Assembly (NCBI GenBank): GCA_052327205.1
Contig: CM126212.1
Location: 167,896,001-167,960,000, forward strand
Direction: 5' to 3'
DNA: 64,000 nucleotides
Source of the DNA: Somniosus microcephalus
Lineage: Eukaryota
Shown one piece after another: positions 1-64,000 of the stretch. A model generated the notes under the pieces. That model made no database searches. It saw nothing but the letters and a program-made list of their open reading frames with translations, and was not told where the DNA came from. Each line of letters starts with the position of its first letter. Positions within the stretch are counted from its first letter, which is position 1. The position numbers were made by a program, and so were the translations under genes.

Positions 1-29
1 GTGTCTGCCCATTCCACCAGCCTGTCTAT

Positions 30-1172
30 TGAAGGGATAATTACTAGTCCTAGCCCCTTTAGGGCTACCCTGGATCAGGCGTATTTCTCAGACGTTCACT
101 TTCAACTAAAGTTTGAGGTAGCCGAATTCTAAAGATGCTTAATTGGGTCTAAAGGTCTGGATTATCTCTTCCTAAAGGAAAGGAACAACCTGAAAATGTT
201 ACCGTCCTCCAGATAGCACTTTTAATGAGTTTAGCAAGACTGTAATGTTCTGGATATTATGAGAGTCCGGAAAACTTCCCCAGAATTCTGCAACTCCTCA
301 CCAAAGAGTTTACAGAAATTGAGTTTGCGAGTTTTTGATACAGAAGTCTTATGTGAGACAATTCTAAAAATATATAGATTTATTAAAGAACCAACATGTA
401 ATTTACAGTTGGTGAGTCAATCGCAACATTAACAGTTCCAAAAAGAGAAAGCTTACAATCTTATTATCAGAGAACCTTACTTTCAAATCTTAACGTCGCT
501 ACAGTTTTACAGTTCTTAAAGTTCTACAGGATATCCACCAAAATCAAATACCTTTGATTCCCGAGGTACAAAGAGTTGGAGACTTACAGAGCTGCCTCTG
601 AAGCTAAGAATCACTTTGCCTGATTACAGCAAGTCTACTATCCTATTTGAGAGTTCAATATTTATACCCTTTTCCAGTGGTATTTCCTTTAAGGTTTTCT
701 GCTGATGTAAACTAATTATCTCTAGTCATTTTTCTGCTGACCCCTGCAATTCTTACAGTCACCTCAGCAGGTAGCATTACAAAATTATGTCTCCTCTCTA
801 GGTGTTCTAAGTTTACCATAAAAAACGGTGTTACGGCAGGTGTGTTTTTTACTTGATGTCATTTTTACGAAGGCAGATGTTTCTTAATTTTATGTGCTTC
901 TTTACGAAGTGTAAATTAGAACACCTTATCCAGGGTGAACCATTGTTTCATTCCGAAAGGTTCAGCCTGCCGGAGCCTTTAACGTCCTGTTTCAATAAGG
1001 TTATTGATTCCGTGTCAACAACTATCTTATCTCAATAGCCAGAATGCTTTCATAGTTTTGATAGTTCGGTTTCTAGATTTCCAAACCCAGTTTGTCATGT
1101 TTTAATAAGGCCAGAATTCTTTCAAAAGATGGTGTATTTTTCTGAATAGGTTATATGGCTTATTCCTTCACA
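30..1172 (-). mobile_element. Solo LTR, 1143 bp, retrovirus-like, inserted in a CR1 LINE
   Basis: TG...CA termini with imperfect inverted ends (TGAAGGGATAA / TTATTCCTTCACA). Perfect 4-bp TSD CTAT at 26-29 and 1173-1176; removing the element rejoins the CR1 sequence cctgtctatgtcctc. Minus-strand TATAAATA (659-666) and AATAAA (379-384). Confidence 0.85.
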
Positions 1173-1773
1173 CTATGTCCTCTTGAAGTCTATCCCTATC
1201 CTCCTCACTGTCACTGTACTTCCAAATTTTGTGTCATCTGCAAATTTTGAAATTGTGCCCTGTACACCCAAGTCCAAGTCATTAATATATATCAAGAAAA
1301 GCAGTGGACTTGTACCGACCCATGGGGCATACCACTGTATACATTCCTCCAGTCCAAAAAACAACCGTTCATCACTACTCTCTGTTTTCTGTCACTTAGC
1401 CAATTTTGTATCCATGCTGCCACTGTCCCTTTTATTCCATGGGCTTCAACTTTGCTGGCAAGCCTATTATGTGGCACTTTGTCGAACGCTTTCCTTTAAT
1501 TAATCCACACTTGTCCAAGTGACTGTTAATTTTGTTCCGGATTATCATTTCTAAAAGCTTCCCCACCACCGAGGTTAAACTGACTGGCCTGTAGTCGCTG
1601 GGTTTATCCTTATACCCTTTTTTGGACAAGGGTGTAACATTTGCAATGCTCCAGTCCTCTGACACCACCCCCGTATCTAAGGAGGATTGGAAGATTATGG
1701 CCAGTACCTCCGTAATTTCCACCTTTACTTCCCTCAGCATCCTAGGATGCATCCCATCGGGTCCTTATGACTT
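1173..1773 (-). mobile_element. CR1 LINE ORF2 (RT region) fragment
   Basis: Minus-strand peptides HPRMLREV...WSIANVTPLSKKG...DYRPVSLTSVVGKLLE and YINDLDLGVQGTISKFADDTK are typical CR1 RT motifs; frameshifted. Confidence 0.9.
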
Positions 1774-1776
1774 ATA

Positions 1777-2487
1777 GGGGGAGAGATTGGGTGAGTAGCG
1801 CCACCTGTTAGTGCCTAAAGAGGCAGTCAGTGGCTGTAGCACCACTGGCTGCGTCTCCCGCGATATTCAGTAGGGGCGCTAATGGTGGCGTTAGGCATTT
1901 GCGCTGCACCGCCACCGATGACATCATCGGTGTGCGCAGCGCCCCATTCGCGCCCCGTTCGCGATATTTGGTAGCGAACGCTGCAGTTGCGCCACTCGCT
2001 ACCAGTGCCTGGTTCACGGGGCCTTACTGTGCCGGCAGCGGCGCAAGTTAAGGTGGAGGTGCGGGGCGGCCGCCTTTTCGGCGGCCGCCTGCCAGCACCT
2101 CCGTCCCCGACCTCCTAACCACCACCCCCCGCGGCAATGCCGGCTGTTTCCCGAGAGCCCGGCACTTCTCCTTGGTGCCGGGCTCATTTGCCTGCACTCG
2201 CTAGCGGGGATCACGCTGTTGCAGGCACCTCCCCCTTAACAGTGGGAGGAAGGCCTGCAGTACCGCAGCGTGCCGTGCCGCAGCGTGTGGCGCTGCGGCA
2301 CGTTGCACTGCAATACTCAGTTTCAGCGCCCTAAGAGGGACGCGGAGCGCCTCGAGCCTCGCCCCGTGTCCCTCGAGGAGCAATGAAACTGAATATCTGA
2401 CGATCGCTAAAGCCTCGAATGCTGCGCTAAATCCTGCGCACAGGCAACTTTTGTGCCACTTTGGCGCCCCAACCCAATTTCTAGGCC
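1777..2487. mobile_element. GC-rich MITE, PIF/Harbinger-like, copy 1
   Basis: 16-bp imperfect TIRs GGGGGAGAGATTGGGT / ACCCAATTTCTAGGCC and 3-bp TSD ATA (1774-1776, 2488-2490). Near-identical to 54466-55178. Confidence 0.85.
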
Positions 2488-2861
2488 ATAGAATCATAGA
2501 AAGTTACAGCACGGAAGGAGGCCATTTCGGCCCATCGTGTCCGCGCCGGCCAACAAAGAGCTATCCAGTCTAATCCCACTTCCCAGCTCTTGGTCCATAG
2601 CCCTGCAAGTTAGAACATTCCAAGTGCACATCCAAGTACTTTTTAAATGTGGTTAGGGTTCCTGCCTCTGCCACCCTTTCAGGCAGTGAGTTCCAGACCC
2701 CCACAATCCTCTGGGTGAAGAAAATTCCCCTCCAAACCTTCTCCCAATTACATTATATCTGTGCCCCCTGGTTTTTGACCCCTCTGCTGAGGGAAATAGG
2801 TCCTTTCTATCCACTTTATCTATGCCCCTCATAATGTTATACACCTGAATAAGGTCTCCCC
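2488..2861 (-). mobile_element. 5'-truncated CR1 LINE 3' end nested in another CR1
   Basis: Tail atagaatcatagaa; minus-strand peptide IMRGIDKVDRKDLFP...TRGHRY typical of the CR1 ORF2 C-terminus. Confidence 0.85.
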
Positions 2862-3092
2862 ATCTACTTTAAGTACAGCCAGCCTTTCTAATACTTCCTG
2901 TTTATCAATTTTTATCCCATCCAGTATCTCCACTACCTCCTCTTTCACTATGACTTTGGCAGCAGCTTCTTCCTTGGTAAAGACAGATGCAAAGTACTCA
3001 TTTAGTACCTCAGCTATGCCCTCTGCCTCCATGCGTAGGTCTCCATTTTGGTCCCTAGCTGGCCCTACCTCTCCTCTTACTACCCGTTTACC
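2862..3092 (-). mobile_element. CR1 LINE ORF2 fragment, continuation of 1173-1773
   Basis: AEVLNEYFASVFTKE motif; joins to gtccttatgactt at ~1770 once the nested inserts are removed. Confidence 0.8.
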
Positions 3093-3158
3093 TCACAATT
3101 CACCTTTACTGTAATTGACCTAGGATTGTTTGGTGCAAATATATAAACATAGTACTAG

Positions 3159-3485
3159 ATGTTTCCACTTGGGGAGGAGACCAGAACTAGGGGCCAGAAA
3201 TATAAGATAGTCACTAATAAATCCAATAGGGAATTCAGGAGAAATTTCTTTACCCAGAGAGTGGTTAGAATGTGAAACTCGCTACCATAAGAAATCGTTG
3301 AGGCGAATAGCATAGATGCATTTAAGGGGACGCTAGATATACACATGAGGGAGAAAGGAATAGAAGGTTATGTTGATGGGGTTAGATAAAGAAGGATGGG
3401 AGGAGGCTCATGTGGAGCATAAACACTGGCATAGACGTGTTGGGCCGAATGGTCTGTTTCTGTGCTGCAAATACTATATAATACT
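3159..3485 (+). mobile_element. CR1 LINE 3' end fragment
   Basis: agaactagggg...tttctttacccagagagtggttagaatgtg (FFTQRVVR motif) followed by the 3' UTR tgggccgaatgg...tgtgctg. Confidence 0.8.
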
Positions 3486-3708
3486 TTGTAAGTGTCTCTC
3501 ACCTTGATACTGGTGAGTGCACCATGAACCTGAAATGAAACAATGTGCACATTCATTTTGTTCCAGCACACCCCTATTGAGGGAAAACCTTTGATTTATT
3601 CTTATGCCTCCCAAATATGCTGAATATTTGGTTCACTTTTTCCTGTTTTCTAAGTATGATCTACATCATCTGGATTCCAATGGCAAAATTACCCAACTTA
3701 CTGAATCA

Positions 3709-4040
3709 TTTTTTTTTTATTCGTTTATGGGATGTGGGTGTTGCTGGCAAGGCCAGCATTTATTGCCCATCCCTAATTGCCCTTGAGAAGGTGGTGGTGA
3801 GCCACCTTCTTGAACCGCTGCAATCCGTGTGGTGAAGGTACTCCCACAGTGCTGTTAGGTAGGGAGTTCCAGGATTTTGACCCAGCGACGATGAAGGATC
3901 GGCGATATACTTCTAAGTCAGGATGGTGTGTGACTTGGAGGGGAACTTGGAGGTGGTGGTGTTCCCATGCGCCTGCTGCCCTTGTCCTTCTAGGTGGAAG
4001 AGGTCGCGGGTTTTGGAGGTGCTGCTGAAGAAGCCTTGGC
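3709..4040 (-). mobile_element. LINE 3' end (CR1/L2 group, HER1-like)
   Basis: Minus-strand A tail; peptide SFIVAGSKSWNSLPNSTVG...FKKVAHHHLL. The 3' tail resembles that of the SINE at ~41680. Confidence 0.7.
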
Positions 4041-5461
4041 AATTGTAGTTCAGTGTTTGCAACCCAGGCACAACAACAAAAATAAACTAAAATGACCATG
4101 ATGCTCCTGTTAAGATGTGTCCCAAGCTGCAATCTAAATTATTTTAGGGACTGTCTTCTTTATTATGATGCTTTTGTTTTCTGTTATGGGGCTAAGTGTC
4201 AATGTGGATTAAATCTGTATGTCTGACCCATAGCTCTGCTCCTTTCATATCTCCCACTTACATATTGAATGTGTTAGTTGTTAGCATTACTTCAGCACTA
4301 ACAGGGTGATGAGTTGCTTCATTTTTTTAAATTTTCAATCTCACTGGTCTTAAGGTAACCAAGTACCTTGTTAGTTGCTTTGTGGACTTCTCTATTATTC
4401 ACCCATTTATTGCTTGTGACTAAAATACCCAGCAATATCTTGAGGTCCTTTTCATAAAAGTTGAGACCAGTCTGAGTGTCTGACTAACTTCAGTCGTTCA
4501 CGTGTAACTGTGTATTGCCCTCAGTGACTGTTAATTCATCACTGTTTGTCTCTGTGGTTCAGAAGTGGCAGGTGATGCTTGTAAACATGAAAGGTGCAAA
4601 ATTCTATGGTCACCGCTCCGTTACTTGATCAGCAGCGAAATGGGACTCCCAGTTTCCTGCACCCATGGGTGCTGACCCCATGCCAAATCACAGGCATGGG
4701 TCATTAGCATGTTCGGGATGGGTGCATCAGCGGTGCACACCCTAACTTGCTGGCAGGGAAGGAGAGTGGCTGGGGTATTAGTGTTCCAAGAGACCCCTGT
4801 TCCATTGGGTGCTGTTACTGTGGTAAAGTAATTGATTCCCTTTGGCAAAGCCTGAGGCATTTTCTGGGGACTCAGTGAAACATATACCAGCCCTTTTCCT
4901 TTGAAGGCAGAGAGGGCAGAATTGCTGGGACAGCCCAGCAGATTACCCTAGCATGTCCACCTGGTGAAGTGTATCCAGCTGTGCCCTGCCCCACACCTAC
5001 TGGAAAATGGACATAGCTTAAAAAACAGGTGCAATCCGGACACACCCTGATTCCACTCCATTCTCCGAGCTCTTAACTGGAGATCCATCCCATTTGCACC
5101 TTAACCCAGACCACAATTTGGAACCAGAATTTATTTTACAATAGTCTATAATTAGTAGTTTTATAGCTAAAGTCATTACACAGATGACACTGTTCTCGGA
5201 GCCACTTTAGTATACCTGTTCACCTTGCGACAGTTACCATTAAAGATAAATCTATTTAGCTATTTGGTGGAAATCAACAATCTAATTGGAACATAAAGGT
5301 GCACACTACCGGCAGTAAACACAGGGCAGAATATCCATTCCAACAGTAAAAGGAGCTGTTTTCAACTTTAAAAAATATTTATTGCAAACTGTCACCACAC
5401 CAGTTTCATTAATCTGCTGAAGACCAGATCCCAGCTGTGTCAGAGTGTGGTGCACAAAAAT

Positions 5462-6374
5462 GGGCAGTGTGGCACAGTGTTAGCACCACCAGGAGCAGTG
5501 GGGTACAGTGTTAGCACCACCAGGAGCAGTGGGGTAGTGTTACCACCACCAGGGGCAGTGGGTACCGTGTTACCACCACCAGGGGCAGTGGGTACAGTGT
5601 TACCACCAACAGGAGCAGTGGGGTACAGTGTTACCACCACCAGGGGCAGTGGGGTACAGTGTTACCACCACCAGGAGCAGTGGGGTACAGTGTTACCACC
5701 AACAGGAGCAGTGGGGTACAGTGTTACCACCACCAGGAGCAGTGGGGTACAGTGTTAGCACCACCAGGGGCAGTGAGGCACAGTGTTACCACCACCAGGA
5801 GCAGTGGGGTACAGTGTTACCACCACCAGGGGCAGTGGGGTACAGTGTTACCACCACCAGGGGCAGTGGGGTAAAGTGTTACCACCACCAGGGGCAGTGG
5901 GGTAAAGTGTTACCGTCACCAGGGGCAGTGGGTACAGTGTTACCACCACCAGGGGCAGTGGGGTACTGTGTTACCACCACCAGGGGCAGTGGGTACAGTG
6001 TTAACATCACCAGGGGCAGTGGGGTACAGTGTTACCGTCACCAGGAGCAGTGGGGTACAGTGTTACCGTCACCAGGAGCAGTGGGTACAGTGTTACCGCC
6101 ACTAGGGGCAGTGGGTACCGTGTTACCGCCACTAGGGGCAGTGGGGTACAGTGTTACCGTCACCAGGAGCAGTGGGTACAGTGTTACCGCCACTAGGGGC
6201 AGTGGGGTACAGTGTTACCGTCACCAGGAGCAGTGGGTACAATGTCACCGCCACTAGGGGCAGTGGGTACCATGTTACCACCAACAGGAGCAGTGGGGTA
6301 CAGTGTTACCACCACCAGGAGCAGTGGGGTACAGTGTTACCACCACCAGGGGCAGTGGGGTACAGTGTTACCAC
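5462..6374 (+). repeat. Minisatellite, 30/31-bp unit GG(G)TACAGTGTTACCACCACCAGGGGCAGTG, left block
   Basis: About 30 tandem units read directly. Confidence 0.97.
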
Positions 6375-6815
6375 TGTAGTGGCGCTTCGTAATTTCCAAA
6401 CATGCAGCCACTGAGCTTTGAGGCTTTTAACAACGAGTAGACGCGTGTTGAAATAAAACGTTCCAAAACGTAACTTTGTCCTTAAACTGTTTACTGTAAC
6501 ACCTTACAAACAGAATTACAAAGCAAAACACGTTTAAACGAACACGGTCAAAAACTGTATTGCTCCAGCCCTCAAAGTCTTTACCTTCTCTCTAGCCTCG
6601 TGGAGCTGGAACTGTAAAATGGCTGGATACCATGTGACAAGCTTAAGGACTGTACCATTGTGGCAAGAATAAAGGGGGTATCTCAGACTATACTACTGGA
6701 ACAAGAAAATAGGGGGTTTCTCAATACAATAAGTCAGTCAGGTAAATTAACTGTATTATACTATTTAACCAATATTTTAAAGTATTTTCTTTCTTAAACT
6801 TTCATGACTCTTACA
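6375..6815. mobile_element. Solo LTR (441 bp) inserted in the minisatellite
   Basis: TGTA...TACA termini, 5-bp TSD ACCAC/ACCGC, AATAAA motifs; the array resumes directly afterwards. Confidence 0.8.
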
Positions 6816-8270
6816 ACCGCCACCAGGGGCAGTGGGGTAAAGTGTTACCACCACCAGGGCCAGTGAGGTACAGTGTTACCACCACCAGGGGCAGTGGGTA
6901 CAGTGTTACCACCACCAGGGGCAATGGGTACAGTGTTACCACCACCAGGGGCAGTGGGGTAAAGTGTTACCGCCACCAGGGCCAGTGGGGTACAGTGTTA
7001 CTGCCACCAGGGGCAGTGGGGTAAAGTGTTACCACCACCAGGGACAGTGTGGTACAGTGTTACCACCACCAGGGGCAGTGGGGTAAAGTGTCACCGCCAC
7101 CAGGGGCAGTGGGGTAAAGTGTTACCACCACCAGGGGCAGTGGGGTACAGTGTTACCACCACCAGGGACAGTGTGGTACAGTGTTACCACCACCAGGGGC
7201 AGTGGGGTAAAATGTTACCGCCACCAGGGGCAGTGGGGTAAAGTGTTACCACCACCAGGGGCAGTGGGGTACAGTGTTACCACCACCAGGGGCAGTGGGG
7301 TACAGTGTTACCACCACCAGGGGCAGTGGGGTACAGTGTTACCACCACCAGGGGCAATGGGTACAGTGTTACCACCACCAGGGGCAGTGGGGTACAGTGT
7401 TACCACCACCAGGGGCAGTGGGGTACAGTGTTACCACCACCAGGAGCAGTGGGGTACAGTGTTACCACCACCAGGGGCAATGGGTACAGTGTTACTGCCA
7501 CCAGCGGCAGTGGGGTACAGTGTTACCGCCACCAGGGGTAATGTGGTATATTTTACCACCATCGGGGGCAGTGTGGTAAAGTGTTACCACCACCAGGGGC
7601 AGTGGGGTACAGTGTTACCACCACCAGGAGCAGTGGGGTACAGTGTTACCACCACCAGGGGCAATGGGTACAGTGTTACTGCCACCAGCGGCAGTGGGGT
7701 ACAGTGTTACCGCCACCAGGGGTAATGTGGTATATTTTACCACCATCGGGGGCAGTGTGGTAAAGTGTTACCACCACCAGGGGCAGTGGGTACAGTGTTA
7801 CCACCACCAGGGGCAGTGGGGTACAGTGTTACCGCAACCAGCGGCAGTGTGATACAGTGTTACCGCCACCAGGGATAGTGGGTACAGTGTTACCACCAAC
7901 AGGGGCAGTGGGTACAGTGCTACCGCCACCAGCGGCAGTGAGTACAGTGTTACCACCACCAGGGAGTGTGGGGTACAGTGTTACCTCCACCAGGGGCAGT
8001 GGGTACAGTGTTACCGCCACCAGGGGCAGTGTGGTACAGTGTTACCATCACCAGGGGCAGTGGGGTAAAGTGTTACTGCCACCAGCGGCAGTGAGTACAG
8101 TGTTACCGCCACCAGGGAGTGTGGGGTACAGTGTTACCACCACCAGGGGCAGTGGGTACAGTGTTATAGCCACCAGGGGCAGTGTGGTACAGTGCTACCG
8201 CCACCAGCGGCAGTGTGGTACAGTGTTACCGCCACCAGGAGCAGTGGGTACAGTGTTGCCACCACTATCG
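6816..8270 (+). repeat. Minisatellite, right block, with a 184-bp higher-order duplication
   Basis: Same unit as the left block. The variant unit GTAATGTGGTATATTTTACCACCATCGG recurs at 7538 and 7722. Confidence 0.97.
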
Positions 8271-8452
8271 GGAGGTTTACTTTGAAAACCTGTTCTCGAT
8301 GCAATGTTCCATGCCTCCTGTCATTGAATCACGTGATTAAATGATATTGCTTTACAGCATGTAAAACATTTTTTTAAATGCCAATAATCATAGGACCACG
8401 AATAAAAATTTGGTACAGACATATCTCTCAATTACCATTAATCAGCTGCATC

Positions 8453-9678
8453 TATAATATCCCAGAGGGACCCTGGTTCCAAATGATTCGAGGTTGACCT
8501 GTTTTGGGGACAGTGATTTAACTTTACTCAGCACAAGCAATACTTAATACATTACAGTATTCGAACAGCAGTTTACAAAGTATAATTGTGACTTATATTA
8601 CCACTTATACTCTGAGTAGAAGTCGCAACCGTGAGCAAGCTGCACCCTGTGTCTCTTGTGTTTCACCTCTTCTCTCTTCTCATCCCCTGGGTGTCTCTTT
8701 GATTCTTCCTGAACTCTTCTACAGTGTCTCTGAAATCTTCTACAATTTGTGACTGTTAAGACCCCCTTCTTTTACCCTTACTCTCATTCAAAACCTATGG
8801 AGTCCTCCTGAACCAATCAATGACTGGCACCGAAAACCCAAAATCCAATCATAAAGATGCCACGTTCGTAGCACCCTGGCTTACGCAGGTTTTTGGTCTG
8901 ATGACACTCTTGCATCATCTGTTTTTGACCAAGACGCGTATCTGGGGTAGTTATGGCAATACAAAAGGAATATGTCTCCATAGGTTGAGATACGGCCCCT
9001 GCTGTTGGCCTTTGTTTTTATAATTCACTGCGGATGCTATAACATTCCAGCACAATGGAAACTGCACCTAACCTTGGTTCCCTGGCTAACCGCAGTCTGT
9101 TTGACCATGGCAATCTCTTTCTCACCCCAGGTTGTCTGGTTACAGCTTACTCACATAAGAAATAGGGTTACAAGTTATACATAATTCAGGTGATCATTGC
9201 ATGCAGCTGACGATTACAGACTTCTACATTTAATCCTTACACACAATTATAAATCTATTACTAATGATTATAAGATATTAATGGTTATAAGACATTAAAA
9301 CAAGTCTTCAAAAAAACAACTAACATGTACTTCATAACAATCTTACGGTCCCTGCCTCTTATCTCAGTCTCTGGAATTCCGTTAATTCTCTCAGCTTTTC
9401 TCACAGACTGACTGTCGCTTTGCTAACTAGGCTTGTTGAAGTCTGAACTTTCAATATTTGGTCAAGTGGGCCCAAGGCCTCTTTCTTCCATTTTAAAATC
9501 TAACCGGGTCTACCCAAGGCATATTACACTAGTTTAAAAGCATGATTATTCAAGAATCAGTGTGCATTGCCTAACAGTTACATAATACAAAATTAAGCCT
9601 ATAACTAATAATGCTTATTTTATTTTGTCCATGTTAGTTAGTGGGAATCTGAAATGGAGATTTCTCAGGATTCTTATA
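8453..9678. mobile_element. Putative solo-LTR-like element with TATAA...TTATA ends
   Basis: Perfect 4-bp direct repeat CATC at 8449-8452 and 9679-9682; terminal inverted match 11/15; LTR-like size; CCAAT motifs near 8813 and 8845. Confidence 0.45.
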
Positions 9679-12600
9679 CATCCTACCTAACTACTTGGGA
9701 AAACAGGCACTTGGAAATTCTCCACATTAGTGATCAGGTATAGGAATCCTCCCTTGGAAAATAAGCCTTACAGCACGGGTAAAAATTCCCCCCCGCCACC
9801 CCGACTCTCAAACCAAACCAGCAGGTAATAACATTCAACACACAGGCTTTAGCAGGTACTCATCAGCCACTCATTAATTACTATGCAAACAGTCAATACT
9901 GTAAATAGTAATTCGGGACTTTGGTGATGGGGGATGTGAGCTGATCGTGTTTAGTCTGTAAACATGAAACATTGCATTGATTTCAGTGGCGTTGAATGGA
10001 TGCATTGCATTGCAAAGGAATCCACTGTTCCATTATTATCTTAACATGTCTGTTCCATTTAAAAGGATATACACAACAGAGCTCTCAATGGAACCCTACG
10101 AAGAAGATTTTATAAAGAAATAGAAACACAAACAGAATCCAATAGCACACACCATTGTACTTACCTTGATAATAAAGCCTGGTTAAGCGATAAGTACACA
10201 TCTTTCATTTTACATAACATAAAAGTATCGAACTAATTGATAAATGCACTTCATTCACTGTGCTTACCTTTATACTAAAGTGTTCCTTTGACCCATAATA
10301 GCCCAGTCAGATCACTTGCATCTCAAAATTTGGTTTGGACACCACTCTTCTATTTTTTTTCTTAAAGCTAGAAAGTTAGTTCACTCATAAAAACTTTTGC
10401 AGTGGGTACTGTGCTCAAATGAGATTCAGAGTCAGTTATACACCGCCAGTTCCAGAATTTTTGAAAGCAAATAAGTAAATAGTTGAAGACACTGCCTGCA
10501 AGAGCAGTGAAACGCTGACTTTTACTTTTTGTCCTTATCTTTGGACTCCTGCTGTGCTGCTTTTAATAATTCTGATGTGTAACTCATTTTGATGTCTCTC
10601 TCGACCAGAATGTTATGTCATTCATCTACTTTGATGCTGCTGCATCCACAGTTGTTGCAAAATCAGTTTTTCAGGTTTACAGGTAGAAAGTGAAAAAACT
10701 GGCCAGTTATAAAATAAGTGCAACCTTCCAGTCATTCATTTCAGAAATTCAGAGAAATAGATTGTAAAAGCCTGTTCTTCAGCTCTACTTTTAGTCCGAG
10801 ATTTGTTTTTGTGATTGGCAGGGACCTGGAAATGAAGTGAGTGTCTTAAGTATGTACGCCTTATTTTTTGGAAGTAAACATGGAAAGGTTTTAATATATT
10901 TATGATGTATGGTGTTTGCAGGAAAATGTTTTTGCAGCTAGGCTTCCTGTCCTTCAACCTGTACGCCTGATTAAACCATATAGTAACCTGTATAGGATCC
11001 GCTGCTTTAGAGAATACAAGACACTGCATTATTTCATATTTTGATAATCATTAAATGGTTTAAGTGGTGTGCTGGTGTGATGTTGTGCACTAGAAAATGG
11101 AAAGATGTAGGTTTGAGCTTCTGATTCTCAACACTGTAAATGCCCCGTCACAGTGGGACCATTGGTCGAGGCAGCAAGTGAGGGTTAGAAGCTTTTCCTT
11201 AGAAACTGAGACAAAGTATAGGAAAGTGAGTCAATCTGCCCTGCTCTTGTGCACCTCTAAGTTGTTGCCTCAAGTGCAATGTAGGAAGGCCTGGGGAGGA
11301 AGTCACCTGCTGGCTTTGTCAGATGTGGAAGACATAAAAGTTACAACACAGAAACAGGCCACTTGGCCCAACCAGTCCGTCTTGGCGTTTATCTTCCACA
11401 GGAGCAAATAGCTCGATTCGCATTTATCTGCCTTGTTCCCATATTTCTTTTACCCCCTTTTCCTTCATCCACTTAGCCAATCTAATCTTGAATGTTTACA
11501 TTGTTCCTGCCTCAATCATTAACCCTGCAAATGAAATCTGCAGCTTGCTCTCTGTTTCCAATCTCTCGCATTCTTGTAGCTATGGCCCCTCATTCTAGAT
11601 CCTTCAACTACAAGAAGCCATTTGCTTCTAGCTACCCTGTCCCATCCTTTCCTAATTTTAAACACTTATAAAATCGCTCAGTGATTTGCATTGTTATAGC
11701 GAAAAAGGCACCAGTTTTTCAAGTCAGTTTTTGTATTTGTACTTTCTCATTTCAGGCCCCATCCTAGCACATCGTACCCCCTCTAGAATCTCACTATCCA
11801 TCCCATAATGTGGAGACCAATAGTGCACACAATACTCTGAATCTTACTAATGTTTTATATTATCATTACCTCTTGGCTTTTATATTCTACAACTCTAGTG
11901 ATAAAACCTAGAATTTTATTAGCCTCTTTAATGGCCATATCATTGTGAGGTGCTGCCTTCAATGTCCTGTGAATCCGAACTGCTTAATCCCTCTGCTCTT
12001 TCAAAGCGCCGAGCCCACTTCCATTCAGAGTTTTTACCAAAATGTATCATCTTACACATACTGACACTGAATTCCATCTGACACTCTTTAGCCCATTCCC
12101 CCATTTTATTGATCTTCCTTTGGTTTTCTAAAGAATTAACTGTATGTCCTATTCAGGTATCATCTGCAAATTTCTCTGGGCCTGTATCACTCTCTCTAGG
12201 CCTGTATCAAAATTATTGATAGACACAGTGAACAGAAATGGTCCCAGAACTGAACCCTCTCAGACATCTCTATCCAGTTCTAACCACTCTGAAAATCTGC
12301 CTTTAACTCCTGAAATTTGTTTTCTCCCTTCTAACCAATCTTTAATCCAATTTGTTATCCTTCTGTAATTTCATACCCCTTAATCTTCTGTGACGTGATA
12401 CCTAGTCAAAGACTTTCCGAATGTCCATGCACACTGCATCCACTCCATTTCCCTCATCTACCATGTCTGTTACCTCCCCAAAGAATTCTATTTGTTAAGC
12501 ATGATTGTTCAAAATCTGTGCTACCTACTAAAGACCAACGTAAAGTATTTATTAAATGCCTAAGCCATATTTTGATCATCATCTACAAATGGACAATCTT

Positions 12601-12895
12601 CTACTTTCAGCAATCCTACTTTGCTTTTAACAACTCTCTTTTAATATTTTCTGAAAATGTTTCCTCATACTACCTCTTAGCTTTTCTTACCCCACTCCTC
12701 TTATTTTCTCATTCTCCTTTAGTTTTTTCATTCTTATCCTCTTCAATTTTAAATGGTTTCTAACATGCTTATTTATTCATGGCATCCTAAAAACACTGGT
12801 AGTTTACTTTTTAAATGGAATATACTTATTCTATACCATCACAATCACTTTCTTAAAAACATCCCACTGTTGCTCTACAGGCTTGTGTGCTAATT

Positions 12896-14419
12896 TCAAT
12901 GACTTAGTTGAAGGGACAGAGTGTAATGTATCCAAGTTTGCTGACGATACAAAGCTTGGTAGAAAAGTAAGCTGTGAGGAGGAAACAAAGAGGCTGCAAA
13001 GGGATATAGCGAGGTTAAGTGAGTGGGCAAGAAGGTGACAGATGGAGTATAATATGGGGAAATGTGACGTTATTCACTTTAGTAGGAAGAATAGAAAAAC
13101 AATATTTTCTAAATGGTGAGAAACTATTAAATGTTAGTGTTCAGAGGGGTTTGAATGTCCTTATATACAAAACACAGAAAGTTAACATGCAGGTACAGCA
13201 AGCAATTAAAAGGCAAATGGCATGTTGGCCTTTATTGCAAGGGTGTTGGAGTATAAGAGTAAGGAAGTCTTGCTGCAATTGTATAGGGCTTTGGTGAGAC
13301 CACACCTGGAGTTTTGGTCTTCGTACCGAAGGAAGGATATACTTGCCTTAGAGGTGATGCAACAAAGGTTCACTAGATTGATTCCTTGGATGAGAGGGTT
13401 GTCCGATGAGGAGAGATTGAGTAGAATGGGCCTATACTCTCTGGAGTTTGGAAGAATGAGAGGTGATCTCATTGAAACATATTAGATTCTGAGAGGGCTT
13501 GGCAGGGTAGATGCTGAGAGGCTGTTGAAAAAGTGTAACATCCCCATTCCCTGGTCCCTTGGTGGTGGTAGGGCACCGCTGTACTATGGCCTGTGACGTC
13601 GTGGTCGTGGGCAGGGGCTTTCAGGGGCATGCTATGAGTTCGGTGGCATTGACTGGGATCGGGGAGTGTGGGACCGCGCACGCATGCAGGCTAGAATCCC
13701 ACTCCATCCCCTCCCCGGCATCTTGCCATTGTCTGTGGAAGATGATGGATATGCCTGTGGGGCAGACTTTCTCTGACCCCCACATACAAATGTAAACTCC
13801 CACTGACACCTGGGAATCCCTGGCCCAAGACCGCACAAAGTGGAGGAGAAGCATCCGGGAAGGCGCCGAACACTTCGAGTCTCTTCACCGGGAGCAAGCG
13901 GAAGCCAAGCGCAGGCAGCGCAAGGAGCGCACGTCAACCCAAGCACCCCACCCACCCACCCCTTCAACCACCGTCTGCTCCATCTGTGACAGAGACTGTA
14001 GGTCCCACATTGGACTAATCAGTCACCTGCAAACTCATTTTTAATGTGGAAGCAAGTCATCCTTGGTTCTGAGGGACTGCCTAAGAAGAAGAAGAAATTT
14101 CCCCCGGCTGCAGAGTTTAGAACTAGGGTGCACAGTTTCAGGATAAGGGGTCGGCCATTTAGGACTGAGATGAGGAGAAATTCCTTCACTCGGAATGTTG
14201 TGAATCTTTGGAATTCACTACCCCAGAGGGCTGTGGATGCACATTTGTTGAGTAAATTCAAGGCTGAGATTGATAGATTCTTGAATTCTAGGGATTTGGG
14301 AATCAGGTGGGAAGGTGGAGTTGTGGTCTAAGATCAGCCATGATCTTATTGAATGGCTGAGCAGACTTGAGGAGCTCTATAGCCTACTCCTGCTCCTAAT
14401 ACTTATGTTCTTATGTTCT
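12896..14419 (+). mobile_element. Younger CR1 LINE 3' part, interrupted at 13525-14097
   Basis: [20 protein letters not shown] and LEFGRMRGDLIETY motifs; tail cttatgttcttatgttct. Confidence 0.9.
13525..14097 (+). mobile_element. RTE-clade LINE 3' fragment with a 240-bp foreign insert near its 5' end
   Basis: 13788-14097 matches the reverse complement of the RTE at 58245-58560 and ends in an (AAG)n tail. Confidence 0.8.
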
Positions 14420-15481
14420 CCTTCCACCTCATCTCAGCTAGTTTGATCCTCATCTTTATAAAATCTTAATTAAAATCTCCCAGAACAACAATTTTGTTAA
14501 TACTGCACATCTCTCTAGTCTGACTGCAGTTTTCCTCTTCCATTTCCTTCCCACATATTTAATATGTAATATACTCCAACAAATGTAACAAACCCTTTTG
14601 TTTTATCTTTGAGCTCCAACCATATTGATTCTGTCTCTATCCCTTCCTTCTCTACAATAACCCTCTCTCCAGCATATATTTCCTGTTTTACGAATATTGC
14701 CACTCCACCTCCTTTCTTATCTTTTTATCCCATCTAAATATATTATATCCCAATCTGTTTATTTTCCATTCTAGTCTAACTTGCAGCCAGGTACCTATTC
14801 ATACTATTAAGTCTAGATTCTCTTGTAAAATAATTTCATCCAGTTTTTGCGTATTTTTAACGCTACTTATTTTCCCATGGTCCTTTTTGTTTAAGCTACC
14901 TCCACCTATCCTTCAGTCTTTTCCTCGTTTATGAGTCCATCTGATTTTATTCCTCTACTCTATATCCCTCTTGCTAAATTGTTTTCTGCATGAACACTAT
15001 TCTCAACTCATTTCCCTTCACTATTAGCTTACCCTGGTTGTTTTTATTTTCCCAGCCCCCCTTCCTAGTTTAAACACTTCCCTATTCAAGCATTTTGCCA
15101 GTACATTAACACCCTCTCTGTTCAGATGTAGCTAATCCATGTTGAATAACTCTCGTCTGTCCCAGAACTGGCACCAATGCCCAACAATCTCCCTCTCCTC
15201 TCTATTCTAGCGCATGGTTCAAGAAGTAACCCTGAGATTGCCACACCTGAGGTCCTGCTCCTAACCTCCTAAATTCAAATCACAGAACTTCAGACCTATG
15301 TCATTGGTTCCCATATGAAGCACGATAACTGGTTGCTCTCCCTTCTTTGCAAACTCTTTTCCAGTCTATGCAATATGCTCCTTACCCTCGCAGCTGGGAG
15401 ACAACAAAGTATCCGGGACTGTCTTTCTCAACTGCAAAAGGTTATGCCACCCGCTATAATTATGGAATCACCTATCACTAC

Positions 15482-15756
15482 TCTTATGTTCATTAATAAA
15501 TAGACATTCTTATTATGAACACAGCTAGCTTTTGCTAGACACTTTTATTGAGCACATGTGGACTAGGTATTGTATCTGTAGAGGTGTCCATCTTGACTGC
15601 TGCCTTGTGGGTAGCCTAGTGCCTCATGGGTAATGTAGTCTTAATATACATACAGCTGGGTAATGTAGTCTTATACATACAGCTATATACAGCTCTACAC
15701 AGCTCTACGGCTCCACCTAGTGTCCACTATAGAATGACATGTTATTGATCATTACA
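15482..15756 (-). repeat. 3' LTR of Gypsy element 1
   Basis: Direct repeat of 19885-20149 with roughly 10 substitutions and a 10-bp indel; PPT CAAAGAAAGGGGGA at 15757-15770. Confidence 0.95.
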
Positions 15757-15903
15757 TCCCCCTTTCTTTGAGGTTTAACAAAATCAATATCAATCAACGT
15801 TCAAGACAACAATAAAGATAATATCAGTAACACTTTTGTTAGTGCTCTATAAACATAAACATTTTCAAAACAGTCAACACATTTTCAAAGCTTTACATTG
15901 TAC

Positions 15904-18900
15904 TCAAAGATTAAGTCTATCAGGCTCTTTTACTTCACGTGTGGATCTTCTCAACATGGGTAAGTCTGATGTGTCTTCATGAGATTGTTCTGGTGGTGAA
16001 TGACAAGATGCAGTTGCGGCATTGTCATCAATCTGCTCTTGAATAGTCTCTTGTGTTTTTAGGAGGGAACGGCGGTTCCTCCTGAGAATCTGTCCTTCCT
16101 CAGTTCTAACAGTGTATGACCTTGGTCCTACTTCCTCAAGAACTGTAGCTTTCCTGTTCCATGCATCTGGATCCTCAATCCTGACAACATCATCCCTTGT
16201 CAATGGTTTTAGAGTTTTGGATGACTTGTCATAGTATGATTTCTGTTTCAGCTTTAACAGTTGAAGTCTCTGTCTCAGTTCCTCACTTTGCTGTTCTTTT
16301 GCACAGCAGGGTAGCATGGTGCACAACTTGTGACCCATTAGTAGTTCAGCAGGTGAAGAACCACAGTCTAAAGGTGAGGCTCGGTAGCTCAGCAGGGCGA
16401 GATAAGGATCAGACTTGCTTTCTGTCGCTTTCTTCAGTAGCTGCTTGAGAACTTGAACACCTTTCTCTGCCTTACCATTTGACTGAGCATACAAAGGACT
16501 GGATGTGATGTGCTGAAAGTCATACTGTGCTGCAAACTGTTGCCACTTCTTACAGTTGAAGCACGGACCATTGTCGCTAACGGCAATCCTGGGAATTCCA
16601 TGTCTGGCGAAGATGGATTTCACATGCATTATGACACTGCTTGCTGTGGTGCTTGAGAGCAGCGCCATCTCAGGATAGTTAGAATAGTAGTCAATCACTA
16701 TTAGATAGTCTTTACCATTTAAATGAAAAAGGTCCATACCAACCTTTTGCCATGGTGCTGTTGGTATGTCAGCTACTATCATTGGTTCCTTTGCTTGTTT
16801 GTTTTGGTGTTTCTGACATGTCTCACATTTGCCTATCATGTTCTCAATGTCCTTATTTATGCCAGGCCAATAAACAGTGTCTCTTGCCCTCCTTTTGCAT
16901 TTTTCAATTCCGAGGTGTCCCTCATGAATCCTTTTGCGCATGTCTTGACGTAGAGCCTGTGGAATGACTATTCTGTTCTGTTTTAGTAATAGTCCACTTG
17001 CGACACTCAATTCTGACCTTATGTGAAAATATTTTGGACAGGAACCTTTTGGCCAACCATGATGAATGTTCTCTATTACTGTTTGTATTACTGTATCTTT
17101 TACTGTTTCTTCTGCTATTTGCTTTAATTTTGTGTCTGACACGGGCAGCGCAGCAGTGACCATACTCACATGAACATCCATGTCTTCTTCAGTAGAGCTC
17201 ACATGACTCATTGTGGGTGCTCGGGATAGTGCATCTGCTAACACTATGTATTTGCCTGGTGTGTAGATCAGTTCAAAGTCATATCTTTGCAGCTTCATCA
17301 TGAGTCGTTGAATCCTTGGAGACATCTCATTCAGGTTTTTTTTTATGATGGCAACCAGTGGGCTGTGGTCTGTCTCAACTGTGAAGGTGGGAAGTCCATA
17401 TATGTAGCCATGAAACTTTTCTAGTCCAACTACCAAGCCTAGACATTCCTTTTCAATCTGGGCGTATCGACACTCAGTATCAGTCATAGACCTGGAGGCA
17501 TAGGCAACAGGCTTCCAATCTTCACCCTCTGCTTGTAGCAAGACCGCACCTAGGCCATCTTTTGATGCATCCGTTGACACTTTGATTCTTTTTGTTGGGT
17601 CAAAGAAGGTGAGTACAGGTGTGGTCGTCAGCACTGTTTTGAGGTTTATCCACTCTTGTTCATGTCTTTCTGTCCATGCGAACTCATTTGTTTTATGTAG
17701 CAGGTCTCGCAGACAGGCTGTCTTGGCTGACAAGTTAGGAATGAACTTTCCAATGAAGTTTATCATCCCCATGATGCGTAGCACTCCTTTTTTGTCAGTG
17801 GGTCGGGGCATTTTGAGTATGGCATTTACTTTTTCCATATCTGGCTCTATTCCTTTACCAGATAGATTGTCTCCTAGGAAAGTGACTTCCTGGACGCCAA
17901 ACTGACACTTGGCTTTGTTGAGCTTCAGTCCATTCTGGCGTATGCTCTGTAGCACTTTAGTCAGTCTCTCATTGTGTTCTTTCAGTGTGGAGCCCCAGAT
18001 GATGATGTCATCAACATAGACCCGAACTCCTTCCAGACCTTCAATTATGTGTTCCATCACTCTATGAAAGATTTCAGATGCAGATATTATCCCGAAAGGC
18101 ATTCTGAGGAAACAATACCTGCCAAATGATGTGTTGAAAGTACAGTATTTGGTGCTCTCTTCATCCAGTTTTAGTTGCCAAAATCCTTGTGAGGCATCGA
18201 GCTTTGTAAAATATCTGGCACCTGACATTTCACTGGTGATTTCTTCTCGCTTGGGAATCTGGTAGTGTTCACGTTTTATGTTTGCATTTAAGTCCTTTGG
18301 ATCCATGCATATTCTTAGATCATTGTTCTTTTTCTTTACACATACCATGGAGTTAACCCAGTCTGTTGGCTCTTCGACTTTCCTGATGACTCCTAGTGTG
18401 GTCATTCTGTCCAGTTCATTCTTGAGCCGGTCATGCAGGGGTGCTGGAACTCTTCGTGGAGCATGTACCACTGGCTGAGCATCCTGCTTTAGCTGGATCT
18501 TGTAAGTGAATGGTAGAACTCCAAATCCTTTGAACACATCCTGGAAATTATTCACTACAGAATCCACCGAGTCATCTGGTCTGCTTATGGCACAGTTTAT
18601 ACGGTAGACTCTCTTGACCAGTTCTAAGTCCTCACAAGCTTTGTCACCTAGTAGAGAATCAAGTCTTTCAGCCACAACAGAAAACATGAGATGATGCACT
18701 TTGTCTTTGACTGTCACTTTAAGTCTGCATACATCTAAGCTATCTATTTTCTGTCCATTATAGTCCTTCAGTAGTACTGACTTTTTCTGTATTTTGGGCT
18801 TTTCTTTCATATTGTTAATGTCACTCATACTGATTAAGTTTGCTTTTGCCCCAGTGTCTAGTTTCAAGGTAACTAATGCTCCATTTACCTGCAGTGGGAT

Positions 18901-19449
18901 CATCCATTTGTCCTCTTTTACTGCATTAACTTTATGTTCAGCATTGTCCATTTCTGAGGGTTGCACATTTTCTGTATCCTTTTTGATATTGTCACATGAC
19001 ACCATTCGTACAAAATATGCCTCACTTAAATCAGTGTCCTCAATTACATTAACTCGTTGCCCATTCTTAGTTTTTACTTTTGAAAAGCATTGTTTGGCAA
19101 AGTGATTCTTTCCATTACACTTTGTGCATATTTTTCCAAACGCTGGGCATTGTTTTAACTGGTGTTGGTAACCACAGCGTTTACAATTAAAAATTTCATC
19201 CTCCGATTGCTTTTCATTTCTGTTCTGCCCACGTTTCTTCCCCTTGTAGGACACAGCACCGACAGCAGCATTATCACTCATTACAATCGCATCATTATTG
19301 ATTTCACTGAAAGTCTTCGCATGCTTTCGAGCTGGCTCGCTGGCTTGGCATATTTTCACCGCATTTTCCAAATTTAGTTTGGTTTCTCTCAACAGACGTT
19401 CCCTGACTTTTTTATCATGAATACCAAACACAATCTGGTCACGAATCAT
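15904..19449 (-). CDS. Gag(C-terminal)-Pol polyprotein ORF, 1181 aa
   Basis: Zinc knuckles (CKRCGYQH, CTKCNGKNHFAKQC), protease LDTGA, RT LDASQGF/YVDD, RNase H TDAS, integrase HEGHLG..C..C, DYYS, SDNG, NGKAE. Confidence 0.95.
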   Translation of the reverse strand: MIRDQIVFGIHDKKVRERLLRETKLNLENAVKICQASEPARKHAKTFSEINNDAIVMSDNAAVGAVSYKGKKRGQNRNEKQSEDEIFNCKRCGYQHQLKQCPAFGKICTKCNGKNHFAKQCFSKVKTKNGQRVNVIEDTDLSEAYFVRMVSCDNIKKDTENVQPSEMDNAEHKVNAVKEDKWMIPLQVNGALVTLKLDTGAKANLISMSDINNMKEKPKIQKKSVLLKDYNGQKIDSLDVCRLKVTVKDKVHHLMFSVVAERLDSLLGDKACEDLELVKRVYRINCAISRPDDSVDSVVNNFQDVFKGFGVLPFTYKIQLKQDAQPVVHAPRRVPAPLHDRLKNELDRMTTLGVIRKVEEPTDWVNSMVCVKKKNNDLRICMDPKDLNANIKREHYQIPKREEITSEMSGARYFTKLDASQGFWQLKLDEESTKYCTFNTSFGRYCFLRMPFGIISASEIFHRVMEHIIEGLEGVRVYVDDIIIWGSTLKEHNERLTKVLQSIRQNGLKLNKAKCQFGVQEVTFLGDNLSGKGIEPDMEKVNAILKMPRPTDKKGVLRIMGMINFIGKFIPNLSAKTACLRDLLHKTNEFAWTERHEQEWINLKTVLTTTPVLTFFDPTKRIKVSTDASKDGLGAVLLQAEGEDWKPVAYASRSMTDTECRYAQIEKECLGLVVGLEKFHGYIYGLPTFTVETDHSPLVAIIKKNLNEMSPRIQRLMMKLQRYDFELIYTPGKYIVLADALSRAPTMSHVSSTEEDMDVHVSMVTAALPVSDTKLKQIAEETVKDTVIQTVIENIHHGWPKGSCPKYFHIRSELSVASGLLLKQNRIVIPQALRQDMRKRIHEGHLGIEKCKRRARDTVYWPGINKDIENMIGKCETCQKHQNKQAKEPMIVADIPTAPWQKVGMDLFHLNGKDYLIVIDYYSNYPEMALLSSTTASSVIMHVKSIFARHGIPRIAVSDNGPCFNCKKWQQFAAQYDFQHITSSPLYAQSNGKAEKGVQVLKQLLKKATESKSDPYLALLSYRASPLDCGSSPAELLMGHKLCTMLPCCAKEQQSEELRQRLQLLKLKQKSYYDKSSKTLKPLTRDDVVRIEDPDAWNRKATVLEEVGPRSYTVRTEEGQILRRNRRSLLKTQETIQEQIDDNAATASCHSPPEQSHEDTSDLPMLRRSTREVKEPDRLNL

Positions 19450-19455
19450 GGATGC

Positions 19456-19839
19456 TTAGAGCTCAGAGAAATTACATGTCTGTGCTTTCAGTTTCAGATC
19501 AGTTATAAAGCTATCAAAAGTCTCATTTTGTTGCTGTGTCCGAGAACGGAAGATGTATCTTTCATATGTCTCATTCTTTTTGGGAGAGCAATGTGCATCA
19601 AATTTTTTTAGCACATCTTCTAATTTTTCTCTGTTCTCTGGATTAAATACAAATGTATTAAATACCTCTATCGCCTGTGGGCCTGCAACCGTAAGCAGCA
19701 ACGCTATCTTCCTTGCGTCTGGCTTCGTACCGAATCCGATGGCTGCAATGTAGAGTTCGAATTGTTGTTTAAAAGCCTGCCAATTGTAGTCGATTTTTCC
19801 TTTGAGTTTCAAACGCTCTGGTGGCTTCAAATTCTCCAT
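19456..19839 (-). pseudogene. Gag N-terminus, separated from the pol-containing ORF by one in-frame TAA
   Basis: MENLKPP...WQAFKQQFELY...ERYIFRSR...CNFSEL* is in the same frame as the downstream ASMIRDQIVFG. Confidence 0.9.
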
Positions 19840-19873
19840 TTCGTTTTTCACAATTTTCAGCAGATCTTCACCA

Positions 19874-19884
19874 TCCTGGTACCA
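19874..19884 (-). promoter_or_regulatory. Primer binding site, tRNA-Leu(UAA)-like
   Basis: TGGTACCAGGA lies immediately after the 5' LTR and is complementary to the vertebrate tRNA-Leu(UAA) 3' end (recalled, not searched). Confidence 0.75.
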
Positions 19885-20149
19885 TCTTATGTTCATTAAT
19901 AAATAGACATTCTTATTATGAACACAGCTAGCTTTTGCTAGCTACTTTTATTGAGCACATGTGGACTAGGTACTGTATCTGTAGAGGCTTCCATCTTGAC
20001 TGCTGCCTTGTGGGTAGCCTAGTGCCTCATTGGTAATGTAGTCTTAATATCTATACAGCTGGGTAGTGTAGTCTTATACATACAGCTATATACAGCTCTA
20101 CGGCTCCACCTAGTGTCCACTATAGAATTACATGTTATTGATCATTACA
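19885..20149 (-). repeat. 5' LTR of Gypsy element 1
   Basis: TGTAATGAT...CATAAGA; contains AATAAA and an internal ~30-bp tandem duplication. Confidence 0.95.
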
Positions 20150-21501
20150 ACTACTACTTTTCTAGTTGTGTTCCTAATTCCACTCCTCCTTGAGTCCTAT
20201 TTTGTTTGTTGGTGCCATTGATATTTATTTGATGGCCTTGCCCAGTGGTTTTTCCCACAGGAAGCTACAGCTTCAAATCTGTTTGCGTAAGTTGCCCTGA
20301 GGACTCCTGTTGTGATTTCTCCTTCCTGGCGTTCCATGTTCCTTGAGTCGTTGCCCATCTTACCTAATCCACTGCCCAATCCTGTCTCTCTTCAATGTGA
20401 CTGCTCTCTCACAAACTCTCACTCCACAAATGGCTCTCTCCCTGATGTGTTAGATTGTCTTCTCCTCAAGTTCTGACATTTTTAACGTGAGCAAAATCAT
20501 TTGGTGACATTTCCCACAGACGCGTCTGCCTGAGCCACCACGTGCTCGAAACTCTACCATCTTACAGGGACAACACGTCCCTCTCCCTTCCTGTGCTGAC
20601 ATTTTTAGATTTAGATGGTTTCTTCTACTTCAGAGTTTATATGACTTGCATATAAATATCAGTTAGTCCTGTGTTTCATTCCCCCTTTACTGAATTCTGA
20701 CTCTCACCAAATTCCAGTTTTGCTCTCATTCTGTTCCCCGCTCACTCCATGATGTGCTCTTGGCTAGAGCTGGAACTCTCTCAACTTCCTCTCTTAATAT
20801 AAATTTGAGACTCAAACCACTTTCAACTTGTCAATCAACCCCCCAAAACACCATTTTAATTAACGCCTGGCAGTGACCTACTTACAGTTGACTGACAGTT
20901 AATTGCCAACTGACTTACAATTATAGAAATTAAAATTCAAGTTTAAATAAGAATAGTGTATGGCATAGGAAGACTTGAATATTGGATATTTGAATAAATA
21001 CAAACAGTTAAAATAAAATGTCAAGATAATGAGCTTTTAAAACTGCACCACAGGTAAACTTCATTTTATATTTCTTTGACTTGTTGGATTAGACAATTTA
21101 TTAATCTGTTTTTGAATCCAAATGCATGTGTGAGCTCCATTCTCGTTCTGAGAGCCTTTAACATCTTGTTATGGATGAGGTGAGGAATCTGATGTCTCTT
21201 CCTAATCAGCTTAGTGTTGTGGGCAGCAGTGATCTAAAAAAATATTTTCAGCAGGCTGCACTAAACTAAGCACCACCATATGAAATCAGTGAAAACAATA
21301 CACGTTAGATGACACACCTTACTATCGAACCAAGTTCACCTGACTGCCCGGATGTATATTGGGGAAAACAGCTTTTCTATATAATCAGTATCACTGAACA
21401 ATAAATAGCGAAAAATGAATTTATTTTTCTTCCTGATTTTGTTTAAATTCCACTTCACTTTTGTGTTCTGCCTTATAATTGCAGGAGTTATGTTTTGTTG
21501 C

Positions 21502-21545
21502 TGCCAGTAGGTGGCAGTAAATGGTAATGGCCAGTAGGGTCACTC
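21502..21545 (+). promoter_or_regulatory. CTCF-like motifs in tandem
   Basis: GCCAGTAGGTGGCAG fits CCASYAGRKGGCRS; a weaker GGCCAGTAGGGTCAC follows. Motif match only. Confidence 0.4.
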
Positions 21546-22175
21546 AACAGGAAGTAGTATAGTGATAGCAAACAAAGAGGTCACATCAACTTGCGTGCTG
21601 CAAGTTAATCCGCTGTAATCTTACATTGTTACGCCTTCAAAAGCATTGCCTGCGAGTTGAATGGTTTCATTACATATTCATGTTTAGATATTAGTTATAT
21701 CTCATGTATGTAACAAGGTGCATTTCTTTCTTTTTTCTTTCTCAGTTTTACTCCAACCCAATGCAACTGATTTGTATTGTTTCATTGACCTCATGCAAGT
21801 GTGGCATTATTAAACACCGGAGCTTGGACGCTACATCCTGACTCCCATGTCGTTATTGAAAGGAGTTTGGCTGGCTGTCTAACTGCATACAGACACATAC
21901 ACGTAGGGAGGACAGTACAGTTTGTTAAAGATTTTTTAAGCAGACCATTACTGTACAATTTACCACCTTGATTTCCTCTACGCATGGGAATATTCATGAT
22001 TTGTCAGTTTGTCTTTGCATACCACATTTATTTTTTCCTTAATTTCTGGATGCAAGTTTCTCCCTACATAAACATTCTTACATAATCTGCAAAAGAGATA
22101 TTTTTTCGCTTGCAACTATATAATGGACCCTAATTTACGGAAGCAGGTGTATCTTGCAAAGCATATTTGGAGCTT

Positions 22176-22901
22176 GGAATGAATATAATTTTTAAAGGGT
22201 TACAAGAACAGAGAGACCTGGGGTTGCTTGTGCTCAAATCTTTGAAGGTGGCAGGACAGGTTAAAAAAGCAGTTAATAAAGCATATGGGATCCTGGGCTT
22301 TATAAACAGAGGCAGAGAGTACAAAAGCCAGGAAGTTATGCTAAATCTAGTTCGGCCCCAGCTGGAGTATTGTGTCCAATTCTGGGCATCACACTTTAGG
22401 AAGGACGTGAAGGCTTTGGAGAGGATACAGAGAAATTTATTAGAATGGTTCCAGGGATGAGGGATTACAGTTACATGGATAGCCTGGAGAAGCTGAGGTT
22501 GTTCTCCTTAGAGTAGAAAAGGCTAAGAAGAGATTTGATAGAGATGTTTAAAATCATGAAGGTTTTAGATAGAGTAAGTAAAGATAGACTGTTTTCAATG
22601 GCTGAAGGTTCGATAACCAGAGTGCATCGATTTAAGGTGATTGGCAAAAGAAGCAGAGGGAACATGAGGAAAAACCTTTTTACATAACAAATGGTTAGAA
22701 TTTGGAATCCACTGCCTGATTGGGTGGTAGAAAAAGGATAAATAGTAACTTTCAAAAGGGAATTGGATAAATACTTGAAGGAGAAAAGATTGCAGGGATA
22801 TGGGGAAAAGCGGGGGAGTGGGACTAACTGGATTGCTCTTTGAAAGAGCCGGAGCAAACTTGATGGGCCGAATGGCCTCCTTCTGTGCTGTACTAGTCTA
22901 T
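22176..22901 (+). mobile_element. CR1 LINE 3' part
   Basis: QRDLG...AYGILGFINRG...LVRPQLEYCVQFW motifs and a CR1 3' UTR. Confidence 0.9.
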
Positions 22902-24809
22902 GAAAGTTCCGAGGAGCACTAAAATGGTAAAATTGGTAAAGTACATTTCGACAAGAAATTGAATGAGGGGTTAGGAATGAGGGAAGAATCAACTATGAAA
23001 TAAGCTTTTTATTTTATTTTTTCTCGGAGTGGTTCTACAAATTCCTAGATCTTGCAACAATGCCAAATTCTGGGATACACTTTAGCTTTATTAAGAATTG
23101 AGTGCTGTAGAGGGGAAAAAAAGTCTCTAATACAAAAGAGGAAACAAACGCATTCAGAGCCACTAGTGCAGAATGACTGAATAAATAAAATTGTACTTTA
23201 TTGGATGAAATTCTGTTTTTATGTATGTTTTGTGAATTCAATTCTGCAATTCTGTCCACTTTTGCATTAAAATCTTAATCCGTGGCATTGATTATTATCT
23301 GTTCCTTTACCTGTTTACTCAGTTTTTATATCTTAGCTGTGTGTAAAGCTCAAGATAAATTATGTGGGCCAGGATGGAGATAAGTAACTCGATAGCAAAA
23401 TACTGCAGATGCTGGAAATCCGAAAAAGATAGGTAACTGTTGTTTAGCTGGCCCTTTGATAATATGGGTAGTGATCTTGGGGGCTTCAGCAGAATTGGAG
23501 TGAGGATCGTCGAGTTTGGCATGACTGTGTACAGCAAAGAAAGATAGAACTTGCTTTTATATAGTGCCTTTCAACCCTCGAAATGTCTCCAAGTGCTTTA
23601 TAGCCAATTAATTAAATTGAAGTGTACTCTGACATAGGAAACCAGGGAGAATCCTGGGGTTTAGCAAAACAGGAGGGGAGGAAATGAATCACGAGTTTCA
23701 GTCATATTTCTAAGGCAATAAGAAAGCCCTTGTATTTCAATATCTTTGTATAGGAGTCTGGCAGGCACTTGAAATGTTAATTACTGCAAGCTGCTTCCTC
23801 AAGCTGCAGAGAATACTTATTATAGTCTATTGTGAAGAAGGTTGTTTCAAAGGCATTGATATGTGGATGTTTACTGGTGCCATTGTTCTTTGACAAAGAA
23901 ATATCTTTCAGTTCAGCCAAAGTGTTTAGAACAGATTTTGTTTTCAACATTAAGGGGCAAGTCCCTTCAGATACTCGTACCCCGGGGATCTTTTTAAGTA
24001 TATGTTTGATTGACAGCTTCATTTTTAATCTTCATTATTCCCATAAGTCTTCAAAGGATTTTGAAAGTACATCTTGGGATGACTTGCTCAAATTCAGCCA
24101 TCTTTCTGAAGTCATCAGAGGCAAGATTGGCAGCAAACTGCCACATAAGTTTATGGTCAGAAGGGACCTTCCCTTGGGTCCAGATTTACATTGAGTTTTA
24201 GTGCAGGAGATGGAACTGTTAGTTTCTGTTTTCTGAGGAGGAATAGTGACGTTTGTTATTACTGTGAATCTGCTGTTTGTCTTTGATACTGTTGTCGCTG
24301 CTTGTAAATTGCTCAGGTCAATTGGAGCCCAGTAAGTGGCTTATAAATTTCAGGCTCCAACCAGTAAGTAACTATCTGTGATAGCCAAATGTGATAGCTG
24401 AAGAAAAATCTGACTGGTGAATTGGTGCTTAGGCTGGAGTAACTTGGAGCAGGTTTCTATGTTTTGTAAAGTACACTAAAAGGTTACTGCTTTTCTTTTA
24501 TTGTTTATTCGCTACATTCAAAAGCAGCCACTGTCCATAGAAGCAAGTAACAAATACAGGAAGAGCTGTACCATTTGAAGTTTGATGGGATTTTTCTGAA
24601 TAAAAGTCCTGGTGTCAACATGTATATTTAGATAAAACTATTTGGTAACATTAAGTACTGCTGCAAAGATATTTAATAAAGACGGAAACAGACATTGTAA
24701 TGTCTTTAATACAAAAAGAAAATACTGCAGATGCTGGAAATCTGAAATAAAAACAGAAAATGCTGGAGAAACTCAGCAGGTCAGGCAGCATCTGTGAAGA
24801 GAGAAACAG

Positions 24810-24846
24810 AGTTAACGTTTCAGGTCAATGACCTTTCGTCAGAACT
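24810..24846 (-). ncRNA. Minimal type I hammerhead ribozyme motif (Penelope pLTR)
   Basis: Minus strand reads AGUU-CUGACGA-A-AGGUC(AUU)GACCU-GAAA-CGUU-AACU: intact core, stem II, palindromic stem III and stem I. Confidence 0.85.
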
Positions 24847-25406
24847 GGAAAAAAGCAGGAAATGGAACAGATTTTAAGCAAGTGAAGAGGCTGGGAAAGG
24901 GGGGAGGGGATGAAAGAACAAAAGGGAAGATCTGTGATAGGATGGAAGGTGGAAGAGATTAAGAGACATTAAGAGATTTTCAAGGCAAAAGGAGATGGTA
25001 ATGGAACAGGTTAAGAAACAAAGGATGGCTCTAGATGAAGTGTAAATTGTGCTGGCAGAATGAAAGACAGCTGCCATGTGGGGGAGAAGAAAAAAAGACA
25101 CAGACAAAAAGTGTGGATAAAAAATATATATATATATAGGATAGGGGCCGAGGTTATGATCTGAAATTGTTGAACTCTATGTTGAGTCCGAAAGGCTGTA
25201 AAGTGCCTAATCGAAAGGTGAGGTGCTGTTCCTCGAGCTTACACTGAGCTTCATTGGAACAGTACAAGAGGCCGAGGATGGTGAGGTCTGAGTGGGAGTG
25301 GAGCGGTGAATTAAAATGACAGGCGACCGGAAGCTCGGGGTCACCCTTACGGACTGAACGGAGGTGTTCCGCAAAGCGGTCACCCAATCTGCGTTTGGTT
25401 TCCCCG

Positions 25407-25796
25407 CCCCTCCACGACACCCTTGTCTACTCCGCTATCACCCCCAACACCCCTTCCCTTTCGCCTGGCACCTTCCCATGCAAGCGCAGGAGATGCAACA
25501 CATGCCCTTATACGTCACCCCTTCCCACTGTCCAGGGCCCCAAACACCCCTTCCAGGTGAAACAGCGATTTACTTGTACTTCTCGCAATTTAGTATACTG
25601 TATTCGCTGTTCACGATGTGGTCTCCTCTATATTGGGGAGACCAAACACAGATTGGGTGACCGGTTTGCAGAACACCTCCGTTCAGTCCATAAGGGGGAC
25701 CCTGAGCTTCTGGGCGCCTGTCACTTTAATTCACCGCTCCACTCCCACTCAGACCTCACCGTCCTCGGCCTCTTGCATTGTTTCACGGAAGTTTAG
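25407..25796 (+). pseudogene. Penelope GIY-YIG endonuclease C-terminal fragment
   Basis: CKRRRCNTC...FTCTSRNLVYCIRCSRCGLLYIGETKHRLGDRFAEH; premature stop; no RT. Confidence 0.9.
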
Positions 25797-26174
25797 CGTA
25801 AGCTCGAGGAACAGCACCTCATCTTTCGATTAGGCACTTTACAGCCTTCCGGATTCAACATAGAGTTCAACAATTTCAGATCATAACCTTGGCCCCTATC
25901 ATATATATATTTTTTTTTTTATCCACACTTTTTGTCTGTCTTTTTTTCTTCTCCCCCACATGGCAGCTGTCTTTCATTCTGCCAGCACAATTTACACTTC
26001 ATCTAGAGCCATCCTTTGTTTCTTAACCTGTTCCATTACCATCTCCTTTTGCCTTGAATATCTCTTAATGCCTTCCATCCTATCACAGACCTTCCCTTTT
26101 GTTCTTTCATCCCCTCCCCCCTTTCCCAGCTCCTGCACTTGCTTAAAAATCTGTTCCATTTCCTGCTTTTTTCC

Positions 26175-26211
26175 AGTTCTGATGAAAGGTCATCGACCTG
26201 AAATGTTAACT
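26175..26211 (+). ncRNA. Minimal hammerhead ribozyme motif (Penelope pLTR)
   Basis: AGUU-CUGAUGA-A-AGGUC(AUC)GACCU-GAAA-UGUU-AACU; C>T change in stem III. Confidence 0.8.
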
Positions 26212-26297
26212 CTGTTTCTCTCGTCACAGATGCTGCCTGACCTGCTGAGCTTCTCCAGCATTTTCTGTTTTTATTTGTAATCTCGCTATATCTCTAT

Positions 26298-26322
26298 ACA
26301 CACACACACACACACACAGACA
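26298..26322 (+). repeat. (CA)n microsatellite
   Basis: Run of ac units read directly. Confidence 0.9.
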
Positions 26323-26404
26323 CTTTAAACAGATGGAAAGTGAAAATGAAGAGCGGCCCGTCCTTATTATAAGTAAAGGTTTAATTATTTATCTACTCAG
26401 TCAG

Positions 26405-27114
26405 TATGGAAATTTGCCTGAAAGCAGTGAAACCAGTGCAAAAGATCCCAGAATTTCAAGTGCAAGTTATGTCCAGCACAAATTGAGTTTCCCCGATCTT
26501 TTGCGCTGGTTTCAAAAACTTTGCGCTAGAAGATGGCCCCACCCACAAAACTGGCCACGCCCCCAGATTGAATTAATCACCATTGCGAGTTTTCTCTAAT
26601 TGTGTTCGTTTGTGGGCCTTCGAGGATACTTGAAAAATTAAGATTTTTTAGGCGCAAGGACACTGATAGGCACGCTTTAAAAGCTTTTAAATATTTTTAA
26701 TTTACTAAGCAACTGACTATTGTACACCAATGCAAGTAGTAAATGAGTCTGTGTAGTTTTTTTTAAAGTCATTTTCAATTATTTAAAATCGCAGAACTCC
26801 CAGGTGGTGGACTAGACACAGTTTAAAAATGCCTATTTTTTATGATAAACCTGTTTTCAGCTGTATTAATTAGACTGCACCAAGTTACCACTTTTAAATA
26901 TATCAAGGAATACTTTATAAAACAATTTTTTTTTAAAGAACAATTACGTTCTAAAATGCTGCCCGATTGGTTCATGGCAGATTTTACGTTCGCCGATATG
27001 CAAATGAGTTTGAGCGGAAACTTGAGGGGGGAAAAAAATTCTCAGACGTAGCACAATTCTGGGCGCAATGTGTGCCCAGATTGCCGATTGCGCCCAAAGT
27101 GGAAACTCTACCCC
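26405..27114. mobile_element. Degenerate non-autonomous DNA transposon, probably Harbinger-like
   Basis: Right end GGAAACTCTACCCC resembles the TIRs of the other MITEs; GC-rich subterminal regions; left TIR not resolved. Confidence 0.4.
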
Positions 27115-30100
27115 AGTGAGTGCAGGCTAATAGTATAAAGTTTAAGAGATGCATCTCCTTTTTCTTAGTGCAGTGCTTGCTATTTTATAAAATCTCAACA
27201 AGTAATAAGACTTTGATCCCAGGCACTGATTGGAATTGACAGATAGCACTGAGGCTGCTTAAACGTACACTGCACCTTGCTTGAAAAAACTAAAGTTTTC
27301 ATAGTTTGTAGAAAAGCTTAGTGACTTGATTTTATTCAGCTTGCTCAATTGAGTTTCCACGTCCTTTCTTAGTTCCAGCTATTCAGAATTCCATTCTGTT
27401 CCACCCATACTTTTATAAAACAAGACTCAAAGTGAGCATTAAAATTCTAATTTTCATTTCTGAAATCCAAAATGGTATATCTCCTTTTTGAATTCTTCCT
27501 GTATATTGTACTCAATAAAAATGGGTAGAATGGAGCTGAGCTCAATGCGCGCGTAAAAAAAATCTGATTCAGCCAGTAGATGGCCTAGGTTCTTACAAAG
27601 AGAAGTCCGTAAGATGGATTTGTACGAACTGATTGGAAAAGGTCAGTAAGGAAAAGACAGCTTCCGTTGACAGTAATTATCGTCATAACAAACTCGAGGA
27701 AATCACAAAGCAAATAAGTTGCTGATTGAAAAAAATATTTTTGAGTGTTCCATGAAAAATTATGGAATAAATTTGCCTGTTAAACTGGTTTGCACATGAA
27801 GGGAATTTGCTGCCTTATTGAGGAGTGTCTCTGTTGTTTGTACTGCTATATCATGATTCAGCAGGAACTTTTTTCTCTCTCTTCAAGAATAGTTTGTAGA
27901 TTTGGATATGTTCTGCTGTGCCATGATGTCATTGCATTAGTCCGCCCCTCCCCGGTATATCACTGTGATAGGTTATTGTGTAAGATGCTGGTGCACAGCA
28001 TCCCTTTAATCCTTCATTATTTACTGCTTTGGAGTTTTTAAAAGATCTTTAAAATCTGTAAAGGATACTCGGGGAGTTTGTATTCATGAAAAATGGACCA
28101 TCAAGTCGCTCCATGGCACAGTCATCAGTTATGTCATCCAATGTGGTTTTTGCTCATTATAATATATGTGTGTGGATATAGGAGTTTTACTCATTTCTAA
28201 CAAATGATAAGTTCATTTGGGAACGTGATTCTTCAATCTGCTCCTCAGTGTGTGTTGCTTTGTTCTGGAGAAATGTCTAACTTTTTTTACCTCCATTGAA
28301 GCTGACCTTTTTTAACCACAATGGGAGAAATACTTACTGTTCCTTCAGTCTTTATAACTCCGTAGTCTCCAGGTGTGACAACTGAGAGGATTCCCAATTC
28401 GAACATACCATTCAAAGTGCCAGTTTGCCAACTCTCATTGGGAATTGTTTCCCAAACACACACGCTGAAAAATGTTTCCTACCTGGAACATTTTCACCAT
28501 TTAGCTATATAAACTGCAGGAATCAGAAGTGTTGCCTCAGCCGTGCTTTAACAAAAAATAAAGACAATGTTGCATGTTGAATTTCCTCTGAATAAGCTGA
28601 AGTACTGTGAGGGGCAGGACAGAGGTCTGTGTCAACAAATAACTTGTAAAAATGCATTATTCTTTCCTAATATAGCCACGGTCTCATAATATCAAAATTC
28701 TTAAACTAAACAAGGTATTGAAGGTATTGTTGCCCAGTTACTGACTGATGCGGGCCTTTGTTGCTGCGAGGTTTGTGGGTGATGGCAGCTGCTTGCTGTT
28801 CCAGTTGTGGCCAGTGGTATATGCTAACCACTACTAGAATAATTTGTGTATTGTTTGATATTGAATAAAACTGTATCATCCCTGTTGAAATGCATTAAGT
28901 GCCTTTGTCTGATATTCTTCCAGAAGGTTCAAAGAAGTGCAGCAGCCTGTTGATGGTTTTGTTTTTTCTATGTAATTCAGGCACCAGGGGGAGATCACTG
29001 GTTAGTATTTTAGATTGATGAACCTATCTGCAATTGAAAAAAATCACTGAAAACCAGGTTGTGGGCCGTTGGCAATTATAGAAATGTAATCACAAGCTAT
29101 TTTTTTAAAAGAGAGAAATTACTATACATAGAATTGCTGTAATAGCTTAGAGATTTGGCAGGAGGAGTTGCCTTTATTAACATTGACACGTAACCTGTTG
29201 GTTAAAGGCACTGTCGGTGTTTGCTTTCGAAATCCTCTTTCTCCGATGCATTGGTACATTAGTTATCACAAAATAAGATGAGTGCACTTTGTCAACATCA
29301 TCTTTGCCCTAGCAGAAAATTGTTTTATTGCAGCAAAAACCAGAGTAATCAAACTGCCAGTATAGTAAAATAAATTACACTGTCATGTGTGCCAATAACC
29401 ACGCTGGTTTGAAACAGGACTACAGTGCAAACCCATTTAATGCATTGTGGCAAATAATATCTTCAACCTTTTGAAAGTTTAGTGACATTTAATTAAGTGC
29501 ATATTCACATGAATAATGCTTTCTGCAACACAAGTGTGGCGAGTTGACTAAATGTCACTATTACATGGTTCAAAGAATCTGTTTTGTAATCTACACCAGA
29601 ATAAACATTTAAAAGCCTGCAAATGTAGAAAAACATATTTTTACATGTTAAATATGTGTTCAAATACTACTGCCTATATTAAAGCAGCTTTGACAAAACT
29701 GTTGTTTGGCAATTTTATTATAAAATAAGTAAAATTTTACATACGGTTTAAATGCCTTTTGTTACACCAAATGGTCTGTTTTCTGATGATTTTGGTGTGA
29801 TATATTAAACAGGATATAAAATATTTAAATTCAATTAATACAATAGCTATTGAAACATTTATGCATAAACATGTGGGCAACATAACAGGAACATGTACTG
29901 GTAGTGAGATTGATGTTCATGTCAAAATAAAGCAGGCTTGTGCTTTAACATAATGCTTTGACAATGAGAAACTACAGCAGCTATTAGGATTTTCTAATCC
30001 TAATCTCTGTTAGGGTATCCAGTTAAGAATAGTTGAAGACCTTGCTGCGTGTCCATGTGATTCATGTGCTAATTGTGTAGGTGCTTCGGGAAATGCGGTT

Positions 30101-32009
30101 GAGAAGCACTGTACTTCCTGATTAGTGCCAGTGAACAGACACACAGCGCACAGTGTATAGCAGTTAAGTGTCTGGTCCCAGCTGAGAAAATGGTTCCATT
30201 ATCTCCCAGCTGCATAGACAACCCATAAGGGCCTGCTATGCCTGGTTGATCAGTATAGTGGAGGCAGTGACTTGCTGTGAGGCTGAACCTCTATTTGTTG
30301 GAACAGAAAGTGGAAAGGAAACTGATGCTCCTTCCCATTTAGTTCGGTGAGTACATAGAAATATTTTTGTGGGAGTGCAGCTTCGTAATATGTGCTATTC
30401 TGTTTTGATACTTAATAGATGCAGCTTGCGATTGTGATGGAATCAGTTAAGTATGTGGTGTCTGTGTTTTATGAAAGGATTATTGTGTTTGTGTTAACTC
30501 AACAGCAGCAGTAAATACAAGCCTCAGTTACTGTAAATGCTCTCTATTTGCTGCAACTGTTAAATAATACTTCATGTACTATTGCTGTCTAAGAGGCATT
30601 TGATTTGCTCAGGATTTCTATTTCCCAAGTCTTTAGTGATAGATTCTTTTGTTGAGAGATATTGTAGATTTGAAGACAAAAAGATGAAGAGAAAATATTC
30701 TTTATGGCATTCATAGTTGTCACAGACAGGAATAGATCCAGGCAAGTGGGTAAAGGTATTTAGAGCTGCTCTTTGTTTCAGGAGTTGCCTGTGTGGTGCT
30801 GTTAAGCATCTTGCAACCTCCTAAAATCAAGATACCTCCAGTGGGATAATCTTTGAAAGGACAGGGATCTCCTCAAATTGCAAATGAATATTCAGAGCAT
30901 TTGCTTCCTAGACTGTTGTAATTAAAGTGGCTCGGTAATGGATCTAAGAGATGAAACATTTATGCAGCGTGAAATCTGAGAGATCTTATGTATAAAATAT
31001 TAGCAAAAGGTATGTATTTATCTCTCATTAATAGTTATTTTACTGACAACCCATTGAATCAGTAATTGCATGCAATACTTAGGTTAAAATGAAGCATTTC
31101 AGTATACAACTACAGATAACCAAGTTGTTTGCTTTCATTTGTAATCCCAGTGAAAGCTTCATTGTTAATGTGACAGTGCAGATTTAAAGCAGAACTGGTT
31201 ACCTTTCATTTAAGATGCTAACTTAAAGCAAGGACAAGCACCATTTAGCTGCTAAGAAATATGATTTTTTTTAAACTCTGAAGATAGACATTGAATTGTC
31301 CTGTTTAAATGCAAACACTTAAAATGAGGCGACCAATGGGCTTTTATCAACTGCAATAAGGATATAAATCTCTTTTTTTTTAAACCCACAAAACTCCAAA
31401 AGAGATATGGGTATCCTGTTTTAAGTTGATGGCAGAAAATATGTTCAAGCTTATAAAAATTATGGTAGTTGTTTAACACTGTGCCAAATTATAAAGTAGA
31501 TTAAAAATCCAGTTTTTAATAACAACGTTTAGTGAAGTAATTTACTGCTCATTTCTGACCTTGTATTGGTCAGTTGCTGTTTTGGACCCATCTAATTGTT
31601 GCAACAATTTACTGTGCTAGCAATATATTGCTGTGCTCAAACCCTGGCATCATAAATCTGAGATTGCTCAATTAAATGGATGGATGGATATATGTGTGTA
31701 TTTCTGGTTGTCTGGTTTTTCATTCTTTCTGTCGAAGTATATATATAATGTATATATGTGTGCATTTATTTATTTATCTATTGAAGTGTCAACTTTAGAA
31801 CACTTTGTTACTACTTGTGCATGAGAAACTGTAGATAGTGCCAAAGTTTTTTTTAAAAGACAGCTTTGTAACGGTTTTCTTAGCACATGCTGGCAGTCAC
31901 AAAGCAAATAGGACAAACCACTGAAAGTCATAAAGGCGTGGTGTTGACATCGTAATGTAACAAGCTTTTATGGTAAACACGCTGATGAATTCAGTGATGT
32001 GATTACATT

Positions 32010-33128
32010 GGCCCAGATTTTGCAGTAGGAATAACGGGGAGGCTTACAGCACTCACTGTTATTATGGAGTAAATCGGACAGTAACTTCTGGGGTCCGCAC
32101 ATGCACAGTTAAACGCGGAAATCAGGAAGTCAGTGTCTGAGTTACCCTGCTGCTCCACGAGCTTTGCTACACCCGTACCTCGCCGAAAGACTAGGCATTC
32201 AAACATATGAAGGGTGTGAAGTTGTACTTACCCACTGGATACCCACTAAACACACCAGAAAAAGTTAGGACTGGTGCATTCAAGTGTAAGCGTGAGAAGT
32301 CTTATTTACTGCCAAATAACCTCTTTGGCAATGAAAATTTACTTTGTGGAGTCTCATTCCTTCAGATTTTAATTATTGTTGGAGATTTAAAAATTTTTTT
32401 TAATGAATAATTAAAATTAATTTTTTTATTTAACTTTCTGGCCCCTTTTTATCTCTCTCTAAAAGCCATCTTTCTTTCCCTTTATTTCACTTCATATACA
32501 TGCTCCCTGCGATTGTGCCAATGGGGATATTGCCTTCCCCCCACCCTTCATGATCGTGACCCCCCTCCTTTGGCCTCTGATCTACCCCCCCCGCCCCTTC
32601 AGCTTCCGACCTAACCCCGCCCCTCTGGCTTCTGATCTCCGACTCCCCCTAACCCTTCCACCCTAGCCCCATCCTGCCCCCACCCTCCCACGGTTTCCGA
32701 TCGCTCCCTCCCTACTCTCCGCTCCCTGGCTGTAGCCTGATGACGAAGGCCTACCCACCCGACAGCCAGCCAGCCTCTTACACTGGCTGACTGCGGGCGG
32801 CAAACAGAGACAAAAAACGTTAATCAGGTCCTGCTGTTAAATTCGGCAAGACCTGACACAAAACCGCCCCACCCTCCCCGCAGCTACCCAGTAAATATCG
32901 GGGCCTGTGTGTCTCACTGAGGATTCATCAATCTGATTGGGTGAAGGGACAAGCTGTTGATTTCCCTGTTCACACAGTCCCTAGATCCCCTGGAGAGGGC
33001 GCTGTGCTGAAATGGATCTCTAATTATTGCAAGTTGCTGTGAAAAAGCCCACAAAAAGTCTTTGGGCAGCTGTAAGTGCAATGAACGGTGAGCGGCGTTC
33101 CTTCGCCGCTGACAGCAAAATCCGGGCC
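32010..33128. mobile_element. Harbinger-like MITE (~1.1 kb) with a nested fragment at ~32500-32905
   Basis: TIRs GGCCCAGATTTTGC / GCAAAATCCGGGCC (13/14) and flanks ATT/ACT. Internal C-rich segment ends in AAATATCGGGGCC. Confidence 0.7.
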
Positions 33129-33644
33129 ACTGTGTTACCTGAATTTGGTGCTACTCTTGTTCATTTTGAGCTTAGCATTAAAAACAGTTAATATAAGATA
33201 TATTTATTTATTTTCTTGCTAGATCTGTCTATCATTTTCTTTCCCCTTGCTCCCCCACCTGAAGTCACTGCCAGCTTAATGAGGTAATGTTCCTTAATTT
33301 CCCTCCAGTACGCTGGATCTTACTTATCTGGGAGCACTGACAGCGAATGTCAGCAGGCTATTCCACCATGGGATTTGGAGGGAGGGGATCTCAGCACCTT
33401 ATTCTATCCTCACCAAGTGTTCACACTTGTATTTCTAATAAAAGTCATTGGATAGTAATTGGGAGTGGGAACCCTGCATGATATTTCCTTGAAGGTGATG
33501 AGGCCAGTTGCAATGCTCCTACCAATCCCTGTCTGAGGTGACTGATTCAGCACAGTTTCGGAATTGAACCTAGGATTACTTGGCCTGCCACTCAGCAGGG
33601 AACCCCAATGTAAGATTTAAGGCAGCATTGCATAAGCACAAGAA

Positions 33645-34070
33645 GTCAGCTGTGGCTGAGTGGGTAGCACTCTTGCCGATGAGTCAGAAGGTTGTGGGTT
33701 CAAGTCCCACTCCAGAGACTTTAGCACATAATCTAGGCTGACACTCCCAGTACAGTTCTAAGGGAGTGCTGCACTGTCAAATGTGCCATCTTTCGGATGA
33801 GACAAACTGTAGCCCCTGGGTGGACTTAAAAGATTCCACAACACTATTCAAAGAAGGATAGGGCAGTTCTCCCAGGTGGCCTGGCCAACATTTATCACAA
33901 AGACAGATTATCTGGCCATTAATGCATCTGGTTATTGTTATTGCAAATTAACTGCCACATTTCCTACATTACAACAGTGACTACACTTCAAAAGTACTTC
34001 ATTAACTGTAAAGTGCTTTGAGTCATCCTGAGGTTTTGCAAGGTGCTATATAAATGCAAGTTCTTTCTTT
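33645..34070 (+). mobile_element. tRNA-derived SINE (DeuSINE/SacSINE1-like)
   Basis: A box TGGCTGAGTGG, B box GGTTCAAGTCC, L2-type tail ctatataaatgcaagttcttt; paralog at 41062-41515. Confidence 0.8.
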
Positions 34071-36938
34071 CATATAATATTGTCTCTTATGCAAACTTGG
34101 CATGGTCCTGCAGTTGAAATCTTGGAACATGCTGTTCCAGGAAATAAGCGAGCTCCATAATGTAATTACATCATTTCTTTTAATCGTAACTTGCCCATTC
34201 CTTAGCCCATGAAGAAAAATACTGGAAGGTTTATACCTATAGTCACAGGCTCTGTGTCTGTCCGCTGTGGAATTCTAAAACTCCCTGGCTTAAGTGAACC
34301 ATTCCTTAGAGGAATTTGTAACCCCCCCTTCCCCACCCCCCAATCACAGATCGAATGGTTACCATTTGTGCCATTGACTGGATTTCCTGAGGAATTATGA
34401 TTCCTCTCCCTCAAGCTAATGGTTACTTAACAAAGGTGTGTAAGAAGTAGACGGGTAATTCTAACATTTCCAACTTCTCATGCTGTTACAAGACAGCTTC
34501 CTCTAAAAACTAGGGAATCAACCATTTCCTCGGAAAAAAAAAGCTAGGGAATCAACCATTTCCTCACAATAATTAACTGACAATGATGAGAATGTGATCA
34601 TCAGACTAAACAAATGCTGTTGAAAAGCAAACCAAATTAATTGGGGAAGAAACAGCAAATCTAGACTAAAAGACTGGATAATATGCAAATTTCCCCCAGT
34701 CCATCCCAATTGTTCAAGCAGTGTTCTGGGGAAAGTAAATGAACATGCTGCAAGCATTTCAGTTGATTTTTAAAAATACACAAAAATCTGAGCTTTGGAA
34801 CAGCCTAATTAATTTGTTTGCATGAAATAGCAACTTAATTGGCTACATGCCAGTTCATGCAATAGAACAATTTAATACACAAAATAAAATGTACCAAATT
34901 ACTAATTTCAAATCGAGCTTATCAAATGGGTTGGCAAAATTTGTGTAAGTAACAAATTGGGTTAACTTTTCATCTTCAATGTTGGACAATTGTACACATT
35001 CAAATGACTTACACCTATTCATGAGGCCGTTCTCCTTTTGGTGCTGATATACCCCAAGTTTACGTGGGCGTTCCAATAGATAAGATACATTTAGTAAATA
35101 GAGGCATCTTTTAGATATTTAGCAGTTTACTTAGTTGAATAACAATGATAGAAAATTCTGGAGAATCTTATTGCCGATATTGCAAACTTTTGATAAAGCA
35201 GAATGAGTGGCTGAGCCACGTAGCAGATAGGTGACTAAATTTGCATTGCAAAGGTCCTTGGTTCGTGTCCCAGTGATGGTGGCATTCTAACTTTTCAACC
35301 TATATGTGTGATGAGTTTCATCAGCTCTCAGTCGGGTCATTTGGTGGGGCCAGCCTCTGGAAAACGGTCTTTCTTAGTTGATGGACATAGTGAAGATGCC
35401 ATGAAAACCCAGAGAGAGATCATAGCTTGTACTGTATGTTTGTCTCCAAAATGACAGACAACATCTTGATGAAGGCTTGAGAAAGGGGAAGCAGTAAAGT
35501 GGGGAAGCAAGAAGAGAATTAATAAATCAACTGGAATTATTTTCAGTGATTTAAAACTCTAAACAATCTGTTGTCAGTCTCTGTGCAAGAGTCAGTATGT
35601 CATTTGTTTGGAGTAAAGTTGATACCCGTAAGCTGTGGGCATTTAAAAAAAAAGTTCATTTATTGTTTCAATATATGTAGCATTTTTATTGTTGCTTGAT
35701 TCAAATAATAAAAGGTAAATTATCAGGAATATGTGAATTAGCATTCCCCATTTGATGGCCTGTGGTATAGGTGTTAGAATATACTTTATTAGCAGCAAAA
35801 GGCAAGCTGGGGATCTGTGTGAAATTGGTCGATCATGAATGTTCCTCAAGCAAAAGAGACAATCCACAGAGCATGTTATAGTAGACCATTGAACATGGTG
35901 CAAGTTATTGTGGTTGAACATTGTACTGTAGATGCTGGGGGTAGACCACTAAACCCCAATGTAATGCACAGTGTATAGACTGTTGAGCCTACATCAAGCC
36001 AGGGAACGTTGATTTTTTTTCTCTTTTAATGCCCTGTTTATATTGCAGAACCACATCTGTTTACATCGCATACACAGTTGTTTGAAAGCTATGATTGCAA
36101 TTTTAATGTTCTAGCTGAGGAACTTTCACACAGATCAGCAACATGAAACAGCATCCCTTTCTCAAACAGCAACCAAAATAATAACTGAGCCTATGTATGC
36201 CCAGCACCGTTGGTGGCAGTCATTTAGTCCTAGGGAGTGAGATTTATTGCTCTTATGTACTTTTTTACGTATATATCTGCAATTTTCATGATTTTTTTAC
36301 AGTACTCATTGGTAAAGGGAGCTGAACTGTGTACTCTTATGAAAGCGATGCTAATTATGGATGGCCCCTTACAACTGGTTAATTATTAAGGGTGGTTAAT
36401 GGACCTATAGACCATTAAGGTGAATCAGATACTCCTTGCAATATACAGATGTTAAGTGCTTCATTCTCTATGAAAAACAGACTCTGCATTTGTAGCACAT
36501 TAACATATAAGTGTTCCTCTACATACAATATATGTGTTACAGTAACACGTGAACTTAATGTCGAACAGGGACAGTAAAATCTCAGTAAGAGAAACCAAAC
36601 AAAATTGTATTTTATTCAACAAACATCAGTGTTTCGACTCTATCCAAATGCACAGTATGAGATGCTAAGCTTATTGGCTTTCCCTTAATGGTTTAACTTT
36701 AAGGTAGCAACAGCAGAAGCTACTTGTAAGATCCCTGTCTCTGTATTGGATAAAAAATGATTAAATCTTTAAAGAATATATATTGAGGACTGGATTTGGC
36801 TTTTTCATAAATACTACTCCCTTGCCACGGAATCCATTCTCCCTTGCCACCACCAATCTCCCGCTACTTTCTTGGGCTGAAGCAGTCCATTTGCAACATC
36901 CATGTCCTCTTTGACTGGAGCCGAGCTTTAAACTCCAC

Positions 36939-37562
36939 GGGGTAAAAATGGGGGGGAGCACCACAGCGCCCCCATGGCCGATTTTCCCAGGTAGCGCCCC
37001 GAGAGGGAGGAGGGGTGCTACTGGAAGCGCCTCGCGTCCCTCTTGGGGCGCTACGAGCTAATATCACGGTACTACGGGCGCTGCGGCACGTCGCGCTGTG
37101 GTACTGCAGGCCTTCCTCCCCTTATTAAAGGGGAGGGGCCTGGCGCAGCGTGTCCCGGTGCCCAGCTGGACCACCAGGGATCAGAAGTGCTGGCAAAGGA
37201 GCCCGCACTCACGTAGAGCAGCCAGCACACCGCGGGGGGGCTTCACGGAGGCCGGGGACAGCAGAGGGAGCAGTTGCTGGCAGGCAGCCAGCAACAAAAA
37301 TGGCCGCCCGCCACCTCCCCTTTAACTAGTGCCGCCCCGGCTGCAGATAGGCCCCCCCTGACCCCGGCGGACATAGCGTCCGGCGGTAAGTCGGGGGGCA
37401 CCACCCAATATTACAGCTGGGGTGCGAGCGGGGCACTGCACACGGTGATGACGTCATCGCTGGTGGCGCGGTGCTAACGGTTAGCGCCGCCGCTAACCTC
37501 CCGTTGAATTTCCCAGGCGCTAGTTGCTTTGTGCCCACGGAAGGTGCAAATCAACCGAATTT
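36939..37562. mobile_element. GC-rich MITE family member with a damaged right end
   Basis: Starts GGGGTAAAAATGGG; contains GATGACGTCATC and the tactgcaggccttcctcccct motif; opposite orientation to 38258-38930. Confidence 0.7.
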
Positions 37563-38257
37563 AGTGTTATCCATCACCAAGACCACTTAGTTACATCTCC
37601 ACAGCCCTTCTGCCACTGTAACCCTCATGTACTTTGTCTTCTCCAGACTCAATTATTCCAAAGTTTTCCTTGCTAGCCGCCCATTCCTGCATGTTGCATA
37701 ACTTCAACTTATCCAGAACTATGCTGCTGGTGTCCAGCTCACCCATTAACCCCATCCTCTCTGACCAACCTTGGCTCCCCATCTCTCTGAATTTAAAATC
37801 CTCATCTTGTCTAGAAATAACTGTGTGCCTTCAGCTCATCATATTCTTGCAGCTCCGTCAGCCCAATATCCCCTTCTGTGCAATCCCATCACTCCCTTTG
37901 CCCCAACATTGGTGCTATTTTCTGGAGCCCCCTTCCTAAATTTCTCCACCTTTTTTAAGTAAAAAAATCTTTTTGTTCCCTCCCAATGCCTAAAGTTGTT
38001 CTCCCCAAAGCAGCAGCACCAGAATTCTGCCCTCTTCCCTTTGCTTTTCATTGCTGCCATTTTCTCTCCTTCATTTCCTCCCTTCCCTTCACCTTCAATT
38101 CTCCATTGAGGGGAGAGGTTGATCTGCATGATCCTTGTCTGCTGGATTGAACCCTGTCTACATTTGATGCTTGTATGTATAGTACATACTGTTTTTATAC
38201 CAGTTCTATTTTTAGTAGATTTGTGCTCCGTTTTAGTAGTAATTTGACTGATTTAAA

Positions 38258-38930
38258 GGGGGGAAAATTGGATCGCTTTGCGCCTCCCATTAGCGCCCCA
38301 AGGGAGCGCTAACAGGTCGCAAAGCACCTAGCGCCCAGGTCACGAAGTTGCTAATGCCTCCCGTGAAATTCAGTGGCAAGTTAGCGGTGGCAGTAGCCGG
38401 TAGCGCCCTGCGGTGATGACGTCATCACTGTGCGCAGCGCCCCGCTTGCGCCCCCTACCTACCGCCGGACGCTATGTCCGACAGGGTCAGGGTGCAGTGT
38501 TTGTGGCCTGGGCGGCGCAAATGAAAGGGCAGGTGCCGGGCGGCCATTTTCTTTGGGCTACCTGCCAGCTCCTGCCCCCTCTCACCTCCTCCTGCGGGGT
38601 GCTGGCCATGATCAGTCAGTCCGGCACTCCTCTTGAGTACCGGCCCCTTTTGCCGGCACCCCGCTCTCCGTTGGTCCAGCAGGGCCCCGGTGCGTGCTGC
38701 GCTAGGCCCCTCCCCTTTAATCAGGGGAGGGAGGCCTGTAGTACCGTGGCGCTACTGCACGTAGCACCGCAATATTGAATGTGAGCGCCCCAAGAGGGAG
38801 GGGGAGCGCTTCCAGTAGTGCCCTGCCTTCTGCTTGGTGTGTTACCATTCAATTTTGGGCGCGGGGGAGCTAACAGTAGCGCCCCGGCGAAGTTAGCGTC
38901 CCAAAGGGGGTGCGACCCAATTTTTCCCCC
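38258..38930. mobile_element. GC-rich MITE family member
   Basis: TIRs GGGGGGAAAATTGGATCGC / GCGACCCAATTTTTCCCCC, TSD AAA, central GATGACGTCATC. Confidence 0.85.
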
Positions 38931-39092
38931 AAAGTGTTTAATGACTTCATTTTCAGCACAAAGTATTCATACAACAATTTGATTAAAAAGTCAATATTTT
39001 ACAGAAAGATGGAAAGAAGTTGAATCTTTTTCAAATTTTTTGCACCTTACTCACCTCCTCTCCTGGTTATAGTCCAACAGCTTTATTTGAAA

Positions 39093-39129
39093 TCACAAGC
39101 TTTCGGAGTGCTGCTCCTTCGTCAGGTGA
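39093..39129 (-). ncRNA. Minimal hammerhead ribozyme motif, mirror copy
   Basis: Reverse complement of the 39214-39250 motif, with one mismatch in stem II. Confidence 0.78.
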
Positions 39130-39213
39130 AGTGAAGAGATGCATATAAGCACAGCATATATAGTCAGAGTGATCTCTGACTATATATGCTGTGCCTATAT
39201 GCATCTCTTCACT

Positions 39214-39250
39214 TCACCTGACGAAGGAGCAGCGCTCCGAAAGCTTGTGA
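39214..39250 (+). ncRNA. Minimal type I hammerhead ribozyme motif
   Basis: UCAC-CUGACGA-A-GGAGC(AGC)GCUCC-GAAA-GCUU-GUGA: intact core, 5-bp stem II, palindromic AAGCUU stem III, 4-bp stem I. Confidence 0.88.
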
Positions 39251-39933
39251 TTTCAAATAAAGCTGTTGGACTATAACCTGGTGTTGTGTGACTTCTCGCA
39301 TTTGTCCACCTCAGTCCAACACCAGCATCTCCACATCACACCTCCTCTCCTGGAAGTGCTGACTCCTACTGGAGAACAGTTGCACAGCTGCCCTCCAACA
39401 CTTGGCAGGTCTGTAAATCTCCTGTGTTCAGGAGGAGTCTTACATGTTTAATCCTGGCCCTCCTCCTCTCCCCCACCAGCTGAGGATACAAATCCCCCAT
39501 TTCCTGCTTCAGGATTGGGATCTTTCCCCTCCTCCTTCACTAATATGTACATAATCCATTTTGCCGGAGGATCATTCTGTACTATGTGCACATTCCAGAA
39601 TTTCTTTTGCTTTGGCTGGAAAGTGAGCGATCACTATGGAGGTACAGTTATCGTAATACTGGTAGTACAGACTTTCTATTAAAACTAGAAGTTACGATAA
39701 TTTTAGTAGAGGGCTTTACTGCTGCTACAAATGTCTTATTTCCACTGTGGTCACTAGTTTTGTCTCACTCTCCAGAGAGAAAATACTCACCAGACATACA
39801 AATTTTAGTAATTCAGCAAACCTAGGATTTCACCAGTCTGGCCTGGCCTTTACTCACTGAGCCACCAACAGCGCCAGCTTTAAGATATTCAGGCTCCCCA
39901 GTGAGGTTAGTATACCCCCCCTCCAGTCAATCA

Positions 39934-40170
39934 AACATAAGAAACATAAGAAATAGGAACAGGAGTAGGCCATTTGGCCCCTCGAGCCTGCTCTGCCATT
40001 CAATAAGATCATGGCTGATCTGATCTTGGCCTCAACTCCACTTCCCTGCCCACTCCCCATAACCCTTGACTCCCTTATTGTTCAAAAATCTGTCTATCTC
40101 CACATTAAATATATTCAATGACCCAGCCTCCACAACTCTCTGAGGTAGAGAACTCCACAGAATAAGAACA
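39934..40170 (-). mobile_element. CR1 LINE 3' terminal fragment
   Basis: acataagaaacataagaaatagg tail plus 3' UTR; same family as the 13-14 kb and 52 kb copies. Confidence 0.85.
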
Positions 40171-40384
40171 TAGGAAATCAAAATGTTAAAAATGTTTAAC
40201 TTTGGGCACAGTTAAAACTCTATTGATACTACAGAACAACCAGTCCCCAGGAAAGGAAACAGTGTCAGTAGCCACCCAGTCAGCACAGAGATGGTCATTC
40301 CATTCTGCTCAACTGAACACCCCAGAATACACAGTTTACTTATTTGTTCAGCCAGGGTCTGCAACCTATATTCATTCCAATTAA

Positions 40385-40612
40385 AAGAAAAGAAATAACT
40401 TGCATTTATATGGTGCCTTTCATGACCACAGGATTTCTCAACGCACTTTACAACCAATGAAGTACTTTTGAATTGTAGTCACTGTTGTAATGTAGGAAAT
40501 ATGGCAGGTAATTTGTACACAGCAAGGTCCTACAAACAACAATGAGTTAATGACAAGAAAATCTGTGTTAGTGTTGTTGATTGAGGGATAATTATTGGCC
40601 AGAATACCAAGG
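40385..40612 (-). mobile_element. SINE 3' half (DeuSINE-like)
   Basis: Reverse complement of the 3' half of 41062-41515. Confidence 0.75.
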
Positions 40613-41061
40613 AGTGTGACAACCGAGAAACTGCAGATTTACCAGCAGGCTCTCACTATCCCGCCACCACCCCCCCCCCCCACTTCAGCTGCAGCTTTCA
40701 CTTGAACCTAAAGTACGCTATAGCTATCAAGGGAACTCCAGACTTGAAATGAAGTTGAAGACCAAAAAGATTGGTCTTCAACTTGATTGTATTGAATTGA
40801 TCTTAATGTGAAAAGGAAAACTTTGTATTTGAAATTTTATATTACCCATTTATTGTGCAATGTCTGAATGGTGGGGCAGTTGCATCTTCTTATGTGTGTC
40901 TGTGTATACCTGGGAGTACTCAAAAACAACAACAGCAGAGAAAGGGTTAATTTCAAGGAGGCAAGTCATCATCTGTACCATCTGAATAAGGAATGCAACT
41001 GTATGTAAAATGTGTTGAATTTAAACAAGGTGACTCTTCAGCCATAATAAGTCTTATCCAC

Positions 41062-41515
41062 AGTGTCAGCTGTGGCTCAGTTGGGAAGCCCTCTCACCTC
41101 TGAGTCAGAAGGTTGTGGGTTTAAGTCCCACTCCAGAGACTTGAGCACAAAAATCTAGGCTGACACTCTAGTGTAGCGCTGAGGGAGTGCTGCACTGTCA
41201 GAGGTGCCGTCTTTCAGATGAGACGTTAAACCAAGGCCCCGTCTGATCTCTCAGGTGGACGTATTATTTCGAAGAAGAGCAGAAGAGTTATCCCTGGTGT
41301 CCTGGCCAATATTTATCCGTCAACTAACATAACAAAAGCAGATTATCTGGTCATTATCACATTGTTGTTTGTGGGAACTTGCTGTGCGCAAATTGGCTGT
41401 CGCGTTTCCCACATTACAACAGTGACGACACTTCAAAAGTACTTCATTGGCTGTAAAGCACTTTGGGACATCCGGTGGTCACGAAAGGCGCTATATAAAT
41501 GCAAATCTTTCTCTC
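41062..41515 (+). mobile_element. tRNA-derived SINE (DeuSINE/SacSINE1-like), full length
   Basis: A box TGGCTCAGTTGG, B box GGTTTAAGTCC, tail gcgctatataaatgcaaatcttt. Confidence 0.85.
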
Positions 41516-41679
41516 TATTGCAGTGATATTTGGTGACAAAGGAAAACTGCAAGTTCATTTAATATTTTCTTAATTTAGAGTTTTTGATTCTTAGTATAAA
41601 AACCTACCCTTTGGCCCAATTGGTCTAATAATTTGAAGATTATAGGCAAGTACTTGATATGCTCACTCTCTGAAACTTT

Positions 41680-41995
41680 AAAAAAAATCATTCAGAGAAT
41701 GTGAGTTTTGCTGGCAATTTATTGTCCATCCCTAGTTGTGCTGATGTTTGATACAGTTGAGTGGCTTCTTAGAGAGTCACTTAGGATGAAAGTTTCCTTT
41801 CCTTAATGATTTTACAAAAATCTGATAGCTTCATGGTTTTTTTTTAATGATACCAGCATTTTATTTCCAGATTCCTTTAAACTGAATTCACATTCTCAAA
41901 CTGCCATGGTGGGATTTGAACCAATGGTCCCTAGATTATTAGTCTAGGCCAATGGATTACTAGTCAAGTAACTTAACCACTGCGCTGCCATACCC
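41680..41995 (-). mobile_element. Decayed tRNA-derived SINE (HE1/V-SINE-like)
   Basis: Minus-strand B box GGTTCAAATCCC; 3' tail similar to the LINE end at 3709-3790. Confidence 0.55.
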
Positions 41996-42094
41996 TACTT
42001 ATTATATACTGTATTCATTTTGTTCAGAGCATTATATTTTTTACCTGTAAGTTTGCAGGAAGCATGGAAGGAATTATAAATCAGATTAGTTAAT

Positions 42095-42962
42095 AGCTGT
42101 AACTTCTGTTTTGCCGACAAATGCCCACTTTATAATAGTCTGCTTATTCGACCGTTGCAGTGTGGCCAACTCAGTGAAATCATTTTGGTAGTAAGTGAAA
42201 ATGCCCGTAATTTGCGCTCAGTGACGAAGCAAAGGCATTCACCATTGGCCCTGAAATAAGCTTCCCACAAAGATCTCAATCTCGGTACCGAGAAGTTCGG
42301 CTTCTCCGACGTGCAATTGAAATCAATGCAAGTTAATGGGGAATCCCTAGTGCGAGCTGCTGTGACGTCAACAAGCTGTCTAAGCAGCCAATCAAAATGC
42401 AGAATTCTCACACAGACAGCGAACCAGAAAGTGAGTAAGCTCCTTTGATTCTAACTTTTTTAAAATGTTAGAGAGAGCAAAACAAAGATTGAGGCTCTCG
42501 CATGGGGAATAGGCAAACCTGAAATAAAGATGAAATGTAATTTTTTTTAAGTTTCTTAAAAATTGTAATTTTTATTAAAATGGATAAATTTGACACTCCA
42601 CAAAATTAAAATTTGTTTCCCATGTCCATAACCTTTGTTTAGCAGTCAATATGCTGTTAAAACACCAGCTACACCTAATCCAAAAGGGTCTAACTTTTAA
42701 TGGGGTATTTAGCAGCGATATTACCGCGGAAGATCCGAAGTTTTCGTCAGTTTCCCTGATTTGACAGATTACACTGATTGCTGGTGGGGGGGGGGGGGGC
42801 ACAGTGCAGCCAGTGTCGGAGCAGTGAATAACTGACCGCAACTGCAGGATTTCCGTGTTAGAATGCGCAAGCACTACATCTTGAAGTTGTGGTCAGTTGC
42901 AAAGGGGTAATGACAGCGAATGCTGTTCGATCGCAGTGATTACCTACTGCAAGTTCTGGGCC
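42095..42962. mobile_element. Harbinger-like MITE related to 32010-33128, opposite orientation
   Basis: Reverse complement of the right end, GGCCCAGAACTTGCAGTAGG, matches the start of the 32010 element; left end degenerate. Confidence 0.6.
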
Positions 42963-43302
42963 ATAGTGTTTAACCACACTCAGCTGACTCCCATGTGTAG
43001 TTGAGCAGATAGAGAGAGCAAGAGAGAGATTATTAAGGAAGAAACAAGGTAAGGGTATCCATCAGCATCGTCCAGATTTATACTGAAAAGTACCTAACCC
43101 ACTTGTGATATCAAAAGTTACTTTCCAGTGAATGGAAATACTTGTAGAGATTAAACCAAGTGTTTGGACTCATTATTTTGCAATGTCAGTATTGCAAAGT
43201 GCTGTGTCAGCGGGGAGCCTACGTCAGTCTGTTGTCTGCAGAGGATAATATACGCAGCTGGCCCTAGGGTAAACACTGATGAAACAAGCAAGTTGGAGAC
43301 AT

Positions 43303-44972
43303 TGAAACATAGAAACATAGATAGAAGATAGGAGCAGGAGTAGGCCATTCTGCCCCTCGAGCCTGTTCCGCCATTTAATGAGATCATGGCTGATCATCCA
43401 AATTAAGTACCCTGTCCCTGCTTTCTCCCCATATCCCTTGATCCCTTTAGCCTTAAGAAATATATCTAACTCCTTCTTGAATATATTTAATAAGTTGGCC
43501 TCAACTGCCTTCTGTGGTAGAGAATTCCACAGGTTCACAACTCTCTGGGTCAAGAAATTCCTCCTCATCTCTGTCCTAAATGGCTTACCCCTTATCTTTA
43601 GACTGTGACCCCTGGTTCTGGACTCCCCCGCCATCGGGAACATCCTTCCTGCATCTAGTCTGTCTAGTCCTGTTAGAATTTTATAAGTTTCAATGAGATC
43701 CCCTCTCACTCTTCTAAACTCTAGCGAATATAAGCCTAATCGACTCAATCTCTCTTCATACGTCATTCCTGCCATCCCAGGTATCAACTTGGTGAATCTT
43801 CGCTGCACTCTCCCCATGGCAAGAACATCCTTCCTCAGATAAGGCGACCAAAACTGCTCACAATACTCAAGGGCCTAGAAATTCGGTGGGGTTAGCGCCA
43901 AATTAGAGGCGTTAGAGGGTCTTGCGCCGGAATTATAGCTGGTAACGAAATTGCGTTGGGCCCTACCATCGACGTTAGCCGGTAGCGCTGCGCCGGCACC
44001 GATGACGTCATCGGTGTGCGCAGCATCCCGGTTGCCGTGGTAACCCGGCCCCAAGCCCAAATTCAGTTGCGGCCGCCTCGCCCGTGGCAGCCGCAACCAA
44101 CGATTGTTGAAAGGGATGTTACACACCTTTGCGCCGGCGCATAAAGGTGGAGCGGCGGCCGGCCGCTTTCCCGGCGGCCGCCTGCCCGCACCTCCCTCCC
44201 CGGACTCCTCCACCACCCCCCCGCGGCGCTGATGTGTGTGGCCCGCGAGCCCGGCTCTTCCCCGAGGTGCTGGGCTCATTTGTCGGGTGAATCGACCGGC
44301 CAGCGGTCGGCTGCAGGCAGCTCCTCCTTAACAGAAGGAGGAGGCCTGCAGTACCCCAGCCTGCCGCACCGCCTCGGGTGCCGCAGCGGGGGATTAGCGC
44401 CTGAAAACTGCACTGAACGCCCATAGTGAGGCGCAAAAACCCTCCATTAGCGCCCGCCGCCGTCTGGGCCCGGGGCAACCGAATTTTAGTCGGGCGCAGC
44501 AGCATTAACGCCGGCGCAAAATTTCGGGCGCTAAAGCCCTGGCGGACCCACAACCGAATTTCTAGGCCACGGTGTGGTCTCACCAAGACCCTGTACAACT
44601 GCAGCAAGATATCCTTGCTCCTGTACTCGAATCCTCTTGCTATGAAGGCCAACATACCATTTGCCTTCTTAACCGCCTGCTGCACCTGCATGCTTGCCTT
44701 CAGCGACTGGTGCACAAGGACACCCAGGTCTCGTTGCACTTCCCCTTTTCCCAATCTATTGCCGTTCAGATAATAATCTGTCTTCCTGTTTTTGCCACCG
44801 AAGTGGATAACCTCGCATTTATCCACATTATACTGCATCTGCCATGCATCTGCCCAATCACCCAACCTGTCCAAATCATACTGGAGTTTCTCTGCATCCT
44901 CCTCACAGCACACACGCCCACCAAGCTTTGTGTCGTCTGCAAACTTGGAGATATTACATCTAGTTCCCTCAA
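43303..44972 (-). mobile_element. Young CR1 LINE 3' part interrupted by a MITE
   Basis: Largely open ORF2 peptides (SPSLQTTQ/FADDTK region, [38 protein letters not shown]); (aaacatag)n tail. Confidence 0.93.
43872..44568. mobile_element. GC-rich MITE family member
   Basis: Perfect 16-bp TIR GGCCTAGAAATTCGGT; TSD AAG/ACG; removal restores the CR1 sequence caatactcaaggtgtggtctcacc. Confidence 0.92.
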
Positions 44973-44985
44973 CCTTTTAACCTTG

Positions 44986-45230
44986 ATATAAAAACAGAAA
45001 ATGCTGGAAATACTCAGCAGGTCAGACAGCATCTGTGGCGAGAGAAACAGAGTTATCGTTTCAGGTCGATGACCTTTCGTCAGAACTGGAAAAAGTTAGA
45101 GATATAACAGATTTTAAGCAACTGCAGGGGCAGGGACAGTGGGGAGGAGAGGGGAGGGGAGGAAAGATCAAGCACGAGAAGGGAAACAGAAAGCAATGAA
45201 GATGAACAAGGTAAAAGAGACAAATGGAAA
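44986..45230 (-). mobile_element. Penelope pLTR fragment with a mutated hammerhead motif (45051-45087)
   Basis: Homologous to 24745-24950; core CUGACGA...GAAA followed by CGAU instead of CGUU. Confidence 0.8.
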
Positions 45231-47344
45231 TCCCATCGGAGCCCCCTTCAGTTGGCACCTGTTAAAGAAAATTCTCTTCTACAGCAGTTTATTAGGACCC
45301 ATGTTCTGAGGCCTTTGATCTCTCACGATTTAAACAAATACTGCTCTTGAATGGAATGGAATTTTATAGCTTTTCCTTGTTGAAAAGTAAACGTCATTTG
45401 GTTACATGGCACTGAATGTTGTGAAAAATGTAACGGCCTCCCTTTTTCGACCATGCTGTGTGAGTAGTACTGCTTTTTAGATCATTTCCCTCTCATCTTC
45501 TGTTGGTATCACCTTGTCTTTCTACCTGAGCAGCCAAGCATGGTGGCCAAGAGAGAGATACAGTCCTGAATACAAAATTTGGTGGCAATAATATAAAAAC
45601 AATCCACACAGCGGATGGAAGGATTGTATTTATGCTATGAAATTGTAACACAATCTCAGAGTTCAGATGACTTTATACATAACTTGAGCTTGTGTTTTAT
45701 AACTTCATGATACTCTTCAAACTAGCTATTCTTCATCATGACTGGTAAGTATAGCTCCTAACACCAGATAGAATGATTGCAATGCTGTATTCTTGAAATT
45801 CTACAGCTTATTAAGTTAAACATGGACTTCTTGAAAGGAATTGAAGTGACTCAGCATAACAAAGGGGACAAAGTCTGCTTGTCACAAACAATAGGATTGT
45901 GGACCAACATCACTGAAAAACAAAACTGTCAACTTCTGCCAAGTGGACAGATATCAGCACAGGCAGTGATGCGATTCTATAGTTGGCCTCAGTGACCCCA
46001 GTTAGGGAGAGAAATAATTTGCTTGAGTTCCTCCTCCTGGCCACTGCTCAAACCACCCTCCCCCCCATTTATTTTGAGGTTGTGTGAGGACAAGATTGAA
46101 CTCTGCTATGATGCCTTCCACCGTCTAGCTTGTTAACCATCTAGACTAAATTATGAACAATGGTCTCTGGTAAAGACACTGGAGCATTGCCAGTGCCTGT
46201 GAATCCGAGCATGAGTCACTGCCTCGGGGAGAGAAGGTATTCGTAATCTTTTATTACAAAATTAATTGTTCTTAACTGATGCTTATGTCTATCCTGGACA
46301 TTTTACTTCCACACATTGCTCAAACCCAAGGATTCAAAATATGCCAAACCAATTGTGTAATATTGGCATTGCTGTGAGCAGGTAGAATTGGATAAACAGT
46401 GACTGTTGTTGCTGACAGAAGCGGCTGTCAAATAATGCTTTTGATGTTGAAACAAGAGTTCAAGTTGAAGATGATTTTTTCTTCACTAAAACATTGTTGT
46501 AACTTGTTATACTTGAGTTCTGTGGATAAAAGGCTTTTTCTTTTTTTGTACATGTGTCCAATATCAGGAAAGCCGAACCTTTCTTCAGAGGATGTCAGAC
46601 TCATGTCATGGAAGTCAACCATTCTTTGAAAAAGGCCAATGTAATACAGATTTGTCTGCCAAATCTTGGGTCACAGCACAACTCTGTACCTCTTATATGT
46701 GTGTACTATCCCTGTAATAGATAGCTTTGCAATGATTATGTTTTGTTGTGTTAGACTTGTTGATTTCAGTAGCATTCGGTTAATAATGCAAACTCAAAGG
46801 ATAAGATTTATTCTTTGGAGAACTTTTGTGCTCATCAAGAGAAGGGATCAGTGCTTGGGAACAGAATTTGTTCAACTTTTGGCACCAATGCTCTGAGCAA
46901 CTGCTGCCATACCAGATATAGCATGGACTAAATAAAGGTATAGCTTCCTCTACAGTGCAACAACAATGGAGTTTCCCCAGTTGCACTGCTCTGACATTTC
47001 CTTTTCTGACACCAGCAACCCTTATGTTCTTTCTTTGCAACATTGCCAGGTTAATGCCAAAGCATGCTTAATTATGAGCTTTGAACAAAATGACAAATTG
47101 TTATTACAATTAAATTCATTTAATCAACTAAGCATTAGATCACTGACACCGGTACTTATGTACTGGTTAAGTACATATTCACACATTACAATGTTGATTA
47201 ATATGTACTTAACCACTGTTGCACCATACTTGTTCACCTACTGGAGCATGATACTGTGAAGGGCTTTCACTGTTGACAACGATCCAAGAAGATATTCAAT
47301 TGATTTCCTGCCCCGCCTCCTCCATTCTCCTTCTAATCTTCACA

Positions 47345-47850
47345 ACGTAGGAACAAGAGTAGGCCATTCAACCTCAAGCCTGTTCTGCCATTCAATTAGA
47401 TCATGGCTGATCTGTATCTTAACGCTAAATACCACCCTGGTTGTGTAACCTTTGATACTCTTGCCTAACAAAAATCTATTCATCTCAAATTAGAAATTTT
47501 CAATTGACCTAGATAGTTTTCCCCTATCTACCCAGTCAACTCCTTTAATCATCTTAAACACCTCAATTAGATTACCTTAATCTTCTATACTCAAGGGAAT
47601 ATAAGCCTAGTCTATGCAACCTGTGCTTTTAGTTTAACAATTTTATCCCAGATATTGTGAATCTGCACTGCACCCACTCCAAGGCCAATATATCTTTCCT
47701 GAGGTGCGGTGCCCAGAACTGAATGCAGTACTCTAAATGGGGTCTAACCAGAGCTTTATATGAATGTAACATAACTTCTACTCCTATGTATTCCCCTTGA
47801 GATAAAGGCCAACATTCCATTAGCCTTTGTAATTTTTTTTGTACCTGCCC
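47345..47850 (-). mobile_element. CR1 LINE 3' fragment with internal deletion
   Basis: [19 protein letters not shown] motif and CR1 3' UTR. Confidence 0.8.
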
Positions 47851-47854
47851 ACTA

Positions 47855-49360
47855 GCATTTACATTGCACCTTTAACATAGAATAACATCCCAAGGTGTTT
47901 CACAGAGGCACAATCGGACAAAAACGGATGTATAGCCAAAGAAGGAGATATTAGATGAGGGCCTAGAAATTGAGTGGGCTTAGCGCCCATTTTGCGGCGC
48001 TAGAGGGCATTGCGCTGGACTTACAGCCGGTTTTGAAATTGACTAGGGCCCAACATCGGCGTTACACCGGTAGCGCTGCGCCGGCACCGATGACGTCATC
48101 GGTGTGCGCAGCGTCCCGGTTGCCGTGGTGACGGGCCCCAGCGCCGAAATTCAGTTGCGGCCGCCTCGCCCGTGGCAGCCGCAACTAAGACTCTGGCAAC
48201 AGAGTCTTACACGACTTTGCGCCGGCGCATAAAGGTGGAGCGGCGGCCGGCCGCTTTCCCGCCGGCCGCCTGCCCGCACCTCCCTCCCCGGACTCCCCCA
48301 CCCCCCCCCCCGCGGAACAGATGCTTCTCGGCTGCGAGCCCGGCACTTCCCCGAGGTGCCGGGCTCATTTTTGTGGCGATTTAACCGGCCAGCGGGCGGG
48401 TGCAGGCAGCTCCTCCTTAACTGAAGGAGGAGGCCTGCACTTCCCGAGCCTGCCGCACCGCATCGGGCGCCGCAGCGCCGCAATGCGGCGCGTAGCGCCA
48501 GTTTTCAGGCGCAAACAGCCTTCAGTAGCGCCGGCAGCCGTTTGGGCGCGGCGCTACTGAATTTTTGGCGCGCACAGCGCGACTTAGCACCGGCGCTAAA
48601 TTTCCGGCGTTAAGCCCCAGCGCAGCGCAAACTCAATTTCTAGGCCGAGGTGACCAAAATCTTGATTAAACAGATGAGTTTTAAAGAGGGTCTTAAAGGA
48701 GGTGAGGGTGAAGGAGGGGCAAGGCAGAGAGGTTTAGGGAGAGAATTCCAGAGTGTGGGACCTAGGCAGCTGATAGCATGTCTGTCAATGGATACACAAG
48801 AGGCCAGAGTCAGGGAATAGAGTTCTGGGGGTGGGATGAGGCGGGGGAGAGTTGTAGGGCTAGAGGAAGTTACAGATATAGGGAGGGATGGCATTATGAA
48901 GGAATTTAGACGTGAGGATCAAATTTTTAATTGGAGGCTTTGGAGGACTGGATGTTAATGTAGGTCAGCAAGGACAGAAATGATGGGTGAGTGGGAATTG
49001 GAGCAGGATAGGATAAGGGCAGTAGATTTTTGGATGAGCTGGTGTTTATGAAGCATGTGGAATGAGAGGCTGGCTAGGAGAGCATTGGAATAGTGAAATC
49101 TGCAGGTGACAAAGGCATGGATGAGGGTTTCAGCAGCAGATGTGCTGAGACAGGGACTGAGGCGAGCAGTGTTCGAGCTGGAAGTAAACGGTCTATGTAA
49201 TGGACAGTATATGGGGTCAGAAGTTCAGCTCAGAGTAGAATAGGATGCCAAGGTTGTGAACAGTCTGGTTTAACCTGAGACAGTGGCAGGGGAGAGGGAT
49301 GGAATCAGTGGCAAGGGTACAGTGTTTATGGTGAGGGCCAAAGACGATGCCTTCTGTGCT
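47855..49360 (-). mobile_element. Decayed L2-like LINE 3' region hosting a MITE
   Basis: PTLWNSLP motif on the minus strand; similar to the plus-strand copy at 55830-56530. Confidence 0.6.
47960..48646. mobile_element. GC-rich MITE family member
   Basis: Perfect 16-bp TIR GGCCTAGAAATTGAGT; perfect TSD GAG; close relative of 43872-44568. Confidence 0.93.
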
Positions 49361-49371
49361 GTTAATTTTTA

Positions 49372-50846
49372 AGTGGAGGACAGTCAGCATGGATTTGTTA
49401 AGAGAAGGTCGTATCTAACTAACTTGAGTGAATTTTTTGAGGAGGTAACAAGGTGGGTCGATGAGGATAGCATGTTTGATGTAGTCTACATGGATTTTAG
49501 CAAGGCTTTTGACAAGGTCCCACATGGCAGACTGGTCATGAAAGTAAAAACCCATGGGATCCACGGGAAAATGGCAAGTTGGTTCCAACATTGGCTCAGC
49601 GGCAGCAAGCAAAGGGGAATGGTCGACGGATGTTTTTGTGACTGGAAGGCTGTTTCCAGCAGAGTTCCGCAGGGCTTTGTACTAGATTCGTTGCTTTTTG
49701 TGGTATATATCAATGATTTATACTTCAATGTAGGGGGCATGATTAAGAACTTTGAAAATCATACAAAAATTGGCCATGTAGCTGATAGTGAGGAAGAAAG
49801 CTGTAGACTGCAGGAAGATAGCAATGGACTGGTCAGGTGGGCAGACAAGTGACAAATGGAATTCAATCCGGAGAAGTGTGAGGTAATGCATTTGAGGAGG
49901 GCTAACAAGCAAGGGAGTACACAATAAATGGTAGGATATTGAGAAGTGTAGAGGAACAGAGGGACCTTGGAGTGCATGTGCACAGGTCCCTGAAGGTAGC
50001 AGGACAGGTGGATAATGTGGTTAAGAATGCATATGGGATACTTTCCTTTATTAGCCAAGGCATAGAATATAGGGGCAGGGAGGTTAAGCTTGAACTGTAT
50101 AAAACACTAGTTAGGCCACAGCTAAAATGCTACATTCAGTTCTGGCCACCACATTACAGGAAAGATGTGATTGCACTAGAGAGGGTACAGAGGAGATTTA
50201 TGAGGATGTTGCCAGGACTGGAGAATTTTAGCTATGAGGAAAGATTGGAAGGCTGGTATTGTGTCCGTGTATAATTGAGACACGGACTGCAGGAGTTGAT
50301 TATAACAAGTCTTTACTGAATGGAGACAACCTGGAAACTGAAACTACAGAAGCCTGCTAGGGCCTTTTATACAGGGGTGGTCACTGCCGGTACTGCAGTC
50401 TGAGACCAGTTATTCCCTTAAAGGTACATACACAACAGCTGAGGTTGTTTTCCTTGGAACAGAAGAGGCTGAGGGGAGACTTGATTGAGGTGTATAAAAT
50501 TATGAGGGGTCTAGATAGAATGGATAGGAAGGACCTATTTCCCCTAGCAGAGAGGTCAATAACCAGGGGGCATAGATTTAAAGTAATTGGTGCAAGGATT
50601 AGAGGGGATTTGAGGAGAACTTTTTTTACCCAGAGGGTGGTGGGGGTCTGGGCCTCACTGCCTGAAAGGGTGGTAGAGGCAGAAACCATCATCGCATTTA
50701 AAAAGTACTTGGATATGCACTTGAAGTAACCTAAAGGGCCATGGACAAAGAGCTGGAAAGTGGGATTAGGCTGGAGAGCTCTTTTTCAGCCGGCACAGAC
50801 ATGATGGGCCAAATGGCCTCCTGTGTTGTAAATTTCTATGATTCTA
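49372..50846 (+). mobile_element. CR1 LINE RT-to-3' end, interrupted by a solo LTR
   Basis: SQHGFVK, DVVYMDFSKAFDKVPH, VPQG, YINDL, FFTQRVV motifs; tail tttctatgattcta. Confidence 0.92.
50257..50437 (-). mobile_element. Gypsy-type solo LTR, 181 bp
   Basis: Ends TATTGTGT / ACACAACA; TSD GCTGG/GCTGA; minus-strand TATAAAA and AGTAAA; shares blocks with the LTR at 59737-59939. Confidence 0.85.
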
Positions 50847-51859
50847 GGAAACTGCAGCTCCTATTTTGTTCACTAAGTTTCTTTTTAGTTAATTCTTAAA
50901 GGTTTGATAACAACAATGTTTTTATAGTGCTTATTATGCTCAGGCACACATCTCTGAATCTTTTGCAGGGCTGTGAATAGTGAGTGGGCACCATAAGAAC
51001 TACCATCGGCAACAGATGGATGGTACTCAAGACAAGTCTTTTATGAAACCTTCTGGTTTTTTTTCATAAATCACTGGAAGGACTGACTTAATACTGACCA
51101 TTAATAATCAGTACCCTCACACTTTCTTTACACCTGCCAATAGTCTTGCTGTCTTCTGACCTCCTGTTCTCAGCTATACTATTTTAACAGATCGTTGTAT
51201 TTTCTTTACCCAAAACCTTCTGACTTGCAATGATGTTCATAAATCAAGTACTGAACTTTTTTTTAATGAGTTATTTAGTTTTGAGTTCAAAGTATCGTTT
51301 TAAAATACGCTTTTCTCCTCTATCTAATCTTGATTCTGCACAATCCATTCCAAAAGCACAGCCTATACCATTGTTGCTGTGCAAAAGGGCACTGGGAAGC
51401 ATGAGCGAACTGCCCGAAATGGCCCTTCGGCTTTTCCTTTTGGCCCTTTGGGCAGGTGCCTGGATCCTGTTCTACACATTCGCAGTAGAGTAAGCCCCTA
51501 CCCAGTCAGGGCACAAAGTTGCAACTGATTTAGCTACAAATGCCATTGAGCTAAATGATTTATTTTGTGTGCAATTGAAACCTGTGGTCATCTGTTTAAG
51601 GTTAAAAAAAAACAATCCGGCACAAAACCAAGTGGCAGGAGCTGATGGAGTTGAGAGAGCAGTAAAAAGTCTGAGTAAAAGTTCTTGCCTGGGGAGTCAT
51701 GGGTTCAGAGTAAATGGTTCCAGTTTTCAAGGAAGTCCAATTGGCTGATGAATTCAAATGGAATAGGAGAACAAGAATGAAGATAAATATACAATAAAAT
51801 ATTTATTGCCACAGGGGAGGCTGAGAGGAAATTGCTGAACAACAGAAGGTGAGAAACAA

Positions 51860-52577
51860 TTAAATATTGGTATTCAGAGGGATTTGGGTGTCCGTCTACA
51901 TGAAACACATACATTTAACGTGTAGGTACAGCAAGCAATAAGGAAGGCAAATGGTATGTTGGCCTTTATTGCAAGGGGGTTGGAATACAAGATTAAGTAA
52001 GTGTACTTGTACAGGGCTTTGGTGAGACCACACCTGGAGTACTGTGTACAGTTTTGGTCTCCGAACCAAAGGAAGGATTTACTTGCCTTAGAGAAGGTGC
52101 AACAAAGGCTCACTAGATTGATTCCTGGGATGAGAGGACTGTCTTATGAGGAGAGATTGAGTAGATTGGACCTATACTCTCTGGAGTTTAGAAGAATGAG
52201 AGATGATCTCGTTGAAACATAAAAGATTATGAGAGGATTTAACAGGGTAGATGCTGAGAGGCTGTTTCCCCTGACTGGAGAGCCTAGAACTCGGGACCCC
52301 TTATCTCAGGATAAGGGGTCGGTCATTTAGGACTGAGATGAGGAGACATTTTCTTCACTCAGAGGGTTGTGAATCTTTGGAATTCTCTACCCCAGAGGGC
52401 TGTGGATGTTCAGTCATTGAGTATATTCAAGGCTGAGATAGATAGATTTTTGGGCGGTATGGGGATCGGGTGGGAAAGTGGAGTTGAGGTCGAAGATCAG
52501 CCGTGATCTTATTGAATGATGGAGCAGGCGCGAGGGACTGTATGGCCTACTCCTGCTCCTATTTCTTATGTTCTTAT
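51860..52577 (+). mobile_element. CR1 LINE 3' part
   Basis: [19 protein letters not shown] motif; tail atttcttatgttctta. Confidence 0.9.
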
Positions 52578-54465
52578 CAGGGCCTGCATTTGTCTTTGAT
52601 GTATCGTCCTCTTAAACTGAAGGTGAAAAATGTGAGCAAACTGAATGATTCAAATTAATGGCGAGAGGGTACGGGTGCAGTACAATGTTTGTAGCAACTG
52701 AGCTACTCATCAATAAAGTAAATCTTGGTATAATTAATCTTTTGCGTTCCAAAATTCTCTGCCTATAATTTCTCTGGTACGAGCAATATGTTCCTTTGAA
52801 GAAGTTCAGCCTTTTTGCCCTGTGTCCACCCCACTCTCCCTGTTAAAGGTTACTGTGTGGAGAGGATTGGCTTCTGCAGAAAAAAGGAAGCTGAGACAAG
52901 CATATCGATAAAATCAACCAGCAATGTACAGGCTGCAATAATTTGCCTTGTTTTATTTAGCAGTGCTGTTTCACAGTTCTGGTACATGCCTTTCAGAGTT
53001 AAATGCGATTACTTGACAGTCGCTTTATACCAGCCGTTCTCCGTTCTGAGATATCACGGAAATCATGTGTTAGTTACGTACAGTACAAATGTCATATTGA
53101 TTTTATCACCTATTCATAACCCTTCAGTTTCAAAAATACATTAAAATTCAGTCAAACTGTGTCTTGACATGTTAAAAGCCACTGCAGTGGTGCTTGAGAT
53201 ATCAGCACTTTTAAACTAAATCTCACATCCTGTATTGCTCTATTTAGTTGCAAATATGATGAGCTGGCACTACTCTAGGAGAACACGAGCAGTTTAGAGT
53301 AAATAATTAAAAGCTTAAAAAGAAGATTTGAACAATTTTTGAGATATCTGGTATTATTGATGTCGCATACTAAACAGCATTGAGCTGTTGCAATATTTAT
53401 AAGGTTGTAGCTAACAAACCGACATTGCATTATAATCACTTTTTTAAGCCCAGCACTGTGTACTGCTGCATACCCTAACTTCACTAAAACCATCTGCATA
53501 GTCATGATTTACCTTTCTGACTTTGAGAAAATGATGGAAATAAGGATTAATTATCGTATTTTGCTGAAAAACTAACTGAGAATAGTGCCAAATAATCTAT
53601 AAAAATAAAGATACAGCTTCTGTCTAATTGACAACAAGTGAATTCTGCTTAAAGCATATTTTACCAACAGATTGTTAATTAAAGTAATCGGCAATAATGA
53701 TCAGAGAAGCAGGCTCAGGTTTAAACAATGATTTTCTCTGCGACATGCATTTTGAATAATTGGCCTCCAGGAGATAAATGACATCCACAAAGTCGCTTGT
53801 TCTGCTGCTTTTAACTTCTTTCCACCATGCGGTATTTCAGTGAATGATAGCAGAGAACAAAGGACTGCTGGCCTTTGATAGGCCACGTTTCATACTGCCT
53901 GTTGACAGTCACACTGTAAAAAAGCCAAAAGTGTTTGTGTGAAGGTAAGTGACAGCAGCGTCTTTCCCTAATAAAAAGAGTAGTTATTGTCATATTCTGG
54001 AAACTGTATTGGCTAACTAGATATTTAAAAATACCATCCTATAAATTAGAATTTGAAAGCTGAAGATATAAATTTGCACTTGCGATTCCCTCAAATACTG
54101 CGACTTGAATTGTATTAGTCAATTGGACTCCTTTTAGGCAGGAGACTGTTTACTCTGAATCTACTTCTCGTCATTTGAGAGCTGGAAAGTACTTCTGGTC
54201 AGACTTTTTCTCACTGTGTGAGCTCCTGACATTTGTTGTTGGGTGTGGCTCATTTTCTCTCTTGAAATTTTGATCACAAGTTGCCATTTGTAGTTGAAAT
54301 AAGGGGATCATAAATCATTTAATTGAGCAGCATTTGTAGCTGAAATAGTTGCAATTCAATGCCCTGAGTGGACAGGAGATTGCTCTTCTCAAATTATTCA
54401 GATGAGCTTGTCTGAGTAAATTGTTGCCTTGAAAAGTTATAGCCTGCAAGATTTTAAGAGACTGG

Positions 54466-55178
54466 GGGGGAGAAATTGGGTGAGTAGCGCCACCTGTTAG
54501 CACCTAAAGAGGCAGTCAGTGGCTGTAGCGCCACTGGCTGTGTCTCCCGCGATATTCAGCAGGGGCGCTAATGGTGGCGTTAGGCATTTGCGCTGTGCCG
54601 CCACCGATGACATCATCGGTGTGCGCAGTGCCCCATTCGTGCCCCGTTCGCGATATTTGGTAGTGAACGCCGCAGTTGCGCCGCTCGCTACCCGCACCCG
54701 GTTCACGGGGCCTTACTGTGCCGGCAGTGGCGCAAGTTAAGGTGGAGGTGCGGGGCAACCGCCTTTTCGGCGGCTGCCTGCCAGCACCTCCGTCCCCGAC
54801 CTCCTAACCACCCCCCCCCCCGCGGCAATGTCGGCTGTTTCCCGAGAGCCCGGCACTTCTCCTTGGTGCCGGGCTCATTTGCCGGCACTCGCGAGCGGGG
54901 ATCGCGCTGTTGCAGGCACCTCCCCCTTAACAGTGGGAGGAAGGCCTGCAGTACCGCAGCGTGCCGTGCCACAGCGTGTGGCGCTGCGGCACATTGCGCT
55001 GCGATATTCAGTTTCAGCGCCCTAAGAGGGACGCGGAACGCCTCGAGCCTCGCCCCGTGTCCCTCGAGGAGCAATGAAACTGAATATCTGCCGATCGCTA
55101 AAGCCTCGAACGCTGCGCTAAATCCTGCGCTCAGGCGACTTTTGCGCCACTTTGGCGCCCCAACCCAATTTCTAGGCC
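54466..55178. mobile_element. GC-rich MITE, near-identical to 1777-2487
   Basis: TIRs GGGGGAGAAATTGGGT / ACCCAATTTCTAGGCC; perfect TSD TGG. Confidence 0.92.
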
Positions 55179-55829
55179 TGGAAGAGAGTTACAATTTCAC
55201 AGCAAACAACGGCATAGACAACATTATAGAAGCTGTAAGTGAGCTTCCCTTACACATGCCAGTCTTCAAGGGAGGCATTTGTAGAATGTGTTGTGTATAT
55301 GTATTACTGGTGTATTGCTGATTCTAAGTCATAGGAGGCACCGCTTTATAATGAATGAAAGCATTATGCCACATAACTTGATGTGTTATTCTGCTGTTAT
55401 TGTGGAGATTTGTATCTTTTTAAGACTGCAAGGTATCATTATTCTGCGCTTATAAAAAGGAATGGTTGGCTTGGTCAGACACAGGTTCGTTCACTTTAAA
55501 AGTCCAATTTTAAAAACCAAAGGTGTCAAAGGTCACGCAAAATGTAATTGTTGTTTGGTCAGGGACCTGTAAAGACTGGATGGAATGTGCGCGTCCATTT
55601 CAGTTTCCAACTGTAAATTGCACAGTAACAAAATGTGACATCTGTGGTGTGAAGTGTTGATGTAATCTTTTTAATATATTACTAGCAGCTCTCCCATGGT
55701 GTGTTGCTTACAATGGTGCAGAGGATACATTGTCTATGTCACCTAATGTACAATATATTGTTAAGGTTTAATAGTGAAATTATGTTTGAACATTAGCAGT
55801 ATTTGCCTAGAGAACAAAGATAACACCGC

Positions 55830-56530
55830 AATTTCTTTCAGCTAAACATTGGGAAAAGCAAGCCATTGCTTTGGGTCCTTGCTCCAATCTCTGTACTCTT
55901 GCCCCCATCTCCATGGTCACTCCTACTTCCGCCTCTGCTGCATCGCCTGCCTCTGCCTCTAGCTCAGTCCATCTGCCACTGAAGCCCTCATCCATGCTTT
56001 TGTTACCTCCAGAATATACTACCTCAATGACTCCTGGATGACCTTCAATCCTTCAGAACCTTCAGCTCATTAAAAACTACTGCCCATTTGCCATCCTGTA
56101 CCAAATCTCTTCTGATCACCCTTGTCCTCACTGACCTATGCTGCCTGCTGGCCCACAACACTTCAAATTTAAAATTCCTATCTTAGTGTTTAAATCCCTC
56201 CATGTCCTCATCTCCCCTATCTCTGTATCCTTGTTCAGTGCTACAATCCCCCGCCCGCCCCCCACTTAAGTCTCCGTTCCTCTGACTCCAACCTCTTGTG
56301 TATCCCCCACCTATTGTTGGCGGCCGTGCCTTCACTCCCTAAACACATTGTTCGCTCTAGCTCTGACTCCTCCTTTAAGAATCTCCTTCAAATCCACCTC
56401 TTTGACAAAGCTTTTAGTCACCCCTCCTGATATCTCCTTGTTTAGCTTGGCGTCCATTTTTTTCCTTACACTTCTAAAGCACCTTAGGTTTTTTTCTATG
56501 TTAAATGCGCTATATAAAGGTAAGCTGTTT
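55830..56530 (+). mobile_element. Decayed L2-like LINE 3' region
   Basis: ctcatccatgcttttgttacctccaga, aaatttaaaatt and the terminal gcgctatataaa; similar to the reverse complement of 47855-49360. Confidence 0.6.
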
Positions 56531-57778
56531 TTCTTTACAGTACCGGCTTCACTTGCGAGTGCCTCAATAATACAGTGAGCTCCCAAGGTCCCATCTCTGC
56601 TCAAGGTTATACACCAAAACCTCTCTTTTTTTTTTATATTGCTGCTGTCTGACCCAAAGCATATTTCCAGCATTTTCTGCTTTTATTTTCCTTACTTTCA
56701 TTGATCCATTGGTGTGCCCTGAAAATTGTACTAGAAAACTGGACAGATATCTTGCTTCTGTTCAGATCCACATGTCATTTAAAGCAACTGTTGCAATTAA
56801 AATAAATGATCCAAAAAGCTGATTGGTATAAAGCAGCCAAATTTGCTCCTCTAAAAGAAAGATATGAGGGAGAGAAGAGAGAGTGATGGGCCCATTACTG
56901 TGCTAACTTGGATTAATGTGGTTCTGTGTTCATCTGAGCTGATGCATATTTGCCCATCATTCAGATTTAATCGTAACTGTAAAGATTTAAATGTTTTGCC
57001 TGGGTTTATGATATTTTGTACAAATGTTAAAAATCTCTCTCAAACTAATGTTCTGGAAGAAAGAGCTTAAAAAGTGTTGCCAAGCAGCCAGTATACATGT
57101 TATTCAGTGCAGCATATTAAAATATTAATGGGAATACAGCCTTATAGACATCTGAACTGCAAAAGCCTGTTGAATCCTGGTGGGCTTTATCCTGCGAGTC
57201 CTCCTTCAGGAAATTGCCCACTCTGCACAAACTTTCATACAGATTTTTGTTTATTGGCCCACATTTGGTGAGTTTGCCGACAGAGGGCCTAACTTAGATC
57301 GTTGTGCGCCTCGACCCTCCTGTGGAGAATTGACCTAAATTTTACTGGAAAACTGATTTGAATATGCCACAGCGAGGATAGTGGCCAATCAAGTGGTGCA
57401 GTTAATGCCCAATGAAGAGATTTGTTTTACGGAAGATGAACAATAACGGTGGTCATCTTCGTTTTTCTTCATAATGATCCAATTTTTGAACAAAATCATG
57501 TCTGCAAAATTATATTGAAGCAGAACCAGAATCTACAAGCTTACATTGATTGCCGGGTTTATTTGTTTTAAAAAGAGTTGCTTTGCATTGTAATTTTTGC
57601 TAAGCTGCTTCACTTTTTACAATTCTAGAAAAAATATATAGAAGTCAGAATATTGAGGCATGCTAGTTTGCATTTCATCTATTTGGTTCTGTTTTCATTG
57701 AGTATTGAACATTTCCTATGAGCTGTAAGGTCTACTGAAATTTCAATTAAAAAAAAATTATACAGAACAGCCATTGAA

Positions 57779-58140
57779 TCGGGGTGCCAACCTTCCAGGA
57801 TTGCGTTGGCATCTCCAGAAATTATAGATTAATCTCCTGGACCCTGCTACCAGCAACCCGAGAGAAAAACCAGAAAGGCATTGTGTACATTTTCAGTTTT
57901 TTGATCATTTGGAAAAATCTTGGAGATGGGGAAAAAATGGCTGTTTGACTGACAGTCAACAATCATCCAATGGGGTACTGAAGAGTCTGTTTGCTGTCCA
58001 ATGGGTGTGGGCAGGAGGTGCGGTGTGAGGATGGACCAATCAAGTGACCAATGGCTGGAGAGTGGGGGCGGGATGATTAGAGGCCGGAAGTCAATTGATG
58101 AAATCTCTAGGAATACATCCAATCAGATTCGGCAACCCTA
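57779..58140. mobile_element. Old hAT-like MITE
   Basis: TIRs TCGGGGTGCC / GGCAACCCTA (8/10) and a degenerate 8-bp TSD CCATTGAA/CCATGAAA. Confidence 0.55.
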
Positions 58141-58244
58141 CCATGAAATTATGTTCTCAGAAGCTAGTTTTGGTTTGAACTCTAAAAGGGCTGCTGAACA
58201 TATACCAGTTCATGAAACTGACTCAAGTGTTGTATGTGTTTATT

Positions 58245-59212
58245 TTTCTTCTCTTCTTAGGCAGTCCCTCGGAACCGAGGATGACTTGCTATCACACTAA
58301 AAATGAGTTCTCAGGTGACTGATGAGTCCAATGTGGGATCCACAGACTCTATCACAGGTGGGGCAGACAGTGGTTGAAGGGGCAGGTGGGTGGGGTGCTT
58401 GGGTTGACGTGCACTCCTTCCGCTGTTTGCGCTTGGCTTCTGCTTGCTCCCGGCAAAGAGACTCGAGGTGTTCAGCGTCTTCTCGGATGCTTCTCCTCCA
58501 CTTTGTGTGGTCTTGGGCCAGGGATTCCCAGGTGTCGGTGGGGATGTTGCATTTTTTCAAGGAGGCTTTGAGGGTGTCCTTGAAGCATTTCCTCTGCCCA
58601 CCTGGGGCACTCCTACCATGTCGGAGCTCCGAGTAGAGCACTTGTTTTGGGAGTCTCGTATCGGGCATGTGGACGATGTGGCCCATCCATCGGAGCTGAC
58701 CGAGCGTGGTCAAAGCTTCGATCCTGGAGATGTTGGCCTGAGCGAGAACACTGACATTGGTGCACCTATCCTGCCAATAGATTTGCAGGATCTTGCAGAG
58801 GCAGCGTTAGTGGTACCTCTCTCGTGCTTTGAGGTGCCTGCTGTACATGGTCCATGTCTCTGAAGCATACAGGAGGGCGGGTATCACTACTGCTCAGTAG
58901 ACCATGAGCTTGGTGCTGGGTTTGAGGTCCTGGTCTTTCAACACTCTCTCTTTCTCAGGTGACTGAAGGCTGCACTGGCACACTGAAGGCAGTGTTGGAC
59001 TTCGTCATCGACATCTGTCCTTGTTGACAGTAGGCTCCCAAGTTATGGAAAGTGGTCCACGTTGTCCAAGGCCTCATCATGGATTTTGATAATCGGGGAG
59101 CAGTACTGTGTGGCGGGGGCAGGTTGGTAGAGGACCTTTGTCTTACGGATGTTTAGTGTAAGGCCCATGCTCTCGTATGCTTCAGTGAAGGTGTTGACGA
59201 TGGTTTGGAGTT
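58245..59212 (-). mobile_element. RTE-clade LINE, 5'-truncated
   Basis: QLRWMGHIVHMPDTRLPKQVLYSELRHG...GGQRKCFKDTLK and a C-terminal CPTC...H motif; (AAG)-type tail. Confidence 0.9.
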
Positions 59213-60403
59213 ATTTTTACTCACAACAACACAATCTCGTTGCTTGAGCTTCAGATATTTCACTGAAACATTTTTTTTTTGCTTGGTCTTTGGCTCAGAG
59301 ATTGTTGTTATTTGTACTCTGAAAGAAGACAAATTCTTTAGGAGCTCAAAATTATTATGAGCATCATTTAAAAGTGAAAATCCGATTTTGTGAATTAATT
59401 ATAAAGTCAACATCACGCCGTGAAAATGGTGATCGCCATTGATTTTAATGGGGGCGAAGCTATGATAAACACTGTTTTTGGTGAGGATAATGCAGGAGAG
59501 GTGCAAAAGCCCCAGGACAATATGGAGTGGCATAATTAATGTTACTTACCCCATAATTTCCTCCTTTTGCACTGTTCAAGTGTCCCTCCACCAGAGATAT
59601 GCCATTACAATGGCTCAAGTCCTCAGGAAATTGTGGGCCATTGTGTTGGATAAAATCCACTTGAAAAGAAAGCAGCATTGGTAAGATCTCTACAGTATTG
59701 GCCGTTATCTTAATGTACAAACTATCATTTCTCCCTCGTTGGAGTGTATGTGCTTTAAGTCAGAACTACTTTTTACAGCTCCTGTATACTGTAGTACCGG
59801 CAGTAACCACACCGGTATATAAGCTGTGCGCATGCCTCTGTACCCCAGTCTAGAAATTACCCTCCTCCAGTAAAGACCTGTTATTTGTTTATGTACAGCA
59901 TCCGTGTCATTATTTATCCACTGAACCACGGATCTAACAGTGGCGACGAGTGTTGATGCGAATCTACCTACAACATAAAAAAAAAAGTCGAGTCCAGGAA
60001 CACGGGCGTTGACCGCGAGCAACCGCCCAGCAGTCAGGCAGAGATCCAACTTCGCTGGGGAGGCTGTGGAGAGCCGGGCCTGGTTCCCCAGCCACAACGA
60101 ACAGTAAGAGACCGACGACAGGTCCAGAGCAGACCCTTCCCGAGCAGCGGCGGCTGGAACCGACCGACGGCAGAGAGAGAGAGCCGGGCAGTGTCGACAG
60201 GGTAAGAAAGAGGGTGCAGAGAGCAGGGCGCAGCCAGGGGTTGATCACCGAGCGGCGTCGAGGAAAAATACTGCAAACCAGAGAGAGAGAGGGTAAGAAA
60301 CAGCCGGGTTCTAGACTGAGCGGCGTCGACAAATATCATGAGAAGAACGCGCAGAGCACAGCCAGGGATCACGGGCTGATCAGGGTCCGCGGGGCGAAGC
60401 AAG

Positions 60404-60642
60404 GGGAGACGCCATTGAGCCGCGGAGAAGCAGGGAGAGCGCGGGAGGCGCCATTGAGCCGTGGAGAAGCAGGGAGAGCGTGGGAGGCGCCATTGAGCCA
60501 CGGAGAAGAAGGAAGAGCGCGGGAGACGCCATTTTGCGAAGCCGCAGCGGAGAAGACGGGCGAGCGCAGGAAGGAAGGAAAGCGCGGGAGACGCCATTTT
60601 GTGCCAGCGGAGAAGAAGGGGAAGCGCGGGAGGCGCCATTGG
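60404..60642 (+). repeat. 39-bp tandem repeats in the Gypsy 5' leader
   Basis: GCCATT recurs at 60411, 60450, 60489 and 60528 (period 39), then at 60593 and 60635. Confidence 0.85.
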
Positions 60643-60665
60643 GGATAGTTAACGCACAACCAAGG

Positions 60666-63600
60666 ATGCCGAAGAGTGGCAGTATCTCTACGTTCGACAA
60701 TGAAGTCGAAGATTGGCCGACATATGTGGAACGTATTGAGGTGTACTGCAGGGTGAATGAAGTGCCAGATGCTAATAAAGCACTGGTTCTGTTAAATTCC
60801 ATGGGTGCAAAAACTTATGGGTTACTGCAAAATCTAATAACCCCAGAGAAGCCAGTAAACAAGAATTTTGAAAGCATAGTAGAAATCCTACAGGATCACT
60901 TAAACCCCACACCGCTGCTGATAGCAGAACGATTTAAGTTCCATAAAAGGAACCAACACAAAGACGAAAGCAATGCTGAGTACCTAACAGAACTGCACAA
61001 GCTATCAAAATACTGCCAGTTTGGAGCGGGACTAGCAGACACGTTAAGGGACAAGTTTGTGTGTGGGCTACAAAGTGAAGGAACCCAGAAACGGCTTCTA
61101 TCAGAAAAGGACCTTACGCTGGACAAAGCTTTCAATATGGCAGTATCACACGAAGCAGCCACAAGGGGCGCTGCAGAGATACAACGGAGACCGCAAGAAT
61201 ACGGCACCAACGAAATGACCTATGGAACAGGGAAGTGCTATCGCTGCGGCAGAACAACACATGATCAGAAAGATTGTTGGTTCAAGGACCAAGTGTGCAG
61301 ACAGTGTGGGAAAGCAGAACACATAGCAAGAGTCTGCAGGTCTGGGAAGAAAACCAACAGTAAGAAATCTCCACAGGAGAAGTACAAAAACGTACACCAG
61401 GTGATGGACAGTGGTTCAGACGAACAGAAAAGTGACACAGACTCCGGAAGCAAGGAGCTGGGTTGTCTGAAACTACATAATGTAACCGAAATGGAGGATC
61501 ACCAGACTATCTGGGTTACACTCAAGGTAGACGGAGTCCAAGTGGAAATGGGATTGGACACAGGGTCAGCTCTAACAGTCATAAATCAAAGAGACTACAA
61601 GCGGCTATTTTCACACATACCCTTGAAAGCTACAGAGATTGTCTTGAAGATGTATACGAGGCAAAAAGTCTACTCCAAAGGAAAAATAAGGGTGAAAGTG
61701 ACATATAAAGGTCAGGAAATACCTAAAATGGATATATATGTATTGCCAAATGGAGGACCACCACTGCTAGGACGTGAATGGATCCGGAAGATACATTTAG
61801 ATTGGCATTCCATGCAGGCACTGAAGGTGGAGGCCAAAAAGGATGACGACGTCACACCTGGACAACTGTCAAAAATGCTAACTGACGCAAAAGAAGTGTT
61901 CCAGGAGGGACTAGGAACACTAAAAGGAATAACAGCAACAATTAAAATAGAGGATAATGCAAGCCCAAAGTTTCTGAAGGCCAGACCAGTGCCTTATGCG
62001 ATCAGACCAGCCACCGAAGCAGAGCTGGAAGGGTTGGAACGTTCAGGAGTACTGTCCAAAGTGGACTGGAGCGAGTGGGCTACACCCATCATTCCTGTAA
62101 TGAAGAGGTCGTTGAGTAATACGCCTGGGGAACCAAAGAAGGTCCGCATCTGTGGGGCTTTTAAGGTGACAGTGAACCCAGTCCTTCACACGGTGCAATA
62201 TCCACTTCCACGAATTGAGGATATTTTCGCCTCGCTATCTGGTGGTAAACGCTTCACCAAAATTGATCTAGCCCAGGCGTACTTGCAAATGGAGGTCGAA
62301 GAAGCTTCGAAACATTACCTTACGATCAACACCCATAAAGGTCTCTATCAATACAACCGGCTGGTGTTTGGAGTAGCCTCGGCTCCGGCTATCTGGCAAA
62401 GGTCGATGGATCAGGTCCTGCAAGGGATTCCAGGGACCCAGTGTTATTTGGACGACATCTTGGTCACGGGCAAAAATAACGGTGACCACCTCACTAACTT
62501 GGAGAAGGTGCTCGCCAGATTAAAGGAATATGGGCTACGAGCTAATCGCCACAAGTTCGAGTTTTTCCAGAAACAGATATCTCGTATTGCGGCCACGTCA
62601 TCGATGAAAAGGGGTTACATAAGTCCCCTGACAAGATTGAGGCAGTAGTCAAGGCTCCAGCACCGGAAAATGTGTCACAACTGAGGTCGTTCCTCGGGCT
62701 GGTAAACTATTACCACAAGTTCTTACCAAATTTGTCTACGGTATTACACCCGCTGAACACCCTACTGCAAACAGGGGTACCATGGAAGTGGGATGACGAA
62801 CGTAGACGAGCTTTCCAGAAGTGTAAAGAATTGATCACATCAAAAGAGGTGTTGGCCCATTTCAACCCAGCACTACCAATTCGTTTGGCATGTGATGCAT
62901 CACCCTATGGTATTGGAGCGCTGCTGTCGCACAAATTCCCAGACGGGTTGGAGAGGCCAGTAGCCTTTGCGTCTCGGTCACTAACCTCAGCCGAGCGCAA
63001 CTACGCCCAGATTGACAGGGAGGCCCTCAGTCTAGTATGGGGAGTAAAAAAATTCAACCATTATCTGCATGGGCAGAAGTTCACCTTGCTGACTGACCAC
63101 CAACCACTTGTCTCCATCTTTAATCCTAAGAAGGGCGTGCCAGTAATGACTGCACAGCGGTTACAAAGCTGGTCCCTGTTTCTAGGGGCGAATCAATATG
63201 AAATATAATATAAAGGCACGAAACTGCATGGGAACGCTGATGGGCTATCGCACCTGCCACTGCCTACGGTGGAGGAAGCACCAGCAGTGGACCCTATCGA
63301 GATATTTTATTCATTGATAATTGAACGATTGCCAGTAACAAACACGGATATAGAGAAGGAGACCCGCAATGATCCGACGCTGTCACGGGTATATGAATTG
63401 ACGGTGAGGGGATGGCCAACACATGGCGACTCACTGTTGCCAGCATTCTCATCCAGAAGAGAACAGCTGTCAGTATGCCAGGGGACAGTGATGTGTGGAT
63501 CCAGAGTGGTGATTCCACCCAAGTTAAGGGAGAGAGTGCTAAAGGAGCTACATGAAGGTCATCTGGGGGAGTGAAAATGAAAAGCCTTGCTAGGGCGTAT

Positions 63601-64000
63601 GTGTGGTGGCCGGGAATCGATCAACAAATCGAAGACCTAACTAAGAGCTGCTTAGGATGCCAGAAAGTCCAAAATGCACCACCACATGCCCCTCTACACC
63701 CATGGGAGTGGCCCTCCTCTCCATGGCAATGGGTGCACATTGATTTTGCTGGTCCATTCATGGACTCAATGTTCTTAATAGCAGTGGATGCTCATTCAAA
63801 GTGGCCTGAGGTGATAAAGATGTCTTCAACCACTACAGAGAAAACGATTGCAGTCCTACGGACCGCATTTGCCAGAAACGGTTTGCCAGAGCAGATCTGC
63901 TCTGATAATGGACCACAGTTTGTGTCCGACGAGTTCCAAAAATTCATGAAAAGGAATGGGGTAAGGCATTACACATCCGCCCCATATCATCTAGCCACCA
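60666..64000 (+). pseudogene. Disrupted gag-pol of Gypsy element 2
   Basis: MPKSGSISTFD start, two CCHC knuckles, LDTGS, IDLAQAY/YLDD, ACDAS, integrase VDAHSKW/SDNG. Frameshifts near 62575 and 63570; stop at 63206-63208. Confidence 0.92.

Follow-up and report, generated by a model that had tools for sequence, protein, structure and literature searches.

How did an insertion arise that folds into a nearly perfect hairpin and carries a hammerhead ribozyme motif on each strand: as the stub of a truncated retrotransposon, or as a small element that multiplies as a unit? The sequence-only reading of this locus had offered both answers (an extreme truncated inversion of a Penelope-like element, PLE, or a self-propagating, retrozyme-like mini-element), and its description of the architecture is borne out by the coordinates and the pairing: the insert measures 272 bp, lies between exact direct repeats of 15 bp (target-site duplication, TSD: CACCTCCTCTCCTGG) and contains two arms of 105 bp (39065-39169 and 39174-39278; 103 of the 105 positions pair) separated by a loop of 4 nt (TGAT). 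The unpaired positions are 39148/39195 and 39109/39234, and as the two outermost nt of the left arm fall within the TSD, the insert itself is composed of 103 + 4 + 105 + 60 nt. The fold energy of the hairpin (-206.6 kcal/mol, z -28.9) was equalled by 0 of 200 shuffled sequences; the second stem, placed by the same reading at the 3' end (39278-39325), is exact across 9 bp (39278-39286/39317-39325), with a z of -2.4 that 3 of 200 shuffles matched. The insertion represents the hammerhead-bearing end of a highly abundant repeat family, first as an inverted and then as a sense copy, flanked by a TSD (Table 1), and no second copy of the hairpin's family was found within the 64-kb window (i.e. the whole stretch of DNA analysed).

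Table 1. Features of the insertion and its borders, in positions of the window.
Feature	Position	Strand	Remarks
Left TSD, 15 bp	39052..39066	.	final GG (2 nt) pairs additionally with the right arm's end; 4/5 nt of microhomology, CCTGG/CCAGG
Left arm: inverted, tail-less pseudo-LTR (pLTR) end, 103 nt inside the insert	39067..39169	-	
Mirror minimal hammerhead	39093..39129	-	core start 39125; the change at 39109 breaks the top pair of stem II
Inversion junction	39168..39173	+	AG found in the two arms and in the parent; loop TGAT, also in non-folded family copies
Right arm: sense pseudo-LTR end	39174..39278	+	
Minimal type I hammerhead	39214..39250	+	features as in the available part of PMC4209133; cut predicted after 39246
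Unpaired 3' part: pseudo-LTR end and Penelope 'tail' (about 39297/39304-39338)	39279..39338	+	holds the 9-bp stem 39278-86/39317-25
Right TSD	39339..39353	.	match of the organism C contig begins exactly here

The hammerheads with intact cores that had been read on both strands are present by anatomy, with core starts at 39218 (plus strand) and 39125 (minus strand). The plus-strand motif consists of stem I (39214-17/39247-50, 4 bp), the core (39218-24), an extra A (39225), stem II (39226-30/39234-38, 5 bp; 4 bp in the left copy), GAAA (39239-42) and the palindrome AGCU (39242-45), and it displays the marks of the minimal type I hammerhead of PLEs, as far as these are given in the available part of PMC4209133: conserved core, extra nucleotide 9/10.1, G10.1-C11.1 and palindromic 15.2-16.2. 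According to the same excerpt, minimal hammerheads of Schistosoma occur as pairs about 100-700 bp apart on opposite strands and have a stem II of 7-8 bp (5 bp here), whereas the cores described here stand only 93 bp apart inside one hairpin (PMC4209133). A covariance-model scan (Rfam), which the sequence-only reading had proposed as a check, did not recover the motif, and its assignment is anatomical: there was no hammerhead match at E ≤ 1 on the window, and none at E ≤ 10 on 39200-39345. All matches returned (9 at E ≤ 1 on the window, 1 at E ≤ 10 on 39200-39345) fell under gathering, and those on the element, miRNA models included, were rejected as reflections of the hairpin shape. The tail stem (39272-39333) is similar to a portion of the precursor model of miR-138 (E 0.4; 16 bits, with a gathering value of 50), a likeness that is probably due to chance, since family copies vary at 39321 and 39324.

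As stem III is merely a loopless palindrome (AGCU, 39242-39245), it cannot close within one motif, and a single RNA cannot bring the two motifs together as partners, since each is on a different strand; a transcript of either strand holds one motif, with the antisense copy transcribed before the ribozyme. In the accessible text of PMC4209133, a single minimal PLE motif is without cleavage and dimers show low cleavage. The fold computation leaves the core unpaired with a probability of at most 0.0007 in the transcript of either strand, which supports the earlier proposal of a ribozyme sequestered by the antisense arm. No support was found among the literature listed for regarding CUU as an inefficient cleavage site, an idea that was dropped. 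Among the 40 of 89 sequence differences listed for the family, the variants inside the motif affect N7, loop II together with the top of stem II, N17 and G12; the variant at G12 (5-10% of depth) is a CpG site, as is the one at 39234 (3-7% of contig depth), and the variant positions fit selection on the core in the source elements.

Insertions of PLEs are known to comprise an adjacent inverted and 5'-truncated copy, a tail of 30-40 bp at one end and a TSD (available parts of PMC8557442 and PMC3846280). The first of these, an adjacent, inverted, 5'-truncated copy placed head-to-head, is a feature of endonuclease-positive (EN+) PLE insertion and is present here, and so is a 30-40 bp tail at one end only: the 3' ends of the family fall into two clusters (39296-39308 and 39335-39338, 32-42 nt apart), and the left arm is without this part: it ends before the inner cluster is reached, at 39278, where it matches the target end in 4/5 letters. 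The insertion is in this way similar to the units of Pen2a_Av and other EN+ PLEs, in which (as excerpted from PMC3846280 and PMC8557442) an inverted, shortened pLTR stands head-to-head with a direct pLTR, with an optional one-end tail of 30-40 bp, a TSD and a palindrome or microhomology at the junction; unlike in those units, the truncation has left no ORF and the inverted arm ends here 18-25 nt before the family's usual inner end, and the TSD measures 15 bp instead of the 8-10 bp of the rotifer examples. It also resembles Poseidon PAc of Anolis in having two 3' end classes that bound the tail and a 3' stem-loop; within the available portion of PMC11167929, the PLE tail is tied to two RT start sites at a stem-loop, and both target strands are cut and extended by PAc in vitro. 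PAc prefers AT-rich targets, whereas the TSD here is C-rich (excerpt of PMC11167929). As the ORF of the parent was not recovered, PLE membership rests on this non-coding anatomy.

A second Penelope-like family in the window (24709-26276) provides a comparison at close range. It forms a head-to-head pair (24745-25405 and 25635-26276) with 661-bp arms that are 91% identical, a 229-bp spacer, about 36 extra tail-like nucleotides at the left end only, at most a degenerate 7-bp TSD, and a GIY-YIG remnant just under the Pfam cut-off (E 0.0004); its copy at 24842 has a hammerhead laid out in the same way, with the palindrome ACGU and stem letters of its own. The alignment score between this family and the 272-bp element (18) was reached by 208 of 500 shuffles, i.e. 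chance level, which supports the earlier proposal of separate lineages. The recurrence of the layout in an unrelated family indicates that it is a property of PLE insertion and not of one mini-element. A short single copy of the 24.7-kb family lies at 44984-45150, and all three copies carry a minimal hammerhead.

To place the insertion within its own family, we used four runs (of 24) that were aligned to 39140-39740 at 85% likeness: the contigs X1 (organism A), X3 (organism B) and X4 (organism C), and the raw RNA X21 (of organism A); the small shares of the remaining runs carry no weight here. Between 3,971 and 6,181 contigs per DNA run align on 39140-39740, and the summed contig depth runs to millions on the arm and to 9-19 on the flank; although such depth is no copy number, the great size of the family is evident. 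In contigs of A and B, the right junction shows no differences (X1 being possibly the source sample), and the match of a contig of C starts exactly at 39339, i.e. at the right TSD, after 150 other letters. A and B have the insertion, and for C we infer a site that is probably empty; the flank of C is otherwise close (17 differing letters and 11 gap letters over about 400). Non-folded copies run upstream from 39168 in 4, 8 and 12 contigs and from 39173 in 15, 17 and 9 contigs (X1, X3 and X4, respectively), from 39173 also in 152 RNA reads; up to 30 letters of this upstream sequence were covered. Since these copies extend upstream, the loop TGAT and the AG preceding it must be parent sequence, and the inversion joint thus makes use of a 2-nt match.

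Taken together, the insertion architecture, the parent-encoded loop and the clustered 3' ends support the first of the two answers given at the outset, an extreme truncated Penelope inversion, and we regard it as likely that the locus holds a one-off, heavily 5'-truncated copy of a Penelope-like retrotransposon, inverted probably during integration. Fold-back points elsewhere in the family are represented by one X1 contig, which turns at a palindrome around 39231 (AGCGCT, 39231-39236) and is the only other breakpoint among the 24 of 338 loose ends listed; no strand-change joint is listed in X1, X3 or X21. With so few loose ends and no such joint, the diversity of breakpoints within the family is thinly shown. 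Two further candidates were rejected, the first (a MITE or DNA transposon) since 60 nt of the element extend beyond the arms, which are therefore not at its ends, and since most contigs of the family have a single arm, and the second (an assembly artefact) in part, the right junction being clean in the contigs of A and B, though X1 is possibly the source sample and none of the pieces listed spans the loop.

The formation of such a truncated copy would begin with the GIY-YIG endonuclease of the element nicking both target strands about 15 nt apart. Reverse transcription would then start from the outer tail site (39338) and halt about 170 nt later (39168), and an inverted copy would arise, either because the cDNA snaps back or because the other nick primes a second cDNA; its joint would use a 2-nt match (AG/CT), the one that closes the TGAT micro-loop of the parent itself. 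The inverted copy would meet the target through a CC/GG match that lies 18-25 nt before the family's usual inner end, and gap filling would yield the TSD. The second ribozyme would be a by-product of the inversion, and read-through RNA would form a rod in which the ribozyme is switched off, and the prediction is that this copy has no ribozyme activity. Snap-back is favoured by the 4-nt loop; the two differing letters of the left arm, if they are family variants, would favour two templates. Similar features (an inverted 5' segment, a TSD and microhomology at the junction) typify the 5' inversions generated by L1 twin priming, in which, in contrast to the present case, the inverted segment is no duplicate of the sense segment. 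Junction palindromes in PLE insertions have been read as self-priming, with the template left open in the available part of PMC3846280.

Several observations on the family stand beside this account. Many of its contigs begin at 39209-39214 with unrelated flanks, just upstream of the hammerhead, where depth climbs steeply, and its most frequent form may be a short copy of about 90 bp that runs from the hammerhead to the inner end. Two contigs of organism C connect 39211 with 39301/39302 on opposite strands. Past 39335, 77 RNA reads continue into a mixed consensus (agreement 0.51) beginning CCATGG, possibly the start codon of the parent immediately after the tail. The flank contig 39392-39740 has a depth of 9.0 in X1, half that of other long contigs (17.6-18.2), and of 18.9 in X3; this flank may be single-dose, or one haplotype may have been filtered out.

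The left arm, through its depth, bears on the second answer. In the bin 39140-39160, summed contig depth amounts to 4,324 (X1), 4,049 (X3) and 20.4 (X4), i.e. about 240, 240 and 1 times that of long single-copy contigs in A, B and C, respectively, and the depth in A and B could reflect either a junction shared among copies or misplaced short contigs. A shared junction would follow if the whole hairpin were a non-autonomous mini-element, in which a founder fold-back was transcribed and re-inserted repeatedly by a parent RT/endonuclease that recognises the tail, a proposal that we consider improbable, though it draws on more than the depth contrast between A and B on the one hand and C on the other. 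A junction unitig of identical arms would span exactly 39140-39197 without run-over, as observed (the 1 run-over record in X1 is the right flank); in the literature, pLTR sequences alone are reported as mobilisable in trans (available part of PMC3846280), and insertion in vitro proceeds without need of ribozyme cleavage (available part of PMC11167929). On the other side, summed depth is no copy number, and short contigs of non-folded copies that share the letter of the left arm at 39195 would land on the left arm without run-over, a misplacement seen in 1-10 of 300 simulated pieces, depending on scoring. Identical arms would furthermore produce an A>G difference at 39148, of which there is none among the 40 of 89 differences listed; the left-arm bin is without RNA reads where 1.8-3.9 would be expected (a weak point); and the 64-kb window holds no second copy. 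In its full form, the proposal describes a lineage-specific family in A and B of up to a few hundred fold-back mini-elements with identical junctions, absent from C, MITE-shaped, mobilised as units by a tail-recognising Penelope-like RT with no ribozyme cleavage needed, the ribozyme locked off by the antisense arm, and seeding dsRNA against the parent; we assign a low probability to this scenario.

The depth of the left arm would also be accounted for if the loop were a hotspot, at which a micro-hairpin of the parent (AG-TGAT-CT) stops the RT and makes it fold back, so that copies sharing the loop would be independent of each other. In keeping with this, the loop and its closing AG/CT are parent-encoded, and the other fold-back seen lies likewise on a parent palindrome (AGCGCT, 39231-39236). 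Yet organism C has a parent-type depth of 384,103 in the bin 39161-39181 and 20.4 in the left-arm bin, and a stem of 2 bp is very weak; the hotspot is rated as less probable still than the mini-element.

A further possibility is that the locus is a retrozyme (self-cleaving, circularising and spreading as circular RNA), or that its hairpin is maintained as a small-RNA gene. The motif looks like a genuine minimal hammerhead, the hairpin is very stable, matches to Rfam miRNA models exist (all below gathering), and animal retrozymes derive from PLE pLTRs (excerpt of bioRxiv 10.64898/2026.07.22.740005); like the non-LTR retrozymes of animals, the element is non-coding, about 300 bp in size and PLE-pLTR-like, with a type I hammerhead (PMC7229834; bioRxiv 10.64898/2026.07.22.740005; available parts). 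Retrozymes are, in the same excerpts, defined by same-strand tandem ribozymes, and consist of head-to-tail tandem repeats with a same-strand ribozyme per unit and linear as well as circular RNA (PMC7229834; bioRxiv 10.64898/2026.07.22.740005), whereas the element here is head-to-head, single and flanked by a TSD, with no expression seen in 24% of one RNA run. It is without tandem same-strand ribozymes, and its core is buried in either transcript. We therefore do not follow the retrozyme-like option of the sequence-only reading, as each transcript would hold one motif where tandem hammerheads in the same orientation are needed, and the 24% of one run gave no RNA from the locus.

The RNA evidence consists of 889 reads on the family, from both strands (24% of run X21; one sample). 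None of these 889 falls in the left-arm bin (39140-39160) or in the flank (39350-39740), hairpins being poorly sequenced; for the bin, the 0 reads compare with 1.8-3.9 expected if proportional (P 0.16-0.02), which is weak evidence for the same reason. No pile-up of molecule starts or ends from X21 was seen anywhere on the aligned stretch, 39246 included, fragmented cDNA making this a weak test. The absence of reads and pile-up, which speaks for this one sample only, together with the probably empty site of organism C beside an otherwise close flank, speaks against both a retrozyme and a small-RNA gene, and we hold either to be very improbable.

Beyond these runs, a 29-nt hammerhead pattern had 0 matches in viral contigs and 0 in metagenome contigs, and a 23-nt hammerhead pattern had 0 in prokaryote genomes. 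An 18-nt junction pattern returned 5 metagenome matches, of 18-20 nt and with unrelated flanks, which were rejected as unrelated. No literature on self-propagating hairpin derivatives of PLEs, or on such stubs in sharks, was found in a search that covered few subscription journals; in the available part of PMC6155905, sharks are mentioned solely for ribozyme shape.

Most likely, the locus is an ordinary, dead-end truncated PLE copy, in which inverted copy, tail and TSD reproduce an already-known pattern of PLE insertion. As such it has little importance, yet it cleanly records how PLEs become inverted as they integrate, both joints showing microhomology and the loop being templated by the parent. 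An assembly with thousands of copies of this kind could settle the choice between snap-back and two-template priming, a question left open by the literature consulted. If the junction turned out to be shared, the locus would represent a hairpin-shaped, non-tandem, non-autonomous PLE derivative for which we found no description in the literature searched, and a natural source of dsRNA against the parent family.

With regard to the surroundings, a Pfam scan of the 117 open stretches of at least 62 aa in 26.3-52 kb gave 1 match, an RT fragment, and no host exon; as such a scan would miss short exons, the insertion may be intronic. Elsewhere in the window, an LTR-retrotransposon-like element on the minus strand (15482-20149) has an uninterrupted frame of 1,183 aa (protease-RT-RNase H-integrase) and a pair of direct repeats at its ends that are 93% identical, and a second one on the plus strand (60342-63208; protease, RT) has its pol split over two frames. 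Two blocks of tandem repeats (5453-8274) have a period of about 31/62 bp and are open in several frames. Finally, two further pairs of dispersed repeats in opposite orientation (36990-38846 and 40400-41504) are 68% and 82% identical, respectively, and have members less than 1 kb from each other.
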